Source of the DNA: a virus
Taxonomy: Duplodnaviria > Heunggongvirae > Uroviricota > Caudoviricetes
Reading direction: 5' to 3' (one strand)
Length of the DNA stretch: 64,000 nt
Virus record (IMG/VR): IMGVR_UViG_3300029736_000004
Shown here: positions 1 to 64,000 of the stretch, piece by piece
Numbering within the stretch: position 1 is the first letter of the stretch
Layout of the letters: each line of letters opens with the position of its first letter
Made by a program: the position numbers and the translations under genes
Notes under the pieces: generated by a model
The model's input: only the letters and a program-made list of their open reading frames with translations
The model's database searches: none
What the model was told of the DNA's origin: nothing

Positions 1-44
1 CCACTTCGTACTAATCGCTTCAATCCAAAGAACTTCACTTTTCC

Positions 45-278
45 TTAGCGTGTGTTATCGCAGAAATGCCCACGGAACCCCTGGAGGCTTAACTGCCGGT
101 AGTGCCGTAGCCGTTCCATGAAATAGGCGCGCAGGTTTTCCGGTTGCTCACGGGCCACCTGCTCTGCAATCACAGGTATATTCAGTCGTTCTTTGTAAGC
201 AACGCCGCTGGCGGCAAGGTCTACGTTCACCTTGTCTCGCTCTTCCTGGCTTTTAGCTGCTATATTTCGATCTGACAC
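45..278 (-). CDS. hypothetical protein (77 aa)
   Basis: ORF with GTG start preceded by GGGAGG RBS; same orientation as neighbouring minus-strand genes; no recognisable motif. Confidence 0.4.
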
Positions 279-310
279 AAGAAACCTCCCGGAGTTAGTG
301 GATCAGGCAC

Positions 311-661
311 ATGCACAATAACGTTCTCAATGTTAGCCGTTCAATTCAGACAATCAGAGACTGCACCAGTGTGGTGGCATCAATCCCATTGCGAAACAGC
401 ATAGACGAACTGCAAATTCGTGTATTGAATCTGAATCAGGCTAATAAGCAATTGCGCTTTATTTTGACGCTGAAAAGTGAAACAGAGGGGATAAAGCACA
501 GCGTAAAAGTATTTTCTGAGGCCATTCTGCTTAATGGGAAGCTCCGGCATCTGGTAAGGCCAGAACGTCAATATCCTGACGTCCTGGCGCGTGAAAAAGA
601 CCTTCTTTCCGAAGTTCAGAATAGGGTGATCGATTTCGTTAAATGCCACCCACTACAATGA
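311..661 (+). CDS. hypothetical protein (116 aa), strand assignment uncertain
   Basis: Protein-like balanced composition but weak RBS; overlaps antisense ORF 380..649 which fits the minus-strand operon better positionally. Confidence 0.25.
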   Translation: MHNNVLNVSRSIQTIRDCTSVVASIPLRNSIDELQIRVLNLNQANKQLRFILTLKSETEGIKHSVKVFSEAILLNGKLRHLVRPERQYPDVLAREKDLLSEVQNRVIDFVKCHPLQ

Positions 662-717
662 TTTGTAGTAACCAGGGGTACTGCGGGTAGCCAAAACTAC
701 AAGCTCACCAGTCATCA

Positions 718-1533
718 TTAATACCGGCATTCATAGCATGAGTATCTCCACTGTTCATGGTCAAAGCACCAGAATGCTTCCCTGGGCAGATTGTGTTTGT
801 TCATTAGCGCCAATACTTGCGTAGGCGTATTCGCGGGAATTTCTGGTAGTAAAGCCTTCGCCATTTCATGAACCAACATGGCATCAATGACGCCTAGCGT
901 ATGGCCTGCCTTAATCTTTAATGCAGTTTCAAGATAGCTCCTTTCCAGAGTTGTGCTTACTCTTGGCTTCGGCACCTCTTGTGGATGAGTATCCAGACGG
1001 TTGCCAGATTCATAGGCTACCCGCAGCCAGTGCATGAATGTTTCAGTAGACACACAACCGCAGTCCAGGTCGATTTTTTCGCGTTGTTGCCCCAGCCATT
1101 GCTCAAAATTTAACTTATTGGATGCTTCAAGAGCCTCTTCGTATTGTTTGCGCGAAATTATTTCCGTGTATTCCTCGCGATAAAGGTTACTTATCGGAAG
1201 CCTGACCTCAAGGCAAAAATTGCGCCCACACGGGCTTTTCGCTGGATCAGAGCCAAAAGCAAAGAAACCATATGATGGTTCACAGCAGTCCTCTCTAACC
1301 ATGCGACAATCGAGCATATCATCAGGCCACCCTCCACGCTTTGGCAGCTCCTGCACCAACAAGTCAATCAGCTTTATACTCTCACCGTCTTTGCAGGTTG
1401 CTAACGCTATTTGGGCAAGCTCCAATACCTCATCTGCCGTGTATCCAGCGCCGTGTCCATACATTTCGATGCGTGCAATAATCTCTGATATGCGGAATTT
1501 AGTGATTTTAGTCATAGTTTTATTTCCTTGCAT
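718..1533 (-). CDS. hypothetical protein (271 aa)
   Basis: Long ORF, AAAGG RBS upstream of ATG; no recognisable catalytic motif. Confidence 0.5.
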   Translation of the reverse strand: MQGNKTMTKITKFRISEIIARIEMYGHGAGYTADEVLELAQIALATCKDGESIKLIDLLVQELPKRGGWPDDMLDCRMVREDCCEPSYGFFAFGSDPAKSPCGRNFCLEVRLPISNLYREEYTEIISRKQYEEALEASNKLNFEQWLGQQREKIDLDCGCVSTETFMHWLRVAYESGNRLDTHPQEVPKPRVSTTLERSYLETALKIKAGHTLGVIDAMLVHEMAKALLPEIPANTPTQVLALMNKHNLPREAFWCFDHEQWRYSCYECRY

Positions 1534-1721
1534 GGTTCGCCTTTACGGCATACAGCTACACGGTCATTTCTTACATTAACCACTGTCACCGTTCCGTCAT
1601 CACATTGAATAACGATGAAAGGGTGTTCATTCTCTTTTGTGCAATGTTGCTGTTCTCCAGCCATTGCAGCCGGAGGAGCAAATAGCGCCAGAACAAATGC
1701 CAACCTTAAAAAATGCTTCAT
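1512..1721 (-). CDS. small secreted protein (signal peptide, Cys-containing)
   Basis: N-terminal hydrophobic signal MKHFLRLAFVLALFAPPAAMA followed by Cys-containing mature region. Confidence 0.45.
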   Translation of the reverse strand: MKHFLRLAFVLALFAPPAAMAGEQQHCTKENEHPFIVIQCDDGTVTVVNVRNDRVAVCRKGEPCKEIKL

Positions 1722-1728
1722 TTGGCCT

Positions 1729-1780
1729 TATCCGTTATCAAAATTGGAATATCCGTTATCACGAGCGTGATATCCGTTAT
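1729..1780. repeat. three direct repeats of (A)TATCCGTTAT at about 21-bp spacing
   Basis: Copies at 1729-1738, 1749-1759, 1770-1780, immediately upstream of the 1512..1721 gene start. Confidence 0.6.
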
Positions 1781-1962
1781 GAAGGGGGTAATAAAATTAC
1801 TTAGTAATACCCTCCTCCAGACTGAACGCCAGCGATAACCCAGGCTGCAAGAAGCGTAAATCCACTCCCAGCTTCACATTCAAGCGTTCCCCATTCAACA
1901 CCACCAGCCAACAAAACAAATAACAAACAAAAAAGTAATCCAAAATTTCTTTCTGTTTTTCA

Positions 1963-2262
1963 TTATGGTTGACTCCAGTTATCTTCAATAACAATGCTCA
2001 ATCTTTGTAGCCATTCTGCTAACTTCAGCATTGCTTCTCTTTCGCTTAAACCACGAGGGAAATCATCAAGCGATATTGTTGGCTTGAAATTCCCGAAATT
2101 ATCCATTTCAACGGTCAGATTTTGCTCCAGCACGGTATTCCTTACGCGGCTATTGTGCCGGAGCAAATATACTGAGCGCGATTTATTGGTTTTGTGGTCT
2201 AGCTTATATTCGGTAAGTATCATATGGCTTCTGCCATGATTATTACCGCGCCACATAATCAC
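1963..2262 (-). CDS. hypothetical protein (99 aa)
   Basis: ORF only; fits minus-strand gene series. Confidence 0.3.
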   Translation of the reverse strand: MIMWRGNNHGRSHMILTEYKLDHKTNKSRSVYLLRHNSRVRNTVLEQNLTVEMDNFGNFKPTISLDDFPRGLSEREAMLKLAEWLQRLSIVIEDNWSQP

Positions 2263-2268
2263 TCCGTG

Positions 2269-2670
2269 TTAATAAGAAAAGTAGACCGTTGCGACTCTGT
2301 TATATTGATCGAACGAAATAGCATTTACTTCATAGCTGGTGGGTATCTTTTCGCCAAGAATGTAACCAGGCCATGATTTCCACGGAATTTCTGCTCGTTC
2401 GTCATGCCACACTGCGCAACCAAGAGAACCGACCGTCTCTCCATACCGTTTTCCGCAAGTAACAAAGCCTATATTTGGCTTATCTTGCGTGACTGCTACA
2501 GTGGTAGTATTTGCGGATGCATTGATTGCAGTGCGTTGCTCCTGCTCGCTTGCGGCTGAGGCGCTAATTGCTGCCGTTGTTGCGGCGGTTGCAACAATAA
2601 CCGATGCATGTGATAAATGGCAGGCAGATAACATTGCCAGAAAAATAATAGTTCTCCGAAATTTAGCCAT
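2269..2670 (-). CDS. putative lipoprotein
   Basis: Start chosen at MAKFRR with AAAGGG RBS; signal peptide with LSAC lipobox-like motif. Confidence 0.45.
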   Translation of the reverse strand: MAKFRRTIIFLAMLSACHLSHASVIVATAATTAAISASAASEQEQRTAINASANTTTVAVTQDKPNIGFVTCGKRYGETVGSLGCAVWHDERAEIPWKSWPGYILGEKIPTSYEVNAISFDQYNRVATVYFSY

Positions 2671-2846
2671 TGATTTACCCTTTATTGCGAACATATTTAG
2701 CTGTGTGTTGCCGATGCGCGGAGATTCTCTTATATCAATTCCACGCGCTCTGCTAACGAGCAATCCAAATAATCATCCGGATGCTTGTCGGTGTTATTAA
2801 TGATGCGAATCCTCAAATCTTTTCACCTTTGAGGATAAGTTGCAGG

Positions 2847-3893
2847 TTAGCCACGGTTAACTCCTTGCTGTGTGGCGTCGAGTAATAAATCCCACAACCG
2901 CTGAGAGCAATTTCCGCATGTACAGCGTTGACCCACAACGTTTATCGCGTTGCTGATTTCCGGCGTTACCTGTTTAGGAACCATAACCCAACCATCCGGA
3001 GTTACCGGAAGCGAGAACGGCAGCACATCTCTGTGAACAAGTTTTTGCTGTGACAGGTTATCCAGAACTTTCTGTACTGCTGCATCACCGAATACACCAA
3101 GCGCATCTGCCATAACTCCTACAACCTGATAAGCCTCAGCGCATACCGTGGATAAACCATCCGGAATTACCGGAGAGTTGCCTGCCAGTCTACGCAAAAC
3201 AGTCTTAACCGCCTCAATACGGTCATCATCGCAACTTTCCAGCGTATCTATGCGATCGAGCATGATGATGGCGTTATCAATATCAGGATTGCCGGTCCAC
3301 TCATTACCGCGATTGGATTCGGCAGCCTGGTTGCCGCGTACTGGTTGATTCTCGGCTTTACCCTGTCTGTCGTCGCTGCATGAATGCCCTTCCAGCCAGA
3401 CCAGTGCTTGTCGCATGAAATACGCAATATGCTTGCCGTGGTAATCGTCTTCATCGATGTGAAAAGCGATACTGCGGATATATTCAATTGCGTTTTCAAT
3501 GGCCTCCGGCGTTATCGGTGCTGACATATTTTTATTTTGGAGTGCCAAGACGCGGCTGGCATCCTCTACGCCTTTAACTGCATCTGCGCAGTAGTTATAG
3601 CGATTGCATTCCACTAACTTCTGCTTGAGATTTTCAATTGCTTGTGCGACATCAGCCTGCAATTCCGGAACTGGCGGAGTGGCATATAACGGCACCCACT
3701 TTGGTGCTTTATCCCCGACCGAACGCTGATACCAGTCACCCGGTTTGTATTCATAAAAATCACCAACTGGCTCTGCTTCCAGAGATGCCAGCGCAATTTC
3801 ATAAGCACGGCGCTCAATATTGTCTCGCACGTCCAGACTGCCTATGCGCTCTTTGATTTCTTTAATCAGTTCTTTGTCGGTTAAAGTGGTCAT
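2847..3893 (-). CDS. hypothetical phage protein (348 aa)
   Basis: Long ORF, C-terminal CTCGNC motif; no confident family assignment. Confidence 0.5.
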   Translation of the reverse strand: MTTLTDKELIKEIKERIGSLDVRDNIERRAYEIALASLEAEPVGDFYEYKPGDWYQRSVGDKAPKWVPLYATPPVPELQADVAQAIENLKQKLVECNRYNYCADAVKGVEDASRVLALQNKNMSAPITPEAIENAIEYIRSIAFHIDEDDYHGKHIAYFMRQALVWLEGHSCSDDRQGKAENQPVRGNQAAESNRGNEWTGNPDIDNAIIMLDRIDTLESCDDDRIEAVKTVLRRLAGNSPVIPDGLSTVCAEAYQVVGVMADALGVFGDAAVQKVLDNLSQQKLVHRDVLPFSLPVTPDGWVMVPKQVTPEISNAINVVGQRCTCGNCSQRLWDLLLDATQQGVNRG

Positions 3894-3903
3894 AAATTAT
3901 GCC

Positions 3904-4437
3904 TCAGTTGTATCCGATTGGATTAACCGCAACAATAACGCCATCCGCGAACAAATCTTTAATGAGGTGTTCGCTCGGCTCGCCTTTTTCGTACTCTTCA
4001 ATAAGGTAAGTGTCTCCATCCTCATTGATATAAACTGGAAGAATGGAACCGTTGATGAAGTAGGTTCCGTTGTTATCGAGGATTTTTGCCTCGGCGATTT
4101 GTTTTTTGGTAAAACGATCTTCTTTTTTCAAAGTTGCCATATCTGTTTCCTTATGTGGGTTAATTTTATTGTGTAGCTTCCTGAATGGGGTCCACACTAT
4201 ATCGATATACAGTTCAACTAACGGTTCAAATACTTTCCCCATTAGAACAGTCACTAATATTGAGGCTATTGGTATCAGCAACACGAAAAACAGAATGATA
4301 AACAGCAATTCTAGTGCTCTACTCTTTCGCGGATATTCTTTTCTGAATAAAGTGGGCATTTCCTCCCCATTAAATGCCTCAATGATTTCTCCAGTGTTTT
4401 GCGCTGCACCTGAATTATCTTTAAATCCTTCTTTCAT
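3904..4437 (-). CDS. membrane protein (177 aa), AT-rich gene
   Basis: Central transmembrane segment LELLFIILFFVLLIPIASILVTVL; locally low GC. Confidence 0.5.
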   Translation of the reverse strand: MKEGFKDNSGAAQNTGEIIEAFNGEEMPTLFRKEYPRKSRALELLFIILFFVLLIPIASILVTVLMGKVFEPLVELYIDIVWTPFRKLHNKINPHKETDMATLKKEDRFTKKQIAEAKILDNNGTYFINGSILPVYINEDGDTYLIEEYEKGEPSEHLIKDLFADGVIVAVNPIGYN

Positions 4438-5132
4438 CGTTTGCTATCTTCCTCACACCCAAGATATGAAAGAGATGTAATTGCTTTTGCACGGAAACCA
4501 CCAACCTTGCTAAGTGCGCTTTTAAGTGCGTCAAGGTCAGATTGTGATTTGATCATGAAAGTTAACCGCGCAATTCCAGACATAGAGTCAGAACCATTCA
4601 CTGCGTTGTAGTGATATATGTATCGGGTGACTGATTGAGTCACGCCCTCCTGCTGGTGGTTTATATTGGCGTCCTGTCTTGTGTTGGCCTGCTCCAACTC
4701 TTCGATACGTTCAGCCATCGCAGCACACTCTTCAAAGTTGCTTAATGCTTTTCGCTCCGATTCAGCGCATTGTTTTTCCAGTTCTGCTATGCGCTTACCT
4801 CCATCCGCGATTACTCCCTCGTAATGCTCGCGCTGCTCGTTGAGTTTTGATTTTGCCGACTCCAGTTGTTTTGTTAGTTCCACAATACGGCAAACATCGT
4901 TGATACGCGTTTCCTCTAATGCGTTGATCTCATCCAGTAGTGCCAAAGCAACCTTGGGATTAAAGGCAGCAATAAATTCAGCGTTGTTTTTCAGAACGTG
5001 TTGCGCAATGGCCTGACTACTTAGTCGGACCTCATAACCACGTGCGCCACGGTGTGGTTTATATGAGTCCCAGTCTCCCCACGTTGCTTTCACTGCCGCC
5101 TCACGCAGTGCCTGGTAATTAATTTCGCTCAC
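4434..5132 (-). CDS. Ead/Ea22-like family protein
   Basis: N-terminus [13 protein letters not shown] typical of lambdoid Ead/Ea22-like proteins; coiled-coil middle; start overlaps upstream stop. Confidence 0.6.
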   Translation of the reverse strand: MSEINYQALREAAVKATWGDWDSYKPHRGARGYEVRLSSQAIAQHVLKNNAEFIAAFNPKVALALLDEINALEETRINDVCRIVELTKQLESAKSKLNEQREHYEGVIADGGKRIAELEKQCAESERKALSNFEECAAMAERIEELEQANTRQDANINHQQEGVTQSVTRYIYHYNAVNGSDSMSGIARLTFMIKSQSDLDALKSALSKVGGFRAKAITSLSYLGCEEDSKR

Positions 5133-5577
5133 TGGTTGCCTCCTTATTAATCAGTTTATACAGGTGCACCACAGTCACAGAGAGTGCATCCATCGCTCGT
5201 TTATCCAGGCGCGGGGCCAGAGCAACCAGTTCATTTATTGCAATCTGAATACGCTGCTCCGCCGCCAGCGTCGCGCGATTGCTCTCCAGTTCTGCAATTC
5301 GGCACATGGCATCAATATTTGCGTCTTCCAGGCGCTTAATTTCGCCCAGTAGCGCCAGCGCAACTTTTGGTGGGATAGCCGCGATATAACGGGCATTGGC
5401 ACCAGCGTTTCTCAGCCCATCAATACCAGGCCAGTCAATAAAGTATCCGCAATGCCTACCCTCAGACGTGCGCGCAGGATAAATGCCGTTATGACCCGGC
5501 AAAATATATGCTACCCATTCATCTTGCGTTGCCTGTTCCGCCGCCTCGCGCAGTTCTTGATAGTTAATTTTGATCAC
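5119..5577 (-). CDS. Ead/Ea22-like family protein
   Basis: N-terminus (V)IKINYQELREAAEQA; GTG start overlapping upstream stop in conserved junction GGAGGCAACCAGTGA. Confidence 0.6.
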   Translation of the reverse strand: MIKINYQELREAAEQATQDEWVAYILPGHNGIYPARTSEGRHCGYFIDWPGIDGLRNAGANARYIAAIPPKVALALLGEIKRLEDANIDAMCRIAELESNRATLAAEQRIQIAINELVALAPRLDKRAMDALSVTVVHLYKLINKEATSERN

Positions 5578-5830
5578 TGGTTGCCTCCGCTTCCCACGTT
5601 TTCAGACTTTCACCACAGAACGGGCAAAATGAAATTCGAATCGGCGATTTAGAAAACTCGCCTGACCGCAGCATGATCAGGTCTTGTGAATGAATTAATG
5701 CATGGTTATAGATTTTGTATTTCAGCAGACCTTTTCGCGTCGTGTATTCAGCGTCATGTTCCAGGGATTGCGTCAACGCCGCGCACGGTTCTATCTTGTT
5801 GCCATTAATTTGGCATTTTGACTCACTCAC
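5564..5830 (-). CDS. small Cys-containing protein (about 88 aa)
   Basis: GTG start at 5830 in the conserved junction (GGAGG then GTGA overlap); FCPFCG motif. Confidence 0.4.
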   Translation of the reverse strand: MSESKCQINGNKIEPCAALTQSLEHDAEYTTRKGLLKYKIYNHALIHSQDLIMLRSGEFSKSPIRISFCPFCGESLKTWEAEATSDQN

Positions 5831-6066
5831 TGGTTGCCTCCTTTGCGGAGTTGCGCTGCGATGCACGAAAAAAAAGACTCCCGAGTATGACAGTTAAGAG
5901 CTGGTGCGAACGCCGCGTTAAGAACGGCGGCATCACAGCCGTCATCAATATAGAGCGCAATTTTTTTCTCCAGGCGCGCTTTGGCTTCCTGCAACTGCAT
6001 ACCCCGGCACGCACGCGGGATATAATCAGCAATTTGAGCGATAGCTTTTTCGTTCTGTTTAAACAT
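5827..6066 (-). CDS. small protein with Ea22-type C-terminal tail (LRKGGNQ)
   Basis: Ends with the same [10 protein letters not shown] tail as the larger Ea22-like proteins at 9629 and 11143. Confidence 0.45.
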   Translation of the reverse strand: MFKQNEKAIAQIADYIPRACRGMQLQEAKARLEKKIALYIDDGCDAAVLNAAFAPALNCHTRESFFSCIAAQLRKGGNQ

Positions 6067-6262
6067 GCTTCACCTCGATAGGCTTGATGGTGTCTAACAG
6101 CAGTCGGCGGCGCGTATTTTCTGCAAAATGGCGGCGTCCAGTTTCTTTGTGGTAAAACTCGTTTTTGCCAACGACCCACATCCGCTCTGTTTGGTGCAGT
6201 TTTTTTACCTGCGGGCCATCTTTGGTGATCACGGTACCGGTATGGGTTTTTACGATTGTCAT
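6059..6262 (-). CDS. hypothetical protein (67 aa)
   Basis: ORF in operon context. Confidence 0.4.
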   Translation of the reverse strand: MTIVKTHTGTVITKDGPQVKKLHQTERMWVVGKNEFYHKETGRRHFAENTRRRLLLDTIKPIEVKHV

Positions 6263-6311
6263 GCCACTACCTATTCGAACAGATGAACGAGATTTGATGC
6301 ATACTCACGGT

Positions 6312-7040
6312 TTATTCCTGAATGCGCTTAAACTCGATTACCCACACCCAGGGATTAGCGTTCCAGCTTTCTTCACCATAGATGGATTCCCACAGGCGCT
6401 GGAACGCAACCTTGGCCATTGCGAAATCCCCCTTGGGAGTAAGGAATGTTCCCGGGTGATCAGGGAGCAAACTTCCAGCAGGCGGAACGCCCTCATCCCT
6501 TGCATCGCATTCGCTGATATCGTTCAACCGCTCAACGCGCACGTTGGTAATTTCCAACAGGATGCGTGATGCCCATCGCGGCATGTGAATTGATGGACGC
6601 CACCCACCATCAAACTTTTCATTCACAGTGTGAGGTTTCCAGTCGGCATCATCGGGTATCGACCATAAACCGTAATCACCAGGCTTTTGCTCACAACTGG
6701 CCCGATAAATCCTTGCTGCGTTCTTCTCATCGCCACGACAAAGGTTGTCGTTCCAGTCCACACTGCAACCATCTTCATTGCCTAATATCGCCCATGTTTC
6801 ACGAACCCAAATTCGATCGCCGACGATACCAAAGGGGCAATTGAAAACACTGCTTACACCATCAGCCCCGTACCACTGAAAACCTGCACCAATTTCCCTA
6901 ACCATCACTGGTGCTTCTGGACCAACTTCCGCAGGCTGATTTTTCATTATCCGCCGCGTCTGCGTTTTCCTTCCTTCGAGGATGGCTCGGACCATCTCAT
7001 CGTTAAAAATCATCCCGCGTTCTTTCATTTTTTGATCCAC
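6312..7040 (-). CDS. conserved prophage protein (242 aa)
   Basis: N-terminal MIFNDEMVRAILEGRKTQTRR motif resembling prophage proteins of unknown function. Confidence 0.5.
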   Translation of the reverse strand: MDQKMKERGMIFNDEMVRAILEGRKTQTRRIMKNQPAEVGPEAPVMVREIGAGFQWYGADGVSSVFNCPFGIVGDRIWVRETWAILGNEDGCSVDWNDNLCRGDEKNAARIYRASCEQKPGDYGLWSIPDDADWKPHTVNEKFDGGWRPSIHMPRWASRILLEITNVRVERLNDISECDARDEGVPPAGSLLPDHPGTFLTPKGDFAMAKVAFQRLWESIYGEESWNANPWVWVIEFKRIQE

Positions 7041-7044
7041 ACCA

Positions 7045-8040
7045 TCAGTTATTGAACGTGATCACTCCGCGCTCGATGGCGAAGTCGAAAAGCTGGTTGG
7101 CGGCTACGTAAAGGCGTATGCCATGTGCTTTTTCCCATGCCCGGACATCGTTTTCTGCGCTTCTGGCGCATTCATCGCAAAGAGGAACGGCCCAGCGATC
7201 GTGTTCGTTTAACGAGCGGGCGCGGTACATGAACGGGTGATTAACTTTGCCTCCGCATCCGATGCACGGACGAGAAATCACAAACCGGAGATAAGCCGGG
7301 CTTTTACCGAGAACCGCTTTTGGTCGGCGCATATACAGCAGGCCGGAATCCTCATCTACAGACAGGTTGACGATCTGCTCTGCGGTTATGTCCACCAGCT
7401 CACGGGTGCTGTGCTCCCAGGTGATATCCGATTCTTTCAGTGTGCCGGTAGGGATTTCCTGTTTTGGCTGACAAAATGCAATGCGACCGGCTTCATCTGG
7501 CAGCTCGTCTTTCAGATTCCGGCGAATGGCCCAAAAAGTGAGTTCAACCATGCTCAGATCGCGTTCTGGCGGTAGTTTTAACTCGCTCGCAGCCCAGTTC
7601 ATAACCCAGTTGGCACGATTCAGGGATAACTGGTCATCCAGCTTGCCGTACCCCTTCATCATGTATTCCGCATCATGCTTCCAGCACAGGCGAACGGCAG
7701 AGCCGTTATAGAAATGAGTGGTTAGCTGGTGGCTGCAATCGCGCTTATCGTGCGCCTGGCAATCGTGGATATTGGAACTTACCCAATGAACAAGCGAATC
7801 TTCACCGCCTAATGCGTTAAATACGCGCTCGCTTTGAAAAAATGCTTTCAGAGACTGGTTGGCAACCAGCGAATAGTTCAGATCCACTACGCCATCTGGC
7901 GTGTTTTCAGCCTGTTCGCGCGGAAGTGGAGAGATAATGAAACGGCGACCTGCGCCAATGTAGTTGCTGGTGGGCTTGTCTACCGGAAAGACAGCCACAC
8001 CAGCTCCGTTTACGAAATGAGGTGTGATTATTGCACTCAT
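7045..8040 (-). CDS. prophage protein with C-terminal Cys-rich HNH-like motif (YdfU/DUF968-like)
   Basis: C-terminal CIGCGG ... HPFMYRARSLNEHDRWAVPLCDEC pattern. Confidence 0.45.
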   Translation of the reverse strand: MSAIITPHFVNGAGVAVFPVDKPTSNYIGAGRRFIISPLPREQAENTPDGVVDLNYSLVANQSLKAFFQSERVFNALGGEDSLVHWVSSNIHDCQAHDKRDCSHQLTTHFYNGSAVRLCWKHDAEYMMKGYGKLDDQLSLNRANWVMNWAASELKLPPERDLSMVELTFWAIRRNLKDELPDEAGRIAFCQPKQEIPTGTLKESDITWEHSTRELVDITAEQIVNLSVDEDSGLLYMRRPKAVLGKSPAYLRFVISRPCIGCGGKVNHPFMYRARSLNEHDRWAVPLCDECARSAENDVRAWEKAHGIRLYVAANQLFDFAIERGVITFNN

Positions 8041-8082
8041 AATGTATACCGACTCTGTTTTGTTCCGAGCGGTAAAATAATA

Positions 8083-8113
8083 TGTTAGAAAATTAAAATC
8101 AACATTCTAACAC
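8083..8113. promoter_or_regulatory. operator-like inverted motif (site A)
   Basis: TGTTAGAAAATT-9 bp-ATTCTAACAC in the intergenic region upstream of the 7045..8040 gene. Confidence 0.5.
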
Positions 8114-8144
8114 GGTTTTGAGTGCATAAACGATGTGTTCAGGA

Positions 8145-8831
8145 TTACGGCTGGCCTCCCTTCACCTGCTTTAGCGTCAGATTTCCGCAAAAAACCGCGC
8201 CAGTGTCTATGTAGTGCTGGTTCCAGAAAGATTTCGGGCTGTTTACTGGCGTATGCCCGAAAATAAAGCTATCTGCACCAGTGATCATTCCACCAACACC
8301 ATCAACCGCGTCATAAAATCGCTCACGCCGCCAGGTAACATTGAGATCGCTAACAGGTTTACCAAACTGGTATTCGTTATCAGGATAGTCGGCATGGGCT
8401 ATAACGATAGTTTCATGCCCGGTGTTCAACTCAATGATATAGGGTAAACGTCTTACCAGCTCCACCAGCGCCCTGGCTAATATTTCCCGATCAGCGTCCA
8501 GCATGAAGAACCATTGGCCGCCATTCATTAGCCAGTTATTCACGTTGCCTGCGGGGCTTAACGCATCGATCATTAATCGCTCGTGGTTTCCCATAACCGA
8601 CCGAAACCAGGGCATCTGCAATAGCTCCAGGCATTCAACATTTTCGGTGCCGCGATCGATAAGGTCGCCAACCGATATCAGTAAATCCTGTGTCGGGTCA
8701 AAGTCCACACGATGAAGTTCAGACATCAATCTGGTGTAGCAACCATGCAGATCACCAACAACCCATATGTTTCTGTAGCCTGAACCATCAATACTGCTAT
8801 ATAAATTCACTTCATGCAGCGCCTGGGTCAT
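8145..8831 (-). CDS. Ser/Thr protein phosphatase (lambda phosphatase family)
   Basis: GDLHGC, GDLIDRG, GNHE metallophosphatase motifs and overall similarity to lambda orf221 phosphatase; start at MTQALHE overlapping upstream stop. Confidence 0.85.
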
Positions 8832-9139
8832 GCGGCAACCTTCTCCCGCAGCCAGATACAAACCGGGCCATCTTCAGTGTCATGAATAGAGCCAACAAAC
8901 CATCCTTCGCCCTCTGGTCGCTCTGGTTCCCAGGCGGCAATATCGGGACCATCTGCGTCCAGATTAAAATGATCTTCATCCATACTGCGAATAGTCCACT
9001 GAAGATTATTTTCCTTCATCCAGGCGTCAAATTCCTCAGTGGATATATATTCACGACCTGCGCAAAACTTTTCATACTCCGGATGTGTCCAGCAGCCATA
9101 TTCATCACGTTCTACCGGCATTTCTTTAATGATGCTCAC
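8828..9139 (-). CDS. hypothetical protein (103 aa)
   Basis: ORF, translationally coupled in the operon. Confidence 0.45.
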
Positions 9140-9360
9140 TCTTCATCCTCCAAGTCGGCAACGGCCTCCATCACATCAGAACCGCGAATAACCTCAAAAG
9201 CACGGCAGGCCATTTCAAACACCTGTTGTTCTTGCGGATGCGGTGACTCCCAATACTTAAAACCAGGTCGATGCTCGTAACCCAACATGGAATAAAAATC
9301 GCCAGCAAGCTCAATCGCGGCATCAACAAGTTCGCGATTTGTCATCGTCTGTTCTGTCAT
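9136..9360 (-). CDS. small acidic hypothetical protein (74 aa)
   Basis: ORF, coupled. Confidence 0.45.
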   Translation of the reverse strand: MTEQTMTNRELVDAAIELAGDFYSMLGYEHRPGFKYWESPHPQEQQVFEMACRAFEVIRGSDVMEAVADLEDEE

Positions 9361-9632
9361 TTTGTTTTCTCCTGTCTGAACATCACTATCATCAGGTCGC
9401 CTTTTGTCGCTATCCTGGCTGTTGTACCTGGTTCAATGCGGCTAAGCTCAAATGCGTCATAGAACGCTTCTAATGCCTTCTGGCGTAGTTCCTGTTTGCG
9501 CCGTTTTTTCCACTGTTTCAGGAAAATGGAACCCAGCCATCGCCATGTACGGGACATGATGTAAAGCCAACCGAGAAGTGCCAGACCGGTATTTAGGAGC
9601 GTATCGATCTTTATTGTCGTGTCGATATTCAC
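9357..9632 (-). CDS. small membrane protein (91 aa)
   Basis: Hydrophobic segment LLNTGLALLGWLYIM; start overlaps upstream stop. Confidence 0.45.
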   Translation of the reverse strand: MNIDTTIKIDTLLNTGLALLGWLYIMSRTWRWLGSIFLKQWKKRRKQELRQKALEAFYDAFELSRIEPGTTARIATKGDLMIVMFRQEKTK

Positions 9633-10339
9633 TGGCTGCCTCCTTTGCGAAGCTGTTCAGCAATACTTACGCATATCTCTGCGCCTCTAATCAGCCCCGG
9701 AACGTTCTTGTTTGGCCCAACTTCACCATCGACAAAATCAATCATCGCGTTACGAGCCATATCCACGCCCTGCGCACGTACTTCAGCCAGGAAAGCATCG
9801 GTGGCTGGGGTGTCAACACGGATACTGTCGCGCAAGATGAAAAATGCATTGAGCATTCCAGTCTCTGGCACTTCATCCTGATGCTTCTCATACGCATCAA
9901 GAGCCTTCATCATCTCAGCTCCGAATGGTTGAGGGTGCACAGACTTCAGCTCCGCATTCTCCGCCGCCAGCACCGCGCGTTCGCTCTCCAGTTCTGTAAT
10001 GCGCCGTCTTGCAGCATCCAGTTCAATCGACAATTTTTCCAACTGCTCTTTATGCTTCTTGTATTCCTGATATGCGTGCCAAGACTGACCTTTGCGCACA
10101 CTATCCGTGATATCAGTAATCTGTTCTGGTGTTAGCGTGGTCAGTGGCTGTGCTGGGAAAATCAGCACTTTCCCGGCATCCCAATCAAACCCCACCTGAA
10201 TTGACTGAACCTCAACTGATGGTGTTGAACCGATGCGACCAGGCGAATGAACAACGATCGTTACATCCATATCGCGACGATGGCTGTGGTTGTTGGACAA
10301 AATACGATTCACCAACTCCGAGAATTTGGAAAATTTCAT
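9629..10339 (-). CDS. Ea22-like protein (coiled-coil, C-terminal [10 protein letters not shown] tail)
   Basis: Start taken at MKFSKF (ATGA overlap with upstream stop); shared C-terminal module with 11143..11817. Confidence 0.5.
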
Positions 10340-10692
10340 GCTGATTCCCTTTGCTCTTCCTGGATAATGTTGTTGCAATCTTTCACGCACTCGTTGCAGA
10401 TGAAAACGTTGTCCCCGGCAATTAACTTTTTAACGGTGTGCTGGGATTTGTTGCAGAAGCTGCAATAAAGCGTTGGACTGGCTGATACGGATGGTGCGCC
10501 AGATGTCAGCCGCGCGATGTCGTTCTTGCGACGCAATATCACACGGCTGCACTCGACCAGCATCTCCGGGGATATATCCTCCTCCGTGGCGAGCGCCTCC
10601 AGACGTTCGAGCAAGCGAAATACTTTTTCCTGGGTGATTGCAGAATGCGATGTGGTCATCTCACTCTCCTTTGAGGCGAATGCCTGTTGCAA
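10336..10692 (-). CDS. protein with ClpX-type C4 zinc-finger domain
   Basis: C-terminal [38 protein letters not shown] closely resembles the ClpX N-terminal zinc-binding domain. Confidence 0.55.
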
Positions 10693-11146
10693 TGCTGTTT
10701 ATGATGCTGTCAGTGCATGGGGTAGAAAGCTGGGCATCTCCAGCAATTTTCATGACCTCAACATCTGCATATCGAATACCGAGGTGTATCAGACCGGCTA
10801 TGCCTGACTTAAGCCGAGCATTTTCCATAAATAGAACCTTTGCCCGCTGTTTTTCTGCTTCAAGCTCAACGCGCAGCTTCCCTACCGTTAGCGCAATATC
10901 CTCGTTCTCCTGGTCGCGGCGTTTGATGTATTGCTGGTTTCTTTCCCGTTCATCCAGTAGTGCCAGCACGGTTTCTGGTCCGGCCAGAAATTTGAAGGCG
11001 TTGAGCGCATCAATATCCACACCGTAATCTTTAAGTTCCTGTTCACTTAACAAATCATCATCAGCTGGCAACATTAACAGGCGTTCCATTGCTGGAATTG
11101 CACGTTCCGCCGCCTCACGCAGTGCCTGGTAATTAATTTCGCTCAC
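10661..11146 (-). CDS. Ead/Ea22-like family protein
   Basis: N-terminus [16 protein letters not shown]; conserved junction. Confidence 0.6.
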
Positions 11147-11817
11147 TGGTTGCCTCCTTTGCGAAGCTGGGCAGCGAACCTATCAGCTGCATCCGCGCAA
11201 GCAGAAGCAACGGAATCAAAAAATGGATCATCTCCTGTATCGCGCATCGTCAAAGCGAATGCCTCCACCCCTTGTGCCTGTATTTCTACAAGGGATGCCT
11301 TAGATGTAGTGCTTTTCGCCTCGCCTAATTCGTTATGAGCGATGTTCGCTATACATGCGATGTCTATATCTGGATGATTAATTGGGCAATGGCTAAGAAT
11401 TGCCTCAAGTGCTGCTTTTTTGCTTTGGCATTCCGCCACCAGCGCCCCGCAATTGCTTTCCAGCTCTGCAATACACTTTTTAGCGGCCTCCAGCTCAACA
11501 CGCAGATTCTCAAGCGTTAGAGCCTTCTCCACGTTCTCGTCCAGCAGTTCAATCACATCAGGATCGCTACCATCAACTACTGATATGCGCGAATTTTTGT
11601 AATGCTCGTCAGCATAAGTTCGTCCAGTTTTGAAGCATCCGTCATCCTCCATGCCGGAACAGGCATAAACAACATGTGATCCAGATATGCGCTGCATTGA
11701 CATTTCCTCGCCACAAACAGGGCATTTAGGCGCTGGTTTCGGTGAATAACGTTCACGTAACGGATAGTAAAGCTCGATCTCCGCCAGTTGCTCTGGCGTT
11801 AAACCTTCAGACTTCAT
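11143..11817 (-). CDS. Ea22-like protein with N-terminal Cys cluster
   Basis: CPVCGEE...ACSG...C N-terminal motif, coiled-coil, C-terminal [10 protein letters not shown] tail. Confidence 0.5.
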   Translation of the reverse strand: MKSEGLTPEQLAEIELYYPLRERYSPKPAPKCPVCGEEMSMQRISGSHVVYACSGMEDDGCFKTGRTYADEHYKNSRISVVDGSDPDVIELLDENVEKALTLENLRVELEAAKKCIAELESNCGALVAECQSKKAALEAILSHCPINHPDIDIACIANIAHNELGEAKSTTSKASLVEIQAQGVEAFALTMRDTGDDPFFDSVASACADAADRFAAQLRKGGNQ

Positions 11818-12124
11818 GTACTCTCCTTTCGAAATAAACGTACTGATTAATCATTCCCAGGGGCATTTCGAGTTTTTCTGCGATCTCACGGCGGGGAACA
11901 CCACACTGATGAAGCTGCCGCGCCAGTTCTATATCGCTCTGCCGGTATTTGGCTGACTGGTGAAAGTCTCCTTTCAGAATCATGCTGATCCGCAGTTGCC
12001 GCGCTTTAGTCCTGACAGCACCACCGGTACGCCCGATCAGTCTCCCAATACCCTCGACTGTCATAGTCCCGGCGCACTGGCGGAGCATCATGATTTCTGC
12101 CCTTCCCCATCCCCGCCAGCTCAC
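11807..12124 (-). CDS. putative HTH DNA-binding protein
   Basis: C-terminal CGVPRREIAEKLEMPLGMINQYV helix-turn-helix-like segment. Confidence 0.35.
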   Translation of the reverse strand: MSWRGWGRAEIMMLRQCAGTMTVEGIGRLIGRTGGAVRTKARQLRISMILKGDFHQSAKYRQSDIELARQLHQCGVPRREIAEKLEMPLGMINQYVYFERRVHEV

Positions 12125-12732
12125 GCAGAACTCCTTCTAACCAAAAGAACGCCATCTTCAGAAACAATGTTGCAGGACTTCAGGTAATTCATTGCTACTT
12201 TCGGTAATGGATTCTTTGGATCGGCGTTTGCCAGGGATTTCGATAACCTCATGATAAATTTGATCATTACCTTCTGACGGAGCTTGTGCTCATGAGATGC
12301 AGACAGGTAATAGGAAATGGTATGGGCTAAACGCTCACGAAGCTGTTCTGTGCCGTGATATACAGCAGCGATATCACGCAGTGCATTGACCAGTTCCCGG
12401 TAAATATGCGGAGCAACCTGGCATTCAATGTTGGTTGGTGACTCATAAATTACATTCAGCCCCAGCTTTTGAGCCAGCTCGTGCTCTGCACGAGCGCCAA
12501 CTGATTCCTCCCACCCCTTGAGCAAATAGACCGCATTAGCCGAACGCACCATTGCAAGGCAAATATCCATGTATTCGCTCTCGCAGAGGCCAGCAGGTAA
12601 CAGCGCCGGATTCAGAACAATATGCCCTACCTCCATCAGCTCTTTTGCTTTCGAAAAAAACGCTGTGCGGTTGTAGTCGGGATAACCAGTCATCGGCCCT
12701 GCGATGTAAATTTTCATAATGCGTTTTGACAT
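12121..12732 (-). CDS. DUF4406 / nucleoside 2-deoxyribosyltransferase-like protein with C-terminal extension
   Basis: MKIYIAGPMTG...LLKGWEESVGA pattern; start uncertain (ORF extends to 12759). Confidence 0.5.
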   Translation of the reverse strand: MSKRIMKIYIAGPMTGYPDYNRTAFFSKAKELMEVGHIVLNPALLPAGLCESEYMDICLAMVRSANAVYLLKGWEESVGARAEHELAQKLGLNVIYESPTNIECQVAPHIYRELVNALRDIAAVYHGTEQLRERLAHTISYYLSASHEHKLRQKVMIKFIMRLSKSLANADPKNPLPKVAMNYLKSCNIVSEDGVLLVRRSSA

Positions 12733-12927
12733 CAAAGTTTCCCCAGGAACGTTACGCAAAAGTTGATGAGAGCAAAGAGTTCAATGCCCAGCTCAAACAA
12801 CGCCAGGACAGTGAAAAACAGGGCATATAGCAACCCAATTTCTGTACCGGATTGCTGGTGGATTGCACTTATTGCGACAAGCATCATGACCTCCTGATAT
12901 AGCGTCTGAAAAAAGTATCTTCATTTT

Positions 12928-12959
12928 GTGTTAGAAAATCAATTTTGATTTTCTAACAC
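12928..12959. promoter_or_regulatory. operator-like near-perfect palindrome (site B) in a divergent promoter region
   Basis: GTGTTAGAAAATCAA-TT-TTGATTTTCTAACAC between the minus-strand operon and the ref-like gene. Confidence 0.55.
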
Positions 12960-12961
12960 GT

Positions 12962-13579
12962 TTGATCAACCATAGCGGCGATGTAGACAAACCGGGTATT
13001 TCTATGAAGCAAAGCTATTGGGAGAAACAGACACAAAAAGCCCTGCAAAAACTGGCTGATCCGAAATGGCGGGAGGAACAAAGGGCAAAGCGTCTTCAGC
13101 AAGCTCAACGCCTGCAGCAGCGTGCGCGAGAAAAAGCCGCATCGCCTGAATATCGGCAAAAGAAAATTGAAAAAGCGAAGCAATATGAACAGCGAAGAAA
13201 AGAGAAGGCCGCTTCTGCTCCTGTCAAAAAAACTCGCGCGTCACGCGGCCTGAAAGGCAGAACACTCACAGCAGATGAGCGCCGGATACAAACTGCCATC
13301 GGTGCTCTCCCCTGCATTGCCTGCCATATGCACGGACAGCATAGCCCTGTGGTATCCCTGCACCACATCTTCGGAAGAACAGCAGAGAACGCGCATAAAT
13401 ACGTCCTCCCTTTGTGTAAATGGCACCATCAACACGCAGCGCCAGCAGAGATCCGCGAGCAATACCCCTGGTTGGTTCCTGTTCATGCTGATGGAAAAAT
13501 AGGCGGCAAAGCAGATTTCAGGCGGCACAATGCTGATGAAATGACGTTGTATCAGATGGTGACTGAATTAATAAATTAA
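12962..13579 (+). CDS. ref: Ref-like HNH endonuclease (recombination enhancement function family)
   Basis: Basic Lys/Arg-rich N-terminal half plus C-terminal His/Cys HNH-like core (CIACHMHG, SLHHIFGR, LPLCKWHH); TTG or internal ATG start. Confidence 0.5.
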   Translation: MINHSGDVDKPGISMKQSYWEKQTQKALQKLADPKWREEQRAKRLQQAQRLQQRAREKAASPEYRQKKIEKAKQYEQRRKEKAASAPVKKTRASRGLKGRTLTADERRIQTAIGALPCIACHMHGQHSPVVSLHHIFGRTAENAHKYVLPLCKWHHQHAAPAEIREQYPWLVPVHADGKIGGKADFRRHNADEMTLYQMVTELIN

Positions 13580-13590
13580 TTTTCTAACAT
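13578..13590. promoter_or_regulatory. operator-like half-site (site C)
   Basis: ATTTTCTAACA overlapping the ref stop, upstream of the immI-like region. Confidence 0.35.
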
Positions 13591-13909
13591 TTTAAGTTGA
13601 ATTGTGAGATCCGCCGTTGTACATTCACAACCGATTGGTACACCGGTCAACTTTTTGAGACAAACCGTTTGGTTTTTCGTATGATTGCCGCCGCCATACC
13701 AATGGCGGTGCAATATAGGTGGCTGAAAAGCCCCCGTTGACTCACGGTGTTCCAACCTTTATTGCGCCGCCACCAGACCGTGGAACAGTCGATGGCGGCT
13801 CCGAAAGCAAGGAGTCACTACACTATGAACAGCTACTGTCTTTTCCCATCACTCGTTATCCGCCACTCACGCGATAATCTGCATTCTTTACTCGCGCTGG
13901 GGGTGTCAA

Positions 13910-14079
13910 AATGACCGTTCGCTATCTCAACTTTCAAATCCAGAACATCACTGGCGGTTGCTATGACTGGTTTGTCACTCTCGGAAAAGAAGTGATCACC
14001 GGAAAGCTGGATGAAGTGAAAGCTAAAGCAATGGCCTACGCCTGCAAGCAAGCCCAAAAGAAGAAAAGAAAAGCATAAT
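13910..14079 (+). CDS. small ORF (56 aa, Lys-rich C-terminus)
   Basis: ATG with GGGGG RBS; below the ORF-track cutoff; followed by an intrinsic terminator. Confidence 0.25.
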
Positions 14080-14184
14080 AAAACACACAGTTGCGCCCTG
14101 GCATTATCGTGGGGTATATTTCTACGGCACCTTAGAAAAACGGGTGCCGGGATTGGAACCCCGGATAATGTCAAAGGCGACACA

Positions 14185-14206
14185 GACGCCGAAAGCGTCT
14201 TTTTTT
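14185..14206 (+). terminator. intrinsic terminator-like hairpin
   Basis: GACGC-CGAAA-GCGTC followed by TTTTTTT. Confidence 0.45.
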
Positions 14207-14224
14207 GTGTCATGCCATCGCGCA

Positions 14225-14330
14225 GCCATACGTAGCGTTTAGCTCAGAGATCAATGGTAGTGCTGGCTGGGCTGCCGAAAGGCAGGCCGGTTCCCTTTGA
14301 CGCCGGTAGTTCCAACCCAGTCAGTGCTAC
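14225..14330 (+). ncRNA. c4-like antisense RNA (immI-type), approximate bounds
   Basis: Contains GGTTCC, CCTTTGAC and GTTCCAA complementary to TTGGAACC and GTCAAAGG found upstream (14151-14177) and over the icd RBS (14341-14383); local hairpins. Confidence 0.4.
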
Positions 14331-14391
14331 CGCCATTGAGATTGGAACCTCACGCGGTAGCTCCTTAACTTAGTCAAAGGAGGCTGCCAAT

Positions 14392-14607
14392 ATGGCTACT
14401 ATCCCCACCCCAACTCATTCTGAATTTATCTGGCGTTTCTATTCCTGCCAAAAACACCTCTATATCTGCGTCATGGCTGCTACCGAAGCAGAAGCGCGCT
14501 CATACCTTCCCGAAGAACCCTGCATTTTTGCTGCTCGCTTCACTCTTGATGCGATGGAGATCCTCAATTACTGGAATCTGCCGATGAACTGCGTGGAGGT
14601 GCACTGA
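14392..14607 (+). CDS. icd: Icd-like host cell division inhibitor
   Basis: 71 aa with EFIWRF motif typical of P1 Icd-like proteins; AGGAGG RBS; stop overlaps ant start. Confidence 0.6.
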   Translation: MATIPTPTHSEFIWRFYSCQKHLYICVMAATEAEARSYLPEEPCIFAARFTLDAMEILNYWNLPMNCVEVH

Positions 14608-15548
14608 TGAATCTGTCCATCTCTCAAAAAGCGACAATGACCAGTATTGAAATCGCGGAACTGGTAGGTAAGCGTCATGATAATGTGAAGCGTACCATTG
14701 AAGTATTAACTAAAGGTGGTGTCATTCAATTTCCTCAAATTGAGGAAATTGAAAATAAACAATCAGTTGGCCCTCGTCGATTTTCCAAGGCTTACATCTT
14801 TGAAGGCGAACAAGGCAAGCGTGACAGTATCATTGTCGTTGCGCAGCTCTCTCCGGAATTCACCGCCCGGCTGGTGGACCGCTGGCGCGAACTGGAGAAT
14901 GCCAGGGGACCGTTAAAATCAAAAGCCGAAATCCTGGCTGAAATGGCGCAAATGCATCTTGAGCATGAACGCCGGATCAACGCTGTTAATGCCCAGGTAG
15001 CCGAAGTATCGGCACAAGTGTCCAAAGTCGCTGAAACCGTCGAGCAGATCAAGAAAGGCAACATACCAGAAGGTTACATTGGCTATCGCCAGTTAGCGGC
15101 GAAATGCGGCCTGACTGAAGCCAAATGCCGCAACCTGGTCAACGCTTACCGGATCCCCACAGATACGCATGAGTTTTTGACTCCCGACGGTTTGCTTGCG
15201 CGACGCTCAATTGTGGCCCTGGCCCCCTTCCGGAAAGCCTTTAAGCAGGTGATGTCGGAGGCAGAACCACGTAACAAACGCTGGTATCATCCCAGGATGG
15301 GGCTATTTCAGGCCATTCACCATCCTGTGCCTGAAAGTCCAAAGGCAAACCTGTCGTTGCATACCGCCAGAGAGAAGATTAAAACAGGGTATGCAACCGT
15401 ATGCCGTCGAGCATCCTGGCCTGAAAGTGTCTGGGTATGGCCCGAAAGAGGCTCACGGAAAAACTGGCGCACCATTCGCGACGGCAAGATCTGTGCGATT
15501 GATTTACAGCCAGAAGATGTAGCAGCGACCGACTGGATTGTTAGTTAA
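14607..15548 (+). CDS. ant: antirepressor (Rha/Ant family)
   Basis: N-terminal SIEIAELVGKRHDNVKR Rha-type motif; translationally coupled to icd (TGATG overlap). Confidence 0.65.
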   Translation: MNLSISQKATMTSIEIAELVGKRHDNVKRTIEVLTKGGVIQFPQIEEIENKQSVGPRRFSKAYIFEGEQGKRDSIIVVAQLSPEFTARLVDRWRELENARGPLKSKAEILAEMAQMHLEHERRINAVNAQVAEVSAQVSKVAETVEQIKKGNIPEGYIGYRQLAAKCGLTEAKCRNLVNAYRIPTDTHEFLTPDGLLARRSIVALAPFRKAFKQVMSEAEPRNKRWYHPRMGLFQAIHHPVPESPKANLSLHTAREKIKTGYATVCRRASWPESVWVWPERGSRKNWRTIRDGKICAIDLQPEDVAATDWIVS

Positions 15549-15555
15549 TAGATTT

Positions 15556-15580
15556 GCCCCGGTCATGCCGGGGCTTTAAC
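15556..15580 (+). terminator. terminator-like hairpin after ant
   Basis: GCCCCGG-TCATG-CCGGGGC followed by TTTAA. Confidence 0.35.
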
Positions 15581-15586
15581 TACTAA

Positions 15587-15925
15587 GTGACCGGACACAG
15601 CAAAATGTATGCCACGAAAAAAATTGATTTCACTTATTCTTCCGCCACAATTGAGCGGCGCTTCACCCTCATTAGAGAGTTGGAACTGTCAAAAGTCTGG
15701 TATCAAATTCTACTGGATGAAGAGTTCTCACTGATGATAATGGCTGAAAAAGAAGCAATGCCGAATGACCGGCATAAAGTCATTGCCAGCCTTGACCTGG
15801 TGACAAACAGATACTGGGAGACAGAGGAACTGCGTGAAGCGGGAGTAATTCGTGACCTGATGGAGAGTTCCGTTCCCCGCCGCTATCGTGCGGGAAACGA
15901 AATCTCCGTGATTAAAGGGGCTTAA
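15587..15925 (+). CDS. hypothetical protein (112 aa)
   Basis: ORF only. Confidence 0.35.
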   Translation: MTGHSKMYATKKIDFTYSSATIERRFTLIRELELSKVWYQILLDEEFSLMIMAEKEAMPNDRHKVIASLDLVTNRYWETEELREAGVIRDLMESSVPRRYRAGNEISVIKGA

Positions 15926-16314
15926 AGCTCACCAGCACGCTGTTTTTCAAGCGTAGATTTAACATTGGGCGCTTTCCCTTTAAAAGAATGGAAAGTGCCA
16001 CATTTTTCTGTTTTAACCTCGCGCAGAGCTTCGCCATCGGCATTCTGCCATTGATGAGATAACGTCATATCACCACGAGAAGGAACATCCAGCGAGTACA
16101 ACGTGTAAGTTCCCCCCATCTCGGCATACTCCTGGAACACATAGCTCATTACGTCAGATTCAGTTTTCCGGTGCGCGTTATCGACCTTATTCCCATTCAG
16201 AAATATGGCGTTCGGATAGATTTTTATATCAAACCTACCGCACTTCACTTGTAAATTCCCGGCATGAGCGATCAAAGGGAAAGCTGCCAATAAAGCAATA
16301 GCTAATCTTTTCAA
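15922..16314 (-). CDS. secreted protein (signal peptide, two Cys)
   Basis: MKRLAIALLAAFPLIAHA signal peptide. Confidence 0.5.
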   Translation of the reverse strand: MKRLAIALLAAFPLIAHAGNLQVKCGRFDIKIYPNAIFLNGNKVDNAHRKTESDVMSYVFQEYAEMGGTYTLYSLDVPSRGDMTLSHQWQNADGEALREVKTEKCGTFHSFKGKAPNVKSTLEKQRAGEL

Positions 16315-16334
16315 TTCTGCCTCCGCTGCGTAAC

Positions 16335-16955
16335 TTATTGCCCGTATTGTTTACACCATTGCTCTGCCATTTGTGGGGCTAAAGGCCCAGCCACTGCGCT
16401 GTATTCTGCTGTTTTGCTTTGCACGCATGAGGCAGATGGTTTTTTATTGCGCTGTTCCTTGAGTTGTTTTTCATAGGCAACGATGGCATCGAAACCAGCT
16501 ACATCTTCCTCCCTCATGAACCCTTTCTTGATCAGAAACTGCTGACCTTCCGGCACCAATGCTAGAGCATACAACGGCTGCAACAGCTCCCCCAATCCTT
16601 CCCGGCTATAAACTTGAAACTGCATCCAGCTTTTACTTAACGCTGTCATAGTGTCTTTGGTGGAATAGCCAGCCTTGCGTATAGCCTTGTCTAATCGATC
16701 TGCTGAATACGCAAACAAACAGAAATCGCCCTTTCCTGTAAACCCCGGTTCAACCGGTTGCAACGTGATATTTTCTTTTTCGCAAAAGTCTATAAATTCA
16801 TCAGGTCTATCGGTTTTATAGTCCCGCAATACCTTCAGTCCAGCCTCATACTTTGCAGGTAACGCGCCTGCATAGGCAGCATTAAGAGAAACTCCCCCCA
16901 ATATAACCGCGAGCACTGCTCCCAAAACCCTTAACTTCACAAAACCATCCTTCAT
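16335..16955 (-). CDS. secreted protein (signal peptide)
   Basis: Start taken at MKDGFVKLRVLGAVLAVILGGVSLNAAYA; the ORF extends upstream to 17096. Confidence 0.45.
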   Translation of the reverse strand: MKDGFVKLRVLGAVLAVILGGVSLNAAYAGALPAKYEAGLKVLRDYKTDRPDEFIDFCEKENITLQPVEPGFTGKGDFCLFAYSADRLDKAIRKAGYSTKDTMTALSKSWMQFQVYSREGLGELLQPLYALALVPEGQQFLIKKGFMREEDVAGFDAIVAYEKQLKEQRNKKPSASCVQSKTAEYSAVAGPLAPQMAEQWCKQYGQ

Positions 16956-17170
16956 GTAAAAAAACTGAAGTTTTATGTTACAAAAGCAAACATGTACGCC
17001 AAAATGACCTAGGCCAAATTCAGCGCGAATAAAAAATTCAAAAAAATTGTTGACACTATTCTGGAAATCACAATCTGGACAAAATCCATTACGCAAACGG
17101 CTCCCGTTGAAGGTTCTTTTGACGACTAACTTTCAGCCGATGCGCGGTAGGGAGTCATAACGCCAAAGCA

Positions 17171-17194
17171 GGCCGCCATGTGCGGCCTTTTTTT
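17171..17194 (+). terminator. intrinsic terminator in the leader of the 17221 gene
   Basis: GGCCGC-CATGT-GCGGCC followed by TTTTTTT, 27 nt upstream of the start codon. Confidence 0.5.
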
Positions 17195-17220
17195 GTGCCT
17201 GCTATCGTGGAGTAAAAGCC

Positions 17221-17874
17221 ATGCAAAAGATCGCAATATTCAGCCTTTCTACTAACAAGCCGCTGATGGCTACAGCAGTCCTGAAAGACGGCGCGCTTGT
17301 AATTGACAAAGTAAAGCCCCTCCCTGCATCTGCAATTGAGCAAAAACGAAAAATTCCACCAGCAATTGCCGAGCTGCGTAAAAGTGAATTTAAGGTGCTG
17401 GTTGACGAAATCACGCCAACCATTTCAGCCGGTACAGGGGCCAGTCAGGTAACATTAAAAACACGGCACGCCGACGGCAGAGCGGCGATCATTGTCGGCA
17501 TGGAGAGATACCGAGAGCTGAAACTACAAAGACTGCTATCCCTGCCTGACAAGAACAAAGGGGCATTCGAGATCCCCGACTCTATCGTCGATACCGAATA
17601 CAACGGCAACGGTGAAGAGGTTTATCGAGTTAACTGGCAAGATATCCGACCAGAGCACATCCTGATGATTCTGTGCTGCTATGCAACGGTATACCACAAT
17701 GTTGCCAGCGCGGATTACCTGAAACAAATGACAGGAGCGGTAGAGAAAGAAAACAAAGCAGGGATAATGGCCTCGTTCCTGTCAATTATCAGCGATCAAA
17801 AAGCTAAAGCAGGAAATACCCAACCAAAATCGCTGGCCGGGCAAGTAATTGATGAAGATACGGTGATACTTTAA
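17221..17874 (+). CDS. hypothetical protein (217 aa)
   Basis: ORF with GGAG RBS; no recognisable motif. Confidence 0.5.
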   Translation: MQKIAIFSLSTNKPLMATAVLKDGALVIDKVKPLPASAIEQKRKIPPAIAELRKSEFKVLVDEITPTISAGTGASQVTLKTRHADGRAAIIVGMERYRELKLQRLLSLPDKNKGAFEIPDSIVDTEYNGNGEEVYRVNWQDIRPEHILMILCCYATVYHNVASADYLKQMTGAVEKENKAGIMASFLSIISDQKAKAGNTQPKSLAGQVIDEDTVIL

Positions 17875-18210
17875 TCAACTCAGTAGCTTTGTTAACTCCC
17901 TTAATACAAGGTAGAAGAGTAACAAAAACACTGACGTGGATACCTGCTGAGTTAAAGAAGCACTAATGAATTTATTCAATAAATCAATCAGCTTATTAAA
18001 AATATTCATCTTTTCGAATCCATTCGATCGGTAAATAACACCCAGCTCACTATCGAGCTGGTCCATGCCTTAAGATTAATGAAAGTCACTTGTTGACAGT
18101 CAATAAATTCCAGGGCGGCGAAAAAACTCTGTCTATACGGATAGTGCTTGCATTTTGCTCTTTCTGCGTGTAGCGTATATACACAGGTTACACGCACGAA
18201 TGGAATTATT

Positions 18211-18492
18211 TTGATTAAGTCATTTCGCCATAAAGGGCTTGAACGCTTTTTCAAGACAGGTTCAACCGCAGGCATTCAGGCCAAACATGCGGTTAAGCTA
18301 CGCATTCAATTGACTGCGCTTAATACAGCTAAACGCCCGGACGATATGTCTGCGCCTGGATGGGAATTGCACCCTCTAAAGGGGGCGGACCTTAAAGGTC
18401 ACTGGGCAATATCGGTAAACGGTAACTGGCGACTTACCTTCCGATTTGAAGGAGAAGACGCAATTCTAGTTGACTATCAGGATTATCATTGA
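18211..18492 (+). CDS. higB: HigB-type toxin (RelE/ParE superfamily, plasmid maintenance killer)
   Basis: (M)[13 protein letters not shown] ... HPLKG ... WRLTFRF ... YQDYH matches the HigB killer-protein family; TTG/ATT start inferred. Confidence 0.8.
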
Positions 18493-18500
18493 GGAACACT

Positions 18501-18782
18501 ATGAGTCGTATGCATAATCCCGCGCATCCAGGCGCGGTTCTTCGTGAATATTTGGGAGACATGTCAGTCACAGACGCCGCTGCTGCATTAGGCATTACTC
18601 GCACGGCGCTTTCCCGAATTCTGAACGAAAAAGCAGGTATTTCTGCTGATATGGCACTTCGTCTGGAGTCCGCTCTTGGAACCAGTGCCGAAATGTGGAC
18701 CGGTATGCAATCCCAGTATGAGCTTTGGGTTGCTTCGCAAACCACTCGCCCAAACATCCGTCCATTATTTTTCCACGCATAA
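18501..18782 (+). CDS. higA: HigA-type antitoxin (HTH, XRE family)
   Basis: [10 protein letters not shown]...[20 protein letters not shown]; GAGG RBS; immediately downstream of higB. Confidence 0.8.
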
Positions 18783-18874
18783 TTTCACAGCGTCACCAAG
18801 CCAGGTGGCGCTGCTTTCTCGCATTTCACACCCTGCATACAGTTCCCCCCAGGTTATGACTGTGAGGAACTGTT

Positions 18875-19204
18875 ATGAGTTACAGCAGGCTCGACGATCG
18901 ATGCATTGAAGACGATGTGCTGCGCGCACTATTCCATCAGGAGATGATCAAGCGGGTATCGGAGTATCACTCCGATAATTTCCAGTACACGATAAAAATT
19001 GATGAGGTTTATCGCTCAGACCTGGCGGCCTATCGCGCCTATGGCAACGCTGATTTGCGCTGGGTATTTCGCGTGCTGGTGGGCCATGAGTCAGAAATGG
19101 AAGAAATGCCGGTCGGGACAACGTTAACTCTTCCTGACGCAGCATGGCTAAGAAACAAGATTCGCGATTACGCTGGCTCGGCACCGGAGATAGAAAATGC
19201 CTGA
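18875..19204 (+). CDS. hypothetical protein (109 aa)
   Basis: ORF; overlaps start of next gene. Confidence 0.45.
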   Translation: MSYSRLDDRCIEDDVLRALFHQEMIKRVSEYHSDNFQYTIKIDEVYRSDLAAYRAYGNADLRWVFRVLVGHESEMEEMPVGTTLTLPDAAWLRNKIRDYAGSAPEIENA

Positions 19205-20402
19205 CTTCCTGAAAAATCAGGACGGGCGATATATCACTGACGGCCTGTCCTCTAAGGATTTCACACGCGTATTTGAACTCATCAGGAAAGAGCAAAACCG
19301 CAAACGCCGCCAGGCGCACAGGACACTCACGCCGGGCAGGCTTAGGAATAAATCAGCCGAAGACATTCTTAAGCTGGGGAAAAAGAAAGGCGGCACGTTC
19401 TTTACGCGTGACGATCTGAAAGGCTTCGAAAAGCTGCGAAGCAAAGCTCGCGAAAAATACGACAGCAAGACGGCTGGCATTACATACGCACAACTGGTAG
19501 CGTCCAGCCAGGCTATCGATATTAAGCGAGCAAATAACGCCGTAGACGACGGTTCTGGTATCAAAAGAGCTACGCCCGTATCTCTTCGTCACAATGTGAT
19601 TAATATCCGCGTGGAAGCGTCCGATATATCCGTTCACCAGCACCACATTGTCCGGGTACGTTTTGAAGAATGGGATCAGATGGTCGATGACATCGCAGAA
19701 GACGATAAATCAGCCCTGAAAGTCACAAAATCACTGTGTGCCGGGCGAGTGTCTTTCGATTGTGACTGCGGTCGCCATCAATACTGGTATCGCTACATCG
19801 CCACTGCGGGTAACTTTGCCCTGGCCCCGCCAAAAGAATACGCCTATCCAAAAGTTCGCAACCCTAAGCTGCAAGGCGTCGCCTGTAAACATGTGATCCA
19901 CTCAATGACACGACTACAGTCTGCCAGTTGGCAGATGAGTATTGCTCGCGCCCTGCAAAAAGCTGCAACGCAAGTTGCCTTTGGTGACGATCGCCGCCGC
20001 ACGACAAAACACTTCACAAAAGAAGACGAGAAGGCGTTCAATCGAAACCGTAGCAGCAAAACGAATGTTGAGGCAGCTAAACGTGAATGGAAGCTCTATC
20101 AGAAACGCCAGGCCGCTTTAAGCTCAAAACTGGCAAAGGACAACGGTAAGATCGACAAGCTGCGCGACCAACTGACCAGGGCCAGAAAGTTATCCGACGC
20201 ACAGAAAAAACGGGCAGCGGCAAAAGAAGCTGCTTTGCAACGGGAGAAGCAGAAAAACAAGGAACTTCAGCAACGCCTTGCTGATCAGTTCGCACTGAAG
20301 AAGCAGGCGTTCATTGATGCGCTTGTTATGGCAGGAACACCACCAGCACAAGCCGAAAAGATGTTCATGGCGTATGTGAAGAACAACGTAAAAAATGTAT
20401 AA
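19197..20402 (+). CDS. hypothetical protein with CxC...CxH zinc-finger-like motif and Lys/Ala-rich coiled-coil tail
   Basis: SFDCDCGRHQ...GVACKHV motif; C-terminal 120 aa highly charged and helical. Confidence 0.45.
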   Translation: MPDFLKNQDGRYITDGLSSKDFTRVFELIRKEQNRKRRQAHRTLTPGRLRNKSAEDILKLGKKKGGTFFTRDDLKGFEKLRSKAREKYDSKTAGITYAQLVASSQAIDIKRANNAVDDGSGIKRATPVSLRHNVINIRVEASDISVHQHHIVRVRFEEWDQMVDDIAEDDKSALKVTKSLCAGRVSFDCDCGRHQYWYRYIATAGNFALAPPKEYAYPKVRNPKLQGVACKHVIHSMTRLQSASWQMSIARALQKAATQVAFGDDRRRTTKHFTKEDEKAFNRNRSSKTNVEAAKREWKLYQKRQAALSSKLAKDNGKIDKLRDQLTRARKLSDAQKKRAAAKEAALQREKQKNKELQQRLADQFALKKQAFIDALVMAGTPPAQAEKMFMAYVKNNVKNV

Positions 20403-20603
20403 GTGTTTGCAAGGACATGAATAGTACACTATTATGATGGTGAAGGAATGGTACATGTTGAACCAAACCTTCGAGGATGCAGCAGACTGAAGAAATTCAG
20501 ACATCCCGCAACCAGCTATCATAACAGGTCAAACCAGTTGTGATACTTGGTCAAGGCAAAGTCCGGTAATGGCGTTCTGAATACCAGAAAATAATTTCTG
20601 GCG

Positions 20604-20634
20604 AAGCCCACCTTAAGGTGGGCTTTGTTATTTT
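20604..20634. terminator. terminator-like hairpin
   Basis: AAGCCCACC-TTAA-GGTGGGCTT followed by T-rich tract. Confidence 0.4.
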
Positions 20635-21167
20635 GGTGGCTTAGGAAGCGGTTTGTTCCTTAACAGATTGTATGCGATTGCGAAAAACTTCACTGACCTG
20701 CCATTTGGTTTTTCTGATACCGGGTAGGCGCTAGTGATGTGTAACCGCAACTTTTTCTTTTCCCTGAAAGCCTTAAACGCAACAAAATAATACTCCTTGT
20801 TACCCTCCCCAATATTTACCTCAATAACGGCATAGCTTCCGTATCCGGCATGGATCACCTTACCTTCCGACAATGACAGAATTGCCTCTTTTAAGTGAAG
20901 TTTGGCAAGATTATAGCGACGCTCACAAAATGGACGAGACTCTTTAGGGGCGTGGTACATTAACGCCAGTTTCTCTTCCTCAGTCTGGTGTGCATAGTCT
21001 TTTGTGAAGCAGTGAAAAGAGTACGTAACCCAAAAGCGATACTCTATCGGTTGCTTTCCTTCTTGTTGCTGAACAAACACAGCCTGATGAGCATCAAGAA
21101 ATGACAAATCACGAATAACACCATCAGGGTGTTCAAATGCTCGCCACTTTTCAACTTCCTGACTCAC
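20628..21167 (-). CDS. hypothetical protein (179 aa)
   Basis: Isolated minus-strand ORF between plus-strand operons. Confidence 0.45.
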   Translation of the reverse strand: MSQEVEKWRAFEHPDGVIRDLSFLDAHQAVFVQQQEGKQPIEYRFWVTYSFHCFTKDYAHQTEEEKLALMYHAPKESRPFCERRYNLAKLHLKEAILSLSEGKVIHAGYGSYAVIEVNIGEGNKEYYFVAFKAFREKKKLRLHITSAYPVSEKPNGRSVKFFAIAYNLLRNKPLPKPPK

Positions 21168-21318
21168 TGTCTCTCCTTAAATTTCAACCGAGCAATGATA
21201 CCGCACCTCTGATAGTTTTCGCCTCCCCAATCTACATAAATCTCCTGTCAGCAAACAAATCACAATCTCCCGAAAATCTTCCTTTCGATACCTGATAAAT
21301 CGACCTTTGAGGACGCTT

Positions 21319-22113
21319 ATGGGCCGTTTTGATGAATGGCTTGCTGATGATGCAAGCCTGATGAGAAAGGGAACAGAACATGACAGCACGCAGAGAGAAG
21401 AGACAACGACGGTTGAAGCGAATGAAGGAAGCACAACGGAAAATGGGAAGGTCAGTACAGGGCCATTCAGTATTCTGGAAGAACGCGCTGCCACCGAAGC
21501 AGATAGCCGCCATGATAATTGGTCTGATAATGCTGGTGACTCTGTTACGGAAGTGATTGAACCTGACATCGCTCCCCTACCGGCATCGCTCGCTAACAGA
21601 GAACCAAACCAGCAGCTTAAAACCCGATATAACGGACACAAAGCGTTCAACGACCAGATCCGCGCCGATTGGATGCTCATTATTGAATCAAGCCCTGACG
21701 CATTCGAGGCGCTTTTATATCGCCCGGCTGATGGCACCTATGGCGTCGTAAACGATGAAACAGGTGAAGAGTCATTCACGCAACTGGACAACAACCAGCG
21801 TGAGCTTACCTATCTGGAACCGGAAATCGTATACGTCCTGGACAACCCGGACGGAAGGGATTCGTTTCATGCCATTGATGCCGATGGAGAACAGGATGGT
21901 CTTGCTGATGAAGTGCTAATCCTGCGTATTGCTGCAAACAACGTACCTGTTGGTTCAATCCTGGAATGGAACGAAGAAATGGCGAATGGCCTCGCCCGCC
22001 GCTGGTGGTACGTGCACCGAATCTTCAGCTACGGAACACAACACGTCGGCTCCCTTTATTACTGCATCCCGGCCAGGAACTTTGATACCACTCAAAACGG
22101 AGTGATCGAATGA
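21319..22113 (+). CDS. acidic hypothetical protein
   Basis: ATG with GAGGA RBS; first of four coupled genes ending in a gpV-like spike. Confidence 0.45.
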   Translation: MGRFDEWLADDASLMRKGTEHDSTQREETTTVEANEGSTTENGKVSTGPFSILEERAATEADSRHDNWSDNAGDSVTEVIEPDIAPLPASLANREPNQQLKTRYNGHKAFNDQIRADWMLIIESSPDAFEALLYRPADGTYGVVNDETGEESFTQLDNNQRELTYLEPEIVYVLDNPDGRDSFHAIDADGEQDGLADEVLILRIAANNVPVGSILEWNEEMANGLARRWWYVHRIFSYGTQHVGSLYYCIPARNFDTTQNGVIE

Positions 22114-22877
22114 CATCCAACAAAACTCTCCTGTCCCGCATTGGCGAGTGGCAGACAACGCGTACTGGAAAATTCCAGACAACTGGTCTGGAAAGAGTGG
22201 ATAACGCTTTTGCTACGCTAATCAGCGACATTTTTTCTGACGTAACGCTGGTGGAACCAGCAAAAGAAGAAAGGCGCTTTGCATCATTCCTGAGTCGCCC
22301 ACCAGCGGAGCGTGTTTATGTTGCCCGTTTTGATAACGCGGTCGAGTTCCTTAAATCGGTTCGCCGTGCTAATGCCGGGCAAGGGAGAAAGCCAGAGAAT
22401 CCGAACATTAATCGCGATGCGCTCCCTCTGATTAATATCTCGCGCTCAATGGATATCAGCTATATCAACAATGACCAGCAGATAGACCGCAAAAGCTGTG
22501 ATCACTTCTGCGAACCTGGCAGCGGTATGCCTTTAGTAGCCCTGGAATACACCCAGGCAAATCTGACGTATGACGTTACGTTAATGGCGACGGATAAGGC
22601 GACCATGAGTCTGATGTGTAATTCGCTAGGAGCACGTCTTCGCTTGATGGCAGGAACGCAGTTTGAAGCAACAACCCCGCTGGTACGAGTACCCGTCCCG
22701 CTAATTTGCGCGATTCAGGATGCTAAAGACATCAGTTTTACTGATGTTTCAGCCCCAATTGGGGAAGAGCGTATTTATGCTGCACAAACGGCAATTAGTG
22801 TTATAGCAGACGTGATCACCGCCTGGGAGCTGGACGCGAAACGAATTATTACTGAAACCTCTCTGAGAATGGGGTAA
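22110..22877 (+). CDS. hypothetical protein (baseplate-associated by context)
   Basis: Coupled ORF. Confidence 0.4.
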   Translation: MTSNKTLLSRIGEWQTTRTGKFQTTGLERVDNAFATLISDIFSDVTLVEPAKEERRFASFLSRPPAERVYVARFDNAVEFLKSVRRANAGQGRKPENPNINRDALPLINISRSMDISYINNDQQIDRKSCDHFCEPGSGMPLVALEYTQANLTYDVTLMATDKATMSLMCNSLGARLRLMAGTQFEATTPLVRVPVPLICAIQDAKDISFTDVSAPIGEERIYAAQTAISVIADVITAWELDAKRIITETSLRMG

Positions 22878-22880
22878 GCC

Positions 22881-23861
22881 ATGTCCCAGGAGCTACAGCA
22901 ATACTTTCTACAGTCCGTTACCATCAACGGAAACAAAGTACCCAGGGAGTGGATATTCACTGCCGTATATGTGGAAAAGGCAAACCTGCGTGCACCATTG
23001 CTGAAACTGGAAATTCACGACATTACCGGCACCATAATTGATGACTGGAAAACAAAATACGGCGCAGCACTGGTTGCAGAGATGGGAGATCCACAAGGCA
23101 ATTCAGGCACGTTTAAAACAACTTTTTTCGTAACATCTGCGGTGCTGGCTGGTGATGTCATCACGGTCATTGCAGTCAGTGAAGACGTTCGGATATTTAA
23201 GATCCCCGCTATACGGGCTAACCTGCATACAAATAAAACGCCTGATACCATTTTCAAGACGTATACCGGTACACTGAAAATCGCCTCCAGCGCATTGAAA
23301 CGAAGCTGTACGTACCATCTTTCCGCCGGGGAAAAACCCTCCAAAATGCTATCTGAAATGGCCCGCGACAAAGGCGCTTTATGCTGGGCCTGCCGTGGTC
23401 AGTTTAACTTTTATACATTAGCTGACCTTATGAAAGCCAAACCATCATTCACCTATGAAGGGAACAACCCCAGGGCGGAATACACGATTTCAAAAATGAG
23501 GCTTATACAGCAAGAGTATGCCGTTACGGCAAATACTCAGTATCGATTTACCGGCTATTCAATGACTGAAGGCTATGTCGAATATGGCGATAGCTCACTT
23601 CCAATACGCTATATATCCGATCCGGATATGGAAACTCTGCGCAATATGCAATTGTCGCTCGTACCCAAAATGGATATTGAGGTCGCGGGTAATCCCGACA
23701 TCACGCCGGGAATGGTTATTGAGATCCTCGTGTATCGTTACGACCAGGAAAATAAGCTGGACGAATCGTTGCCTCGTAAGCTGTTGGTGAAAAACGTAGC
23801 CCATTTTGAGGACCGGATCGGATATACAACACGAATGATATTAGGAGTACCCAACCAGTGA
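22881..23861 (+). CDS. hypothetical protein (baseplate-associated by context)
   Basis: Coupled ORF upstream of the spike gene. Confidence 0.4.
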   Translation: MSQELQQYFLQSVTINGNKVPREWIFTAVYVEKANLRAPLLKLEIHDITGTIIDDWKTKYGAALVAEMGDPQGNSGTFKTTFFVTSAVLAGDVITVIAVSEDVRIFKIPAIRANLHTNKTPDTIFKTYTGTLKIASSALKRSCTYHLSAGEKPSKMLSEMARDKGALCWACRGQFNFYTLADLMKAKPSFTYEGNNPRAEYTISKMRLIQQEYAVTANTQYRFTGYSMTEGYVEYGDSSLPIRYISDPDMETLRNMQLSLVPKMDIEVAGNPDITPGMVIEILVYRYDQENKLDESLPRKLLVKNVAHFEDRIGYTTRMILGVPNQ

Positions 23862-24535
23862 AACGCAGAGCGCAAATCGTAGGGACCAAACACCCTGCCG
23901 GACTTATGCGAGCGCAGGTCCGCATACTGCCTGACTGGAACGGTGTACCGGATGAAGACCTCCCATGGGCAGAGTATCAAATGCCTATCGGTAACGCCTT
24001 TACACCTACAGTCAGCGGCGATTTAGTCTGGGTAGAATTTCCTTATCTGGATGCTAAAGGCAGGATAGACACGCGCCGACCTTTAATCGTTGGTGCGGCG
24101 CAGGATGCCCCAGGAGGCGTACCAAATGTGCCTCCGGAAGCCTCCGGACAAGGAAGTGGATGGTCGCCAGAAGAAGTTGATGGTGCTCCTGCCCGCCCCC
24201 AGTTTTCGGCGACTGAAGATTTTGTTATTCACCGAAACAATATCCTTGAGGTCAGAACGGCTGGCGGTGGCTATGAAATAGCAAACACCGCCGCAGGATC
24301 AAGGATAGGGATGAACGAATCCGGCCAGATTTACATAATCGGCCCGGCGAATATAGTGCTTAATGCTGGAGGTGAGGTTAACGTCAAATCAAGCAGCAAA
24401 ACCAATGTATCCTCTGATGGAGACGTTAATGTAAAAGGCAGCAATGTAACCGTCGCCGCTGATGGTGATATAGCCCTGAAAGCTGGTGGCGCGCTAAAAG
24501 CAACAGCGAGCAATTTCTCCTTTGTGAAGGGATAG
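23858..24535 (+). CDS. baseplate central spike protein (gpV-like)
   Basis: N-terminal OB-fold-like region (GDLVWVEFPYLD) and C-terminal beta-helix repeats (VNVKSS..DGDVNVKGSNVTVAADGDIALKAGG). Confidence 0.5.
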   Translation: MKRRAQIVGTKHPAGLMRAQVRILPDWNGVPDEDLPWAEYQMPIGNAFTPTVSGDLVWVEFPYLDAKGRIDTRRPLIVGAAQDAPGGVPNVPPEASGQGSGWSPEEVDGAPARPQFSATEDFVIHRNNILEVRTAGGGYEIANTAAGSRIGMNESGQIYIIGPANIVLNAGGEVNVKSSSKTNVSSDGDVNVKGSNVTVAADGDIALKAGGALKATASNFSFVKG

Positions 24536-24543
24536 CAAAATGC

Positions 24544-24587
24544 AAAACTGTGTTAGATAATTGAGTTTTATTTTCTAACACAGTTTT
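24544..24587. promoter_or_regulatory. operator-like palindrome (site D)
   Basis: 13-bp perfect inverted arms AAAACTGTGTTAG / CTAACACAGTTTT separated by 18 bp, directly upstream of rdgC. Confidence 0.55.
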
Positions 24588-24594
24588 GCGAAAC

Positions 24595-25500
24595 ATGAGA
24601 TTAGTCGCCTTTAAAAACATATACGTCTATCGCCTTGCCCGCGAAATTAAACTGGACTCAACCACCGTTAGTGATGCCTTAAGCCAATTCACATTCACTC
24701 CATGCGCATCACAAGAAATGGCAAAAGTCGGATGGGTGCCGGTTCTGGCTGACAACCTGATCCATGAATACCACGGTTTTCTACTTCTCCAGCAACAGCG
24801 AGAAATTAAGCTCCTGCCCTCTCATGTCATTAAGGAGGAAGTGCAGAAAAAAGTGGAAAAGCTCGAAAATGAGCAATCTCGTAAGCTGAAGAAGTCGGAA
24901 AAAAACACCCTGAAGGATGAAGTTCTCCACTCTTTGTTGCCTCGCGCATTCACTCGCAAATCATTGTCGCGAATCCTTATTGATCGCGACAACTATCTGG
25001 TCTTCGTAGAAGCTTCCAGCGCCAGAAAAGCAGAAGAAATGCTGGCGCTCTTACGTAAATCACTTGGCAGCCTGCCAGTGATTCCATTCACGCCGATAGA
25101 ACCGCTCGAAATGACTATGACCGAATGGTTCAAGTCAACATTTCCTCAAGGCTTTAAAGCAGGCGAAGAAGCCATATTGAAATCGCTGTTCGATGACGGC
25201 GGCGCAGTTCGTTGCAAGAAAGTAGACCTACAGTCAGAGGAAATAATGACTCATATTGAAGCCGGAAAAGTTGCAACAACAGTTGCAATCAACTGGCAGG
25301 ACCGCGCGACCTTCAGGTTAAACGATGATATGAGCATCAAAGCACTGACGTTTTGCGATGATCTCTATGACCAGAACGATGACATCGACCGTGAAGATGT
25401 TGCCCAGCGATTTGATGCTGACTTCATTCTGTTCACAAGCGAATTATCCGCGATGTTTAGCTCGCTGGTGGAGGCCATTGGCGGTGAAGCAGAGCATTAA
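24595..25500 (+). CDS. rdgC: recombination-associated protein RdgC
   Basis: FKN..VYRL N-terminus, MAKVGWVP, and EVLHSLLPRAFTRKS...LALLRKSLGSLPV match RdgC throughout. Confidence 0.8.
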   Translation: MRLVAFKNIYVYRLAREIKLDSTTVSDALSQFTFTPCASQEMAKVGWVPVLADNLIHEYHGFLLLQQQREIKLLPSHVIKEEVQKKVEKLENEQSRKLKKSEKNTLKDEVLHSLLPRAFTRKSLSRILIDRDNYLVFVEASSARKAEEMLALLRKSLGSLPVIPFTPIEPLEMTMTEWFKSTFPQGFKAGEEAILKSLFDDGGAVRCKKVDLQSEEIMTHIEAGKVATTVAINWQDRATFRLNDDMSIKALTFCDDLYDQNDDIDREDVAQRFDADFILFTSELSAMFSSLVEAIGGEAEH

Positions 25501-26164
25501 TAACCGACCGCTGGCGGTGAGTCTTTGTGATTATACAGGGAATATGGTTTCCCCCTGGCTGGAACACGGCATTGATGCAGTCATTGTCGATCCGCAACAC
25601 CAGGAGTCCGGCAGCCAATTGATGGAGTCAGGTGCTGTACTCACACGTATCAGCGCAATTATTGACAGTGATGAGGTCTACAATTTCCTTCGGAAAAATT
25701 TGCACAGAGTTGTATTTTTAGCCGGTTTCCCTCCATGTACTGACCTGGCTGTATCTGGCGCACGCTGGTTCGCAGATAAAGCGAAAAAAGATCCGGTTTT
25801 CCAGTTCAAAGCAATGCAGGTTGTCTGGCAGTGTTACGACATTGCAAAGATGATTGGTTGCCCGTACATGATTGAAAACCCGGTCAGCCAAATATCGACA
25901 TTCTGGCGTAAACCTGATCACATATTCCATCCTTATCACTTCACTGCATATTGCAAGGAAGACAATTACACCAAAAAAACATGCCTGTGGAGCGGACAAG
26001 GATTCATCATGCCAACTCCGCGAATCGACGAGTCGTTAGGTGATCCAGACAACCGAATACACAAGGCACCGCCAGGACCTGAAAGAGCGAATTTTCGTAG
26101 CGCAACACCTTACGGTTTTGCAAGAGCTGTATTTGAAGCAAATAAGGAGGGAATCCGTGGCTGA
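25484..26164 (+). CDS. putative DNA methyltransferase (C5-cytosine-like PC and ENV-like motifs)
   Basis: GFPPCTDLAVSG and MIENPV motifs; GTG start with GGAGG RBS inside the rdgC 3-prime end; overlaps dam start. Confidence 0.45.
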   Translation: MKQSINNRPLAVSLCDYTGNMVSPWLEHGIDAVIVDPQHQESGSQLMESGAVLTRISAIIDSDEVYNFLRKNLHRVVFLAGFPPCTDLAVSGARWFADKAKKDPVFQFKAMQVVWQCYDIAKMIGCPYMIENPVSQISTFWRKPDHIFHPYHFTAYCKEDNYTKKTCLWSGQGFIMPTPRIDESLGDPDNRIHKAPPGPERANFRSATPYGFARAVFEANKEGIRG

Positions 26165-27074
26165 TATTGGTGCTAAATTTATTTCTTATAGCGACAATCA
26201 TCGTCCTGCGGCGGAAGCCACTATCAACCATATGCGACGTATTCGCTCGGAGGACGAATTTGATCGCCCCGTCTTTAAGTGGGTCGGCGGCAAATTTTCT
26301 GCACTGCCCATTATCTTCGAACACCTGCCCCACGGAAAACGGTTGATAGAACCTTTCGTTGGAGGTGGCGCTGTTTTCACTAATGCCGGATTTAAAAGCA
26401 ACCTGCTGAACGATATCAATAATGACCTGATTAACTTCTATCAGACATTGCAGCGTGAAGGGCATTCTCTTATCACACTGGCATATCGTTTTTTTCAGGA
26501 TTACAACTCTGCTGATGCATTTTTGAATGTTCGCAATGCATTCAACAATGGTGCTTATGATTCTCTTCACCATGCGGCGGCGTTCCTGTATCTCAATCGT
26601 CATTGTTTTAATGGCGTCACTCGCTATAACCGTAAAGGAGAGTTCAACGTCGGATATGGAAAGCAGAAATCTCCCTACTTCCCTCTCGCGGAAATGGAGG
26701 CGTTCCTGGATGACGATATTTCAAAGTATTCGGAGTTTGTGTCCGGCGATTTTGCTGGTGTAATTGAGGCTGCCGGGAATGATGATGTGATTTTCTGCGA
26801 TCCCCCCTATGAACCATTGCCTGACACTACCGGATTTACAAATTACTCAGGGCATAGCTTTAGGTTTGAAGATCAACAACGGCTGGTGTCACTGCTGGTG
26901 GATGCCCACAGACGCGGAGCGAAAATTGTGATAACAAACAGTGGTGCGCCTAACATTCGCGAACTTTACGTTGGCAATGGCTTCAAGGTGTATCCTATGC
27001 CATCCCGTCGCTCTGTATCCTGTAAAGCATCAACGCGAATGATAGCTAACGACATTATAGCCACGCTTAATTAA
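26157..27074 (+). CDS. dam: DNA adenine methyltransferase (Dam family)
   Basis: FKWVGGK and DPPY motifs; GTG start with AAGGAGG RBS. Confidence 0.8.
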   Translation: MADIGAKFISYSDNHRPAAEATINHMRRIRSEDEFDRPVFKWVGGKFSALPIIFEHLPHGKRLIEPFVGGGAVFTNAGFKSNLLNDINNDLINFYQTLQREGHSLITLAYRFFQDYNSADAFLNVRNAFNNGAYDSLHHAAAFLYLNRHCFNGVTRYNRKGEFNVGYGKQKSPYFPLAEMEAFLDDDISKYSEFVSGDFAGVIEAAGNDDVIFCDPPYEPLPDTTGFTNYSGHSFRFEDQQRLVSLLVDAHRRGAKIVITNSGAPNIRELYVGNGFKVYPMPSRRSVSCKASTRMIANDIIATLN

Positions 27075-27077
27075 GAA

Positions 27078-27098
27078 AAGCCCCATATGGGGCTTTTA
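27078..27098 (+). terminator. intrinsic terminator after the methyltransferase operon
   Basis: AGCCCCA-TA-TGGGGCT followed by TTTTAT. Confidence 0.5.
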
Positions 27099-27099
27099 T

Positions 27100-27205
27100 A
27101 ACATCAAACAAGCACCGTTACGGTACACTAATAACACCATTCTGGTACTAAAAAGGAACCAAAGCAGCCTCAAAATAACACATGGAACCAAAACGGTGTT
27201 ATTCC
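27100..27205. repeat. repeat cluster flanking the ParA/ParG operon (downstream side)
   Basis: AACACCATTCTGGTACTAAAAAGGAACCAAA and AGCCTCAAA..TGGAACCAAAACGGTGTT units shared with 28140-28375. Confidence 0.45.
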
Positions 27206-27209
27206 GGCG

Positions 27210-27497
27210 TCATTTTGTATCCTCAGACTCTGCAAGCATGAGGATAGCATGGCGGATCATATTCAATTTGCTGCGATTATGCTTTTTGCTTAACGCATCA
27301 AGTACCTGGTACTCGTATTCATTGAAGCCAACACGAATGGATTTAAAATCACGTGGGGCGTCCTTATCGAGCACTTTGTTGTCTTCTGGTTGCTCACCCG
27401 GCACCAAATCAGCTTTGCTGGCAAAAGCCTCAATTCGGCGTTCAAGATCGAGGTCTTTTACTTCGGGGGCTTTTACCGATTTACGAGGCTTAATCAC
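27210..27497 (-). CDS. ParG-like ribbon-helix-helix partition protein
   Basis: Small protein directly downstream of the ParA gene; C-terminal beta-strand/helix pattern IRVGFNEYEYQVLDALSKKHNRSKLNMIRHAIL. Confidence 0.5.
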   Translation of the reverse strand: MIKPRKSVKAPEVKDLDLERRIEAFASKADLVPGEQPEDNKVLDKDAPRDFKSIRVGFNEYEYQVLDALSKKHNRSKLNMIRHAILMLAESEDTK

Positions 27498-28131
27498 TTA
27501 ATAACTCCTTAACCAACATCTGGATTTCACCTTTAGCTTTCCCGTTGTCCATCTCAACAACGCCCTTCCCTTCAGCCATACAATCGCGGTAAACCTTGCG
27601 ATCGCGAATGATGGTTTTCAGCAACTTCAGTTGCGGATATTCAGCAAGGTACTCTTTGGCCTCATTGGCTTCATTCACAACCGGATTGGATGGGGCCATT
27701 GTTAAGACTGCGCACGCCTTAATGCTAGGATTAGGCATCAGATCCAAAGCCTCTTCAAAGACTTCAACAAAATGCGCCAGCGTGTCTAAATCTGGCTGAG
27801 ATGGCCTGAATGGAACAAGCAAAACATCCGCCGCAGTAATACCGGTGCGCATCTCTTTGCTATCACGACCAGCGGTATCAACAACCACAAATTCATAACG
27901 CTTGTCCAGATCAAGAAGTGTTTCACGAATATTCCCAAACTTCTGGACGCAATGAATTACTGGAGAAACCTCTGCCGCATTACGGTCCGATGCCCAACGG
28001 GCAGATGTTCCTTGCTTATCTGCATCAAGTAGAACTACGTCCTTATTTGCGCGGGCAAGCTCCGCACAAATGTTTACGCTGGTGGTTGATTTGCCACAGC
28101 CACCTTTTTGGCTGGCTACCAATATAATCAT
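27490..28131 (-). CDS. parA: ParA-family partition ATPase (small type Ib, ParF-like)
   Basis: Deviant Walker A KGGCGKST near N-terminus; 213 aa. Confidence 0.85.
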   Translation of the reverse strand: MIILVASQKGGCGKSTTSVNICAELARANKDVVLLDADKQGTSARWASDRNAAEVSPVIHCVQKFGNIRETLLDLDKRYEFVVVDTAGRDSKEMRTGITAADVLLVPFRPSQPDLDTLAHFVEVFEEALDLMPNPSIKACAVLTMAPSNPVVNEANEAKEYLAEYPQLKLLKTIIRDRKVYRDCMAEGKGVVEMDNGKAKGEIQMLVKELLSD

Positions 28132-28139
28132 ATCCGTTC

Positions 28140-28375
28140 CTCGGTGTTATTTTGGTATCAAAATGGTTCCAAACAGAAGCCTTATTGATGCGGTTTTGGC
28201 TCTATAGTGGAGTCACTATGCTTTGCAAAAGTATAACACTAAACACTCTAAATTTGCCCTCTGTTGCATCCTGTTTAACACGAAATCAGCCTCAAAGTGG
28301 AACCAGACACAAAACAGCACCATAACAACACCGTTTTGGTACTAAAAGAACACCAAATTAGAACCATAACAGTAT
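28140..28375. repeat. repeat cluster upstream of the ParA gene (candidate centromere/operator)
   Basis: GGTGTTATTTTGGTATCAAAATGGTTCCAAA and CACCGTTTTGGTACTAAAAGAACACCAAA related units. Confidence 0.45.
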
Positions 28376-28400
28376 AAAAAAGGCTGCAAATTGCAGCCTT
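28375..28400 (-). terminator. intrinsic terminator after parR (minus strand)
   Basis: Perfect palindrome AGGCTGCAA-A-TTGCAGCCT followed on the minus strand by TTTTTAT. Confidence 0.5.
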
Positions 28401-28416
28401 TGAAGATGTAGATTTG

Positions 28417-28782
28417 TTAATCAGGGAGTGAGTTTGCCAAATTCTGTGCAGAGCGGCTTTTCGAAACGCCAGGTTTTTTAACATCCGCTGAGGCAGAGGG
28501 GTTTCCTTCAGGGTTTTCCCGAACTTCAGGCGAAATTTCAAGAAATGAAACCAGCATTTTTCTGATCACTTCAGGGCTATTATCACCGGATAAAAGCGAT
28601 GCCAACATGGGAGGTAATCTGCTATCAACCTCGCCAAGAGCGATACCTGCAAGCATCGCTGTGCGCGCCATATCATTGCGATCTCTTAATGGATGGCCCT
28701 CAAGTTTTGCATCAGCATATTGCTCACTGGCGTTAAGACCAGGACGAAGATAAAACAATACTTTTCGACGTTCCTGAGACAT
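28417..28782 (-). CDS. parR: ParR (StbB-like) centromere-binding protein
   Basis: Resembles R1 ParR (RKVLFYLRPGLNASEQYADAKL...RTAMLAGIAL); directly downstream of parM. Confidence 0.7.
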   Translation of the reverse strand: MSQERRKVLFYLRPGLNASEQYADAKLEGHPLRDRNDMARTAMLAGIALGEVDSRLPPMLASLLSGDNSPEVIRKMLVSFLEISPEVRENPEGNPSASADVKKPGVSKSRSAQNLANSLPD

Positions 28783-28792
28783 GGCAACCTCA

Positions 28793-29752
28793 TCAACCGA
28801 TAGATTTTAGACCATAGACAAGAGCAAGTTGTGGATCATCAGCAACGAAAAACCTATCGTCACGAATGTTTACCTGCTCACGGATAGCATCAGCAACAAG
28901 CGGCGCGCCGCCACCAATGACCATAACATGCGTGTATCCTTTGAAATCACTGATCACATCCAGTACGCGTGTACGGAGTCGTTCTATGCTTGACGAAATG
29001 GCTTTCTTAACATCATCAATAGCAGACGGATCGTTAATATTGTCGGTCAAATAATCCTCATCATCACGATTAATGATTAATTGATCGACATTATAATTAG
29101 AGGTTTCGGTATTCGCTTTTGCAAGTGCCTGTCTGACCTCTTTAGTTACCAGCGAAACGCCGAGATTAGAATCGCCAAATACGCGAGAAACGGCGGTCAT
29201 TTGCCCGGCGACCATCGACACATCCAGAGTAGTCCCACCAAGATCAACAATAAGCACAGAATGCGCTGGCACAAGGCTGTCGCACAGACCGATCCCTGCG
29301 GGTATTGACTCCGGGCGCACAGTCACTTTTTTGATAGTAAAAACCTGACCTTTGTTAAGGGTGACTGGTCGCATCAGGCTGGCCTTTTTCCGCTCAATAT
29401 TTTTCATGTTGTATTGTGCGTCGTCGTCATAAAACTCTGCCAGTGGCAACGTGACAACTATTTCCACTTCTTGAGGCTCAATGCCACTTGTAAGCAGGGC
29501 ATGATGAACAGCAAGCACATTAAGCGGGCTGTATTGCCATTCAACGTTATTCGTCGGCAGCACATCCGGCGAGATCAAGTCATATGAATATTTTTCGTCA
29601 TCAATGATGTAGTTAAACGGCTTTCCTGCGCCAAATGTGGCGGACCATCCACGTTTAAAACTGTTCGGACAGATATGGGTTCGAGTTTCCCCGTCTTGTT
29701 CCCACAGCATTTTGATATTGGTAGAACCATCGTCGATAAAAATGCGCATCAT
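28793..29752 (-). CDS. parM: ParM (StbA) actin-like segregation ATPase
   Basis: MMRIFIDDGSTNIK...NSFKRGW...AVHHALLTSG matches R1 ParM; start at ATG with GGAG RBS. Confidence 0.85.
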   Translation of the reverse strand: MMRIFIDDGSTNIKMLWEQDGETRTHICPNSFKRGWSATFGAGKPFNYIIDDEKYSYDLISPDVLPTNNVEWQYSPLNVLAVHHALLTSGIEPQEVEIVVTLPLAEFYDDDAQYNMKNIERKKASLMRPVTLNKGQVFTIKKVTVRPESIPAGIGLCDSLVPAHSVLIVDLGGTTLDVSMVAGQMTAVSRVFGDSNLGVSLVTKEVRQALAKANTETSNYNVDQLIINRDDEDYLTDNINDPSAIDDVKKAISSSIERLRTRVLDVISDFKGYTHVMVIGGGAPLVADAIREQVNIRDDRFFVADDPQLALVYGLKSIG

Positions 29753-29766
29753 ATTGCTCCACTTCT

Positions 29767-29940
29767 GAGACACATTTGAGAAAGAATTGAATTTTATATG
29801 AGAAAACAAAATAAGACCAGAAGTTAGATAGCGTAAAAAGCATCAAACTAGAGACGTAAAAGAGACACAAAAGAGACTTAGATGATACATGATGTACCCA
29901 CGATACCCATTTGAGACAAATCAGAGACAAATATGAGAAG
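29767..29940. repeat. parC-like centromere: clusters of 11-bp-phased (A/T)GAGA(C/A) repeats
   Basis: AGAGAC at 29851, 29862, 29873 and TGAGAC/AGAGAC/TGAGAA at 29913, 29924, 29935; more copies at 29767-29805. Confidence 0.6.
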
Positions 29941-30001
29941 TAAGAAATCTGAAGAGTGAAAATCACAAAGTGGAGAAGATTTAAGAAAAAGGAGGTGTTA
30001 G

Positions 30002-30286
30002 ATGAGTGCAATAGCGACCAGTGACACAGTTTGTTCTGGTCATGGAGGATTCCCTCCGCGACCTGTAGCAGAAACAGTTTCCTGGTTTACCGTAAATGGA
30101 AAGCCAGTGGTTGTAGATGGGGGAGCGTTCCCCAGCCATACAGACGGAAATAGCGCGCACCCCGGATCAGCCGTATCGACGCGCTCATGGTTTGCAATAG
30201 GCGGAAAAGGAGTTGTTTGTGTGGGAGATCCCCTTTCTTGTGGCTCAGTCATCGCCAATGGTGAGGCAATTTTTCAGGTGTCATAA
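30002..30286 (+). CDS. PAAR-motif spike-tip protein
   Basis: NGKPVVVDGG and IGGKGVVCVGDPLSCGSVIANG PAAR-like repeats; AGGAGG RBS. Confidence 0.55.
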   Translation: MSAIATSDTVCSGHGGFPPRPVAETVSWFTVNGKPVVVDGGAFPSHTDGNSAHPGSAVSTRSWFAIGGKGVVCVGDPLSCGSVIANGEAIFQVS

Positions 30287-31080
30287 TGCTTGATTCAATC
30301 GCTGAAGTTAATGCATTCAAAATTCTAAATGCATCAGGCACAACTACGCCTGCATCTATCACGCTAAGTAAAACAGCGTCATCCAATGCCAGTTCTCTGG
30401 AAGAGAATATCCAGGCTCTTATCCTGAAGGATAAAGCATACCCGGCGTCGGTGGTTTCATGGGTCAATCAGCTTTCTGTCTTTTCAGAACAACTGAAAAC
30501 TGTCAGTGCAGAAGCAACCAATTTAGCCGACTCGCTGTCTCCGTATACTTCGCCAACTGAATTACTTCAGATGAAAATTGGCTGGGAATGTTACGTCAAA
30601 GGTAATGAGTTATCTCCTGCGCCAGAATTTGCTCTCGTAACAGTTATGGGAGATACCCTGCATCCGCAATCGCTTATTGACGCGTTGGCTGCATTTGAAC
30701 TGGTGCCAATCACTTCAGCCATGGCCGCTATAAATGCAAAAGTTCAGGCGTCAAGCGGGGAGGCTTCAGGCAACGGAAGTTCCACCGGAACAACACAGCA
30801 ACCAGCACTAACAGAAGAAGAGATCAAAGCACTAAAAGACGCTGTGGAAGCAGCAACAGAACAAATAAATGCAATAAACAACACGAGCAGTAGTCTCTCA
30901 ACACTTGCACAGCAAGTTAAGGACTCTACCGGAAAAGCCAAACAGGGACTGGAAAATGCTGTAGCTATTACGTTAACCGGTTCTCTACTGGGCGATGAAG
31001 TAATGAGTCCGGCAATCAGTTTGATCATGCCACAAGGTGTAATCGATGCGCTCCAAAGCAACACTAAAAAGGAATCATAA
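30286..31080 (+). CDS. hypothetical protein (264 aa), coupled to the PAAR gene
   Basis: Start overlaps the PAAR stop; Ser/Thr/Ala-rich. Confidence 0.45.
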   Translation: MLDSIAEVNAFKILNASGTTTPASITLSKTASSNASSLEENIQALILKDKAYPASVVSWVNQLSVFSEQLKTVSAEATNLADSLSPYTSPTELLQMKIGWECYVKGNELSPAPEFALVTVMGDTLHPQSLIDALAAFELVPITSAMAAINAKVQASSGEASGNGSSTGTTQQPALTEEEIKALKDAVEAATEQINAINNTSSSLSTLAQQVKDSTGKAKQGLENAVAITLTGSLLGDEVMSPAISLIMPQGVIDALQSNTKKES

Positions 31081-31150
31081 CCACACCATTTAAGCCCATA
31101 AATGGTTACAAATTGGTACACATATCACACCAACAAAAAATCTGAAGAGG

Positions 31151-31609
31151 ATGGTTTTGAAAAAGATAATTTTGATAGTAGTTGCGCTTTTAGCCATTTA
31201 TGGAATTTACCGTACTACGGCGGCAGTTATCGATCACATCAGGTATATCCGTTCCCTGGAAGACTCAAAATCACAACTTGAAAGCGAGAACAACACGCTT
31301 TCTACCGCATTGCAGTTAAGTGAAAAATCGCGATCTGCCATGATGGCTGAAAACGAAAGAATTAAAACACTGGAGAAGGAGTACCAGCGCAAAACAGCAG
31401 AACTGAATACCAGCCTGATCAAACAACGGGAGGAAAGCCAGAATGAAATCAATCGTCTTGAAACTGCGTTACGTAATGCCGGGGTTAATGATGTGCGTGT
31501 GCCTGATGACGTTATCAGGATGCAGCGGGAACGGGCAAAAGAAATCAATCAGCGTGCCAATGCAAATTACCGTAGAAGCCACCAGCAAACCGCAGGGAAA
31601 TCTGATTGA
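31151..31609 (+). CDS. Rz-like i-spanin
   Basis: N-terminal transmembrane helix then coiled-coil; contains the overlapping Rz1-like ORF. Confidence 0.55.
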   Translation: MVLKKIILIVVALLAIYGIYRTTAAVIDHIRYIRSLEDSKSQLESENNTLSTALQLSEKSRSAMMAENERIKTLEKEYQRKTAELNTSLIKQREESQNEINRLETALRNAGVNDVRVPDDVIRMQRERAKEINQRANANYRRSHQQTAGKSD

Positions 31610-31775
31610 TTATACCCCTTGCATAGTGCCAGAGGACACACCTGTGCTGTTAAACAAGTATCCGGCATACACTGAACAGTTATTCAGCACTATCGATGAA
31701 TGCAACCAACGAAATGCACTGAATAACCAAAGGAACAGGGAAATTTGGGAAGGGAAGGGGGATCACGGCTCCTGA
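31476..31775 (+). CDS. Rz1-like o-spanin lipoprotein (overlapping Rz in +1 frame)
   Basis: LSGC lipobox after a short signal peptide; Pro-rich mature part; start uncertain (31443 or 31476). Confidence 0.45.
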   Translation: MPGLMMCVCLMTLSGCSGNGQKKSISVPMQITVEATSKPQGNLIDYTPCIVPEDTPVLLNKYPAYTEQLFSTIDECNQRNALNNQRNREIWEGKGDHGS

Positions 31776-32245
31776 AGCCAGATATCCTGGCTGTCAGCTT
31801 CTTCAAAACCGTGACAGACGTTAAAGTCACTCAAGCGATACTGGCGCTGACGGCCTCTATTTCGCTCATGCCAATGCATATATCCACCGGCAAATGCCAG
31901 CGGACAATCGCTATAGTCGATGTAGCCAATACCATTACCCAAACGCGCTTCGCGCGCCCCGGCTTTCCAGGACAGTAGAAAAGAGTCACGATCTGCCAGC
32001 ATGACTACAAAATCATCTGGATCGCCTATGCAGTGAAGAATGCCTGCCTTGCATAACTGTTTGAGTGCCTTAGACTGGCTCAGGATGTCTTCACCGTAAT
32101 ACTGAAAACAATCATCAACAATAGCGGGATAGCCAGCGGGTGGATTCAGGCTGGTTGGTATAGCTGACGCGATAGCCAGCATTAAACGATATTGTGTTTT
32201 CGATGGGTTCGCGTGACTCATGTTTCCTCTACTCACTGTCTCCAT
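31763..32245 (-). CDS. hypothetical protein (160 aa)
   Basis: Coupled downstream of the RHH-like gene. Confidence 0.4.
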   Translation of the reverse strand: METVSRGNMSHANPSKTQYRLMLAIASAIPTSLNPPAGYPAIVDDCFQYYGEDILSQSKALKQLCKAGILHCIGDPDDFVVMLADRDSFLLSWKAGAREARLGNGIGYIDYSDCPLAFAGGYMHWHERNRGRQRQYRLSDFNVCHGFEEADSQDIWLQEP

Positions 32246-32625
32246 GCATTTTTCAGCTCCGGAATATCAGCCATTTCCACTAACTTCCGAAGCCCCGCGC
32301 TGACCTTCCCATTACCAACCGCAGCAAGCCAATCCCTTACTGACTTCGGCATATAAAGAGTGGTCGTTACAGGATCTTCCACTCTTACAGGCGTGCCAAT
32401 TTGAGGCCACTTAACAGATGCCAAAACGTCAGAAGGCGGGGTAAGCGCGGGAACATTAAGAATAGCCTTTCCTGAATGGAGAATCACGATTCGTTCAGCC
32501 AGGGAAAGAATGTCTCTTTCAGTAAGGATTGATGACAGTTGAGCTTCTACAAGGCATCTGCTGCTTGTATTCAGAGAATGGCTTTTAGCACCATTTTTGT
32601 ATGAAACGAAGATCTTGTACGCCAT
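32233..32625 (-). CDS. protein with C-terminal ribbon-helix-helix-like segment (candidate regulator)
   Basis: C-terminal TTLYMPKSVRDWLAAVGNGKVSAGLRKLVE resembles Arc/CopG RHH; adjacent to operator site E. Confidence 0.35.
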   Translation of the reverse strand: MAYKIFVSYKNGAKSHSLNTSSRCLVEAQLSSILTERDILSLAERIVILHSGKAILNVPALTPPSDVLASVKWPQIGTPVRVEDPVTTTLYMPKSVRDWLAAVGNGKVSAGLRKLVEMADIPELKNAWRQ

Positions 32626-32642
32626 TTGTTCTAATGTTTTAT

Positions 32643-32704
32643 GTTAGAAAATTAAGATTAAAACATACTAACACAAGATTGTTAACGAAAATTATTTTTC
32701 TAAT
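32643..32704. promoter_or_regulatory. operator-like motifs (site E) in a divergent promoter region
   Basis: TGTTAGAAAATT-11 bp-ATACTAACAC plus TTTTCTAATG at 32695. Confidence 0.5.
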
Positions 32705-32784
32705 GCTATTGACTAAATAACAAAGTGAGTATTGTCACCTCGTCAAAAGAATCTTCACGCCGCGCCCGAATTTAGGGTTTAACC

Positions 32785-34482
32785 GTGAACAAGAACATTG
32801 AGCCAGCTCGTAAGCGCGAGCGCGAGATTATGAATCGGGCGGCAAGCGTCATGGCTATGACCGTCGATCCAACCACTGATGCTGCCGGTAACATGATTGC
32901 CGACAACGAAGTGATGATGGCTAACCTGGAAAAAGCTATCCAGAAAGAGCCTATGTTTGAAGGCGTTGAACCAGAAGCAGCTCGCCAGATCATTGGTAGC
33001 TGGGCCATGTCTATTCATGAATACAAACGCCAGTATGGGCATTATCCGGCAAGCGATGTATTAGCCAACGCCCATGTAGCACTTGAGCGCCTGATGATGG
33101 AGTCCGCTAAAGAGACTCATGAAGGCGCTGGCAAAGCCATGTTTGAATCAGTAGCCAAGGACATGCGCACCTCCGATGGTGTAATGAAGGTTGCACAATA
33201 TGCCGCACTGATCCTGCCTGCTTCTCTCGGCGCAGCCACCAGCGACGCATGTACGTTTATCCCTTGTGATCGTGATGAAACCAATATTTACGAGCTGACC
33301 AACGTTGCTGGTACAAAATTCGGTACATTCGAGCAGGGCGATGAACTGAACATGCAGTCTGCTGGAGTGTATTCGCAGATGAAACGCCTGTACATCCTGA
33401 CCGAAAAAGGAGATGGCAGCAAAACCACCTTCCAGTTTGATATCCAGAACTTCGAAGGCCAGGCCTGCCCACTGCGCCAGGGCTACAACAAACTGCTGAT
33501 TAACCGCAAACCGTCCAAAGTAGATGATGGTGACGGCAACCTGTATTTCAACGACAAAGACGTCAACGGCAACTCTTTCTCTGTGACGGCAAAGGTTCGA
33601 TACGATACCGGCGTTATCGATATCACCTTTAATGAAGCACCAGCAGAAGGCACAGAAATCGCTGTTCAGGTTGAAATCAACATTGAACGCAATCCGAACC
33701 TGATACCTGTCATTAACCAGTCCATGCGCAATTACGCCCTGCGCCCGTCGGAGTACGTGATCGCATCCGAACATACGGTTATGGCTGCATCTGACCTGAG
33801 CCGTGAACACGGACTCGAACTGGCAGCATTGCAATTCTCTGCAATGCGCAACTGGATTTCCCACGAAATCGATATGATGCGCCTGCGCACTCTGGTATTC
33901 CACACCGTTTACGGTCGTGAATTTGATGTGGCACTGCCAGAAGCGCAGAACTACGAGTCGTGGGTTGGTTTAATTCGCCATGTTGTGAACGCGCTGTCAC
34001 AGGAGATGGCTGACCGCACCCTGACTACCGGTATCCGTGGTGGCTTTGCTGGTGGCGATGCTGCTAACTTCCTGCGTTCCTTACCGCCGCAGCACTTCCA
34101 GTTGGCACCGGGCTATGTACAGTCGCCGTACATTCAATACATCGGCACCCTGTTTGGTTCCATTCGTATCTACGAAGTGCCGAAGCCTATCTGCAAACAA
34201 TTCCAGAAATATGGCTACGACTTCGGCCTGGACGACATCTATTTCTATGGTCGTGGCGAAGGCATTGGTAAAGCAGGCCTGGTCGCAGGTGATGCTGTGC
34301 CTGCTATTCCGTATGTCCACGAAACAAATCCAGCCCTGGTGAACCGCACCACTTTCTGGGGCAAAGCAATCAACGATGTGCATCCGCGCAACGGTGAGAA
34401 CTATTTCACTCGCCTTCGCCTGACACGTTCGAAAGAAGGTGCGATTGACATGTTGAGCGGGCAAATCAACGAAAAAAAGTAG
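32785..34482 (+). CDS. putative major head protein (by position upstream of the sheath)
   Basis: 565-aa ORF, GTG start; heads a block followed by Ig-like, sheath and tube genes; assignment positional only. Confidence 0.35.
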   Translation: MNKNIEPARKREREIMNRAASVMAMTVDPTTDAAGNMIADNEVMMANLEKAIQKEPMFEGVEPEAARQIIGSWAMSIHEYKRQYGHYPASDVLANAHVALERLMMESAKETHEGAGKAMFESVAKDMRTSDGVMKVAQYAALILPASLGAATSDACTFIPCDRDETNIYELTNVAGTKFGTFEQGDELNMQSAGVYSQMKRLYILTEKGDGSKTTFQFDIQNFEGQACPLRQGYNKLLINRKPSKVDDGDGNLYFNDKDVNGNSFSVTAKVRYDTGVIDITFNEAPAEGTEIAVQVEINIERNPNLIPVINQSMRNYALRPSEYVIASEHTVMAASDLSREHGLELAALQFSAMRNWISHEIDMMRLRTLVFHTVYGREFDVALPEAQNYESWVGLIRHVVNALSQEMADRTLTTGIRGGFAGGDAANFLRSLPPQHFQLAPGYVQSPYIQYIGTLFGSIRIYEVPKPICKQFQKYGYDFGLDDIYFYGRGEGIGKAGLVAGDAVPAIPYVHETNPALVNRTTFWGKAINDVHPRNGENYFTRLRLTRSKEGAIDMLSGQINEKK

Positions 34483-34611
34483 CAGTGGCGAACGTGTCAG
34501 TTTCACCAACGGCAATTGAAGTAAACGAAGGTGAAACTATCGCCGCGAGCACTTCAAAGACACGAAAAACACCCAAAAAGAAGTAAAACCAGCCCCTGAA
34601 TAGGGGGCTAT

Positions 34612-34902
34612 ATGGAGGAAAAAATGGCTGATATCAAAGTAACTATTACCCCACCAAATGCGACAGATAAAACTTTCACTGTCGAATCCGATCATCCGGA
34701 AATTGTGAGAGTTGATGGAACCACATGCACCGCAGTATCTGCTGGTACTGCGGTACTAACCATCAAAACTACAGATGGAAATAAAACCGCAACGTGCACT
34801 GTAACGGTTAATGAAGCCGTAGTAAGTGTCGACTCTGTCAGCGTTGATCCGTCAACCAAAGAAGTGACGGTAGGTGACAGCTTCACGGTCGGCGAAGCCT
34901 GA
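34612..34902 (+). CDS. Ig-like (Big_2-type) domain protein
   Basis: Thr/Val-rich beta-sandwich-like sequence; strong RBS. Confidence 0.45.
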   Translation: MEEKMADIKVTITPPNATDKTFTVESDHPEIVRVDGTTCTAVSAGTAVLTIKTTDGNKTATCTVTVNEAVVSVDSVSVDPSTKEVTVGDSFTVGEA

Positions 34903-34967
34903 TAAAAGCCTCCCCATGCAAATGGGGAGGCTTCTCTCATCCGCTCGATAAAGAGGAAAAGAGCAGC

Positions 34968-36623
34968 ATGAATAAAATTGGTTTTTCTGTTGGTCAGGCT
35001 GCGGGCGTTGCGGTAGCGGACGTTAATGCCGATGCTACTCTGACTAACACATCTGGCGGTGCTTCCGTCTTTGCCGGGCTGGTCATTTCCCGCAGAGGGG
35101 CGCCAGGTAAGGTTTTGCAGGTTACAGCAGCCAACTATCAGAGCGTGTTAGGTTCACCTCTTCACCCGCGCACCGGGGCCGCATTTGAACCATATCGCCA
35201 CGTTGAACGCGCAGTAAAAGGCGGCAGCGGTTATGTGGTTCGCGTATGCGCAAAAGACATGAAAGTACCGGGCATTGCCGTTTCTGTTCAGGCCAAGTCG
35301 AAAAGCACTAAGTCTGCAAAAACTCTGCAAATTGCTCCGACCGAAGCAACGGTAAACATCGGCGATACACTGACCGTTCGTGCCGTTTCTGGTGCCACTT
35401 CTACGGTAACTTTCGCTGCAAGCGAAACACCTGAAATTTCCGGCAGTGAACTGGCTATTTTCTACATAAAGGACGGTGATGCTTCGACAAACCGCACGTT
35501 ATCACTGACCCGTGAGGACGAAGAAAATGACCTGTTCACTCTGGAACTGAAAGAGACACAGACCGATGGTTCTGTAGAAACTCTGGAAAGCTACCAGGTT
35601 TCTTTCGATCCGGATGCAACGAACGATATGGGCCAGCCAGCATGGATTCCTGCGTTGTTAGAAAGTCAGTCCACCAGGCTTGGAGCTGTACTGGCTGATG
35701 GTGCCGAAGACTCCGCTCACTTGCTGACTTTCGAAGATGTAGCGTTTGAAGGCGGTACAGATGGCGATCTGTCCTCAATTGACGCTGATGATTATCTGAA
35801 AGCGTTAGAGGTTCTCGAAGCGTCAGAAGTTAATTATACCGCGCTGCTTTCTCTGGGCTGCTACGACGCATCCGTGCTGGCAAAAATCAATTCGCTGGCA
35901 GAAGACGTTCGCGTGGATATGTTCTACGACCTGAAATGTGCTCAGACTGGTGAAAACGCTATCGCAGAAGCTAAATCACATGGTTTCGGCAAATCCCACC
36001 AGGCTGCACGTTATCACTTCCCGTACTCATGCCGTGACACTTTCAGCGGTATGAATGTGGTTTACGGAATCAGTTGCGACGCATTTGTGGCAAAAGCGAA
36101 AGGCGTTGCGCTTGTGTCTGATGTAGGCGGCTGGCATTACGCCCCGGCTGGTCTGTCTCGCGCAATCATTGATCGCCAGAACATCACCAGACTCTCCGGG
36201 ATTGGCACAATCGATCGTGAAGCGTATGTAACCGCTCGTATTAACCCTGTAAGCGTTGCAGCGGATGGTTCTGTCTACATCGACGACTCCCTGACGACAT
36301 ACAGCAAAAATAACCATCTGCGATTCCAGCACGTTTCATCACTGATGAATGCAATTGCCCGCAATTTCTATGAAGTTGCTCAGGCAATCAAGCATGAACC
36401 TGATGGCGTAACGCAGGAAAGTCTGACTAACGCACTGACAGATCTTCTGGACCGTTTTTATGCGGCTGGTGCGCTGGTTACACCACGCGATGAATCTCAA
36501 GGTTCAGACCCTTATGTGGTCAAGGTAACTCAAAAAGACATCGACTTGTGGGAAGTGGAATGGTCCGTGTGCCCAACAGGCACTGCTCGTCGAATCCTCG
36601 GCAAACCAATCCTGATGCGTTGA
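34968..36623 (+). CDS. tail sheath protein
   Basis: C-terminal region (INPVSVAADGSVYIDDSLTTYS ... VVKVTQKD ... VEWSVCPTGTARRI) parallels the T4 gp18 C-terminal domain. Confidence 0.6.
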   Translation: MNKIGFSVGQAAGVAVADVNADATLTNTSGGASVFAGLVISRRGAPGKVLQVTAANYQSVLGSPLHPRTGAAFEPYRHVERAVKGGSGYVVRVCAKDMKVPGIAVSVQAKSKSTKSAKTLQIAPTEATVNIGDTLTVRAVSGATSTVTFAASETPEISGSELAIFYIKDGDASTNRTLSLTREDEENDLFTLELKETQTDGSVETLESYQVSFDPDATNDMGQPAWIPALLESQSTRLGAVLADGAEDSAHLLTFEDVAFEGGTDGDLSSIDADDYLKALEVLEASEVNYTALLSLGCYDASVLAKINSLAEDVRVDMFYDLKCAQTGENAIAEAKSHGFGKSHQAARYHFPYSCRDTFSGMNVVYGISCDAFVAKAKGVALVSDVGGWHYAPAGLSRAIIDRQNITRLSGIGTIDREAYVTARINPVSVAADGSVYIDDSLTTYSKNNHLRFQHVSSLMNAIARNFYEVAQAIKHEPDGVTQESLTNALTDLLDRFYAAGALVTPRDESQGSDPYVVKVTQKDIDLWEVEWSVCPTGTARRILGKPILMR

Positions 36624-36666
36624 TTTATCTTCCCCGCTGAAACGCGGGGATGAATGAGGTTTCCTA

Positions 36667-37413
36667 ATGAAAAACTATTCTGTTGTTGATCCATTCATGC
36701 GCGCGCTATTTGCAGGCAAAACAGCCGATAACGCAGATACAGCCATACTGGAAAGCGCCAAAGATTCTGGTTGTTTTGAAAGTGGCGATAACGCCATCCT
36801 GGAAAGTGCCAAGAATGGAACCGATGGCGCGGATATCGAAGCCGCAATGATGGAAGCGGTGGAATCCCGTGCACAAAGTGACATCCGCAGTCTGGCAGCT
36901 TCAATGCTGGCGAGCTGGGTAGAAGATGGCGACCCTGAAGCGGATTCATTTGATGCGCTGGCAATCACAATGGCTGGCCTGGCCGACATTGACGAAGACA
37001 CAGAACTGACCGACGAACAGGTTGACGCATATAACGACGCACTCGCGGCGTTGGCTAACGCGGCTGTGGCCCTGGGCGCTGATCAGGACGACGTCACCGA
37101 GATGATCGATGACGAAGATGACGCGGCAGCAGAACGCGTATTTGACGCACTGTCAGAAAGCGATAGCGAAATGATGGAAGAAGCCATTGCAATTTACACC
37201 GTTGCTGGTGGCAATACAGCAATGCTCGAAGCTGTAAGCAAAAAAGTCGTCCGTGATGGCAAGGTTACTATCATCCGCAAACGCCCGCGCCCGCGTCGCA
37301 TGACGTCCTTACAAAAGCAGGCGCTGAAAAAAGCGCGCCTTAAGGCGCATACGTCGATAGCTAACACTCGCCGCCGGAAGTCTATCCGCATTCGCAAAAA
37401 ACGCGGCCTGTAA
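36667..37413 (+). CDS. acidic protein with basic C-terminus (virion-associated by context)
   Basis: Asp/Glu-rich body with Arg/Lys-rich tail. Confidence 0.4.
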   Translation: MKNYSVVDPFMRALFAGKTADNADTAILESAKDSGCFESGDNAILESAKNGTDGADIEAAMMEAVESRAQSDIRSLAASMLASWVEDGDPEADSFDALAITMAGLADIDEDTELTDEQVDAYNDALAALANAAVALGADQDDVTEMIDDEDDAAAERVFDALSESDSEMMEEAIAIYTVAGGNTAMLEAVSKKVVRDGKVTIIRKRPRPRRMTSLQKQALKKARLKAHTSIANTRRRKSIRIRKKRGL

Positions 37414-37431
37414 TTATGTAAGCCACCTGTA

Positions 37432-38049
37432 ATGGTGGCCTGTTTGGGAGAAATAGCAGTGATTTGCGGCGCGATCATGGCAGACGGCATAAGCCCGCTA
37501 ATGAAAGCCTACATCAAGTCAAGTGAGGATATGGTAGTCGGATATATCGGCGAAGGTTCCTCTGCCGAACTATCGTCTCTGTGGCAGTCGCCATTTGAAG
37601 ATAAAGCGATGGGCAGCATGTTAGGCGCTATTAGCGAGGCTGCATCATCTCTTGCAGGCATCGTGCAGACATCATCAGGGTACACGAGTAAAAGCCGGTT
37701 CAACTCCACCCTCGTGTGGGAAGGGCAACAACCGCCGGAATTTACCCTTGTCCTGGATTTTTTAGCTACATCCAGCGCAAAAATTGAGGTGAATGACGCC
37801 ATCACGACGTTGCTGAAAATGGCATCGCCAGAACTAAACGACATTACGCCTTTTGGTCGAGTCCCGGAGGCCGTAACGATAAATATCGGCAGGAACGTGA
37901 TGTTAACGAACGTTGTGATCAAAAGCGTCAGCTATCAGCTTGACGCCCCGCGCACATCGGAAGGCTATTTCACCCACAACACGGTCACTCTGCAATGCAG
38001 TGGCAACACATCTATTAACCGCAGCAATATCTCATCTGTTTTTGTTTAG
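37432..38049 (+). CDS. tail component (hypothetical)
   Basis: ORF between sheath and tube genes. Confidence 0.4.
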   Translation: MVACLGEIAVICGAIMADGISPLMKAYIKSSEDMVVGYIGEGSSAELSSLWQSPFEDKAMGSMLGAISEAASSLAGIVQTSSGYTSKSRFNSTLVWEGQQPPEFTLVLDFLATSSAKIEVNDAITTLLKMASPELNDITPFGRVPEAVTINIGRNVMLTNVVIKSVSYQLDAPRTSEGYFTHNTVTLQCSGNTSINRSNISSVFV

Positions 38050-38057
38050 GAGTAATT

Positions 38058-38549
38058 ATGGCCGGTTTTTCAAACACAAAAGCCGATCTCGCCTTCCTGA
38101 AAGCCAGATTCAACAAGAACCTGGCAGCAGGCGAAAAATTAATTGGCACTGAATACTGGATGACCATTAAGGGATACGAAAATCTGTCAGTGCTGATCCG
38201 CACTGCGCAGTTACCGGAAATGACGCGTGAAGACGTAGAAGATTACGCACCAGGCGGTATGAAGTTCAACCAACACGGTCCGCTGCGTAACTCAGGTGAA
38301 TTTCAGGTTACCTGTGCGGAGACGATTGAAGGTGTTGTACTCGCTGCCGTCAAAGAGATGGTTTATCAGAAGAAATATCTGGATATCTCTTTCCAGGCTG
38401 CCGCTGAATCTAACAGCGGTGACAGCAAAGGTCTGTCACGTACTTACTCACACTGCAAAGTGTATTCCGATGCCGTTGATTTCTCATCAGAAGATGTAAC
38501 GGCGGTTGTCAGACCGACCCTGCGTATTGTGTACAACTGGGTTGAGTAA
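38058..38549 (+). CDS. tail tube protein (putative)
   Basis: 163 aa, position after sheath, strong RBS. Confidence 0.45.
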   Translation: MAGFSNTKADLAFLKARFNKNLAAGEKLIGTEYWMTIKGYENLSVLIRTAQLPEMTREDVEDYAPGGMKFNQHGPLRNSGEFQVTCAETIEGVVLAAVKEMVYQKKYLDISFQAAAESNSGDSKGLSRTYSHCKVYSDAVDFSSEDVTAVVRPTLRIVYNWVE

Positions 38550-38600
38550 TACCGATCCCGCTCAAAAGAGCGGGGTTATCCCCCTCCGTCCGGAGCATCT

Positions 38601-39152
38601 ATGACACCTTCTGAACTATTAGAAAGCGTTAAAGCGCGATTCAATCCTCTTCTTGTACGGGAAGAGGAGACACTGAAAGCATTCCTGATCAAAGCATTGA
38701 CTACTTACCAGGACAGAGCGGGAGTAGTGAAGGCATTAAAGCTGGAGAAAGCAGACGGTACGGCGATCCCTGTTCCGGATGATTATCTGTCTCTGGTCCA
38801 CGTCACTGACCACAACGGACTTCTGGTTTACGCCGACGAGATTGCCGGTTTTGTCGAACTTGAGCTTACCGGTTCTGAACGCTGGCCTTTCAAGATGCAA
38901 TACCTTGTAAATCTCCGCGATCGCAACCTGGATGAGTGGCAAGTTCCACCTGCGATTATCGGAATGCTTGAGGAATATCTTGAAGCACTAATCAATGTCC
39001 GCAACGTTGCCCGCCAGCGAAGGGCGTCAATTGATGGCAAGTTTGATTACTCCGATCTTCCTGATGAGGCGACGCTCTACGCGCGTGTTCAGGAGATAGA
39101 AGAAAAAATGGCAGCCAACCGGGCCATTATCCCTGGTGCCACCATTTTTTAA
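38601..39152 (+). CDS. hypothetical tail/virion protein
   Basis: ORF in structural block. Confidence 0.4.
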   Translation: MTPSELLESVKARFNPLLVREEETLKAFLIKALTTYQDRAGVVKALKLEKADGTAIPVPDDYLSLVHVTDHNGLLVYADEIAGFVELELTGSERWPFKMQYLVNLRDRNLDEWQVPPAIIGMLEEYLEALINVRNVARQRRASIDGKFDYSDLPDEATLYARVQEIEEKMAANRAIIPGATIF

Positions 39153-39165
39153 CACGGAGGGCTAC

Positions 39166-39873
39166 GTGAGTATTTTTAGTGCTACAACGCAAACGCTAGC
39201 CAGTGCGGTATCGTTTAGCGCGAAATCGTTCACCAGCAACCTTATCAGCGACATTCTGGATAGAGCGGTGTCTGGCAGTGGCGTTAGTGGGAGCTACGGC
39301 AATGACATCGCTTACGGAAAGAACGTAGTTGCTACGGCTATGCGTATCCGCTATGCCCAGGGCTGGCAGTGGACGGTAGACGTAGACGGATTAAGCGGCT
39401 TTGATATGTTCGTTAAGGACATCACTTACAGTAGCGGGAATATTGAAACAGAAAGCAAAATCATTGGTAGCGTCGAGTTCAATAAGCCAACGCACGTAAC
39501 CGCCGGACCGGTAACAATGACGGTCAGAGACACAGAAGACGGCAAAATAATGAATTGGTTCAAGGAGCGCCGCGCCCGTGTAACCAATAGCGATGGTACG
39601 CTAAACCTGCCGCCAGATTATCTCATGAATATCAGGCTATACCGCGTTACACAGGAAGGCGGGAAAGAGCTGGAAGAGGAAATGCGTGTATTTCCGACTC
39701 AGATAGGAGAGATCAGCCGCTCACGTGATCAGGTGTCCGAATTCTTGTCCTATCCGATCACGTTCCAGCGATACACATCTGCTGGTTCCGGCCTGTCCGC
39801 ATTAGTCAATGGAGCTGCTGGTTTAGCAACAAGCGCACTTAAAAGCGCCGCCAGCAACGTGATCAAGTTTTGA
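39166..39873 (+). CDS. hypothetical tail/virion protein
   Basis: GTG start with GAGG RBS; ORF in structural block. Confidence 0.4.
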   Translation: MSIFSATTQTLASAVSFSAKSFTSNLISDILDRAVSGSGVSGSYGNDIAYGKNVVATAMRIRYAQGWQWTVDVDGLSGFDMFVKDITYSSGNIETESKIIGSVEFNKPTHVTAGPVTMTVRDTEDGKIMNWFKERRARVTNSDGTLNLPPDYLMNIRLYRVTQEGGKELEEEMRVFPTQIGEISRSRDQVSEFLSYPITFQRYTSAGSGLSALVNGAAGLATSALKSAASNVIKF

Positions 39874-39914
39874 AATGCAATATTAAAGTGCGAGAAGGAG
39901 AGGAAAGGACAAAC

Positions 39915-40208
39915 TTGAGGGCAATTTTTACACCAGCTATTTACACCAGTGATGGCATTTTTTACACACCACAACAAAATCAATGAGTTACATTCAAAAA
40001 ACACTTAACAGGTGTGCTATAAAAATAGCTATAACATACGATGCTATCTGAGGGTGATTTTTACACATTACTTATTAATCAATAAATTACAAATGATGTT
40101 AGCCGTTAAAGCTCCAACCAACTCACTAATGGTGTAAGAATTGCCCTCAATCTCCCATCTTTAAGGGCAAATCCTACACCTACAGAGAGGTGTAGAAATT
40201 GCCCTTAA
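39915..40208. repeat. RepA iterons, downstream array (incA-like)
   Basis: TTGAGGGCAATTTTTACACC-type 19-20 bp units in both orientations (39915, 40049, 40131, 40161, 40189). Confidence 0.6.
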
Positions 40209-40993
40209 GACTGCTGATAGGTGAATTTTATTTTTGTAACTCTGCCACCTTCTGTAACCTCTGAGAAAACTATTTTCATTTTTGTGTTTTTTTCGATTTC
40301 AGCTACAGCTTTTGCCAGAAAGCTTCTCTTAAATTCGGCGTACCGTTGATAGCTTTTGGGAAGACCATAACGCTCCCGCATCCATTCAACGCCAAGTATA
40401 GCGAAGCCGCTCCCATCATCCTTTCTATACTGGCATAAGGACTCATAAAGCCGCATAGAATAAGGGTTTGTCAGGCGAGACACTTCAGTAAAATTCAGCC
40501 TCGTGAACCTCTTATCAAGCAGAGTAAAAAACGGCATGAGATATGGATTCAGATGAATAATGTAAGTCCCCCGGCGTGGTGAGTAAGCATCCTTAATCAT
40601 CCAGGGATAAGACTCATAACTGTCTTCTGATTCGGTTGATTCATCAGGGTTATATATCGTGACTTTCTTCTCACTAAGTCCGGAGATAGCTTTACGAATA
40701 TCCTTGCTGGCTTCAGCAGAGGGCAAATTATACATCTCTGCATATTCGTTGACCGTCAACTCACAGGCTCCTGAACCAAGAACGCCATCCTTAGAAGCAT
40801 AGCGAAGTCTTCCCACCACAATAAACAACAGTCGCTTTTGGTCGCGTGTCAGGTGATAAGCCGCCTCTGTGATCTCATTGGCCTGCGCCAAGCTACGGCT
40901 AATTGGTGTCGCTGATTCAATCAGACTGACGGCTTTTGCCGTTAATTCCGCTCTGTTCATAACCCTGTGTGATCCTTCAAATGGTGAGGGCAA
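40205..40993 (-). CDS. repA: iteron-binding plasmid replication initiator RepA (Rep_3-like)
   Basis: C-terminal NPYSMRLYESLCQY...GLPKSYQRYAEFKRSFL pattern typical of Rep_3 initiators; flanked by iterons. Confidence 0.75.
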   Translation of the reverse strand: MPSPFEGSHRVMNRAELTAKAVSLIESATPISRSLAQANEITEAAYHLTRDQKRLLFIVVGRLRYASKDGVLGSGACELTVNEYAEMYNLPSAEASKDIRKAISGLSEKKVTIYNPDESTESEDSYESYPWMIKDAYSPRRGTYIIHLNPYLMPFFTLLDKRFTRLNFTEVSRLTNPYSMRLYESLCQYRKDDGSGFAILGVEWMRERYGLPKSYQRYAEFKRSFLAKAVAEIEKNTKMKIVFSEVTEGGRVTKIKFTYQQS

Positions 40994-41340
40994 TTTTTAC
41001 ATCACTTTGAGGGCAATTACTACACCTTTTGAGGGCAAATCTTACACCTGCTGAGGGCAAATCTTACACCTCAATAGCTTAATTGAGGGCAAATCTTACA
41101 CCTTGGTCCTCTACAAGCCCCGCCACACCTGACCTCCGCGATGCCTAAAAAGGATCTAAAAAGGATTAAAAAGAGAAAAAGGTTTATAAAAATACTCTGT
41201 GGATATGTGAATTGCGTCACTTAAGGTGTAAAAATCACCCTCAATAGTTGCTGTTCGATCGACAAAGATCCTTATTCAATACTCCCACAAATCACACACT
41301 CCCTATCCTCTGAAAAACTAACTGAACCTAGCTTTCGGAG
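40984..41340. repeat. origin region: five direct iterons plus DnaA-box-like site, GATC sites and AT-rich tract
   Basis: Iterons at 40984, 41007, 41029, 41051, 41084 (22-23 bp phasing) and inverted copy at 41225; TGTGGATAT at about 41198; AT-rich AAAAAGGATCTAAAAAGGATTAAAAAG. Confidence 0.6.
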
Positions 41341-41346
41341 GAATCC

Positions 41347-42171
41347 TTGAACATTCCCAAATTCCCATTGCCTTCACAGCCTGAAATGGAAATTCAGTTT
41401 CATGCACCTACTGTGAAAGATGCCCTGAAATATTCAGACATCAATCCGGCAGAAGACGAGGCAACCACAACAGAATACCTCAATGCCATGCAAGACGGCG
41501 AAATTAACGACAGCTCAAACTGGACAGTTCAGGATCGCAGAACCGCACTTTGGTGGATCTTTGTCAATTCCAGACCAGATGCCGTAATGACTTACTCATA
41601 CGAGTGTGGTCACTGTGGAAGCGTTCATCACGCAGATATTAACCTTTCCGACCTTGCCGAAACGGTAGAAATCCTGACTGTTCCGCCGTTTATTAAAACT
41701 ATGGTCCCAATAAACGGAGTACCAACCGAGTGGACGCTTAAACCACTAACAGGGAAAGGCGCTGAATTGCTTGAGCGTATGCGCGCCACTCTGCCTGATA
41801 TGAAAACTCCAGAGTACAGTGCTAAGGTTGCTCGTCTCCGCATAGCTGAGTTGGCCTTGTGTACATCTCTGAACGACGATCCAGAAGACTTCACACAAGC
41901 TGCAAACAGACGATTCGATATCATTGAAAACATGGCACTGGAAACCGAGTTTACCCCTCTGGTAGCTCGCATTCAGCTCATGCAGAAAGACCTTCGCCAC
42001 GGCTTAAAAATGGCTATTGAACGAGGCACAAGCCGCCTGATCCTACCGCCACAACGTTGCAAAAACGCTAAGGAGGGTGCAGACGTGACTACCACGCTGT
42101 ACGCCCCATTTCTCAATAGAGAGTTTATCCCATCAATTAGATCTGAATGGATGGCTAACCATTATCAATAA
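41347..42171 (+). CDS. hypothetical protein (274 aa)
   Basis: ORF adjacent to origin; contains CGHCG motif. Confidence 0.4.
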   Translation: MNIPKFPLPSQPEMEIQFHAPTVKDALKYSDINPAEDEATTTEYLNAMQDGEINDSSNWTVQDRRTALWWIFVNSRPDAVMTYSYECGHCGSVHHADINLSDLAETVEILTVPPFIKTMVPINGVPTEWTLKPLTGKGAELLERMRATLPDMKTPEYSAKVARLRIAELALCTSLNDDPEDFTQAANRRFDIIENMALETEFTPLVARIQLMQKDLRHGLKMAIERGTSRLILPPQRCKNAKEGADVTTTLYAPFLNREFIPSIRSEWMANHYQ

Positions 42172-42222
42172 CCTGACGTTATACGGCTACCAGCCAGTTA
42201 GTGACGTTGAACAATTACCGCA

Positions 42223-45200
42223 GTGGCGGGCACTCCATATGGAAAAAGCACTGGAAGAGAAATACAAAGCCCACGCCAAAAAAACAGGGTGATCACCGCC
42301 GATGTAAGTGAGGTTATTTTGAACGATAAAAAAGACCGAATAGCGATAATCGACGCAATACAAACGGCAAACGCGAAAGAGCTAGCTGCGCTTTCAGAAA
42401 TAAAAAAAGCACTTGAGTCTTACGGACGCAATCCTGATACCAGCGACGCACCACAAGGACGCGTAAGTCGTCGCCTGGCCCGAACAGGGAAAGCAGGGGC
42501 GCAACGCAACAGTTTCACACAGGGGCCGTATAAAGACCGGCTCCCTGCCAAGAAACAGAGATTACGTATAAACAACGCTAGCGAGATAGATAATCCGCAA
42601 AAAGCAGCAGCAGATCACCGCACCGCTCATTCGGAATCAAAAACAGCACCGCTGGCTGAAGGCAAAGCCACGAAGTCATCACCTGAGCGCATTCAGTCGC
42701 TCACTTCTGACATTCAGCCTGCAAGGCAAGAACAACCAGTTAGAGAAAACCAGAGTATCGCTGGTGCACCGTTACGGGATAGCAACGGACGATTTGCCTC
42801 TCAGAAAAAAAACGAGGATCTCGCACGCCAGAATGAGCTACGCGCACAGGCAAAACTACAGGTTGGGTTCCTGCGAAAACTCGGTTCCATTATGGGGGTT
42901 GATGGTTCAGGGAAAGTCGACGATGGAGCTGTAACCGATGCTGCTGGGGTAGGTGCTGGTGGTCCACTATGGATGGCAGCACGGGGCGTATTTGATATCA
43001 GCCGCGAGATTACTGGTAAGGCTAAATCATTGAAAGAATGGATAGATAATGGCAACGACAAGGCGGCTGGCGCACCGGTGGTCGCAAAATCCCCCGCCAT
43101 TACTTACCCGGCACCTGACAATGAAAGGAAGACTCCAGATAACGCGCCCGGTTCAGCAAAGGCATTTACTGAAGCCGTTAAAGAAAAATCTGTACGTGCG
43201 ATCGAAGAACAAACGAAAGTTCTTCAACGCAACGACAGCCAGATAATTGATGAGCTGGAAACTGTATCCGAAGAGATCCGGAAACTACGAAAGTCGCAGG
43301 AGAGTGGGCTAAAACTGAGCGACCTCCTCGGCGGTGGCGGATTACGTACCAAAATATCCCCTACACGCGGTCGTAGCAGTGCACGTGGTGGCAACACGGG
43401 CCGCACTGGAGACAGTAAAGAAAACAAGGGCAAGAAGGGAAAAAACACCAGCAAACCTACTGAGACGGGCAGGAGTCAGGAAGGCAAAGAGGGGAAAAAA
43501 AATCAGCCAGGCAAAAACAACAGTGCGGGCGAGGAAAAAAATCGGACAAAAAATGCTGGTGGGAACGAGGGTAGTACCTCACCAAAATCATCGGGTGATA
43601 AATCTTCAGTTAAAACCAGAGCAGGTAAGGTCACTGAAGAAAGTGTAGCCAAAACGGTGACTGGTGGAGCGGCAGGGAAAGACGCTGGTAAAGCGGCAAC
43701 TTCCGCTGGGGAAAGCCTTACCAGGAAAGAGGCGGGTAAGGTTGCCGTTGCCACTGGTGAAAACATCGCGAAAAAAGAAGCTGGAAAAGTGGCTCTCAAA
43801 GCTGCCGGAGGTGTTGCCGCAAGGGCCGGATTCAGGGCGATTCCAGTCATCGGCCAGGTGGCTATGGTTGGTTATGATGCCGTAGACGGCTACAGCGACA
43901 CAGAAGCGCAGAGGGCGACTTATAACCTGAAGGAAGGGCAGGACGTTACAACACAGCAAAAGAGCGCCTACGCCGCTGCTAACGTCCTGGATATGGGCGG
44001 TCTGGTGACGGGAGCGGCTAACCTCATTGGCGAGGGGATGTCCGCGCTAGGCTTTGAAGGTGTCGGACAAAAACTTCAGAGTCTTGATACCAGCAATATC
44101 GCTCGCGGCATAAATAGTTCTATCGACGCGTCGAAGAACGCATTCAGCAGCCTAAAAGAATCGTTCTCATCAAGCAGCGAAGGCACTGCGCAGGTTAAGA
44201 AAGCCGTTGAAGATGGCACCAAGCAAACGGTAGCCGCAATTAATGATCTGGCCCGACAGCTACAGGGCGGGCGCAGAGGTGAGGATGGCGTGGGTGAACA
44301 CGGCTACAAATCGCCAGACGAATTTAAAGCGCCTGAAAAAAATACAATAACGGCTGATCTGAATATAGGCGGAAGCAACGCCAAGAACAGGAATTACCGG
44401 AATAACAACCTGGGGAACCTGGTTTTTGCAAATCAGGAGGGGGCGGTACTGGAAGCGCCGAACGCGAAAGGCGAACAGCGTTTTGCGCGGTTTAATACGC
44501 CCGAAGAAGGGATTCGGGCATTGGCAAACCAGGTATCGAGTTATTACAACGGTACAAGTGCTGCCGCCGGGTATCAGAAGCTGCAAACAGTATCCAGCAT
44601 CATTTCAAAATGGGCACCACCAACAGAGAACAACACCAATCAGTACATTGAAAACGTCAGCAAATATCTCGGGGTATCCCCCAACGATAAAATAGACGTT
44701 AGCAACCCTGAAGTTATGACGCACCTTGTTCGCGCCATTGCGACGAAGGAGGGGGGTAACCCGGCGGTTAACAACAATTTCATCAAAACAGCTCTTGGTT
44801 CATTCAACGCTAAAACTGGGCGTTGGGAAGGGCAATTCAATGATGAAACGCTGGAACACATTAATAAAATCCAGAAGGAAAAGGGCGGTCCTCTAATCGC
44901 TCGCAACTCCCAATATAGTGTCGGTAGCAAAGTCAAATACGCCAACGGCTCATCTTCTGCTATTCCTGCGTCAAGCGTAGCCCAGGCTGTAATGCCTAGC
45001 CCTACTGACGTGGTTCAACACGCACAGGCAGCTAAAAAACCGAAGGCAGCTCAACAGGAAAATGCCCAGGCGATCAGCCACGCGAAAGCTAGTGGCAATT
45101 CTTCCGCCGCAGCCGGATTGACGGAGCGGTTAATGAGTGCAGACGGTGTTGGGGGCGTCATCGCCGGGATAGTTGGGGGAGATCCCAATATGGGGCTAAA

Positions 45201-46086
45201 TCTCGGCCCTGTCAGTTCTCCGGAAGAGATGTCCTCGTTAGCAGCAAAAGCCAAGCAATTGGATAAGTTTCTTGTTGAAAAAATATCCAGAGCAACGGGC
45301 AAAAACTTTAGTTTCCAGAAGGCGGAACAGATCGCCGATATCACTACGGCTATACAGCAAAAGCGCAACGTTAACCGCGATACAGAAACCATTGGCCTGC
45401 TTCCGGAGAGTCCGGCAACCATCAGCGAGAAGCGTGCCACATCGACACCGGCGGGTGTGCAGATGTACGACAACGGCTACAAGGTGGTTGAAGGTGAGGA
45501 CAGGGGCTTCTTTGGCTCGCTATTTGATTCAACTGTGTCAGGGCTTAACCAGGTAGGCTCCGCCGTCCTCCCCGCCGTTGGAGATAACCTCTCGCGACTT
45601 GTGGGCGGTATTGATAGCACCGGAATGTTAAATGACTTTGTATTGCAGTCCTCTGGACAGAATACCGATGTTGCTCGCGCTATTAGTCCGTTAACAAGGA
45701 GTGTTGGCGGTTGGCTGAATGGTGGCATACAGAAAACGGCGGATACGATCAGGGACACAACTGGCGCAATCAATCAAAGCCTGTTTGCTTCGGGCGTGGC
45801 TGCTAAAGAACCGTTCCTTGCAATGCCTCCGCAGCTACCAATCGTCACGGACCTCGCACGAAGCGGAATAAGGCAGATGCTAACAACAGATACCGCAAAT
45901 AACGATCCGGCTATGTTGAAAGCACTGGAGAACGTTTATTCCGTTCTCAAAGAGATTCTTGGCGTAAGCAAAGACAACCGAAAAGGCGATCAGGACAAAG
46001 TTGTGAACACATCACAACCACAACCTCGTCAGCGTGCCAGCACGACTATCAATGACCCATCTCTTGACAAATTACTGGAGGATTAA
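42223..46086 (+). CDS. tail tape measure protein
   Basis: 1287 aa with Ala/Lys/Gly-rich repeats (EAGKVAVATGENIAKKEAGKVALKAAGG) and a globular C-terminal region; start uncertain (GTG 42223 or 42289). Confidence 0.55.
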   Translation: MAGTPYGKSTGREIQSPRQKNRVITADVSEVILNDKKDRIAIIDAIQTANAKELAALSEIKKALESYGRNPDTSDAPQGRVSRRLARTGKAGAQRNSFTQGPYKDRLPAKKQRLRINNASEIDNPQKAAADHRTAHSESKTAPLAEGKATKSSPERIQSLTSDIQPARQEQPVRENQSIAGAPLRDSNGRFASQKKNEDLARQNELRAQAKLQVGFLRKLGSIMGVDGSGKVDDGAVTDAAGVGAGGPLWMAARGVFDISREITGKAKSLKEWIDNGNDKAAGAPVVAKSPAITYPAPDNERKTPDNAPGSAKAFTEAVKEKSVRAIEEQTKVLQRNDSQIIDELETVSEEIRKLRKSQESGLKLSDLLGGGGLRTKISPTRGRSSARGGNTGRTGDSKENKGKKGKNTSKPTETGRSQEGKEGKKNQPGKNNSAGEEKNRTKNAGGNEGSTSPKSSGDKSSVKTRAGKVTEESVAKTVTGGAAGKDAGKAATSAGESLTRKEAGKVAVATGENIAKKEAGKVALKAAGGVAARAGFRAIPVIGQVAMVGYDAVDGYSDTEAQRATYNLKEGQDVTTQQKSAYAAANVLDMGGLVTGAANLIGEGMSALGFEGVGQKLQSLDTSNIARGINSSIDASKNAFSSLKESFSSSSEGTAQVKKAVEDGTKQTVAAINDLARQLQGGRRGEDGVGEHGYKSPDEFKAPEKNTITADLNIGGSNAKNRNYRNNNLGNLVFANQEGAVLEAPNAKGEQRFARFNTPEEGIRALANQVSSYYNGTSAAAGYQKLQTVSSIISKWAPPTENNTNQYIENVSKYLGVSPNDKIDVSNPEVMTHLVRAIATKEGGNPAVNNNFIKTALGSFNAKTGRWEGQFNDETLEHINKIQKEKGGPLIARNSQYSVGSKVKYANGSSSAIPASSVAQAVMPSPTDVVQHAQAAKKPKAAQQENAQAISHAKASGNSSAAAGLTERLMSADGVGGVIAGIVGGDPNMGLNLGPVSSPEEMSSLAAKAKQLDKFLVEKISRATGKNFSFQKAEQIADITTAIQQKRNVNRDTETIGLLPESPATISEKRATSTPAGVQMYDNGYKVVEGEDRGFFGSLFDSTVSGLNQVGSAVLPAVGDNLSRLVGGIDSTGMLNDFVLQSSGQNTDVARAISPLTRSVGGWLNGGIQKTADTIRDTTGAINQSLFASGVAAKEPFLAMPPQLPIVTDLARSGIRQMLTTDTANNDPAMLKALENVYSVLKEILGVSKDNRKGDQDKVVNTSQPQPRQRASTTINDPSLDKLLED

Positions 46087-46091
46087 GACCG

Positions 46092-46466
46092 ATGCTTTAT
46101 GAGATTGATGCCCGCCTTCAGACAAACGAGAGCGGGGTGGTGATCGCTGAAGGCGACACAAACGCCTGGATAGCCCGACTCGATGAATGGCTACGGACAC
46201 CAAATGGCAGCGTTTACGGATTGCCGTCATGGGGGAATCCGATGGAGGAGTTCAAACACGAACCCTTCGGTTCTGATACGTCACACATTGTTGAAGTGGC
46301 GATTGAAGCGCGAATGATGACGAAGCTACAGCAGGACTTACCAGGGCTTGGACTCCAGGCGATCCGCTGCGCGACTGTCTCTGAAGACCAGTTACTAATT
46401 AGCTTCCAGGCAAAAGGAGGCACCGTGAATGTTGTTATGCAGAAAGATAGCGGAGATACAGCGTGA
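46092..46466 (+). CDS. baseplate protein (putative)
   Basis: Small ORF between tape measure and baseplate J-like gene. Confidence 0.4.
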   Translation: MLYEIDARLQTNESGVVIAEGDTNAWIARLDEWLRTPNGSVYGLPSWGNPMEEFKHEPFGSDTSHIVEVAIEARMMTKLQQDLPGLGLQAIRCATVSEDQLLISFQAKGGTVNVVMQKDSGDTA

Positions 46467-47893
46467 GTATTACCGAATTACTGGACAAGTTTAATGCCAA
46501 GCTGAACGAAAACCCCTGGTGGGCGCGATTTGTAAACAGCCAGTTTATTCAAATGCAGTCCGTTTTGGGCGCGCAGATTGTTTATATTGCGCGTACATTT
46601 GCAAGCCGTGCACTTACAGAAGGATTCATTTCCACCGCGACGCGTAGAGCAAGTATTCTCGCGGCAGCGGAAGACCGTGGCTATGTCGGTCGTTTGGTCG
46701 ATGCGTCATACGGCACTGTTTCCATCACCAACAAAACCGACAGGGATATTACTCTACCCGGAGGGGCTGAATTACTGACAAGTGACCAGACACCAATTGC
46801 AACCAGCAGTAGTGTTGTTATCCCTGCTGGTGAAACAGTACCCGGCATAGAAGTAAAACAGCATGAAGCAGTCAGCGTAACGTTCGACGTGGTGCAAGAA
46901 ACACCATTCTTGACGCTGTTACTTTCCCGTGAGTTAACAGCAGAAGTCGCCAGCCTGGAAGTTGTCGTGATAACTAATGGTGTCGAGGAAAAATGGACAC
47001 ATAACCCCCTGTTCCGCATGTCCAGGGATAACAGTAAACATTATGTGTTGGTTTATAAGCCGACAGAACAGATCGGCGTGCGCTTCGGTGATGGATCAAT
47101 GGGGATGATGCCAGCGGCAGGGAGTCAGGTACGCATTGACATTATGGCAAGCCTCGGTGATTACACGCTGGCTGAAGGCCAGAAACTTGAACCAGCAGGG
47201 AACATCTCCGGGTATGTCGAATCACTGGAAGTAAAAACCGATTCGATCATTTCTGGCGGTGGTGGCATGGAAACTACCGAGGAAACCCGAAACAGGGCGC
47301 AGTATTATGTGGCCTACGATGAGCAGGTTGTTTGGGGCGGTGATTACCGCCAGTTCATTCAGAACGTGGTCAGTGGCACGTCATGGCTTAACGTGTGGGG
47401 GGAGGCGCTACAGGAGAAAATAACGGGCTTTGATGTGCGTAATATCAACAAAATTTTCTTTTGTGGGCATAAGCCCGGCGTAACACAGGAAGCTCTGAAA
47501 ACAGAGATATTATCAGCCCTTGAGAGTATCCCTAATGAGCTGAATAAGAAGTTCGAATACGTCGCCACCAATGAACAGCCGTTCAATATCAAATTTACCG
47601 GTATCGTAAAAAAGAGTGTGCTGGTGGATGACGCGCTAACTGCAATTAAAGCGGCACTGGAGGAGAACTTCGGTAAAGACTCCATGTCATTTAACCAGCT
47701 ATTGCAGAGTGATGACGACTCACAGCAATGTTATGCACAGGTCAAAGTAAAAGATATCTGGCGAGTAATCGAATCGCTGGATATGTTCCTGTCTTATGAC
47801 GTGGCTACGCAGAACATGAAAGAAGCAGTGTACTTTAATGATTTTGTTTATCTGGACGTGGAATCATCAACGTTCAGCATAACCTATCCGTAA
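46463..47893 (+). CDS. baseplate wedge protein (J-like)
   Basis: 476 aa, position and size consistent with gpJ/gp6-like proteins. Confidence 0.45.
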   Translation: MSITELLDKFNAKLNENPWWARFVNSQFIQMQSVLGAQIVYIARTFASRALTEGFISTATRRASILAAAEDRGYVGRLVDASYGTVSITNKTDRDITLPGGAELLTSDQTPIATSSSVVIPAGETVPGIEVKQHEAVSVTFDVVQETPFLTLLLSRELTAEVASLEVVVITNGVEEKWTHNPLFRMSRDNSKHYVLVYKPTEQIGVRFGDGSMGMMPAAGSQVRIDIMASLGDYTLAEGQKLEPAGNISGYVESLEVKTDSIISGGGGMETTEETRNRAQYYVAYDEQVVWGGDYRQFIQNVVSGTSWLNVWGEALQEKITGFDVRNINKIFFCGHKPGVTQEALKTEILSALESIPNELNKKFEYVATNEQPFNIKFTGIVKKSVLVDDALTAIKAALEENFGKDSMSFNQLLQSDDDSQQCYAQVKVKDIWRVIESLDMFLSYDVATQNMKEAVYFNDFVYLDVESSTFSITYP

Positions 47894-47902
47894 GAGGTCA
47901 CA

Positions 47903-48745
47903 ATGCAGAATAACTGGCTAAAAGAGCGTCTGACGCAATTTAAACAGGATTCTAAATTGTGGGCCGCCTTTGTTGATACGATTCAGGACGTGTGGAATGA
48001 ATCGGTTGAACCTATTCTCACGCGAATAAGCAACCGTAAATCGTTTTTCACAATGGCAAGCGAGGATATGGACACTCGCATTGCTGAATATGGTCGTTTC
48101 TTTGTTATCACAGAAACGGACAAAACACGCAGGCCAATGCTATTAGCTCAACGACTGGATGAGGTGCACTTCAAAGGAACAGTAAGGCCGATAGAGCAAA
48201 CGTTCTGGCGTGAATTTGGCACAATCCCCGTCTCATGGGAACCTTTGTATGCGCCTGTCGATACAGAAAAACATCCCTATGGTTCATTCTTCGCGACTGC
48301 AAATGAAATACCGACTGCTCAGGCACAATATGGTGAGTTTTTCCTGACATCCAGAGGGCTGGTTGTCGTCAACCAAAATAAGCTGTATCGAGCTTATGAT
48401 AGCGATGACAGAGACGTTGCTGTACAGAAGCTACTTGCTGATTTTGATACGGTTATAGCGCCGCTATTGCCATTGCATATCGTGTTTGATGGTGTTTCTT
48501 TCCAGTTGAGCGCAACATTGCCGGAAATGGCGGAGATCCTGAATTGCTTATCTGCGGAAGTGTCCTTTATTGAGGGGGTGTACACGACGCAAGAGATGGT
48601 CGATGAACTATCTATTAGCGATACGATCATTCAATTAGACGGCATCCAGTTCGCAGGAAGGCCAGACCGGACGACGGAAAGAGTGCTTCATCTCGATGAA
48701 CTCCCGCTCGACGCCTGGGCGCTGGATTATAATTTTGCACCTTAG
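47903..48745 (+). CDS. tail/baseplate protein (I-like)
   Basis: ORF following the J-like gene. Confidence 0.4.
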   Translation: MQNNWLKERLTQFKQDSKLWAAFVDTIQDVWNESVEPILTRISNRKSFFTMASEDMDTRIAEYGRFFVITETDKTRRPMLLAQRLDEVHFKGTVRPIEQTFWREFGTIPVSWEPLYAPVDTEKHPYGSFFATANEIPTAQAQYGEFFLTSRGLVVVNQNKLYRAYDSDDRDVAVQKLLADFDTVIAPLLPLHIVFDGVSFQLSATLPEMAEILNCLSAEVSFIEGVYTTQEMVDELSISDTIIQLDGIQFAGRPDRTTERVLHLDELPLDAWALDYNFAP

Positions 48746-48762
48746 CAAACCAGGCCCCACCA

Positions 48763-48790
48763 ACCTGGGTGGGGCCATTTCTCAAAACAA
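48763..48790 (+). terminator. terminator-like hairpin
   Basis: GGCCCCACC-AACCT-GGGTGGGGCC followed by ATTTCT. Confidence 0.4.
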
Positions 48791-48861
48791 AAGACCACTG
48801 GAAATCACAAACTGAACATACTGCCCTTCGATTTATTGCTTGTTAAAGGGGCTATGTTCGT

Positions 48862-49308
48862 ATGGCTGAAACTTTAAAATCCCAAAGCGATTCAAGTATT
48901 TACAAGGCGCAACTCCTTTCTTACTACTACTCTCGCCGTGCAGAGTCTGCAATCGGCAGGGGTGAGCGTTTTGTTATGACAAAGGCTTATTGGTGCAAGT
49001 CCGATCTTGTGACGGTAAATAGTGCTGGTGGCTGGACTATTTCTGATATTCCGCTCGACTTCAAGTTAAGTGATGCACAGCATTTTGCTGAATCCAATCT
49101 CATTCTTTCCAGCCTCGATGGTGTCATTACGATTAATGCCGCTTTTCCACAAGAAACGATGCCGGACGATACACCTTACGATTTCAATACGCTGGTTCTC
49201 GTAGATGCAGAGGATCAGGCTTTTGGGGTTGTTTGTACTCAACAGGACACCTTATTCAAAGGTAAGCGATACAGCTTGCTCATGACCATTGAACAGGTCG
49301 AGGGATAA
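48862..49308 (+). CDS. hypothetical protein preceding the tail fibre gene
   Basis: ORF in the position of P1 R upstream of the fibre gene. Confidence 0.4.
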   Translation: MAETLKSQSDSSIYKAQLLSYYYSRRAESAIGRGERFVMTKAYWCKSDLVTVNSAGGWTISDIPLDFKLSDAQHFAESNLILSSLDGVITINAAFPQETMPDDTPYDFNTLVLVDAEDQAFGVVCTQQDTLFKGKRYSLLMTIEQVEG

Positions 49309-49310
49309 TT

Positions 49311-52300
49311 ATGTGCGCAGATAAAGTAAAGAATATTGTCACCTTATCTTCGGACATTTCCGCTCCACTAATTGCAGACATGCAATACTTTGAGCTGTAT
49401 AGCACCGAAGCTCTAAACAGGAAGATGAAAAATATCGTTCTGCCCGGAGTGTACTGTGGGTTTGAACCGGTGCCAGGGGATGGTCTGTTTGTGCGTATTA
49501 CATCCGAGAAAACAGAGGGAAGAGGGGCGGCTTCAATTGACGTGGGTAAATGTCAGATATCCGTGCAGCAAGTCAGTGATGTTCTTGTTCCTGTAGAAGC
49601 TGGTGTAACGACAATCATCGTTCTTGAAGCTAATTACGAACATGGAGTGAAAACCAGCCAGGTAGATAGCTCATCGGATATTAGCGCAGCGAGAATTATT
49701 GCTCTCGTTGATGAGGAAATAGCATCTAACCAGATTGAGCTATGCCGCGTGATCGTGCCTGACAATGCTCAAGCCGTTACCGCAGATATGATTAGCACTG
49801 AATATCGTGCTAATCGTGCTGTTGGTGTTGAGTTTTCCAGTGCTTTGGATAGTGACGAAGAATATAAAGCCGCAACACCTCTTGCTATCAGCACGTTAAA
49901 CAAACTAAAAGCTCCGGTTGATAGCCCGGAGTTTATTGGTATACCTAAATCTCCAACTCCGGAACAAGGTACAAACAGTACACAAATCGCAAACACTGCC
50001 TTTGTTCAGGCCGCAATAACCGCCCTTATTGATGGTTCTCCTTCAGCGTTGGATACGCTGAAAAAAATTGCAGATGCAATTAACAATGATCCTCAGTTTA
50101 GCCAGACGATTAATGCTGCTTTAGCTCTTAAAGCACCGTTATTAAGCCCGGCATTTACAGGGGTGCCAACAGCGCCTACAGCGTCACAAGGTACGAACAA
50201 CACTCAGATTGCAACAACCGCTTATGTTCGTGCCGCTATTTCTGCATTGGTCGGCTCATCACCAGAAGCTCTTGATACTCTTAATGAGCTTGCTGCGGCG
50301 CTGGGCAATGACCCGAACTTTGCGGCTACAATGACAAATGCCCTGGCAGGTAAGCAGCCTCTCGACGCAACCTTAACCGCGCTCGCTGACCTGGCGACGG
50401 GGGCAAATAAATTACCGTACTTTACCGGAACAGACACTGTAGCCCAGACTGATTTAACGTCAGTCGGTCGCGATATTCTTGCTAAAACAAGCACACTGGC
50501 TGTTATCCAATACCTTGGTTTAAGAGAACTCGGAACCAGCGGAGAAAAGCTCCCCCTGTTGAGCACAGCTAATACCTGGAGTGCACGCCAGACTTTCAGC
50601 GCGGGGATCACTGGTACGCTGACCGGGAACGCCGATACTGCGACGAAATTAAAAACAGCCAGAAAGATTAACGGTGTGGCATTTGATGGGTCGGCAGATA
50701 TTACTCTGACCCCTGAAGATCTTGGCTTAACGGATATTGCTTCTCAAGCTGGTAACGCAGTTCAGCGTTCTGGCGACACAATGGGGGGGCAGCTAAAAAT
50801 TGGCACAATAAATGCCCTTCGAATATTTAACCAGGACTTTGGCCTTATCTTCAGGAGATCCGAGGAATATCTTCATCTTATCCCGACAAATGAAGGTGAG
50901 GGAGAAAATGGTGACATCGGCCCATTAAGACCTTTTGCTATAAATTTAAGAACCGGGTTGGTGTCCATCGGTAATGGGGTAACAGTTAGTGGTGGCATTA
51001 CAGGTAATTTGACGGGAAACGCAGATACTGCCACAAAGCTCAAGATGGCCCGAACGATCGGCGGGGTGGCATTTGATGGCACCGCCAATATCGACCTGCC
51101 GGGTGTGAACATTGCCGGTAACCAGAACACAACAGGTAATGCTGCAACCGCTACAAAACTTCAGACGGCACGCACAATCAACGGTGTTAAGTTTGATGGT
51201 TCTGCGAACATTTCGATACCAACAATTACGTCCAGAGGGCGTGTTACTGCGCTCACCGGTACAACGCAAGGTGCTGCTGCTGGATTGCAGATGTATGAGG
51301 CGTACAACAACGGCTATCCTTCTGCTTACGGGAATGTGCTTCATCTTAAGGGCGCAACGGCAGTTGGTGAAGGCGAGTTGTTCATAGGCTGGAGCGGTAC
51401 AAGTGGCGCTCATGCCCCGGCTTTTATTCGCTCTCGCAGGGATTCAACAGATGCTGCATGGTCTGAGTGGGCGCAGGTCTACACATCGAAGGATTCCATC
51501 CCTGGTGTAAATACAACAGGCAACCAGAACACAACCGGAAACGCAGATACTGCCACAAAGCTCAAGATGGCCCGAACGATCGGCGGGGTGGCATTTGATG
51601 GCACCGCCAATATCAACCTGCCGGGCGTTAATAAAACAGGTAATCAGAGCACAACCGGTAATGCTGCAACCGCAACAAAACTTCAGACGGCACGCACAAT
51701 CGGCGGGGTGGCATTTGATGGCAGCGCCAATATCAACCTGCCGGGTGTGAACATTGCCGGTAACCAGAACACAACAGGTAATGCTGCAACCGCTACAAAA
51801 CTGCAAACAGCCCGCACAATCAACGGTGTTAAGTTTGATGGTTCTGCAGATATCACATTAACGGCAAGTCATGTTGGTGCGTTACCAACAACAGGTGGTA
51901 CTGTTACCGGTGAAATTATATCCAGCAGCCAAAATGCTATACGCCTAACTTATAATAATAACTATGGATTCCTAATAACTAATACTGGATATAGTTTCCA
52001 GATATCAACCACTGGGCAAAATGTTAATGGTGATGTCGTTTACACTCCATTAAAGATAGATGGCGGTGATGGTCGCGTAGAATTAGGACGTGCTGATGGT
52101 CATGTAAGGGTTATGGGGAATTTATCTGCCGCTGGTCAGATTACCCCTGGTAACTATAGTAATTTCAACACGAAATATCAGGCTAAAAACACAGCATATG
52201 CCAACATTCATGGATGGCATAAGGATACATCAACTAAGGTGATGATGCAGTGGGGGATTATAGCGGCTGTTACTCCAGGAAGCGTAGTTAAATTTCCGAC

Positions 52301-52460
52301 TGCTTTTCCTGAGGCGTGTGCGGTAGTTGTGATTTCACCTAATAGCGGGAATGCTGTTAATGCAATTCTTTATACATACAACAACTCAGCCACTGGTTTT
52401 ACAGTAAAAAGTAGCTCTACTGATAAAGTATATGCACAGTATGTTGCTTATGGGTATTAA
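49311..52460 (+). CDS. tail fibre protein
   Basis: 1049 aa with fibre repeat motifs (TQIANTAFVQAAI, ALDTLKKIADA, repeated GNADTATKL...FDG...) typical of T-even/P1/P2-type fibres. Confidence 0.85.
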   Translation: MCADKVKNIVTLSSDISAPLIADMQYFELYSTEALNRKMKNIVLPGVYCGFEPVPGDGLFVRITSEKTEGRGAASIDVGKCQISVQQVSDVLVPVEAGVTTIIVLEANYEHGVKTSQVDSSSDISAARIIALVDEEIASNQIELCRVIVPDNAQAVTADMISTEYRANRAVGVEFSSALDSDEEYKAATPLAISTLNKLKAPVDSPEFIGIPKSPTPEQGTNSTQIANTAFVQAAITALIDGSPSALDTLKKIADAINNDPQFSQTINAALALKAPLLSPAFTGVPTAPTASQGTNNTQIATTAYVRAAISALVGSSPEALDTLNELAAALGNDPNFAATMTNALAGKQPLDATLTALADLATGANKLPYFTGTDTVAQTDLTSVGRDILAKTSTLAVIQYLGLRELGTSGEKLPLLSTANTWSARQTFSAGITGTLTGNADTATKLKTARKINGVAFDGSADITLTPEDLGLTDIASQAGNAVQRSGDTMGGQLKIGTINALRIFNQDFGLIFRRSEEYLHLIPTNEGEGENGDIGPLRPFAINLRTGLVSIGNGVTVSGGITGNLTGNADTATKLKMARTIGGVAFDGTANIDLPGVNIAGNQNTTGNAATATKLQTARTINGVKFDGSANISIPTITSRGRVTALTGTTQGAAAGLQMYEAYNNGYPSAYGNVLHLKGATAVGEGELFIGWSGTSGAHAPAFIRSRRDSTDAAWSEWAQVYTSKDSIPGVNTTGNQNTTGNADTATKLKMARTIGGVAFDGTANINLPGVNKTGNQSTTGNAATATKLQTARTIGGVAFDGSANINLPGVNIAGNQNTTGNAATATKLQTARTINGVKFDGSADITLTASHVGALPTTGGTVTGEIISSSQNAIRLTYNNNYGFLITNTGYSFQISTTGQNVNGDVVYTPLKIDGGDGRVELGRADGHVRVMGNLSAAGQITPGNYSNFNTKYQAKNTAYANIHGWHKDTSTKVMMQWGIIAAVTPGSVVKFPTAFPEACAVVVISPNSGNAVNAILYTYNNSATGFTVKSSSTDKVYAQYVAYGY
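51010..51850 (+). repeat. tandem near-identical DNA repeats inside the tail fibre gene
   Basis: Units encoding TARTIGGVAFDG(T/S)ANI(N/D)LPGVN...GNQNTTGNAATATKLQ recur at about 51017-51200 and 51541-51850. Confidence 0.7.
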
Positions 52461-52491
52461 AAATATAGTTAATTAGAATGAAGGCTTTTAA

Positions 52492-52914
52492 ATGGCAAAG
52501 TATTACAGCAAAGATACTGGTGGTTTCTACGACGATAGACTAAAAGAAGATTACGATAAAAACGGTTCATGGCCGTCCGATGCTGTACATATACCTGATG
52601 ACTTATATGATGAATTGTTATCAGGGTATGGCAATGGGAAAATAATAATTGCAAATGGCGATGGTTATCCAATGTTATCTGACCCACAACCTATGAGCTT
52701 AGAGGATAGAGTCAGCATTGCTGAAAACACCAAAAGTAGTCTTATGAATGATGTGAGCATAAAAATATCAACGCTTCAGGATGCTGTTGATATGGATATT
52801 GCCACTGATGAGGAAATAGAAATGTTGACAAAGTTAAAGAGGTATAGAGTTCTTCTTAATAGAGTTGACACTTCTGTTGATGCAGATATCTCATGGCCTG
52901 AGATGCCTGCATAA
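52492..52914 (+). CDS. tail fibre assembly protein (Tfa)
   Basis: C-terminal LQDAVDMDIATDEEIEMLTKLKRYRVLLNRVDTS...ISWPEMP is the classic Tfa signature. Confidence 0.8.
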   Translation: MAKYYSKDTGGFYDDRLKEDYDKNGSWPSDAVHIPDDLYDELLSGYGNGKIIIANGDGYPMLSDPQPMSLEDRVSIAENTKSSLMNDVSIKISTLQDAVDMDIATDEEIEMLTKLKRYRVLLNRVDTSVDADISWPEMPA

Positions 52915-52957
52915 ACAATCATAACAATCCAATCAGCACTGCTTTTTTGATATTTCA

Positions 52958-52982
52958 AGCCCTCTTTTGTTGAGGGCTTTAT
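52958..52982 (+). terminator. intrinsic terminator after the tail fibre operon
   Basis: AGCCCTC-TTTTGTT-GAGGGCT followed by TTATT. Confidence 0.5.
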
Positions 52983-53374
52983 TAGTGAGTGCTTTTGTGA
53001 CCTTTTTTAGTAATACAATCCTTTGGTACAAAAAAGCCGCCGTCCAGTCAATGACGGCGGGCAAAATGAACACTCAGTTAGTGGTATCTGAGAGGGGGGC
53101 ATTATATTCACTGAATGACGCTTGTGAAGACTCACATGTCATCATTTTGTCCTCAAGAATCAGCTCACATCTTGCGCATTCAAGCGTATTTCTCTTTAAA
53201 GCCGTGTTTGGACCATTTTGTTGATACGCGAATTTGGCATCCTCCACGCTCTGAGTGACGAGGTTTACGGACCACCGGGCCATCATATGCATCCATTTTG
53301 TGTGAATGGCATTTAGTCGGGAAATAACAAACTGGATAAGTTGAAGCCGCGTTAAACGTCATTTCTGGAGGGGT

Positions 53375-53701
53375 ATGTTTGCAGATTATGAAAATCTGGC
53401 TGTAGCAGTCATAACATCCCTGCTGAGTGGAACCGGCGTATTCCTTCTCGGAGTTAGAGACGGGCGCATTTCTGCGTCACTGCTCAACCTCGCGAGTGAA
53501 TTGTTTACTGCGGTAACTGCCGGGCTTGCGGGGTTTTGGGTGGCTGATAGCTATGAATGGCCGGAAGGCATCATTTACTGCGTTGTTCTGATTGCCAGTA
53601 ACAACGGAAGTGAAATTTTACAGGGCTTGAAGTCCAGAGCTAGTAACGTCTTGAATCTCTTAAGCGTAATAGCGAGTGGGGGAAAAGGTGGAGAGAAGTA
53701 A
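53375..53701 (+). CDS. holin-like membrane protein (LydA-like by size and position)
   Basis: 108 aa with 2-3 hydrophobic segments and charged C-terminus. Confidence 0.4.
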   Translation: MFADYENLAVAVITSLLSGTGVFLLGVRDGRISASLLNLASELFTAVTAGLAGFWVADSYEWPEGIIYCVVLIASNNGSEILQGLKSRASNVLNLLSVIASGGKGGEK

Positions 53702-54147
53702 TGGGTGACTTTGGAAATTATTTCATTTTTATCATGGCATTTGTTGCCGTTATTGACCGTTTCTTATTTCGTCGCAAGAGTGTTGATATTTTGAGCATTG
53801 GCGAAGCTGTAGTGAAAGAGTCTGCTATAGCGTTTCCTGTGTCGCTTCGCGTTAAACGAAGCTGGGTAAGCAATGCACAAATCGAATATTGGTTGCAGGA
53901 CTTGAAAAATCCATCTGTGGTTATTTCGGGGAAAACCAGACCAGTTGACGCGTCAAAACGCGGTGAGAGAGAAGAATATTTGCTCATCGACACGAAATAT
54001 CTTGAGCCAGCGAAGTGGGATCTAAAGGTCACATTGACTAACGGTAATTGCCGCCTGAATCCGCTTTATCGCATTTTCCCTATCAATGACTGCATAGAAC
54101 GTCAGTTTATGATTGAAAAGTGTGAAGGAGACTGGAATGTCAAATAA
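53701..54147 (+). CDS. membrane protein (antiholin LydB-like by size and position)
   Basis: 148 aa with N-terminal transmembrane helix; coupled to preceding gene. Confidence 0.35.
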   Translation: MGDFGNYFIFIMAFVAVIDRFLFRRKSVDILSIGEAVVKESAIAFPVSLRVKRSWVSNAQIEYWLQDLKNPSVVISGKTRPVDASKRGEREEYLLIDTKYLEPAKWDLKVTLTNGNCRLNPLYRIFPINDCIERQFMIEKCEGDWNVK

Positions 54148-54754
54148 GTCTAATTATGTTCTTCTTAATTATGATGAGTTAAACGAAAAGGGGCTGGCAA
54201 AACTCGTCAAAGAAATCGGTAAAGGAGGCTACAAGATAGCGAGGGTGATCCCCGCCAGTAATGGCAGGAAGAAAGACGGGATCATGACGCGCACGTTTAC
54301 CCTTATCGGAATCGATGAGCAGACGATGGACGTTCAGGTTAATGATACTGGTGATATTTCTGGTGTAAAACTGAACGGAAAAATTGTTCCTTTCAAGCCA
54401 GTTAAAACGCTGATGGCTTTAGGGCAATCACTGGCTGCTTTATTTAATAAAGGCGCATCATCATTTCAGAAATCATTGGCGCGTAAGTTAGCTCGTGCGG
54501 CGAAAGATATTGATGATGGGAATAAGAAAATAAAAGGCGTTAAGTCCAATGCGCAGAAACTAGCAGAGGCAAAGGAATCTCGCGATGCGATCCGCGAGGA
54601 TATTGAAAGGGCCAAAGAAAAATTAAATCAGGTGCAAGGTAATTCAGACCGCGCAACAAGAGAAACTGAAATCATTAGAACCGAGATGGCGCAGGAACTG
54701 GCGAAAACTCGCGTATTGAAAGAAGAAATAGCGCGCCTGGAGGAAGATGCATGA
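54137..54754 (+). CDS. hypothetical protein with coiled-coil C-terminus
   Basis: Start at MSNKSNY with GGAGA RBS. Confidence 0.4.
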   Translation: MSNKSNYVLLNYDELNEKGLAKLVKEIGKGGYKIARVIPASNGRKKDGIMTRTFTLIGIDEQTMDVQVNDTGDISGVKLNGKIVPFKPVKTLMALGQSLAALFNKGASSFQKSLARKLARAAKDIDDGNKKIKGVKSNAQKLAEAKESRDAIREDIERAKEKLNQVQGNSDRATRETEIIRTEMAQELAKTRVLKEEIARLEEDA

Positions 54755-56703
54755 TAAAGAAACCTATTCGAATAAATATCCAGTCCACTTTTGCAGATAC
54801 GCTCACTGGATATACGCCTAATCGTTGGGTGGCGGAAGATATCACCGAGGATGATTTACTTATCGAGCCTGCGACGCTGGAAGATATCGAGCTGGCCTAT
54901 ATGGGCAACGAAATTTTGGTAACTACCAATGAGGCAATGTTCGAAGCCATAACCACAACAAAATTGCGGTTAGCGCAAACAATGCGAGCATTTGTCCGGG
55001 CGCTTAATCGCGGCCTGAATGGCACTGACATTGCTGCGGGTACGGATGAGGCAGGTGAATATGAAGACGGACGTAATAGTATCGGTGGGGCAATCATTGG
55101 GCGCGTGCGCCGGGTTGCTAATATCCCTGTTGTAACAGCACAAATACCTCTAACCGATGGACAAACGACAAGCATAATTTTCCATTCTCCAACCGCAGAC
55201 GGCACAAGAATTAAAGGGGATGACGAGCTGGTTGCGTTTCAGTTTCTTCTTAACAAAAGAAACGTTACGCATGTTGTTGCGCCAATCGGTGGGCGTGATG
55301 TATCTCTGAGCCAGGTGTGTCAGGCGCTTTCTAACCTCATTGAGCGTAACAGTGCAAAATTCAAAAAAGCAAAGGAGCGCCAGGACAAAATGAAGGCTGA
55401 TATTGAGGGGTATCTCAATGAAGCCGACAAGCTGGCAGAAGAACGTTCTGTGCTGATTGAGCAGGTTGAAGACGCACAGCGGGGGCTGGCAGAGAAACGC
55501 TCAACACTCAATGATATGCAGAATAAATTAGACGCACAAAAAGCCCTTAACGCGGAATTGCAGGCTAAACGCGATAATTTATTGTCAGCTAAGAGCCAAG
55601 GAACTAAAGAGCGTGCCTTCAATGATCAACTGCGACACATAAAACATAATCTTGCTACAGAAGGCCAAACAACGCTGGATAATGGTGCTGTAGTTAAGTA
55701 TGTCACGTCAGGCAGTGATAGCTTTGTCACGATTGAGGCACCAGAAGGCAATTTCAGTATTGATGTCAGTGCTGTTAAAGGTGGGAGTTCAGCGGACGCT
55801 GCAACCAAATTACTTAAAGCCTATCGTGAACATAATGCTGATCAATACAAAGTGGATGTGTTGCCGGGCCAGCCTGAGCCAACTGATCAGCCGCAGCCTG
55901 AACAGGAGCCACAACCAGCATCACATCCTGATCCCCTGGAGGTTGGTAAATATCGCTATGCGCTCCAATCTCGCCCGGCGGGTGTTGGTGCGGTTCCTGA
56001 AGGAAATAAAGCTGTACTTGACCGTCCTGATCAGGCTGATCCGTATTACGAATATGCTCGTCACGGAATCATTACGTATGACCGCAAACTGACAGACGAA
56101 GAAGTCAGTCAGTACGAGTTGCTATATCTCCCTGGTGACGATGAATTGAAAGAGATTGCAGGCGAATTGGTTGCGTCCAGTATGTCGAACCATATTGATG
56201 GCTATGTTGATCTGTTTAGAAGCGACTTGAAAACCTTTAAGGCGCAGATAAAAATCCTCTTCCGCAAAGCATTTCCTAACGTCGCTTATCCACTTGGAGA
56301 TGGGGAGAACCTTTTTATAATGGATATCTATGACGCGCTTCAGAATCAATCAGAAGTAGTCGAAGCTGAACAGACATTAGATCAGGCACCGGAAGCAGTA
56401 CAAGAACCAGAACCTGAGTCTGAACCTGAATCCCCCCAAGAGTCTGATACAGGTTCAGATGGGCCAGTAGTTAGTGAGGCTGATCAGGAGGCGGACAGTG
56501 CGCTGGAATATCTGAAATCCGTGCCGTTGCAGTTTACGTCCCGTGATTTGACGGTGATTAGAGCGGAGTTTGATCGCATTCAGGAGGCAGCTAATGTTCT
56601 TATCAACGCAGGTCGATATGATGAGAACGAGTCACTTGTTGGTGCGGCAGCCGATCACCTGATCAACATTCTGGCAGAGATACAACAAGGGGGCGTGTGG
56701 TGA
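54751..56703 (+). CDS. large internal-protein candidate (DarA-like by position)
   Basis: 650 aa, ATGA-coupled; central coiled-coil, Pro/Glu-rich linker; positional analogy to the P1 darA operon only. Confidence 0.3.
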   Translation: MIKKPIRINIQSTFADTLTGYTPNRWVAEDITEDDLLIEPATLEDIELAYMGNEILVTTNEAMFEAITTTKLRLAQTMRAFVRALNRGLNGTDIAAGTDEAGEYEDGRNSIGGAIIGRVRRVANIPVVTAQIPLTDGQTTSIIFHSPTADGTRIKGDDELVAFQFLLNKRNVTHVVAPIGGRDVSLSQVCQALSNLIERNSAKFKKAKERQDKMKADIEGYLNEADKLAEERSVLIEQVEDAQRGLAEKRSTLNDMQNKLDAQKALNAELQAKRDNLLSAKSQGTKERAFNDQLRHIKHNLATEGQTTLDNGAVVKYVTSGSDSFVTIEAPEGNFSIDVSAVKGGSSADAATKLLKAYREHNADQYKVDVLPGQPEPTDQPQPEQEPQPASHPDPLEVGKYRYALQSRPAGVGAVPEGNKAVLDRPDQADPYYEYARHGIITYDRKLTDEEVSQYELLYLPGDDELKEIAGELVASSMSNHIDGYVDLFRSDLKTFKAQIKILFRKAFPNVAYPLGDGENLFIMDIYDALQNQSEVVEAEQTLDQAPEAVQEPEPESEPESPQESDTGSDGPVVSEADQEADSALEYLKSVPLQFTSRDLTVIRAEFDRIQEAANVLINAGRYDENESLVGAAADHLINILAEIQQGGVW

Positions 56704-57068
56704 AAATATCAGTAACGGAGCGCCTTAGCTTAGGCAAAGAACTGTCTGAGCTGATGTCAGCGCAAAAAAGCGCGACTGCGGTACAACGTGTCACTATTGG
56801 CGTGCGGATAGTTGAAGTGATGATGAAGCTGGGGCTTGGTTCATCGAATAATCCAGCACAACAGCAAGAAGAGGAAGTGCAACCGGCGGCACAAGAAACG
56901 CCTAAAATTGTTGCTGACTTCCTTAGTGGTGCATTTACTAAATCATCACAAATGGAGTTCATCGATGCTTTGAGAGGCATATCTCAATATATTGGTGAAT
57001 TTTTGACACTCGACCAGGCCAAAGAACAGACCGTAAACTGGGTTTCAGCTAACGGGTATGCAGCGTAA
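56697..57068 (+). CDS. hypothetical protein (123 aa)
   Basis: GTG start overlapping upstream stop. Confidence 0.4.
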   Translation: MVKISVTERLSLGKELSELMSAQKSATAVQRVTIGVRIVEVMMKLGLGSSNNPAQQQEEEVQPAAQETPKIVADFLSGAFTKSSQMEFIDALRGISQYIGEFLTLDQAKEQTVNWVSANGYAA

Positions 57069-57159
57069 AAGAGAGGGGCAGAATGCCCCTTTCTTCTTAA
57101 AATAGTCACCGAAATAACACACTTTTTACACTGCCTTTTTTACAGAAAGGTGGTTAATT

Positions 57160-58545
57160 GTGACTCAAAACGTAACATCAGCACTTCTGGCCGCAGCGAA
57201 CATTGAGGGGGTTATCGCTGTGGTGTCATCTCTTGAAAAGCAAGAGACGAAGTTGGGGCGTAGCAGCTATGTCGTCACCAGCAAAGGCGACGAAGTTAAA
57301 ACAGCGTTCAAGGTTATTGATGCCAAAAAGCTCATCATTTCTAACAACCTGGACGGAAGTATAAATCCGTCATTTCCGGAGGAACTCCAGCCTCGCGATC
57401 GCACCCGACTGTCAAGTAAGCTCCAGGTTAACCGTATCGCCGCCAATTTACGCCCGGCACAGCTCACTGATTCGGGTATGAGTAGTCATGGTTCCCCGAT
57501 TGTTGGTCCGGATAATGTCGTTGAGTCTGGTAATGGTCGAAGCATGGGAATCTGGCGTGCTTATGAACAAGGACAGGCTGAAGATTACCGACAATATCTT
57601 ATCGATCACGCTAAAGAGTTTGGCCTTAATCCCGAAGACGTCAGGGCAATGGTGATGCCTGTACTGGTTCGCGAGCGCCTCACTGACGTTGATCGTGCTC
57701 AATTTGCACGCGACTCAAACATCAGCGATCTGCAAGAGATGGCTGCAAGTGAGAAAGCGTATGCGGATGCGCAATTTCTCACTGAGAGCGTCATGGCGCT
57801 ATTTAATCCTTCAGATGATGGAAATCTACTGGCGCGGTCCAATGATGCGTTTATTCGTGCGTTTTTGCACGAAATAGGCGATACCGCGACGGCAGGTTTG
57901 CTTACAGCCGATGGACGTCCAACGAAACAGCTTATCGATCGCATTCAGAATGCGATTTTTGCCAAAGCCTATAAGGATGAGCGACTTGTTCGGCTTGTGG
58001 CGGAAGAACCGGATCCGGAAATGCGCAATATCCTGACCGCGCTTAATACAGCAGCCAGTGACTTTGCGCAAATGCAGTCGATTTCTGGCGATGCACATCA
58101 TGATGCTGTAACTGGTCTGGTTGATGGTATAGAGCAGGTGAACGGTCTGGATAAACAGGCTATAGCAGCACTCCAGGACGCGATTAACCTTGTTCGTGAA
58201 GCCAAAGACAACGGTCAGGCAGTGGAAGAGGTGATAGCCCAGCGCGGACTCTTCGGTGATAGCACGCCGGAAGCCGAGGCGTTGGCGCTATTCATCGTGG
58301 CAAATAATCGAAGCGCGAAGCGCATGGGGGCTGCATTCAAAAAAATGGCACAAAAAATCAACGACGAACTGATTCATAAACAGCAGGCGTTGGGCGATAT
58401 GTTCGGCGGTGGAGATGTCGATCTACGTAGTATTTTGACCGCTGTTTCTAATGAGATTGAACTGGAACATGGAGAGGGGAAAGGGCTTAACTTCACGATG
58501 TTCGAAGCCAAAACAGAACAAAGCGATTTTGGGCTGGAAACCTGA
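57160..58545 (+). CDS. hypothetical protein (461 aa), Dar-operon member candidate
   Basis: GTG start with AAGGTGG RBS; no recognisable catalytic motif. Confidence 0.4.
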   Translation: MTQNVTSALLAAANIEGVIAVVSSLEKQETKLGRSSYVVTSKGDEVKTAFKVIDAKKLIISNNLDGSINPSFPEELQPRDRTRLSSKLQVNRIAANLRPAQLTDSGMSSHGSPIVGPDNVVESGNGRSMGIWRAYEQGQAEDYRQYLIDHAKEFGLNPEDVRAMVMPVLVRERLTDVDRAQFARDSNISDLQEMAASEKAYADAQFLTESVMALFNPSDDGNLLARSNDAFIRAFLHEIGDTATAGLLTADGRPTKQLIDRIQNAIFAKAYKDERLVRLVAEEPDPEMRNILTALNTAASDFAQMQSISGDAHHDAVTGLVDGIEQVNGLDKQAIAALQDAINLVREAKDNGQAVEEVIAQRGLFGDSTPEAEALALFIVANNRSAKRMGAAFKKMAQKINDELIHKQQALGDMFGGGDVDLRSILTAVSNEIELEHGEGKGLNFTMFEAKTEQSDFGLET

Positions 58546-58657
58546 CCTGGCGACCGGACACCCCGGATAACCTCCGGGGGATTCGGTATTTCTTCTTTGA
58601 ATAGAGCGTTTTTAACAAATACCCCGTAAATCCTCGCCCAGCCAGGGCGGGGAGCAG

Positions 58658-59089
58658 TCACCGCATTGGTGTGACAGATACGGCGATATTTTTATTCAGT
58701 TGATGCAGTGCCAGCTCGACAGTTTCAACTTTCGATGAATGTTCGACGTCGAGAAGCCGATCAATCTGTGTTCCATTTTTTCCGAGTTTGCGCGCCAACT
58801 CTGCTTTGCGTGTGCCGGTTTCTATCATCGCGTTGTGGAGTGCAGCCTTCATTGCTGGTAGCACTGGCAAAGAGACAACGTACTCACCTTCTTTTGGCTC
58901 GCTACCAGTGGGAACAGGTCGGCGTTCTTCAATCTCAATCGCAACCGCTGCGACCAATCCATAACCAGCCTCAAGCAACGCTTCTTCAACTGAGTCACCC
59001 ACGGAATTAAACAATGGTAGGTCGCGGCATGATACGACATACGCGCCGGTTTTGTCGTCGCGCTCCAGTTTTACCGGATAGTTAAACAT
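58658..59089 (-). CDS. hicB: HicB-family antitoxin
   Basis: N-terminal MFNYPVKLERDDKTGAYVVSCRDLP fold plus C-terminal HTH (RKAELARKLGKNGTQIDRLL). Confidence 0.8.
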   Translation of the reverse strand: MFNYPVKLERDDKTGAYVVSCRDLPLFNSVGDSVEEALLEAGYGLVAAVAIEIEERRPVPTGSEPKEGEYVVSLPVLPAMKAALHNAMIETGTRKAELARKLGKNGTQIDRLLDVEHSSKVETVELALHQLNKNIAVSVTPMR

Positions 59090-59119
59090 AGAGAAGCTCC
59101 TAGTGAAAAAGGCTGGGGC

Positions 59120-59302
59120 TTAAAGCCCCAGGTCCTTCATTATTTTCTTGCGTAGCGGTTCAGGCATTTCCTTTGAACCGTGGTCCGGGAAAACCGACCG
59201 CTTTCCGTTCAGGTTCACTTTCTGATGACTGCCGCCACCAGGCGCTTTCCTGAACTCTGCCCCTTGCTGGATTAACCAGCGTTTGAACTCTGAATACTTC
59301 AC
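59120..59302 (-). CDS. hicA: HicA-family toxin (mRNA interferase)
   Basis: MKYSEFKRWL...GSHQK...GKRSVFPDHGSKEMPEPLRKKIMKDLGL matches HicA. Confidence 0.8.
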   Translation of the reverse strand: MKYSEFKRWLIQQGAEFRKAPGGGSHQKVNLNGKRSVFPDHGSKEMPEPLRKKIMKDLGL

Positions 59303-59534
59303 AAGTTTCCTTATGCAATTTATCCATCATGGGCGATAAGAATAGTAACACAAAAGATATAAAACACAACAAAAATGTTTATAAACATAACTTCCTTGTT
59401 TGGTGGTTGCGTTTTTGGAAAAGCATTTCCGCATATGAAAAAACATCAGCATATGGTGAAAACAACGAAAAATTACTGATGAAATCACACACTGGATAAG
59501 CTGCCACGAAATCGGAAACCTTTTGCGGTGAATC

Positions 59535-61220
59535 ATGGCAACGAAAGACAAAAACAAGGGCTTTCTGTCGGCATTGAAGAAAGCCTTCAGCGGTGGTGAT
59601 GTTACGCCTGCCGATCCGGTCGTATTTGCGAGCGGGCATAGCGTCGTTGCTCGTTCTGGCCTGTCCGCCTTGCGTCCTGGCATCCTGGGGAGCAATAGCG
59701 ATGGCATGACAAGCGCGGCGGATACTGTATCTATATCGGCAGAATTACCGAGTGACCGCCTGCAAAAATACAACATACTGGAGACGATGGCGAAAAGTCC
59801 GACTATCTCCACAGCATTAAACATTCACATTGCGCATTCTCTGGCTCCATCAAAAAAAACAGGCCTCGCATTTATTCTCTCTCCGAAAAATGGGGCGGAT
59901 AAGGAGGCTGTAAGTCGATGTGAGGAATTGACCGCTGATTTAAGCTCAATGATTAATGATGGCCTGCCATCGTGGGCCATGATCATGGCTATTTTCGGTG
60001 TGTCGTATATCCGTCCATATGCAGAGCAAGGGAAGGGGATAACTGGAATTGAGTCGAGCTATTACACGCTCCCTCATTTCGTTCAGGAGTTTTATCGCGG
60101 TAGCCAACTTGTCGGATTCAGCGGTGATTATATTCTGGATACGCATACTTTGCGCAGAGTTATAACCGAACCGTGGAATCTGGTTTCCATGAAAAACCCG
60201 TACTGGATGCCTCAGCATAAAGTAATGCCAGTAACTTACGGCACTAACGGCTATTCCTTGCTTAGTGAACAGCAGGACAAGCCGTTAATGGAGACGCAGA
60301 ACTACGGTACGTCGTTTCTTGAATACAGTTATGAACCCTACCTGAATTTATGTGCCGCGCTTGCTGCGCTGAAAGCAACGCGAAACAACGCTGCAAAAAT
60401 TGATCGCCTGATTGCACTCACAACGAACACGATAGATCCGGTAAACGCGGCGAATTATACGCGCGGGGTCAGCCAGGCACTGAAGCGTCATAGCGACCTC
60501 GTAGCGCAACGGTCGATTAATTCTAATGCTCTCCCATCTGTACTTAACCATCTGATACCCGTCATGGGGGATGGGAAGAACGGGATCACCATTGATACGC
60601 AATCTATACCCGCAGATATCAGTGGTATCGAAGACGTTATGTTTCATCTCCGACAGCTCGCGGCAAGCCTCGGTATTGACGCAACAATGCTTGGCTGGGC
60701 TGATCAGATGAGTGGTGGACTTGGAGAAGGCGGTTGGCAGCAAACAGCTATCCAGGCCGCCTTACGCGCGAACTGGATCAGACAGGCCGCCCAGCGGACT
60801 ATTTATCGGCTTCATGACATTCACCTCGCTTATAAATACGGGAAGGTTTACACCGAAAAAAACCGTCCTTATGACGTGCAATTCAACTCAATGAACACAG
60901 CTATCCAGGAAGAGGAAAACCGAGAGCTGGATGCGCGCGCCAACTTCGTAGCTGTCATCTCGCAAATAATGGACCAGATCCAGAACAACCCGAAACTGGC
61001 GGGTAGCGACGCGTTTATGCGTTATCTGTTCACCGAACAGCTTCGTATCGACGATGACACTCTCAACGTAATGATCAAAGAGTTTAAGGCGAATGAATCA
61101 GAGCAAAACAACGAGCATGGTATGTACGAATCCGCGCCGTTGTCGTCCGGTGACGATCCGGAAAACTGGACGCAAGAACAATTAATCAACTTTGCAAAAT
61201 TTGTGATGAGCAATAATTAA
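59535..61220 (+). CDS. putative portal protein (assignment weak)
   Basis: 561 aa, precedes a protease/scaffold-like gene; no Walker motif. Confidence 0.3.
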   Translation: MATKDKNKGFLSALKKAFSGGDVTPADPVVFASGHSVVARSGLSALRPGILGSNSDGMTSAADTVSISAELPSDRLQKYNILETMAKSPTISTALNIHIAHSLAPSKKTGLAFILSPKNGADKEAVSRCEELTADLSSMINDGLPSWAMIMAIFGVSYIRPYAEQGKGITGIESSYYTLPHFVQEFYRGSQLVGFSGDYILDTHTLRRVITEPWNLVSMKNPYWMPQHKVMPVTYGTNGYSLLSEQQDKPLMETQNYGTSFLEYSYEPYLNLCAALAALKATRNNAAKIDRLIALTTNTIDPVNAANYTRGVSQALKRHSDLVAQRSINSNALPSVLNHLIPVMGDGKNGITIDTQSIPADISGIEDVMFHLRQLAASLGIDATMLGWADQMSGGLGEGGWQQTAIQAALRANWIRQAAQRTIYRLHDIHLAYKYGKVYTEKNRPYDVQFNSMNTAIQEEENRELDARANFVAVISQIMDQIQNNPKLAGSDAFMRYLFTEQLRIDDDTLNVMIKEFKANESEQNNEHGMYESAPLSSGDDPENWTQEQLINFAKFVMSNN

Positions 61221-61233
61221 CCGGAGGGAAATA

Positions 61234-62232
61234 ATGCAATCACTGAATACCGTTACGGATCGCTTCTCCCTGGTAGAGAAAATCCGCAAACACACACCTC
61301 AGAACAATCGCAATTACGTTATCCAGTCGGTACGAGACACATTCAACTCGCCAGAAACAAAAGAGCGTATCGCACTGGGTGAGATGTATGGTTATTACGG
61401 TCATGGTCGCCGGGCGATGCACTATAACAAAACGAAAAGCCTGGACTTGCCGGAAGTCTCTGTTGTGATGGTAGATGGGAAGCCTGTTGTATTGGAGAAC
61501 GTGCCGTCAAACAGGACTATCGACATTTCAATTGACGACAACGGCATTGTTACCCATACACAGGAAATACTGGATACGGACACCGGACGTATTGTTCAGG
61601 GTATGATTAATTCTGGCGCAGGTGGTTGGTCATGGGCTACATCTGGTCCAGATTACTCTGTATCCCTGGTAAAGTCTTTTCACGGTTTTGATTACGTAAC
61701 TGTGCCTAACTATATCAGCCTCGACAAGAAAAGCCTGATGCTTGAATCAGCAGAAGAACGCGACGCGGCGATTCATGCGGCACTTATCGAACAAGGTTTT
61801 ACCGATAATGCTGCTACGGATCTGGTTCACCACTTTTCAGCAATGAAGAGTCAGCAAGCCATATTCGAATCAGCACAACGTGAAGTTCTGGAGTCGGAAC
61901 TGATACATCTTGAAGTGGAAAATATGCAGCTTCGCGACAAACTACGCGACCAGGCCGCGATGATGGAAAGCCAGGGGGAGAACGCGAAGAAATGCCGCCG
62001 TATTTTGCGTGATGCTATCCAGGAAATGCCTGTTTTTATCAGCGCAGAACAGCGCCGGGCGCTCTGCCGTATGCAGTCAGAGGATGATGCACGCATTGTC
62101 GCAGCGATGCTTGAATCCCTGGGGGCTAATGCCACTTATGGTCTGCCAATATCAGCCAATAAACAACAAGAAATACCGGTGAAAGAGAACAAGACGGTGA
62201 CTCCGCTGATCTTTGTGTCTAAGAGGATGTGA
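61234..62232 (+). CDS. putative head maturation/scaffold protein (assignment weak)
   Basis: 332 aa with coiled-coil C-terminus; GGAGGG RBS. Confidence 0.3.
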   Translation: MQSLNTVTDRFSLVEKIRKHTPQNNRNYVIQSVRDTFNSPETKERIALGEMYGYYGHGRRAMHYNKTKSLDLPEVSVVMVDGKPVVLENVPSNRTIDISIDDNGIVTHTQEILDTDTGRIVQGMINSGAGGWSWATSGPDYSVSLVKSFHGFDYVTVPNYISLDKKSLMLESAEERDAAIHAALIEQGFTDNAATDLVHHFSAMKSQQAIFESAQREVLESELIHLEVENMQLRDKLRDQAAMMESQGENAKKCRRILRDAIQEMPVFISAEQRRALCRMQSEDDARIVAAMLESLGANATYGLPISANKQQEIPVKENKTVTPLIFVSKRM

Positions 62233-62248
62233 GCTAAAAGATAGCTTA

Positions 62249-62262
62249 ATTTTCTAACACAG
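62249..62262. promoter_or_regulatory. operator-like half-site (site F)
   Basis: ATTTTCTAACACAG, followed by a short palindrome ACAGTGT-N8-ACACTGT. Confidence 0.4.
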
Positions 62263-62348
62263 TGTGTTTTTATACACTGTTGATCCGACGGCGCGTGATC
62301 GAGTAGGATCGCGGTCACTGCTCCGGTAGCGACTGCCAAAAAAGCAAA

Positions 62349-62370
62349 AGCCGCTGAGAAGCGGCTTTTG
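62349..62370 (+). terminator. intrinsic terminator
   Basis: AGCCGCT-GAGA-AGCGGCT followed by TTTTG. Confidence 0.5.
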
Positions 62371-62430
62371 GGTGTATAAATCTCCGGACATAGATTTATA
62401 CGGTAGATAGATTTTTCACGGTACTATCTG

Positions 62431-63390
62431 GTGAGTATTTTAAATTCAGTTTCAGTAACTTTCAACACTTCTGAGTATAAAAACAACACTGAATACCACA
62501 AAAAAATCAAAGGTCATCAGTTGAGTTTTTTTGCTCGTCATAGCGGTTTTCTTTCCCCTTCACATAGCGCCATTATTGCCGAGTTCGCCAACCTGGCAGG
62601 AGCTACCGATGAATACATGATCCGTCGCTCATATGCTGATATGTCCGAGATTACAGGACGCAGTATTTCTACTGTGCGCCGGGCATTTACCGAAGCGACG
62701 AAGTGCGGAATGCTTGTTAAGCAGCATCAGGTAGCGAATAACAATGCTCAGGTGTGTAACGTGTACCGGTTTACAACACAATTTCTCCACTTCATTCATG
62801 TAGCAATGGAGATAGGGAGTAAGCAGGGCATCAAATTTGCCAACGCCACAAAACTGGTTAAGCAGTTGATTTCAAAGGTTCGTTATTTTTTTGAAACTGG
62901 GAACCCCCTGTTCAAATTGAACAAGTCCCCCCATGTTCAAAATGAACAGCCAATAGAAAATAAGAGTCACTCTATAGCCAAAAGAAGAGAAAGATCATGC
63001 GCGGTTCAGCCAAAGGCTTCACCAGCAGATAGTTCTCAAGCGGATAATGGCTTGCTGGATAAAAAAACAGTAATCAGGGAAGAACATACCAACCACTGCC
63101 TGGCGGCAGCAAAAGCGAGAGCTGCAAAGCGTCGTTCAGACGAGGGGTACGCAAAACGGCAGGCTCTGTATCGTACCGCTGAAAAACTGGCAAAAAAATT
63201 TGCATGGTTACGTAGTGCTACCACAGTGAATAAGCCCAAACGATCCAGCGCCCTGGATTTCTCTATGGATTATTCTGCTTCCCAGGGATGTGCAACCATC
63301 AATGAAGCATTTGACCTGATGAAACAGCGTGGCTATCGGTCTGAATTTGACCGGGAAGACTGGTCAATTCCGGAGGGCTTTCGGGGATGA
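62431..63390 (+). CDS. HTH-containing protein, possibly RepL-like lytic replication initiator
   Basis: EITGRSISTVRRAFTEATKCGML HTH; preceded by 10-bp inverted repeat GTATAAATCT/AGATTTATAC (62376-62403); start uncertain. Confidence 0.3.
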   Translation: MSILNSVSVTFNTSEYKNNTEYHKKIKGHQLSFFARHSGFLSPSHSAIIAEFANLAGATDEYMIRRSYADMSEITGRSISTVRRAFTEATKCGMLVKQHQVANNNAQVCNVYRFTTQFLHFIHVAMEIGSKQGIKFANATKLVKQLISKVRYFFETGNPLFKLNKSPHVQNEQPIENKSHSIAKRRERSCAVQPKASPADSSQADNGLLDKKTVIREEHTNHCLAAAKARAAKRRSDEGYAKRQALYRTAEKLAKKFAWLRSATTVNKPKRSSALDFSMDYSASQGCATINEAFDLMKQRGYRSEFDREDWSIPEGFRG

Positions 63391-63448
63391 TGTTGCGATT
63401 GACTGTACAATAACCGTGCGGCGGGAATTTCATCGCTCGAAAATGTAT

Positions 63449-63546
63449 GTTAGAAAATTAAATTGATGTTTCTAATCAAGAATGTATGATTTATATCGTC
63501 ACTAAAAAACAGCATCTGATAAAAATTCTGTTGATCTTTCTAATGT
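63449..63546. promoter_or_regulatory. operator-like motifs (site G) upstream of the second immI-like module
   Basis: TGTTAGAAAATT-9 bp-TTTCTAATCA and TTTCTAATG at 63538. Confidence 0.5.
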
Positions 63547-63679
63547 TCAGGCTTATATTCATGCCGTCGTAGCAAATTCTGCGACCGGGTTTAGCAGCCT
63601 GAATGTTAGTGCGGACAACCGCAGATATCCGATATTGCGGTATTTTTGTGTCCGTAAAACCGCGTTACGCCCAAATTAT

Positions 63680-63745
63680 GGTGGGGCGTGATGGGGAGGC
63701 TTCGGCCTGCTGGTTTCACTAACGCCAGTCTGCTAACCCCGTCAC
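63680..63745 (+). ncRNA. second c4-like antisense RNA (approximate bounds)
   Basis: CACTAAC and CTGCTAA complementary to GTTAGTG and TTAGCAG found at 63591-63611 and over the icd RBS at 63760-63798; GGC-TTCG-GCC tetraloop hairpin. Confidence 0.4.
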
Positions 63746-63806
63746 GTCCTGCCACCTGTTTAGCAGCGGGTAGCAGGTTGTTAAACCTGTTAGTGAGGCC
63801 GTAACT

Positions 63807-64000
63807 ATGGTTAATGCCAATCCTTGCTCACGTCCAGAATTCATCTGGCGTTTTCACTCCCTGCAAAAACACTGCGATCACTTCGCAATTGCCGCAACTG
63901 AAAAAGAAGCCCGTTCTCTGATCCCGGATCAGTATGGCGTTCTCACTGGTCGTTTCTCTACTTCCCCACAACCAAACACCAATCCCTGGTATCGCAATAT
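63807..64000 (+). CDS. icd: second Icd-like protein (3-prime partial at window end)
   Basis: MVNANPCSRPEFIWRFHSLQKH... shares the EFIWRF core with the first Icd-like protein; GAGG RBS. Confidence 0.55.
   Translation, partial: MVNANPCSRPEFIWRFHSLQKHCDHFAIAATEKEARSLIPDQYGVLTGRFSTSPQPNTNPWYRN

Follow-up and report, generated by a model that had tools for sequence, protein, structure and literature searches.

The terminated leader of promoter pR' in Stx phages, which ends at tR', is a functional small RNA (StxS) that pairs in trans (PMC7547250). StxS and the 6S RNA of phage lambda share a layout: an intrinsic terminator stands between a late promoter and the first late gene, and the terminated leader is a stable RNA. 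Phages of the P1 group also carry antisense RNAs: C4 of P1 and P7, which together with CI of P4 forms family RF01695, consists of a closing stem around two hairpins and uses two short sequences to pair with two nearby leader sites. In phage HK022, the put RNAs are cis-encoded folded RNAs just downstream of a phage promoter that are tied to terminator read-through; they comprise two tandem stem-loops and occur at both early operons. Activating small RNAs such as DsrA, RprA and ArcZ open the self-inhibitory leader of rpoS, and FasX and RoxS pair with the extreme 5' ends of the ska and yflS mRNAs, respectively, and stabilize them.

Here we describe a locus that combines elements of these systems. 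It lies in a window of 64,000 nucleotides, the whole stretch of DNA that was analyzed, which belongs to a D6-like phage-plasmid of the P1 group. Over the 1 kb surrounding the locus, identity is 79% to phage D6 and 98.6% to E. coli and E. marmotae plasmids of about 90 kb. D6-type elements are carried by 100 of 5,426 complete E. coli genomes. Ahead of the mat gene, a late promoter motif, a folded leader and an intrinsic terminator follow one another, and the leader is complementary to the mRNA of the major capsid gene. The most likely interpretation, judged from sequence comparison, is that this leader is an unannotated regulatory small RNA that is also present in phage P1; we refer to it as the mat-leader RNA.

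The terminator occupies positions 17170-17194 of the plus strand and was identified by reading the sequence, a consensus scan and folding. Two stem strands, GGCCGC (17171-17176) and GCGGCC (17182-17187), enclose the loop CATGT (17177-17181) and are followed by seven T (17188-17194). A17170 and T17188 form a seventh pair, the first U of the run closing the stem (AGGCCGC-CAUGU-GCGGCCU in the RNA, with U7). The result is a G+C-rich hairpin directly before a U-run, with a 7-bp stem containing six G-C pairs and a 5-nt loop, and the hairpin alone folds at -12.5 kcal/mol. In a consensus scan of 14000-21000, it ranks second among terminator-like sites (7 pairs, 6 G-C). The same scan returned 19 such sites against 8.3 expected from shuffles, about twofold, so a single pattern match is weak evidence when taken alone, and it is conservation that raises this hairpin above chance. 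In all 11 sequence types compared, a GGCCGC..GCGGCC hairpin (GCCGCC..GGUGGC in phage P1) with a U-rich tail stands directly before the ribosome-binding site of mat. Across the types the stem is kept and the loop is variable, and several types carry an A-tract 5' of the hairpin. The U-tract of type D is poor and degenerate (UUUCGCCUUUU), hence termination there may be weak.

These data confirm the hairpin that the original prediction had read on the coding strand, GGCCGC-CATGT-GCGGCC plus seven T, at 17171-17194 and in 11 types. On sequence grounds the terminator hairpin is real, and stopping of the polymerase is predicted. That prediction was also correct in placing no plus-strand gene upstream: the sole gene upstream of the hairpin, a simB-like gene at 16335-16955 (gene calls and homology), is on the minus strand, so the hairpin terminates no plus-strand gene. 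It rightly placed the hairpin a short distance before the start codon, but the gap between the T-run and the ATG at 17221 is 26 nt rather than 27 nt.

The gene behind the hairpin is a mat homologue of 217 amino acids (17221-17874, plus strand), assigned by homology to D6 and P1, with its Shine-Dalgarno sequence GGAG read from the sequence at 17209-17212. The amino-acid identity of its product is 85% to D6 orf78 and 33% to P1 Mat ("maturation control"), and genes 26 and 25 follow downstream in the same operon. Foldseek matches a predicted model of Mat (pLDDT 80) to the RNase-H-like nuclease domain found in large terminases and RuvC (E 3e-4, TM 0.43-0.47), and the acidic residues D62, E63, D85 and D165 are invariant. 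Going by this model, Mat is probably an RNase-H-like nuclease with a terminase-nuclease/RuvC-like fold. With a gap of only 26 nt between U-run and ATG, Shine-Dalgarno sequence included, transcription of mat must come from read-through. The proposal that the downstream gene is expressed in this way therefore stands, but the regulated antitermination that went with it is unsupported. A strong late promoter giving mainly a short RNA would suit a nuclease that is needed at a low level; such an arrangement would explain how one promoter can give much RNA and little of a potentially harmful nuclease.

Upstream of the RNA is an Lpa-type late promoter (17064-17085, plus strand), recognized by motif recurrence and by comparison with the P1 annotation, in which LPmat occupies the matching position. 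It consists of a -22 box GAAATCACAATC (17064-17075), four nucleotides and the -10 hexamer CAAAAT (17080-17085) with no -35, which is the organization of P1-type late promoters, a class dependent on Lpa and SspA, and activation by Lpa is predicted. The sequence TTGACA at 17050-17055 (plus strand) sits 24 nt upstream of the -10, too far for a normal -35; TTGAC is kept in types A, C-H and phage P1, and is not found in the Enterobacter type B. The late promoters of P1 have the common motif ACAAGTGACTT-N4-TANNNT, and the GAAATCACAATC box matches the reverse complement of the palindromic P1 box AAGTGACTT at six of nine positions. Within the window, the motif (G/C)AAAT(C/A)ACA(A/C)(A/T)C-N4-hexamer occurs at 17064, 21256, 32714, 41288, 48801, 53321, 57111 and 59481. 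The seven sites other than the mat site precede homologues of tail (gene 7), capsid (gene 23), PmgB, R, holin and portal genes, 49-71 nt upstream of start codons at 21307, 32785, 41347, 48862, 53375, 57160 and 59535, and the P1 counterparts of those late genes carry the annotated promoters LP23, LPsit, LPs, LPdar and LPpro. The motif at mat lies 157 nt from the ATG, with the folded RNA and its terminator accounting for the additional 100 nt or so. Transcription is predicted to begin near 17092 and to occur late.

The predicted small RNA is about 100 nt long (17092-17194, plus strand), its 5' end placed from the -10, its 3' end in the T-run and its extent supported by covariance models. A closing stem, P1, pairs GGCUCCC (17099-17105) with GGGAGUC (17150-17156) and is seen in minimum free energy (MFE) folds; it encloses two hairpins, P2 and P3. 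P2 (17108-17135), derived from folds and the covariance alignment, has the stem UGAAGGUU/AACUUUCA and a large 12-nt loop CUUUUGACGACU that contains CUUUUSAC, and the unpaired probability of this loop is mostly 0.5-1.0. P3 (17136-17148) is the short hairpin GCCG-AUGCG-CGGU, whose GCGCGG is invariant in types A-H. A linker of 13-16 nt then leads to the terminator, P4. Independent MFE folds give the same architecture in 7 of 12 sequences (6 of 11 types), phage P1 included. The one strong match to the covariance models in the window is at 17091-17196, with 114-134 bits, and a search with these models for further copies in the window and the retrieved loci returned none. The sequence UUCUUUUGACGA loosely resembles boxA.

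Conservation of pairing was assessed on an alignment fitted to the covariance model. In it, 92.4% of cells pair and 11 of 26 pairs show double changes, including five of the seven in the closing stem, although such fitting inflates pair counts in favor of the structure. None of 500 shuffles reached the observed number, and controls in which the pairing was slid gave at most four pairs. RNAalifold on a plain MAFFT alignment of nine types recovered only the terminator P4 and two P3 pairs, because indels misalign P1 and P2; the covariance-model alignment was used instead. A search of Rfam 15, including C4 (RF01695), isrK and the riboswitches, gave no match to the element at gathering thresholds or at E <= 10; the best matches by E-value in 16850-17350 were at chance level (asX2, 17.8 bits; isrK, 14.7 bits). 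Tertiary pairings between L2 and L3 or between L2 and the linker were sought and are not conserved between types. A conserved leader peptide was also considered and rejected, since D6 lacks the AUG at 17140.

Eleven sequence types (A-K) carry the element upstream of mat. They were collected by a pattern scan of viral contigs and by retrieval of Mat-encoding loci, with roughly 1,000 plasmids encoding Mat; a single-protein search of genome contigs yielded one locus only. These types come from phage-plasmids of Escherichia, Salmonella, Shigella, Enterobacter, Klebsiella, Citrobacter and Pantoea, and from metagenomic viral contigs. The RNA core does not vary within a type, unlike the promoter and the spacer to the ATG. 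The non-coding segment 17040-17225 shares about 90% identity with D6 and with some 120 plasmids, more than the flanking genes do (79% over the flanking 1 kb compared with D6). In a distant Enterobacter plasmid, 17099-17194 is kept and the upstream sequence is not, and the changes in this plasmid leave pairing intact. A covariance model trained on types A and B detects types C-H at E-values of 1e-7 to 1e-11, and a second model detects types I and J. A Vibrio relative has no such leader.

In phage P1, the element has been hidden by an over-long annotation of mat. The annotated P1 Mat has a 38-residue N-terminal extension that is absent from all homologues, and the ATG at 2828 (MDKKICVV), with GGGGG before it, is the homologous start. 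Between the -10 of the annotated LPmat (2691-2696) and this ATG, the same layout is found: a closing stem GCCCGGUAC/GUACCGGGC, the hairpins AUGGA-UCCCUUUUCAAAUAU-UCCAU and GGAC-GGCACA-GUCU, a linker, and the terminator GCCGCC-GCUG-GUGGC followed by U4CU6. The D6-type covariance model places its hit correctly in P1 at E = 0.46, which does not amount to detection, so the relatedness of the P1 copy rests on position and architecture.

A target for the RNA is suggested by complementarity within the window. The complement of the invariant P2 loop, TCGTCAAAAGAA, occurs once outside the element, at 32740, next to the late promoter of gene 23 (32714-32735, plus strand), which was assigned by its motif (box TAAATAACAAAG, -10 TATTGT) and whose P1 counterpart is annotated as the predicted LP23. 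The open reading frame at 32785 is gene 23, encoding the major capsid protein. The seed UGAAGGUUCUUUUGACGA (17108-17125), which comprises the 5' strand of P2 and most of its loop, forms 18 contiguous pairs (17 Watson-Crick, one G-U) with site 1, UCGUCAAAAGAAUCUUCA, at 32740-32757 (plus strand). This is the longest contiguous complement of the RNA in the 64 kb, its own antisense excepted. As site 1 starts 5 nt after the -10 of gene 23, it corresponds to the very 5' end of the capsid mRNA. One nucleotide beyond it begins site 2, GCCGCGC (32759-32765, plus strand), read from the sequence as complementary to GCGCGGU (17142-17148) of P3. Site 2 is invariant in types A-H and so shows no covariation. 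Sites 1 and 2 pair non-collinearly and would require a loop-loop geometry. By duplex energy, two other sites in the window tie with the gene 23 site (59566, plus strand, and 37575, minus strand), and a blind pattern scan for predicted targets matched the opposite strand of the small RNA gene itself.

The complementarity is maintained when both loci change. We compared the two loci in six types and seven genomes (A, the window; D6; B; C; D; G; and P1), leaving E, F, H, I and J aside, and in every type the 5' strand and loop of P2 meet the first 13-18 nt after the gene 23 -10. The window pairing of UGAAGGUUCUUUUGACGA with UCGUCAAAAGAAUCUUCA (18 pairs, one G-U) was equaled in none of 2000 dinucleotide shuffles, as was that of UGAAGGUUCUUUUGACG with CGUCAAAAGAACCUUCA in D6 (17 Watson-Crick pairs). 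Type B pairs UGAGGGUUCUUUUGACG with UGUCAAAAGAACUUUCA (17 pairs, three G-U; 1/2000 shuffles) and type G pairs GAGGUUUUUUGGCG with CGCCAAAAAACCUC (14 Watson-Crick pairs; 2/2000). Support is modest for type D, which pairs GGAAUUUUUGAC with GUCAAAAGUUCC (12 pairs; 39/2000), and for P1, which pairs UGGAUCCCUUUUC with GAAAAGGGAUUCA (13 pairs; 63/2000). The contiguous run of type C, UACUUUUGAC with GUCAAAAGUA (10 nt; 360/2000), is not significant alone and is followed by a 1-nt bulge and six further pairs. Compensatory double changes relative to type A are present in type C (U-A to A-U), type D (two) and type G (two); a natural target variant of type D, GUCAAAGAUUCC, is also fully paired; and P1 uses entirely different sequences at both loci. 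A matrix of full-length duplex energies was uninformative because the G+C-rich terminators pair promiscuously, and a matrix of seed segments was used in its place. There, the cognate partner is best for type G (-23.9 versus -15.7 or weaker), P1 (-21.2 versus -7.3 or weaker) and type D. In these comparisons, seed complementarity is conserved by compensatory change across six types and seven genomes, the pattern sought in a small RNA acting on a target.

The original prediction had spoken of a short leader transcript or small RNA. A promoter within 17050-17090 and a terminator agree with this, and the conserved fold, the covariation and the trans target make "small RNA" much the stronger of the two. 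The prediction noted the hairpin but missed both the conserved three-way junction of about 75 nt upstream of it and the complementarity to the gene 23 leader 15.5 kb away. For a discrete transcript with its own promoter and terminator, both elements are present and conserved, and the RNA itself is predicted.

The gene 23 leader contains a predicted self-inhibitory fold (32754-32789, plus strand) that is common to types A-D and G. An outer helix, UUCACG/CGUGAA in the window, holds the GUG start codon (32785), and an inner hairpin GCCC/GGGU covers the Shine-Dalgarno sequence. The outer helix is formed by the 3' end of site 1 (UUCACG, CUCGCAG or CUCAC) and the start region (CGUGAA, UUGUGAG or GUGAG); it shows one compensatory pair, and the inner hairpin is GCCC/GGGY across types. 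In the free leader, the start codon has an unpaired probability of 0.00-0.10, which rises to 0.26-0.85 in types A-D when site 1 is held single-stranded as if bound. Freeing the start in type G needs site 2 as well, and in P1 blocking the sites brings no change. Since blocking leaves the start region closed in P1 and, for the most part, in type G, activation by opening does not apply to every type; what all types share is pairing at the extreme 5' end of the gene 23 mRNA. Because the sites abut or overlap the 5' strands of the fold that buries the Shine-Dalgarno sequence and the GUG, positive control of capsid synthesis would be the most likely outcome. According to these folding models, positive control through an opened start region, protection of the 5' end or both has about an even chance of being correct. 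A negative effect is possible, for example if RNase III cut the 16-18 bp duplex or if capsid synthesis were delayed.

From the computed element, its conservation, its fold, the promoter motif and the co-varying complementarity, we infer the transcript ends, the efficiency of termination, the action in trans and the sign of regulation as follows. The hairpin would terminate a small RNA gene whose sequence also serves as the mat leader. The Lpa-type promoter at 17064-17085 would become active late in the lytic cycle, and the first 100 or so nucleotides would fold as a three-way junction with P1 around P2 and P3. Most transcripts would stop at the U-run (17188-17194), freeing a discrete small RNA, and the minority that read through would carry mat, the probable nuclease plausibly wanted at a low level. 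The accessible P2 loop CUUUUGAC may then nucleate pairing in trans with the 5' end of the gene 23 mRNA, the duplex growing to 18 bp here as it takes in the 5' strand of P2, and GCGCGGU of P3 could pair with site 2, 1 nt beyond site 1. We consider it likely, from the sequence comparisons, that the late Lpa-type promoter and the terminator produce a small RNA that acts in trans on gene 23 mRNA, with mat expressed by read-through.

Of the other explanations, a purely cis-acting attenuator fares best and is nevertheless unlikely. The junction would bind a protein, such as Mat or another late protein, or a small ligand, and so set passage into mat and genes 26 and 25, and the gene 23 complementarity would be functionless. 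A closing stem, two hairpins and an intrinsic terminator before the coding sequence are the layout of many riboswitch and attenuator leaders, the element is always directly 5' of mat, mat leads an operon with baseplate and tail genes in most lineages, and the nuclease-like Mat is plausibly kept low. However, no conserved antiterminator pairing was found among the types; a candidate between GCGG of P3 and CCGC of the terminator was dropped, being absent in types I and J. In contrast to riboswitches, the mat-leader RNA has no conserved junction nucleotides, no antiterminator alternative and no Rfam match, and it has a trans complementarity that riboswitches do not need. Attenuation would also leave unexplained why the loop and stem of P2 co-vary, in six types, with a site 15-55 kb away. 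Roles in cis and in trans are not mutually exclusive.

It is considerably less probable that the two loci share a DNA site. On this account, 13-18 bp common to both loci in opposite orientation would bind a phage protein immediately downstream of two late promoters and co-vary with the specificity of that protein. Both copies do lie within about 40 bp downstream of a late -10, and operator-like sites co-vary between heteroimmune phages; the other late promoters of the window, however, have no such site. The positions of the duplex that depart from Watson-Crick pairing, that is, the differences between the copies, are mostly G-U-compatible, which fits pairing of RNA rather than a shared double-stranded DNA site. 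Moreover, the mat-side copy lies inside a hairpin whose other strand co-varies with it, and sites 1 and 2 have the same 5'-to-3' order at both loci, so they are not inverted copies of a composite element.

More doubtful still is processive antitermination, whether by an HK022 put-like RNA or through a target of an undescribed P1 antiterminator, in which the polymerase would be made to ignore this and later terminators. No antiterminator has been demonstrated in P1, and the P1 literature suspects that unidentified ones exist (PMC10695390). The mat-leader RNA resembles put in being a cis-encoded fold right after a phage promoter, but two tandem stem-loops downstream of each regulated promoter are not what is seen here: the element forms a closed three-way junction and runs into its own terminator. 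It is present once in 64 kb with at least eight late operons, which argues against a general antitermination site, its similarity to boxA is loose, and a put-like RNA before a strong terminator would make that conserved terminator pointless. Equally improbable is a plain terminator or insulator with a functionless RNA, for example against a convergent late transcript from a perfect, D6-conserved P1-type promoter on the minus strand (18093-18073) that points through mat to the hairpin, since, despite the A-tract before the hairpin in several types, the minus-strand hairpin is followed by a poor U-tract (GCUUUGGCG) and 75 nt of invariant, co-varying upstream structure and the gene 23 complementarity would go unexplained.

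With the trans-acting small RNA as the preferred reading, the element is probably a new, widely conserved family of late small RNAs of P1-like phages with the capsid mRNA as target, as far as sequence comparison can tell. More tentatively, and with somewhat less than an even chance, P1-like phages would have a dedicated late small RNA, co-transcribed with mat, that licenses translation, stability or both of the capsid mRNA; the mat region of P1 would then encode an RNA that regulates head synthesis and that escaped notice owing to a P1 mat frame annotated 38 codons too long. The literature searched holds no description of the mat-leader RNA; an earlier mention may be found in Lobocka 2004 or in Gilcrease & Casjens 2018, which lay outside that search. 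P1 ranks among the most widely used model phages, and clinical Enterobacteriaceae commonly carry D6/P1-like phage-plasmids. Late control in P1 is described in terms of Lpa and eleven promoters, to which a conserved small RNA would add a post-transcriptional layer in virion production. If true, this would be a rare case of a phage small RNA that regulates a structural gene of its own phage, and it would correct the annotation of P1 mat. The small RNA reading is easily testable, as P1 genetics and RNA-seq data exist, among them P1vir data (PMC8201110).

The known systems each match part of this picture. C4 comes from the same phages and shares the closing stem with two hairpins and the use of two short sequences against two nearby leader sites. 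C4 is, however, an immunity RNA that is processed from the immI operon and represses icd-ant, whereas the mat-leader RNA has its own terminator, a late promoter and gene 23 as its candidate target. C4 covariance models match the window at 14250 and 63674, and not at 17091-17196. The activating small RNAs offer a parallel in that the gene 23 leader hides its own start and the predicted site overlaps the inhibitory strand at the 5' end of the mRNA; they differ in that the sign of regulation is inferred here, and in P1 the predicted pairing leaves the start region closed. StxS and lambda 6S agree in layout, and share no sequence or Rfam relationship with the mat-leader RNA. Their pR' is constitutive and Q at qut sets read-through, whereas the promoter here is predicted to be of the Lpa-activated P1 type, with no evident Q or qut. 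The likeness to the lambdoid late promoter and tR' that had been drawn is therefore a formal one, given a promoter that is of Lpa type rather than a constitutive pR' with qut and an element that is single-copy. In addition, StxS targets stx1 and the host rpoS, and the mat-leader RNA is complementary to the capsid mRNA of its own phage. While promoter type, control and targets all differ, StxS is by analogy the closest precedent for the mat-leader RNA.

In phage P1 (AF234172.1, 2716-2830), the annotated mat CDS begins 38 codons upstream of the start common to all homologues, so that these added codons run across the folded leader RNA and the terminator at its end. The true start of P1 mat is likely to be the ATG at 2828, which has GGGGG ahead of it. 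Pfam contains no family for the Mat protein (17221-17874). Its structure model (pLDDT 80) adopts an RNase-H-like fold, is closest to the nuclease domains of large terminases and to RuvC, and retains invariant acidic residues. Mat may be a DNA-maturation nuclease. In the other lineages, the gene 26/25 homologues directly follow mat; here an inserted HigB/HigA-like toxin-antitoxin pair (18148-18782) separates them from it.

The minus strand carries, at 18093-18073, a late promoter box that matches the P1 type perfectly (ACAAGTGACTTTCATTAATCT), and the promoter is identical in phage D6 (locus L001, 7186-7166). Behind it is a 63-aa ORF (phrog_38362, 18066-17875, minus strand) that converges on mat and is predicted to be driven by this promoter. 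A transcript from the predicted promoter would be antisense to mat.

The leader of the major capsid gene (32754-32789) is predicted to form a fold, kept in five D6-like lineages, that pairs both the GUG start codon and the Shine-Dalgarno sequence. The seed of the predicted mat-leader sRNA has three further candidate partners. Two tie with the gene 23 site in duplex energy: 59566-59595 (+), in the 5' coding region of the portal gene, and an antisense site at 37546-37575 (-). The third, 48840-48853 (+), is a 14-nt G-U-rich match over the Shine-Dalgarno sequence of the R-like tail-fibre gene.

Rfam matches identified other RNA elements in the window. An isrK-like RNA (14127-14205) directly precedes a C4 antisense RNA (14250-14337), with icd/ant downstream of both. 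A second C4 RNA (63674-63759), near the window end, is accompanied by its a1/b1 target element (63553-63605). These matches point to two immI-type modules (14127-14337; 63553-63759). There is also a full-length sroH match (113 bits, 20441-20626) just 3' of the gene 25 homologue, terminating in a strong terminator at 20599-20630.

Late operons are preceded, 49-71 nt upstream, by a D6-type late promoter motif with the consensus (G/C)AAAT(C/A)ACA(A/C)(A/T)C-N4-hexamer. Matches occur at 21256, 32714, 41288, 48801, 53321, 57111, and 59481 on the plus strand and at 4551 on the minus strand. This consensus differs from the P1 late promoter box, ACAAGTGACTT, yet resembles its reverse complement.

Follow-up and report, generated by a model that had tools for sequence, protein, structure and literature searches.

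A probable D6-lineage version of the P1 hrdC-dmt early operon, with genes for RdgC, a divergent cytosine-5 methylase and a Dam-family methylase behind a candidate repressor operator

The window analysed here (the whole stretch of DNA, 64,000 nucleotides) carries three overlapping genes, preceded by an inverted repeat and followed by a hairpin. The features needed below, with the evidence for each, are the following.

24542..24589, no strand: inverted repeat, candidate operator (repeat search, fold, half-site enrichment, covariation, position of P1 Odmt)
24595..25500, plus strand: rdgC/hrdC homologue, 301 aa, recombination-associated DNA-binding protein (PF04381, NF001462, similarity to P1 HrdC)
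25484..26164, plus strand: cytosine-5 DNA methylase-like protein, 226 aa (fold, motifs, tested homologue)
26157..27074, plus strand: Dam-family N6-adenine DNA methylase, 305 aa (PF02086, TIGR00571, similarity to P1 Dmt)
27076..27101, plus strand: intrinsic terminator (palindrome, fold, T run)
12929..12958, no strand: second candidate operator copy, TGTTAGAAAATCAATTTTGATTTTCTAACA, flanked by the ref homologue and a divergent gene (motif match)
62249..62259, minus strand: candidate operator half-site in front of the repL (lytic replication) homologue, at a distance of 172 nt (motif match)

Sequence comparison places the window among the D6-like relatives of phage P1, as an E. coli phage-plasmid: its nucleotide identity is 99.2% to the E. 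coli plasmid NZ_LR890273 and 74.5% to phage D6, with which it shares gene order and annotation. The operon lies between a baseplate gene upstream and a 95-aa ORF and a ParA-type ATPase gene downstream. The earlier note on this DNA had read the three genes as RdgC, a C5-like methylase and Dam, translationally coupled; profile scores, fold, motifs and a tested homologue confirmed the identities, the genes overlap by 17 nt and 8 nt, and the FKWVGGK, DPPY, FPPC and IENPV motifs are all found in the translations.

The inverted repeat has 20-nt arms (24542-24561 and 24570-24589) with one mismatch (95% complementary), perfect over the outer 16 nt, around an 8-nt loop. A palindrome had been noticed here before, as a 13-bp perfect one; it is present, and its size was understated. 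Within it we detected two inverted half-sites, TGTTAGATAAT (24551-24561) and ATTTTCTAACA (24570-24580). The half-site TGTTAGAAAAT, counted as a strict 11-mer, has 11 matches against 1.5 expected, a count that none of 100 shuffles reached; a looser search for paired half-sites (up to three mismatches per half) counted as many pairs in shuffled as in real sequence, and the strict count was used instead. In the window, ref, repL and icd-ant have copies upstream, and further copies separate ppp from pdcB and orf52 from the capsid gene; in NZ_LR890273 and in D6, copies also precede c1 and lpa. P1 has C1 operators at ref, repL, icd-ant, lpa and c1 as well, in agreement with the positions of the motif in the window and its relatives. 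At hrdC/dmt and at ppp, the motif positions in the window match C1 operators annotated in the P1 record. The same site stands at the equivalent place in D6 and in 12 IMG/VR relatives. Because the half-site recurs where P1 carries C1 operators, the repeat is most likely a two-half-site operator for a C1-type prophage repressor, and we infer repressor binding to the motif from position only. The description of the operon as operator-gated thus agrees with a prediction from position. The palindrome was also considered as a late promoter of the P1 type and rejected, the -22 elements of the P1 record (AAGTGACT-like) being unlike it.

The same repeat folds strongly as RNA (-25.2 kcal/mol, z = -5.7; none of 200 shuffles fold as well), and it is possible, at lower probability, that an RNA function is its main one: at the 3' end of the late baseplate transcript, or in the rdgC leader, it would serve as a stabiliser, as a weak terminator or to block translation. 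The outer five base pairs vary among three lineages and yet stay complementary, four of them having changed on both sides; their covariation score of 0.216 compares with 0.084 for shuffles, and none of 500 shuffles reached it. One relative has a G-U pair in the stem that is workable only in plus-strand RNA, the loop sequence varies freely, and 5 nt separate the end of the stem from the rdgC ATG, the stem of D6 covering part of the ribosome-binding sequence. However, neither arm varies in its inner 13 nt, which agree with the motif found 11 times at regulatory positions; the other copies of that motif mostly lack an extended stem. The missing T run after the stem means that it is not a classical terminator, and the covariation comes from three lineages only. 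The outer-stem covariation between lineages is a hint that the repeat may also work as an RNA hairpin; the operator and RNA roles can coexist, and the rivalry concerns the main role only. A search of Rfam with the palindrome gave only a sub-threshold match to a microRNA hairpin, which is meaningless.

Between 24536 and 24594 a consensus scan found no sigma-70 promoter at the operator. Its sole promoter-like site was at 24330-24357, within the baseplate gene, which is fewer than expected by chance; a -10 element may be present as GATAAT at 24556-24561, with no -35 partner. The rdgC gene begins 59 nt past the late baseplate gene with no intervening terminator, and for this reason read-through from the late operon may contribute to, or even dominate, expression of the rdgC operon. 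At the other end, the palindrome at 27076-27097 has perfect 11-nt arms (AAAAGCCCCAT/ATGGGGCTTTT; -14.6 kcal/mol, z = -3.8) that form a GCCCC-AUAU-GGGGC stem extended by A-U pairs. A simple terminator scan did not flag this hairpin; its GC-rich stem-loop and T run at the end of the operon bear out the clean intrinsic terminator noticed earlier. Since a T run (TTTTAT) follows the hairpin and AAAA precedes it, the terminator could stop transcription arriving from either side, from the Dam gene or from the par genes that converge on it.

The first gene starts at ATG 24595 and stops at 25500; in the window's lineage it has no clear ribosome-binding sequence. Its product matches PF04381 over its full length (E 1.2e-100, 337 bits against a cut-off of 25, residues 6-298) and NF001462 of NCBIfam (375.6, cut-off 330), and is 51% identical to P1 HrdC; no PADLOC model matches it. 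From its family, RdgC/HrdC would be a DNA-binding modulator of RecA.

The third gene starts at GTG 26157 with AGGAGG 6 nt upstream. Its product scores above the cut-offs for PF02086 (E 6e-54, 183.9 bits, cut-off 22) and TIGR00571 (232.1, cut-off 114.85), and below that of the E. coli Dam equivalog NF008152 (224 where 441 is required). The translation carries the SAM-binding FKWVGGK near the N-terminus and the catalytic DPPY (in FCDPPYEP). At 70% identity to the Dam half of P1 Dmt, which the P1 record and a review call GATC-specific, the enzyme probably methylates adenine in GATC.

The middle gene, which is a 'hypothetical protein' in nearly all of about 110 related plasmid records, starts at GTG 25484 with GGAGG 9 nt upstream and stops at 26164. 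Its product is a divergent cytosine-5 methylase by fold, motifs and a tested homologue. The methyltransferase fold, on which the earlier note made its reading of this ORF depend, is present: it is a class I methylase fold, nearest to those of known C5 methylases. The homology and motif search that the note had proposed for the product points to predicted catalytic Cys85 in FPPC (motif IV) and Glu131 in IENP (motif VI), and Lys164 and Lys165 are conserved; C85, E131, P133, K164, T166 and W169 show no variation among 87 relatives. In place of FxGxG, motif I reads LCDYTGNM, where conservation is limited to G19 and, close by, C15 and D16. A target-recognition domain is absent, about 35 residues lying between K164/K165 and R205-P209 (the RSATP motif). 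Compared with canonical PF00145 enzymes (M.HhaI, Dcm, DNMT3), the protein is about 100 residues shorter, has LCDxTG, ENP, KK and RSATP for FxGxG, ENV, RxR and GN(A/S)V, and falls under all curated sequence thresholds.

In Pfam and NCBIfam the protein has no match up to E 0.1; among the 87 relatives PF00145 is the sole recurring sub-threshold Pfam match (8 of them, best E 0.0039). Sequence and profile searches against solved structures gave nothing relevant, the only weak matches, to ornithine decarboxylase, being taken as chance, and PADLOC has no model for the protein. No similarity to the C5 half of P1 Dmt was found by BLASTP or profile comparison, so the two cytosine-methylase modules, of the window and of P1, are not detectably related by sequence. 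The family itself numbers thousands of members and is found in about 1,570 phage genomes (PHROG 757 for the members from T1-like phages).

The link to function comes from KarlJaspers Bas06_0055 (711 bp), the counterpart of the phage K42 'Dcm', whose product is 38% identical to the middle protein over the full length. It has C82, E128, K175 and K176 at exactly the positions given in the K42 paper, and C85 and E131 of the middle protein align to C82 and E128. Expression of the K42 Dcm raised 5mC on the msDNA of retron Ec86, as measured by LC-MS, and the quadruple mutant gave no such rise; in that study, a CCWGG target was assumed from E. coli Dcm and the host had its own dcm and dam (bioRxiv 10.1101/2023.08.16.553469). 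By analogy with this homologue, the only one of the two for which activity is known, the middle protein would make 5-methylcytosine without a classical target-recognition domain.

It is unlikely, in our estimate, that the middle protein is instead no independent DNA 5mC methylase, being inactive, acting on another substrate (nucleotides or RNA) or depending on Dam for DNA recognition. The absent recognition domain, the lack of Pfam and NCBIfam matches, the degenerate glycine-rich motif and the dam+ dcm+ host of the K42 experiments would fit such a protein, as would its constant coupling to Dam in D6-like elements and its natural fusion with Dam in P0121. Against this, neither the catalytic Cys nor the catalytic Glu varies among the 87 diverged relatives, a point in favour of an active enzyme, and the msDNA 5mC of the homologue rose only with C82, E128, K175 and K176 intact. 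The closest fold match is to the DNMT3 enzymes, which function with a very short recognition loop. Independence from Dam is also suggested by 67 of 80 viral loci, at which no Dam gene accompanies the small methylase within 4 kb; Dam or RdgC occurs within 4 kb at the other 13, all D6-like, which rules out the idea that the small methylase always travels with Dam.

Because its own recognition domain is lacking, the small methylase may not be a self-sufficient sequence-specific enzyme: it may methylate cytosines with very short or relaxed specificity, or it may borrow DNA recognition from the coupled Dam. The context of this last idea includes the P0121 fusion and a sister E. marmotae plasmid, 96.6% identical, in which a P1-type fused Dmt replaces both separate methylase genes. 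The palindrome, as RNA, may form a hairpin that keeps rdgC from being translated when late transcripts read through it. We consider it doubtful that both hold together, namely a middle protein that is relaxed or Dam-guided and a palindrome that is both operator and rdgC-silencing RNA hairpin.

That the two methylases belong to a restriction-modification system with its nuclease elsewhere on the element is highly improbable: Type II systems often include Dam-family and C5 methylases, and Type II methylase models of PADLOC do match the Dam, but its best PADLOC model is 'orphan methyltransferase', no restriction endonuclease adjoins the operon (ORF list, domain search of the neighbours), none is assigned to the corresponding module in the D6 and P1 annotations, and the operon is apparently repressed in the lysogen, the opposite of what a resident system needs. 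The two enzymes are accordingly regarded as orphan methyltransferases, as had been suggested.

The closest described counterpart is the operon of P1, whose record lists uhr, hrdC and dmt behind the operator Odmt (former Op68) and the promoter Pdmt. Both have an RdgC homologue followed by cytosine-5 and Dam functions in overlapping genes, with a repressor operator (a candidate one in the window) directly upstream, on a phage-plasmid of the P1 group. The P1 operon includes uhr and follows upfC, whereas that of the window lacks uhr and follows baseplate gene 5. The P1 cytosine methylase is the PF00145 N-terminal half of a fusion (Dmt, PF00145 and PF02086, 754 aa), and that of the window is a separate 226-aa protein of another, domain-poor family. 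The candidate operator of the window is a symmetric half-site pair and differs in sequence from the P1 17-mer ATTGCTCTAATAAATTT. In a CRISPRi screen P1 hrdC and dmt were dispensable.

In D6, orf65-orf64-orf63 (GenBank MF356679) repeat the three genes of the window with their order, overlaps and operator palindrome after the gene 5 homologue, and carry the annotations RdgC family, putative DNA-cytosine methylase and site-specific adenine methylase. The D6 palindrome differs from that of the window in the sequence of its outer stem, with complementarity kept, and a glnS gene that follows Dam in D6 is absent from the window. The earlier note had called the joining of RdgC with methylases in one operon unusual; the pairing is conserved in the group, since P1 has the equivalent uhr-hrdC-dmt operon behind Odmt and D6 the identical three-gene order. 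The arrangement of RdgC with two methylases is a conserved module, annotated before in D6 and P1, and the operon is, with good confidence, the D6-lineage version of the P1 early operon hrdC-dmt, which we regard as the best explanation of the whole.

The 'Dcm-like' enzymes of T1-like phages (KarlJaspers Bas06_0055/K42 Dcm, Tls dcm) share the catalytic residues of the middle protein and are likewise Pfam-negative, and the K42 enzyme triggers retron Ec86 (bioRxiv 10.1101/2023.08.16.553469). In these lytic phages 'Dcm' stands alone among early genes, with Dam about 7 kb away, whereas in the window, a temperate phage-plasmid, the putative small methylase shares translational coupling with Dam and RdgC.

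In the regulation that we propose, a C1-type repressor on the palindromic operator upstream of rdgC would keep the operon off in the lysogen. Upon induction or infection the operon would be expressed, the overlapping genes would give coupled translation of the three proteins, and transcription would stop at the hairpin at 27076-27097. The two orphan methylases together would mark the replicating phage DNA. Likely or plausible roles, by analogy with P1 only, are a guard against restriction upon entry into new hosts and regulation of pac cleavage through Dam. A GATC-rich pac site is present in pacA of both D6 and NZ_LR890273 (five GATC within about 170 bp). Avoidance of CCWGG or GATC by the element was considered and rejected, neither being depleted (observed/expected 1.6 and 0.9).

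The operon itself is already present in P1 and D6 and is not news. The link to the K42 Dcm gives a function to the middle gene, mostly a 'hypothetical protein' that has no Pfam or NCBIfam model, and predicts that induced D6-like phage-plasmids should set off retron Ec86 (Eco1). With Dam alongside, the operon is a convenient place for measuring the target sequence of a methylase family that has no recognition domain.

We detected three genes on the same strand by ORF listing and direct reading, lying between an inverted repeat and a terminator:

24542-24561 / 24570-24589, upstream of rdgC: inverted repeat (20-nt arms, one mismatch, outer 16 nt perfect, 8-nt loop)
24595-25500, same strand as the other two genes: rdgC
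25484 (GTG)-26164, same strand: middle ORF, 226 aa
26157 (GTG)-27074, same strand: Dam-family ORF, 305 aa
27076-27097, downstream of Dam: perfect terminator palindrome (palindrome search and fold), GCCCC/GGGGC core followed by TTTTAT

The rdgC gene overlaps the middle ORF by 17 nt, which overlaps the Dam ORF by 8 nt, and ribosome-binding sequences precede both internal starts (GGAGG, 9 nt before GTG, and AGGAGG, 6 nt before GTG, respectively), making the translational coupling proposed in the earlier note credible; its three genes and its intrinsic terminator were also confirmed. The GTG at 25484 is backed by homologue starts (MKQ...), and the identical 17-nt overlap occurs at the equivalent junction of phage D6. 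The rdgC gene has no recognisable ribosome-binding sequence here (window 24586-24594, GCGAAACATG); D6 has GGTGAG at the equivalent leader position, in part within the stem.

The region is 99.2% identical to the E. coli plasmid NZ_LR890273 and 74.5% identical to phage D6, a P1 relative, and it matched 113 plasmid records, nearly all of them non-mobilisable Escherichia or Salmonella plasmids of ~90 kb. In the D6 GenBank record the genes follow the gene 5 baseplate homologue in matching order, with the cytosine gene labelled 'putative DNA-cytosine methylase' and the adenine gene 'site-specific DNA-adenine methylase (similar to the C-terminal half of P1 dmt)'. In D6 a glutaminyl-tRNA synthetase gene separates Dam from a ParA-like gene, where the window has just 135 nt including the terminator (27075-27210).

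RdgC matched PF04381 (E 1e-100), cleared the NCBIfam equivalog NF001462 and is 51% identical to P1 HrdC. The third protein matched PF02086, passed the TIGR00571 cut-off, has both the FKWVGGK and DPPY motifs and is 70% identical to P1 Dmt residues 471-753. No nuclease gene was found near the operon and the top PADLOC model for this protein is 'orphan methyltransferase', in agreement with the orphan methylases suggested previously.

The putative role of the window Dam is taken from P1, in which cleavage at pac is dependent on methylated GATC, and dmt is needed once the host is dam- (PMC12707154). We detected a conserved cluster of five GATC inside ~170 bp of pacA in both D6 and NZ_LR890273:

L091 (NZ_LR890273.1, the near-identical plasmid) 34628-34800: five GATC inside pacA
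D6 3715-3900: five GATC inside pacA

By analogy, this cluster appears to correspond to the P1 pac site, which is regulated by Dam. It has repeated AATGATCC and GGGATCAT contexts, and pacA lies outside the window. A CRISPRi screen on ordinary hosts found that P1 could do without hrdC and dmt (PMC10695390), in agreement with an accessory role. The element shows no depletion of GATC or CCWGG.

The palindrome before rdgC, described previously as a 13-bp perfect palindrome, is present and larger than stated. Its half-site TGTTAGAAAAT has 11 copies in the window at up to one mismatch (1.5 expected by chance; 0/100 shuffles reach 11), including four inverted pairs, offset by 19 nt in three and 21 nt in one. 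Neighbouring genes were named by mapping D6 proteins:

8083-8112, 12929-12958, 13579-13589, 32642-32673, 62249-62259, 63448-63458 (window): TGTTAGAAAAT set, several inverted pairs
Window, gaps ref/divergent gene, ppp/pdcB and orf52/capsid, and before rdgC: half-site copies
Window, 172 nt upstream of repL and between repL and icd-ant: half-site copies

The orf52/capsid region with half-sites is a divergent region. In NZ_LR890273 a half-site pair precedes the lpa homologue and a single half-site lies 18 nt ahead of c1; in D6, half-sites precede c1 (by 28 nt), lpa and ref, and a pair precedes hrdC. The P1 record lists dmt (Odmt) and ppp among the sites of C1 operators, and we take P1 ref, kilA-repL, c4-icd-ant, lpa and c1/coi to be also under C1 control. 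Because the half-site positions match those of P1 C1 operators, a C1-type operator is the best reading of the palindrome, and the operon is probably operator-gated, as had been suggested, with repressor binding predicted from this placement. The TGTTAGAAAAT sites resemble a regulon and probably make up all the early-gene operators of the phage-plasmid.

The promoter scan found no convincing promoter at the palindrome. The left half-site is TGTTAGATAAT in every lineage, GAAAAT becoming GATAAT, potentially a better -10 element and a lead for further work. A near-consensus sigma-70-like TTTACA-16-TATAGT (24330-24357, 10/12 matches) lies inside the baseplate-gene 3' end, ~240 nt upstream of rdgC; because chance alone would give more than one such site in 3 kb, it is possibly meaningless.

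The palindrome is possibly used doubly, as operator and RNA hairpin. In the window, D6 and IMG/VR relatives alike, each arm keeps the same inner 13 nt, the loop varies freely, and the outer five pairs vary by lineage with complementarity kept (GCAAAAC/GTTTTGC, CCATT/AATGG, CCAAT/ATTGG). In the gap-free alignment of three lineages, both partners had changed in four pairs, covariation scored 0.216 (0.084 in shuffles, 0/500 reaching 0.216), and pairing falls to ~45% in slid registers. This covariation is only suggestive of selection for base pairing, because three lineages alone contribute. Such selection might act, for example, on an RNA hairpin (-25 kcal/mol) in read-through transcripts from the baseplate gene, which ends just 6 nt before the stem without a terminator.

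The middle protein had no match in Pfam, NCBIfam or PADLOC, and no detectable relative among solved structures searched by sequence and by profile. It is a member of PHROG 757, in a family of 7,685 proteins (word-indexed search; 2,526 representatives at 50% identity) of about 215-236 aa, with hits in 1,571 phage records, Tls 'dcm' and phiKO2 gp42 among them. The motifs fit a cytosine-5 methylase: against the numbered motifs of M.HhaI, we take FPPC85 to be IV, IE131NP VI, K164-K165 VIII and R205-SATP X, with acidic D36 after strand 2 and I60-D61 after strand 3. C85, E131, P133, K164, T166 and W169 are invariant in 87 relatives (down to ~35% identity), eight of which have PF00145, the sole recurring Pfam family, below threshold. 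Motifs VIII and X are only ~35 residues apart, so the protein has no target-recognition domain. Among relatives P0217, P0173 and P0121, one is intein-interrupted (Hint and LAGLIDADG domains) and another has a C-terminal HNH nuclease domain; two viral proteins (1,126 and 1,397 aa, one annotated helicase) embed the fold.

RdgC and Dam lie within 4 kb of the small methylase in 13 of 80 viral loci, only the D6-like ones; in the other 67 it stands amid replication and nin-type early genes. In Tls and KarlJaspers the gene stands alone, the KarlJaspers Dam being 7 kb distant; thus the small methylase needs no adjacent Dam. The trio is conserved inside the P1 group. P1 has uhr-hrdC-dmt, with Dmt a fusion of PF00145 and PF02086. 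In the E. marmotae plasmid L090 (NZ_CP056699.1), which shares 96.6% identity with the window in the flanks, a 762-aa P1-type fused Dmt (1385-3673; 67% identical to P1 Dmt) replaces the small methylase and separate Dam. Its central region (~residues 245-395) is diverged from P1 Dmt, which suggests a different cytosine target. P0121 is a natural fusion (563 aa) joining the small methylase to Dam. Unrelated modules thus fill the cytosine-methylase slot, which argues that these modules would be functionally equivalent. The RdgC-methylase combination, called unusual in the earlier note, is therefore standard for the P1 group (P1, D6, the E. marmotae plasmid), and the operon is a further example of the known P1/D6 arrangement.

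All mutants of phage K42 (95.4% identical to KarlJaspers/Bas06) escaping retron Ec86 were in a 711-bp 'dcm' gene; expression of K42 Dcm was toxic only with the retron present and increased msDNA 5mC by LC-MS, and the C82A/E128A/K175A/K176A mutant gave neither effect (10.1101/2023.08.16.553469). KarlJaspers Bas06_0055, exactly 711 bp, annotated 'Dcm-like C5 cytosine methyltransferase' and also without a Pfam hit, carries these four residues at the same positions and aligns with the window protein (38% identity, E 2e-42, profile probability 100%) at C85, E131, K164 and K165. The family thus includes an enzyme with in vivo 5mC evidence, its CCWGG target being assumed by the authors from E. coli Dcm in a dcm+ dam+ host (10.1101/2023.08.16.553469). 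Homology search and motif alignment of the 25484-26164 product therefore bear out its methyltransferase assignment, with cytosine-5 motifs, invariant C85/E131 and a K42-type, Dcm-like homologue. By analogy with K42 Dcm, the small methylase is predicted to trigger retron Ec86.

Follow-up and report, generated by a model that had tools for sequence, protein, structure and literature searches.

Two adjacent plasmid-segregation cassettes in the maintenance region of a D6-like phage-plasmid

Organization of the locus

The window, by which we mean the whole 64,000-nucleotide stretch of viral DNA that was analysed, contains two intact and different plasmid-segregation cassettes lying next to each other. 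One is a ParA/ribbon-helix-helix (RHH) pair and the other a ParM/ParR pair, and each appears to carry its own candidate repeat "centromere". The initial annotation had placed four open reading frames and an intervening terminator on the minus strand. All of these are present, the terminator being recovered by a scan, and the minus-strand order is parM (28793-29752), parR (28417-28782), terminator (28401-28379), parA (27490-28131) and the gene for a 95-aa protein (27210-27497). The features of the locus are as follows.

27076-27097, no strand: perfect 11+11 palindrome AAAAGCCCCAT/ATGGGGCTTTT, 100% complementary, with no loop
27098-27209, minus: downstream repeat cluster, candidate second centromere (parC2/parS-like) of the type Ib system
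27210-27497, minus: small gene, 95 aa with a GTG start, candidate ParG/type Ib ParB analogue
27490-28131, minus: parA, 213-aa Walker-type partition ATPase of type Ib size, without an N-terminal HTH domain
28143-28170, minus: proximal operator-like triplet GGAACCATTTT GATACCAAAAT AACACC, just 5' of the parA ribosome-binding site
28201-28228, minus: putative parA promoter TTGCAA-16 nt-TATAGA, found by eye and not reported by the consensus scan
28278-28378, minus: distal upstream repeat cluster, candidate first centromere/operator of the type Ib system
28373-28401, minus: parMR intrinsic terminator, AAAGGCTGCAATTTGCAGCCTTT then TTTATAC (stem of 10 pairs in the scan, followed by a T-run), conserved in D6
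28417-28782, minus: parR (stbB-type), predicted 121-aa adaptor for centromere binding, its N-terminal RHH-type domain being homologous to that of pB171 ParR
28793-29752, minus: parM (stbA-type), actin-like segregation ATPase, 318/319 aa, full length
29767-29940, minus: candidate parC-like centromere/operator with nine iterons of TCTC core, grouped as three triplets

Alignment with homologues revealed no inactivating lesion in either system, and all four genes are intact. Between the end of the parA-parG operon and that of a Dam-type methylase gene, which lies on the plus strand and ends at 27074, the hairpin at 27076-27097 has the appearance of a bidirectional terminator. An Rfam search identified no RNA family inside the locus.

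The ParM/ParR cassette

Residues 2-319 of ParM align with residues 1-319 of R1 ParM (4a62) with an E value of 2e-110 and 54% identity, and Pfam recognises both StbA_N (233 bits) and the ParM C-terminal domain (189 bits). The phosphate-1 (DDGSTNIK), phosphate-2 (DLGGTTLD) and adenosine (IGGGA) motifs are all intact. In the RefSeq annotation of a 99.4% identical plasmid parM starts one codon later, at 29749. The parR reading frame begins 10 nt past parM and its product matches Plasmid_stab_B (53 bits, with a cut-off of 25), while residues 3-78 match the structure of pB171 ParR (2jd3) with an E value of 4e-7. A ParM with both domains and all motifs, followed directly by a small ParR with a predicted RHH-type domain, can be assigned to type II.

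Upstream of parM the TCTC-core iterons start, on the minus strand, at 29939/29928/29917, 29877/29866/29855 and 29804/29782/29771, in phase with 11 bp inside each triplet, and the proximal pair lies directly against the Shine-Dalgarno sequence of parM. GAGAC occurs six times in 200 bp of this array, where the window averages 0.1, and four or more copies are found in no other 200-bp stretch of the 64 kb, making the array unique within the window. A conserved TAAAAT (29796-29791) in the array is possibly a -10 element; a consensus scan for sigma-70 promoters found no convincing one for either operon. Pfam, structure matches and iteron positions thus agree on the type II pair (28417-29752) with an 11-bp-phased parC-like array that had been proposed. 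As in R1 ParMRC, the 11-bp-phased iterons lie immediately upstream of parM and parR follows parM. The parC of R1 has a block of five iterons on each side of the promoter, whereas the array described here has three blocks of three, with gaps of 40 and 51 bp.

ParA and its small partner

ParA has a deviant Walker A motif, KGGCGKST, at residues 9-16 and matches CbiA, AAA_31, MipZ and VirC1 in Pfam. The best solved-structure match is TP228 ParF (4dzz), where residues 4-211 align with residues 5-202 with an E value of 3e-18. Identity is 42-45% to the ParAs of a pB171-type par2 locus and IncI-type par loci, reaching 45% for those on IncI-type plasmids, and the IncI-type par of pESBL has been validated experimentally (PMC7602700). 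Against the NCBIfam model ParA_partition (NF041546) the match covers positions 1-203 of 203 at 158 bits, under the equivalog cut-off of 180, and the protein is best described as a divergent member of ParA_partition that falls below the NCBI equivalog threshold. A type Ia system, which combines a large ParA whose N-terminus carries an HTH with an HTH-ParB CTPase and a parS site, has no genes in the full annotation of a 98-99% identical complete plasmid, and the ParA of the window has 213 aa.

The small gene lies directly downstream and overlaps the end of parA by 8 nt. Its 95-aa product has a basic N-terminus of the form M-I/V-K-x-R, in which K3 and R5 are conserved, a helix at residues 15-29 and a C-terminal RHH at approximately residues 52-92. 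Single-sequence searches gave no match in Pfam and none in the PDB at E <= 10, and in NCBIfam the sole match was RelB-like and sub-threshold. The protein corresponds to PHROG 9169 (Arc-like, E 5e-4). A word-indexed homologue search returned close relatives only and an exhaustive HMMER search was needed, which yielded 101 distant homologues. Positions 46-87 of the resulting family profile align to the RHH proteins HP0222 and CopG with an E value of ~0.1, and among 92 family members 17 match NikA-like and nine match RHH_1, both Pfams of the RHH clan. The AF2 model has a pLDDT of 89.7 overall and 96-99 at residues 50-90, where it forms a strand-helix-helix. Every one of its top Foldseek matches is an RHH protein, at TM scores to target of 0.76-0.84 and rmsd values of 1.0-1.5 Å, and ParG (1p94) ranks fourth with an E value of 0.29.

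Sequence homology to ParG was found neither with the single sequence against the PDB nor among the profile matches, and BLASTP against the 100-aa ParB of IncI type and the 91-aa ParB of pB171 type returned nothing. The domain behind the RHH assignment is very small and the lines of evidence are individually weak (E 0.1-1). Jointly they are consistent with a predicted RHH fold preceded by an N-terminal tail, as in TP228 ParG, where a flexible or helical N-terminal part precedes a C-terminal RHH. In this way a fold is assigned to a group of small ParA partners that comprises approximately 100 clusters and was unannotated, with a PHROG number but no Pfam entry.

Repeats on both sides of parA-parG

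Hexamers with an ACC/GGT core are found in both flanks of the operon. In the downstream cluster they lie at 27111, 27133, 27155, 27184 and 27195, are spaced by multiples of 11 and include ACC-N5-GGT inverted pairs, and in the distal upstream cluster they lie at 28299, 28316, 28327, 28349 and 28360. The proximal triplet consists of three direct hexamers 11 bp apart and is nearly invariant in phage D6, in which the counterpart of the putative parA promoter reads TTGCCA-17 nt-TATAGA. A 44-nt stretch of the upstream cluster is 75% identical to the downstream cluster. The two flanks have 33 7-mers in common, whereas shuffled sequences gave 4.0 +/- 2.5 and no more than 20 were seen among 2000 random pairs of window segments. 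The hexamer GGTKYY/RRMACC, which is degenerate and was defined post hoc after viewing the sequence, is enriched 7-10-fold at the flanks (32-45 per kb, against 4.4 per kb), and the distal upstream cluster is the densest 250-bp stretch in the whole window with nine hexamers, against a mean of 1.1. For the repeats of both cassettes a chance or low-complexity origin was ruled out by enrichment and k-mer sharing tests.

The flanking repeats are also statistically supported in D6 and in the comparison locus L009, a variant whose RHH protein has 75% identity. In L009, 17 7-mers are common to the downstream and upstream flanks, but only five to the L009 downstream flank and the upstream flank of the window, which suggests that the flanks co-vary with the RHH protein. 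On the Kacie_13 plasmid the k-mer test between upstream and downstream flanks, for which the choice of regions was arbitrary, was not significant. Downstream of the small gene of Kacie_13 there are two RRTACC hexamers with 11-bp spacing. For the window, homology, fold and k-mer statistics all point to what had been described initially, a type Ib-like ParA paired with a small protein of RHH type (27210-28131) and flanked by repeat clusters.

Some of the same evidence could be taken to mean that the pair does not act in partition, but is a regulator pair or an ATPase that positions another cargo in the manner of VirC1 or MipZ, the repeats being operators only. VirC1 and MipZ are among the Pfam matches, ParA scores under the ParA_partition cut-off, RHH proteins are mostly repressors or antitoxins, and a neighbouring gene is labelled 'cop' in PMC6799933. 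Such a role is highly improbable, however, given that the best full-length matches of ParA are plasmid partition ATPases (ParF and the pB171-type and IncI-type ParAs) and that the downstream array has no obvious operator role. The operon layout is also that of the type Ib systems of pESBL, pB171 and pSM19035, in which the ATPase gene and an overlapping gene for a small DNA-binding protein have repeats on both sides (PMC7602700). A homologous pair (ParA 67% and RHH protein 52% identical) adjoins RepB in the unrelated plasmid L004, where it represents the only par-like genes within the 8.6-kb stretch examined.

Comparison with other double loci

The combination of type I-RHH and type II systems has been reported before and is common, with 971 PLSDB accessions. 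According to the passages that cite Ebersbach and Gerdes 2001, plasmid pB171 carries a double par locus of par1 ParMRC and par2 type Ib ParABC (PMC4270457, PMC7602700). The window resembles pB171 in that a type II and a type Ib system are directly adjacent on one replicon, and its candidate centromere arrays on either side of the type Ib operon correspond in position to parC1 (upstream) and parC2 (downstream) of pB171. For a direct comparison we used L010, a pB171-type locus identified by a full-length match of its ParR to 2jd3 (264 bits). Identity to L010 is 42% for ParA, 42% for ParM and 33% for the N-terminal domain of ParR. The operons of L010 are divergent, whereas those of the window are in tandem on one strand with a terminator between them. 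In pB171 the two operons are divergent as well and share the central parC1 region, with regulatory cross-talk, which is reportedly what the title of a 2007 paper by Ringgaard names. Unlike pB171, the window has no apparent repeat type common to both cassettes, and the small protein has no detectable sequence similarity to the 91-aa ParB of pB171 type. The short direct and inverted repeats on both sides of the operon are a likeness to pESBL (PMC7602700), although the unit is an ACC/GGT-core hexamer with 11/22-bp spacing in the window and the octamer GATAACAA in pESBL, and the small protein is not similar at the sequence level to the 100-aa ParB of IncI type.

Conservation in the D6-like lineage

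At 98-99% identity the window matches a 92.8-kb D6-like (P1-g2) plasmid, which uses RepB, encoded ~10.4 kb from the par locus. The full annotation of this plasmid contains no ParAB/SopAB and no other par genes. Both operons are present in phage D6 (orf58-61) and in 110 of the 113 PLSDB plasmids that carry this parA-parG. D6 has the same order of parM/stbA, parR/stbB, terminator, parA and small gene, at the same site between a dmt-type methylase gene and an upfC-like (PAAR) gene, with amino acid identities of 94% for ParM, 96% for ParA and 96% for the small protein. The maintenance region had initially been set against the type Ia ParAB of P1. That contrast is correct, but it is misframed, in that the replicon is D6-like and not P1 and the double locus is conserved across the lineage.

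Annotation of the genes of the double locus already existed, from 2018 for phage D6 and in RefSeq for near-identical plasmids (identity over the locus 97-99.4%). The RefSeq labels are ParM, 'plasmid partitioning/stability family protein' and 'AAA family ATPase'. The ParA-Ib and RHH pair of D6 is listed in PMC8026635, and parA, stbB and parM of pYU39_89 are reported in PMC6799933. Our search of the literature, whose coverage does not extend to the D6 genome paper, found no experimental report on D6-like elements or their par loci. D6-like phage-plasmids, which are related to P1, carry this locus as their standard maintenance region, one that had been annotated before. It is real but ordinary, and the region is very probably the segregation module of a D6-like plasmid-prophage with two independent partition cassettes in tandem.

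Within this conserved framework the window carries a minority parMRC allele. Its parM allele occurs on only seven PLSDB plasmids, its 121-aa ParR is 59% identical to the 112-aa ParR of D6, and the arrangement of its iterons differs from that of D6, although the TCTC core is kept. Between the window and locus L007, parA-parG is 99-100% identical, parM ~80% and parR ~55-65%. On the other side of the locus glnS follows the small gene in D6, L007 and L009 but is absent from the window, and the downstream repeat cluster of the window has a different sequence. These comparisons indicate that the DNA-binding proteins and the candidate centromeres diverge and reassort between lineages faster than the motors. 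Both ATPases are under strong purifying selection, with dN/dS values of 0.013-0.019 for parM and 0.03-0.055 for parA.

Two systems on one replicon had also been taken to suggest a cointegrate history. The double locus would then be the scar of a cointegrate, or of a P1-like phage having recently fused with a plasmid from which the second par system came, in keeping with maintenance genes of a different type from P1 ParAB and with the separate histories of the two cassettes seen in the comparison with L007. This origin did not hold up and is very unlikely. Base composition is even from one flank through the locus to the other (G+C 0.42-0.47), which speaks against a foreign island as well, the locus occupies the same site between the phage backbone genes dmt and upfC-like in D6 and in all relatives, including those with only ~80% backbone identity, and no second replication gene, IS element or junction is seen nearby. 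The mosaicism corresponds to allelic replacement by homologous recombination and not to fusion. The other reason initially given for two systems, selection for very high stability, is plausible.

Proposed mechanism and role of two cassettes

In the type II cassette, ParR dimers would bind the 11-bp-phased TCTC iterons 5' of parM, and the complex of ParR with parC would act as a cap that stabilises the actin-like filaments of ParM-ATP. These filaments are dynamically unstable and would push sister plasmids apart. Binding of ParR would also repress the parMR promoter, predicted to lie inside the array. In the type Ib cassette, dimers of the 95-aa RHH protein would coat the hexamer arrays on both sides of parA-parG, and the upstream array, including the triplet that separates the putative promoter from the ribosome-binding site, would double as the operator. 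The basic N-terminal tail may stimulate the ATPase of nucleoid-bound ParA, a stimulation that would lead to plasmids being spaced over the nucleoid. The terminator would insulate the two operons from each other. Since each cassette has its own DNA-binding protein and its own type of repeat, the two should work in parallel, and together they would be expected to lower the loss rate of a low-copy prophage.

A different possibility is that both cassettes are intact but only one works in a given host or condition, the other being a back-up, an adaptation to host range (Escherichia, Salmonella, Shigella) or mainly a determinant of incompatibility or exclusion against related phage-plasmids. There is a precedent in SCP1, where parABS2, one of two functional systems, is not critical for stability under laboratory conditions (PMC13245405). 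D6-like elements are found in E. coli, E. marmotae, E. fergusonii, Salmonella and Shigella, and DNA-binding proteins and centromeres that diverge much faster than the motors and reassort are what would be expected of specificity or incompatibility determinants. We regard this possibility as unlikely on balance. Against it stand the strong purifying selection on both ATPases and the retention of both operons in essentially every member of the lineage, and PMC6519299 reports an influence of two functional partitioning systems on the maintenance of Shigella pINV.

A more speculative reading, whose likelihood we would put as low, is that the D6-like cassettes might be exchangeable specificity modules, in which each binding protein reassorts with its centromere independently of the motor and of the other cassette. 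Related prophage-plasmids could in that way escape partition incompatibility and co-reside, and having two systems of different mechanism would protect the element during the replacement of one specificity, or in a host that suits one of them poorly. The type Ib array downstream of parR could also allow cross-talk between the cassettes.

As a discovery the double locus is minor, because it is already annotated and because work on loci combining type I-RHH and type II systems goes back to pB171 and PLSDB contains many of them. Of modest value are the candidate centromere/operator sites for both D6-like cassettes and the evidence that adaptor/centromere pairs reassort between lineages. The details provide targets for work on stability, incompatibility and curing in a group that is found in clinical E. 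coli, Shigella and Salmonella. In one relative, pMUB-MIN14-1, parM and parA are frameshifted and the small gene is degraded, lesions that could reflect either decay or an assembly error.

Organization of the double partition locus

The double partition locus is the maintenance module already known and annotated in D6-like phage-plasmids, where it is conserved, and it belongs to a well-precedented type of double par locus. In the window four minus-strand open reading frames lie between a Dam-type methylase gene and a PAAR-domain gene, and form the two adjacent partition systems that the initial annotation had placed there, separated by the minus-strand terminator that it had described.

Features of the double partition locus (window coordinates)
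30002-30286, plus strand: PAAR-domain (P1 upfC-like) gene, divergent from parM
30001-29753, minus strand: repeat-bearing leader, 250 bp
29939, 29928, 29917; 29877, 29866, 29855; 29804, 29782, 29771, minus strand: starts of TCTC iterons
29752-28793, minus strand: parM
28782-28417, minus strand: parR
28401-28379, minus strand: stem of the intrinsic terminator between the operons, plus T-run
28378-28132, minus strand: regulatory region with repeats, 247 bp
28228-28201, minus strand: conserved promoter-like sequence, TTGCAA-N16-TATAGA
28170-28143: three direct hexamer copies, 11 bp apart, between the promoter-like sequence and the parA ribosome-binding site
28131-27490, minus strand: parA
27497-27210, minus strand: parG, 95-amino-acid gene, 8-nt overlap with parA
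27209-27098, minus strand: downstream repeat cluster, 112 bp
27097-27076: perfect palindromic hairpin, 11+11
ending at 27074, plus strand: Dam-type methylase gene

RefSeq relatives label the product of the gene at 30002-30286 a PAAR-domain protein, and phage D6 has it annotated as P1 upfC-like. The 250-bp leader is common to the parC-like array and to the start region and ribosome-binding site of this gene. At the other end, phage D6 and many D6-like plasmids have glnS (glutaminyl-tRNA synthetase) directly downstream of the small ribbon-helix-helix (RHH) gene. The window lineage is missing glnS, and a bidirectional hairpin and then the methylase gene come directly after the small gene (27050-27210, compared with 2069-3998 in L001, 1-598 in L007 and 1-598 in L009, loci of D6 or its relatives), and the downstream repeat cluster of the window differs from those of the same three loci in keeping with this absence.

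Identity of the partition proteins

The type II assignment of the ParM/ParR pair was confirmed by several matches. In ParM both Pfam domains of the family were recognised, at 233 and 189 bits; its alignment with R1 ParM is full-length (E 2e-110, 54% identity), and the nucleotide-binding motifs of the actin fold are intact. ParR gives an above-threshold Pfam match to Plasmid_stab_B and matches the solved pB171 ParR (2jd3) at E 4e-7. ParA is a 213-amino-acid Walker ATPase with the motif KGGCGKST. Among solved structures TP228 ParF is the best match, with an end-to-end alignment (E 3e-18). ParA also fully covers the NCBIfam ParA_partition model at 158 bits, which is under the equivalog cut-off of 180. 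It shares 42% identity with ParA from a pB171-type par2 locus and 45% with IncI-type ParAs; experiments have validated the IncI-type par of pESBL (PMC7602700).

The partner of ParA had been described as RHH and ParG-like. Searches with the single 95-amino-acid sequence gave no match in Pfam, NCBIfam or the PDB, and PHROGs places it in a family of its own (phrog_9169) with a weak Arc-like match. An exhaustive HMMER search returned 101 small homologues, and positions 46-87 of a 92-member family profile align with HP0222 and CopG, both of them RHH proteins, at E about 0.1; NikA-like is matched by 17 and RHH_1 by 9 of the 92 members. In the confident AlphaFold model (pLDDT 89.7 overall, 96-99 across residues 50-90) an N-terminal helix is followed by an extended segment and a pair of helices. 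Its top Foldseek matches are all RHH proteins (TM to target 0.76-0.84, rmsd 1.0-1.5 Å), with ParG at rank 4. These several weaker lines agree on a predicted RHH fold. The ParG-like label thus holds for fold and architecture but not for sequence family.

ParG, ParB and other centromere-binding proteins carry tails that activate ParA. The basic N-terminus is conserved in the family of the 95-amino-acid protein (K3 in 70/91 and R5 in 78/82 sequences), and we infer by analogy that it may resemble such tails. The family comprises about 100 clusters at 50% identity, of 55-130 amino acids (proteins P0016-P0114), with a very conserved N-terminal M-V/I-K-R/K-R and the signature N59/E62/L66/R75/R82. The family may merit a new RHH-ParB model of its own.

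Repeat arrays of the two cassettes

The 11-bp-phased, parC-like array reported upstream of parM was recovered as nine TCTC-core iterons in three triplets, with a spacing of exactly 11 bp inside each triplet and 40 and 51 bp separating the triplets. The proximal iteron pair adjoins the Shine-Dalgarno sequence of parM. GAGAC occurs six times in 200 bp of the parM leader compared with a window mean of 0.1, and no second place in the 64 kb reaches four or more. In phage D6 the TCTC iterons are still 11-bp phased despite the divergence of the surrounding sequence.

Repeat clusters had also been noted on both sides of parA-parG, and these are well supported. The two flanks have 33 7-mers in common; shuffled sequence gave 4.0 +/- 2.5, and 2000 segment pairs drawn at random from the window gave at most 20. 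The upstream and downstream flanks also share a 44-nt stretch at 75% identity, as well as several inverted matches. The hexamer GGTKYY/RRMACC, which was defined post hoc from the flanks themselves, is 7-10 times enriched in both, at 11- or 22-bp spacings and often as ACC-N5-GGT, and its densest 250-bp stretch in the whole window is at 28298. The hexamer triplet at 28170-28143 is close to invariant in D6.

The flanks of D6 and of L009, a more divergent D6-like variant, are also similar to each other beyond chance within each locus. The downstream flank of L009 has 17 7-mers in common with its own upstream flank and 5 with the upstream flank of the window, and the RHH binding protein of L009 is 75% identical to that of the window. 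The better match of the L009 flank to its own partner fits flanking repeats that co-vary with the binding protein.

Proposed mode of action and precedents

By analogy with R1, iteron-bound ParR would cap ParM filaments so that plasmids are pushed apart, and ParR would also repress its own promoter. The ParA cassette would work as in TP228, pB171 par2 and pESBL: bound to the hexamer arrays, RHH dimers would assemble into partition complexes, and these would stimulate ParA-ATP on the nucleoid and equi-position the plasmids; the upstream hexamer array would serve as operator too. A terminator between them and repeats of distinct type favour independent operation of the two cassettes.

The closest precedent for the combination of type II and type Ib is the double par locus of pB171, represented in the comparison by a pB171-type locus from PLSDB (L010), whose ParR matches 2jd3 over the full length at 264 bits. 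The main architectural difference is that parMR and parAB are divergent in L010 while the two cassettes are in tandem in the window. Between the two loci ParM is 42%, ParA 42% and the N-terminal domain of ParR 33% identical, and no similarity is detectable between the small type Ib proteins. A 2026 survey found 971 PLSDB accessions with a type-I RHH-ParB and a type II system, and termed the combination previously reported (PMC13245405). The initial observation was accurate and its functional reading mostly right; what remains of worth is the candidate centromere maps, the fold assignment for the small protein family and the evidence that adaptor/centromere alleles reassort.

Integrity, divergence and origin

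Inactivating lesions were looked for in both cassettes and none turned up. In parM, synonymous divergence from the D6-type alleles is saturated (dS 2-3) but amino-acid identity is 94%, giving a dN/dS of 0.013-0.019; for parA dN/dS is 0.03-0.055. In one relative, plasmid pMUB-MIN14-1 (NZ_CP069647.1, 467-2988 of the locus), parM and parA are each broken across two reading frames, and what is left of the small RHH gene gives a partial match at 56% amino-acid identity, the gene table having only parR; this could be real decay of both motors or the product of an error-rich assembly.

The presence of two systems had been taken to suggest a cointegrate history. The G+C content is uniform over the double locus and its flanks, the locus occupies the same backbone position even in lineages only about 80% identical, and neither a second replicon nor a junction is present, so that a cointegrate history finds no support. 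The alleles instead differ in how they are paired. Between the window and L007 parG-parA is 99-100% identical. Past parA, identity falls to 77% across the intergenic stretch and 55-65% across parR; most of parM is at 76-84%, and parC is at 45-58%. NZ_CP104667 pairs the parM of the window (99.9%) with a 93.9% parA-parG, and the parMRC allele of the window occurs in only 7 PLSDB plasmids, compared with 113 carrying its parA-parG. Judged from these alignments, the locus shows allelic mosaicism, the two cassettes reassorting independently inside the D6-like lineage. For each cassette, divergence is faster in the adaptor and its repeats than in the motor (59% identity for ParR and 94% for ParM against D6; 75% for the small protein and 95% for ParA against L009), as is usual for specificity determinants.

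Replicon and lineage

The locus shares 99.4% identity with its counterpart in the E. coli plasmid NZ_LR890273 and 85% with that in phage D6, and 110 of the 113 PLSDB plasmids carrying the parA-parG of the window align across 80% or more of the entire double locus. In the D6 GenBank record orf58/59 are entered as StbA/StbB-type and orf60 as possibly ParA, a D6 entry elsewhere reads "ParA-Ib-type ATPase; RHH domain-containing protein" (PMC8026635), and cop, parA, stbB and parM are given for a Salmonella D6-like plasmid (PMC6799933).

NZ_LR890273 (92.8 kb) is collinear with the whole window at 98-99% identity. Its full annotation contains P1-like phage genes, RepB, a Cre-like recombinase, Phd-Doc, HigBA and HicA, and ParAB/SopAB is absent from it. 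Mapped through this plasmid, RepB lies at window positions of about 40.2-41.0 kb and some 10.4 kb away from parM, in agreement with the remark that replication and partition lie apart in subgroup P1-g2 (PMC7969092).

On the plus strand, 20441-20626 matches the sroH sRNA family over its whole length (113 bits, gathering score 80), within a region (about 20383-21257) that has no megablast alignment of more than 400 bp to the otherwise collinear NZ_LR890273. Rfam also identifies two plus-strand copies of the P1-type C4 antisense RNA, one at 14250-14337 with an isrK-like element upstream (14127-14205), the other at 63674-63759 accompanied by an a1/b1 target element (63553-63605), which suggests two putative immunity-type (immI-like) regulatory modules in one element.

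Follow-up and report, generated by a model that had tools for sequence, protein, structure and literature searches.

Organization of the PAAR Locus

Four genes on the + strand of the window (the whole stretch of DNA analyzed here, 64,000 nucleotides) probably form a late operon. They encode a PAAR spike-tip protein of 94 aa (30002..30286), a UpfB-like all-α protein of 264 aa that is the probable subunit of a spike-tip "tripod" (30286..31080), an Rz-like i-spanin (31151..31609), and an Rz1-like o-spanin lipoprotein (31443..31775). The PAAR gene starts with ATG and has a strong Shine–Dalgarno element (AAGGAGGT, read from the sequence at 29989..29996 on the same strand). Its stop codon overlaps the ATG start of the 264-aa gene by 1 nt (...TCA TAATG CTT..., in which the last A of TAA is the first base of ATG), and the weak Shine–Dalgarno element of the 264-aa gene fits translational coupling to the PAAR gene.

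In DNA sequence, the region shares 84% identity with Escherichia phage D6 and 97–98.5% with plasmids of about 90 kb from Escherichia coli and E. marmotae (e.g., NZ_AP027414), and because of these identities the window is assigned to a D6-like phage-plasmid that is related to P1. A spike gene of the P1 gp5/T4 gp5 type lies on the + strand at 23858..24535, 5.5 kb upstream of the PAAR gene (phrog_430; E = 8e-43); its product is devoid of a lysozyme domain, and its counterpart in D6, orf66, is annotated as "similar to P1 gene 5." The 5.5-kb stretch between spike and PAAR genes holds rdgC, two methylase genes, a gene for ParA (27490..28131) with that for a small 95-aa partner, and ParM/StbB (28417..29809). 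Both partition loci lie immediately upstream of the PAAR gene and on the strand opposite to it. Baseplate and fibre genes are found at 46.1–52.5 kb, and holin and LydB-like genes at 53375–54147.

A preliminary description of this DNA had recognized the two leading reading frames and the stop–start overlap between them, called the first product a PAAR protein and the second Ser/Thr-rich, and pointed out that the pair is separated from the spike gene and the baseplate cluster and adjoins the partition loci. These observations are all borne out, the Ser/Thr enrichment being a modest one (21.6% Ser+Thr in the 264-aa protein vs 14.5% across nine large window ORFs).

The PAAR Protein

The 94-aa protein scores 30.0 bits against Pfam PF05488 (cut-off, 27), matches PHROG 281 (phrog_281; E = 2e-28), and aligns over residues 1–94 with the solved structure of P1 UpfC (9vyi_A; E = 6e-36). 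It also matches T4 gp5.4 (5iv5_ZA at E = 7e-7; 5iv5_ZA and 4ku0_D both at E of about 1e-6) and 4jiv_D (E = 2e-4). With the NCBIfam model T6SS_PAAR_dom it reaches 39 bits, far under the cut-off of 124. Identity is 88% to D6 orf57 and 57% to UpfC of the P1 family; the D6 record labels orf57 as "similar to P1 gene upfC" and orf56, likewise, as "upfB." On these matches, the protein is a PAAR spike tip, orthologous to P1 UpfC and T4 gp5.4.

The length of the PAAR protein is exactly 94 aa in each of 17 lineages, with no extension domain. His14, His46, His53, and Cys80 are invariant among the 15 lineages that were aligned, and this His/Cys set may be of the kind that binds metal near the apex of the cone in published PAAR structures.

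The UpfB Family and Its Predicted Fold

The 264-aa protein is covered over its full length by phrog_1559 (residues 1–261 of 263; E = 7e-101), a family annotated as "unknown function" that is also matched by P1 UpfB (E = 1e-134) and by two deep-branching homologues. In tblastn comparisons, it is 31% identical to P1 UpfB over 97% of its length (E of about 1e-20), about 31% identical to UpfB of P7, SJ46, RCS47, and others, and 58% identical to D6 orf56. By these full-length matches, the protein is an orthologue of P1 UpfB. Searches of Pfam, NCBIfam, and PDB sequences with the 264-aa protein gave nothing above noise, and sequence and Foldseek searches of the PDB found no UpfB chain.

An exhaustive profile search of 1.84 billion representative proteins resolves the UpfB family into 71 clusters at 50% identity, in which full-length members have 240–265 aa and are not fused to larger proteins. 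The sole larger match is a repetitive protein of 3281 aa whose E-value of 3e-5 is at chance level. A scan of genome contigs yielded one match, in Citrobacter sp. NCU1. As sampled by these searches, the family has few members and is restricted to P1-type myoviruses.

The 264-aa protein lacks Arg, is acidic (net charge, −13), and shows no convincing transmembrane segment. Its AF2 model (pLDDT 88.2; pTM 0.79) consists of ten helices and no strands: an N-terminal bundle (helices at residues 5–156) is followed by a disordered linker in a Gly/Ser/Pro-rich segment (residues 158–170; pLDDT below 50), a helix of 58 residues (177–234), and two short C-terminal helices. A Foldseek search of the PDB with this model gave no match below E = 0.04. 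The best matches in BFVD are DUF7217 proteins of large myoviruses with a TM-score of about 0.5, a resemblance that is too weak to be called homology. Homology to VirB6 or VirB5 was considered and rejected, identity being only 8–10% and designed helical bundles scoring equally; the likeness to VirB5/TraC and VirB6/TrwI of the type IV secretion stalk is structural resemblance only. The predicted fold is best described as a generic all-α helical bundle without a specific structural relative.

Spanin Genes and a Candidate Late Promoter

The product of the gene at 31151..31609 matches phrog_214, phrog_89, and phrog_2466, all of them Rz-like spanins, and has an N-terminal hydrophobic segment (MVLKKIILIVVALLAIYGIY). 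The gene is the positional equivalent of P1 ppfA, the product of which also matches Rz-like spanin families. The next gene (31443..31775) overlaps it in another frame and is the positional equivalent of P1 mlp; its product matches phrog_456 (Rz-like spanin) and carries a lipobox, LSGC, in MKSIVLKLRYVMPGLMMCVCLMTLSGC. The two genes have the features of a two-component spanin system, namely a membrane-anchored i-spanin and an overlapping gene for an o-spanin lipoprotein.

A scan of positions 29700–32800 for sigma-70 promoters returned no sites. The annotated LPdar, LPs, and LPsit yield a consensus for P1 late promoters, AAGTTACTT-N4-TAnnAT; it has five matches in the window vs 10.8 in shuffled sequences, none of them before the PAAR gene. 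As this consensus is not enriched, a lineage-specific box was sought by aligning the upstream regions of diverse relatives, which revealed AAATCACAAA with a −10-like hexamer 5 nt later. The resulting late-promoter-like element, AAATCACAAA-GTGGA-GAAGAT, occupies 29960..29980 on the + strand and precedes the PAAR start codon by 42 nt, and the box before the PAAR gene is conserved in relatives that have no ParM neighbour.

The composite pattern AAAT[CA]ACA[AC][AT]-N5-NAN3T occurs at nine sites in the window, all on the + strand, vs 0.115 expected and a maximum of two in 200 Markov shuffles, a statistic that is generous in that the pattern was defined after the sites had been seen. Eight of the nine sites are located 40–70 nt upstream of + strand late operons (tail/baseplate, PAAR, capsid, pmgB–sit, R–S fibre, holin, darB-like, and portal), and the ninth (17065) precedes an ORF of unknown function by about 155 nt. 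Even with a generous statistic, this bias in strand and position is striking. The element at 29960..29980 is therefore a candidate late promoter, and because the motif is common to capsid, tail, fibre, holin, and portal operons, the PAAR/UpfB-like operon is probably transcribed late, together with the virion genes. Late transcription would also fit a structural role of the products and the presence of spanins.

Synteny in Related Genomes and the Partition Neighbourhood

In all 40 loci that were compared, the UpfB-like gene has a PAAR gene upstream of it and on the same strand, even as identity falls to about 20% for UpfB and 43% for PAAR; the linkage is more than chance. The module of PAAR, UpfB, i-spanin, and o-spanin genes is intact in 33 viral contigs, D6, and P1, and the PAAR gene ends at the start of the UpfB gene. 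The 1-nt overlap recurs in 13 of 17 lineages. Four distant clades (L038–L042), which were added by exact-protein look-up, extend the comparison: the two genes overlap by 1 nt in L040 and are separated by 15 nt in L041 and L042 (where the PAAR gene is uncalled in the source annotation), by 210 nt in L039, and by 1.5 kb in L038.

L038 and L039 share the order hub, spike, PAAR, UpfB, capsid, sheath and lack plasmid and partition genes, and in L040 rdgC and dmt are located between spike and PAAR genes. In P1, the rep/par module is not homologous to that of the window and lies on the downstream side of the operon. The separation of spike and PAAR genes and the proximity to partition loci are best explained by insertion of cargo at an operon boundary: because the hub, spike, and PAAR genes adjoin one another in deep relatives, the 5.5-kb gap is read as inserted cargo, and rdgC, the two methylase genes, ParA with its small partner, and ParMR would have entered between spike and PAAR during evolution of the lineage. 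The gene pair would thus stand beside the partition loci only because of that insertion. Comparative synteny, in both the deep relatives and P1, leads us to reject a functional coupling of the operon to the partition loci, to which the placement noted in the preliminary description might have pointed.

Divergence of the UpfB Body

Compared with D6, dN is 0.335 for UpfB, 0.062 for PAAR, 0.076 for capsid, 0.038 for ParM, and 0.071 for i-spanin; for most genes dS has reached saturation in this comparison, and only dN and nucleotide-identity profiles are usable. In these profiles, the body of the UpfB-like gene (30340–30927) is 49–61% identical to D6, vs 78–95% for its flanks and the background, and a second trough (39–56%) spans StbB/ParR together with the iteron region. 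Of all segments compared here, the UpfB body diverges most rapidly, far faster than its neighbours. Conservation is retained in the N-terminal ML(D/E/N), in a central LLQMKIGWEC...KGN motif, and in the C-terminal 40 residues (pN 0.04). With dS saturated, positive selection, relaxed constraint, and allele replacement are inseparable for UpfB.

Proposed Role of the PAAR–UpfB Pair

According to a cryo-EM study of 2026, the tail spike of P1 consists of a gp5 trimer and one UpfC monomer, and at its tip a helical tripod of UpfB is anchored to UpfC, the PAAR protein (PMC12810830). The tripod assignment comes from fitting an AlphaFold3 model to a map of medium resolution and not from a de novo trace, and its membrane-piercing role is a speculation of the authors (PMC12810830). 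P1 UpfB has also been described as α-helical, and a later, independent AlphaFold3 model likewise sets UpfB on UpfC (PMC13611949); the two studies differ in copy number, with three trimers in the former (PMC12810830) and three copies in the latter (PMC13611949). Deletion of P1 upfC and CRISPRi of upfB or upfC cause no plating defect, and both genes are non-essential for plaque formation.

By analogy with P1, the gp5-type spike encoded at 23858..24535 is probably the docking partner of the PAAR cap. The 94-aa PAAR protein would cap the blunt end of the trimeric spike, in one copy per virion, and the acidic, all-helical UpfB orthologue, whose synthesis would be coupled to that of PAAR, would, on contraction of the sheath, reach the outer membrane ahead of the rest of the virion. 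Location of the 264-aa protein in the virion and its contact with PAAR are suggested by homology to the P1 protein. Its role is most likely that of a conditional aid to envelope penetration or DNA delivery and not that of an enzyme or toxin. We give a probability of about 0.75 to this explanation as a whole, which comprises the PAAR cap at the spike tip, the orthologue of the UpfB tripod, the late operon, and the insertion of cargo.

Alternatively, the 264-aa protein might be an assembly factor or chaperone that aids folding or docking of PAAR and is then released without entering the virion. Tight translational coupling to the PAAR gene and an acidic, helical character, like that of many chaperones, are in keeping with such a role, as is the fact that the P1 tripod rests on a fitted AlphaFold3 model. 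In addition, UpfB is unnamed in the main text and Table 1 of an LC–MS/MS study of P1 virions, which likewise missed gp5, UpfC, gp26, and PmgA (PMC9024508). However, extra density at the spike tip of P1 particles fits the UpfB model (PMC12810830), 264 aa is a large size for a chaperone whose client has 94 aa, and a chaperone of a client that is 88% conserved would be expected to be conserved itself, whereas the UpfB body diverges fastest in the region; we consider a released chaperone quite unlikely. That same divergence, in DNA identity and in dN, together with conservation of the N-terminus, the central IGWEC motif, and the C-terminal 40 residues, could instead mark a determinant of host-envelope specificity on the spike tip, which would act in secondary receptor binding or envelope matching and have a body tuned to types of outer membrane or LPS. 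T4 gp5.4, which is dispensable for assembly and for plaques on standard hosts, matters only on hosts of the deep-rough LPS type, where it is required for DNA delivery (PMC12407873), and this lends some support to the idea. On the other side, the 264-aa protein has no adhesin, lectin, or Ig-like domain, the saturated dS leaves selection inseparable from relaxed constraint or allele replacement, knock-down of P1 upfB causes no plating defect on K-12, and primary host recognition in P1-type phages is performed by the S tail fibre (PMC9024508). As an account of the protein, such a determinant is no more probable than the chaperone. A bolder form of it, also unlikely, is that the tripod is a modular, fast-evolving specificity module on an invariant PAAR cap. 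The module might constitute a second determinant of host range at the puncturing tip rather than at the fibres, an idea that we likewise hold as a tentative one, and, with as little assurance, the conserved termini might anchor it on PAAR, with an exchangeable body matched to different outer-membrane and LPS chemistries. If true, this would explain why the UpfB body has diverged as much as the neighbouring ParR/parC incompatibility determinants of D6-like plasmids.

A PAAR gene with a coupled partner gene resembles the PAAR–effector gene pairs of type VI secretion systems (T6SS), and some genes next to T4-like 5.4 genes bear the annotation "toxin" or "phospholipase." The preliminary description, noting that PAAR proteins often carry or recruit cargo, proposed that the 264-aa protein may be a spike-associated effector or a receptor-binding accessory and suggested comparison with PAAR–effector pairs. 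The notion of a spike-associated accessory is upheld by homology to P1 UpfB, but that of an effector injected into the host as cargo of PAAR is very improbable: searches of Pfam, NCBIfam, and PHROGs place the protein in no family of toxins, enzymes, or immunity-like proteins, its predicted fold is a plain helical bundle, the PAAR protein is of the minimal 94-aa type in every lineage compared, and the genes that come next are those for spanins and not an immunity gene. The position of the spanin pair, directly downstream in D6-like, P1-like, and most related loci, might suggest that the 264-aa protein belongs to a lysis cassette, for example as a regulator of the spanins, and that its link to PAAR reflects operon organization only. 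In L039, L041, and L042, however, a capsid gene follows the UpfB-like gene directly, no spanin match is found, and PAAR is still upstream, and in the window the holin and LydB-like genes are located elsewhere (53375–54147); this is the least probable of the readings. The spike-tip tripod anchored on a PAAR cap is the reading that we prefer.

Implications for P1-Type Phages

The spike-tip tripod is a very recently recognized feature of P1-type phages. The present analysis adds the linkage of PAAR and UpfB genes in 40 of 40 loci, the combination of conserved UpfB ends with a hypervariable body, and a spanin-carrying operon with a late-promoter-like motif that is common to capsid and tail operons. 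It also suggests that the unusual location next to plasmid partition genes reflects insertion of cargo and not functional coupling. Entries of the UpfB family that are listed as "hypothetical protein" in D6-like and P1-like plasmids may be re-annotated as putative spike-tip tripod proteins. Together, the linkage, the pattern of ends and body, and the probable late-type promoter offer an experimental handle on tripod function.

Comparison with T6SS, T4, and P1

The T6SS PAAR proteins share with the window protein the cone that sharpens a trimeric β-helical spike and serves as an attachment point for another protein. Unlike T6SS PAAR–cargo systems, the window pair lacks an extension domain, a toxin domain, an adaptor, and an immunity gene; its partner protein is, as predicted, a structural helical bundle, and the phage machine delivers DNA, not effectors.

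T4 gp5.4, too, consists of a single PAAR domain of about 95 aa and caps a gp5-type spike. T4 differs in that its gp5 has a lysozyme domain, which P1-type gp5 lacks, and in that it has no UpfB homologue; T4 gp5.1 has been proposed, from an AlphaFold3 model alone, to bind a face of PAAR (PMC13611949).

The closest counterpart is the orthologous UpfC–UpfB pair of P1. PAAR has 94 aa in both phages and is 57% identical between them, UpfB is a full-length phrog_1559 protein in both, yet only about 31% identical, and the order PAAR, UpfB, i-spanin, o-spanin is shared. The junction of the PAAR and UpfB genes is a 1-nt overlap in the window but an 8-nt gap in P1 (at the family-conserved start). ParMR and ParA lie upstream on the other strand in the window, whereas oriR–repA–parAB lies downstream in P1, and a different candidate box takes the place of the P1 late-promoter consensus. 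The spike-tip PAAR/UpfB pair has already been described in P1 (2026), and the window holds its counterpart in the D6 lineage.

Gene Order and Mosaic Divergence

In two deep-branching relatives of the P1/D6 group (L038, 1200-5765; L039, 2612-6729), the hub, spike, PAAR, and UpfB-like genes lie in one run that is followed directly by the capsid and sheath genes, and this run is probably the ancestral order in the group. Across 27400-34600 of the window, synonymous divergence from Escherichia phage D6 is mosaic: it is low for ParA (0.37), the i-spanin (0.26), and orf53 (0.48), and much higher (1.2 to saturated) for ParM, PAAR, capsid, and sheath. This mosaic indicates that D6-like plasmids have recently recombined with one another in patches.

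Partition Loci

Between parM and the PAAR gene, (T/A)GAGAC iterons with 11-bp spacing occur in three clusters (29755-29790, 29851-29887, and 29901-29947) that look like a parC-type centromere of the ParM/StbB system. StbB/ParR (28445-28744) and the iteron region (29791-29913) share only 39-56% DNA identity with D6, compared with 75-87% for ParM and 87-97% for ParA, a pattern expected of diverging partition-specificity (incompatibility) determinants. The second partition system, which adjoins ParMR, includes a 213-aa ParA-type ATPase (27490-28131, minus strand). The overlapping 95-aa ORF (27210-27497, minus strand) may encode its small centromere-binding partner; searches of this ORF against Pfam and NCBIfam returned zero matches. 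A glutaminyl-tRNA synthetase gene separates dam from the ParA module in D6 (L001, 3281-4942) and in the plasmid group with approximately 80% identity; the window (27075-27209) and its 98%-identical plasmids lack the gene at that place.

UpfB-Like Protein

In BFVD, the predicted model of the UpfB-like protein (30286-31080; model m072f9bf3d7f3) is structurally closest to DUF7217 proteins from Pectobacterium phage Wc4, Serratia phage 3M, and Escherichia phage FEC14, at a TM of about 0.5 and 11-12% identity. An ML(D/E/N) start is conserved in 49/49 aligned UpfB family members, and the annotated start of phage P1 upfB (L003, AF234172; 3444-4289) is located 19 codons upstream of it. With the conserved start, P1 upfB follows the upfC stop after an 8-nt gap, whereas the annotated start gives a 49-nt overlap.

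Candidate Late Promoters and Spanins

The pattern AAAT(C/A)ACA(A/C)(A/T)-N5-NAN3T, which was defined after sites had been seen, has nine matches in the window against 0.115 expected, all on the plus strand and none on the minus strand (17065, 21257, 29960, 32715, 41289, 48802, 53322, 57112, and 59482). Virion and lysis operons lie downstream of these sites, which are a candidate late-promoter family. The box is unlike the P1 late-promoter box (AAGTTACTT), for which no enrichment was found in the window.

An overlapping Rz/Rz1-type spanin pair (31151-31609 and 31443-31775) is in one operon with the spike-tip genes and is distant from the holin and LydB-like genes (53375-54147). Two conserved minus-strand ORFs (31763-32245 and 32233-32625; phrog_8101 and phrog_7830, function unannotated) separate the spanins from the capsid gene and are convergent with the late operon. 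The first of these ORFs has a 13-nt overlap with the o-spanin stop. In P1, the positional equivalents of the spanin pair are ppfA and mlp, which likewise match spanin PHROGs.
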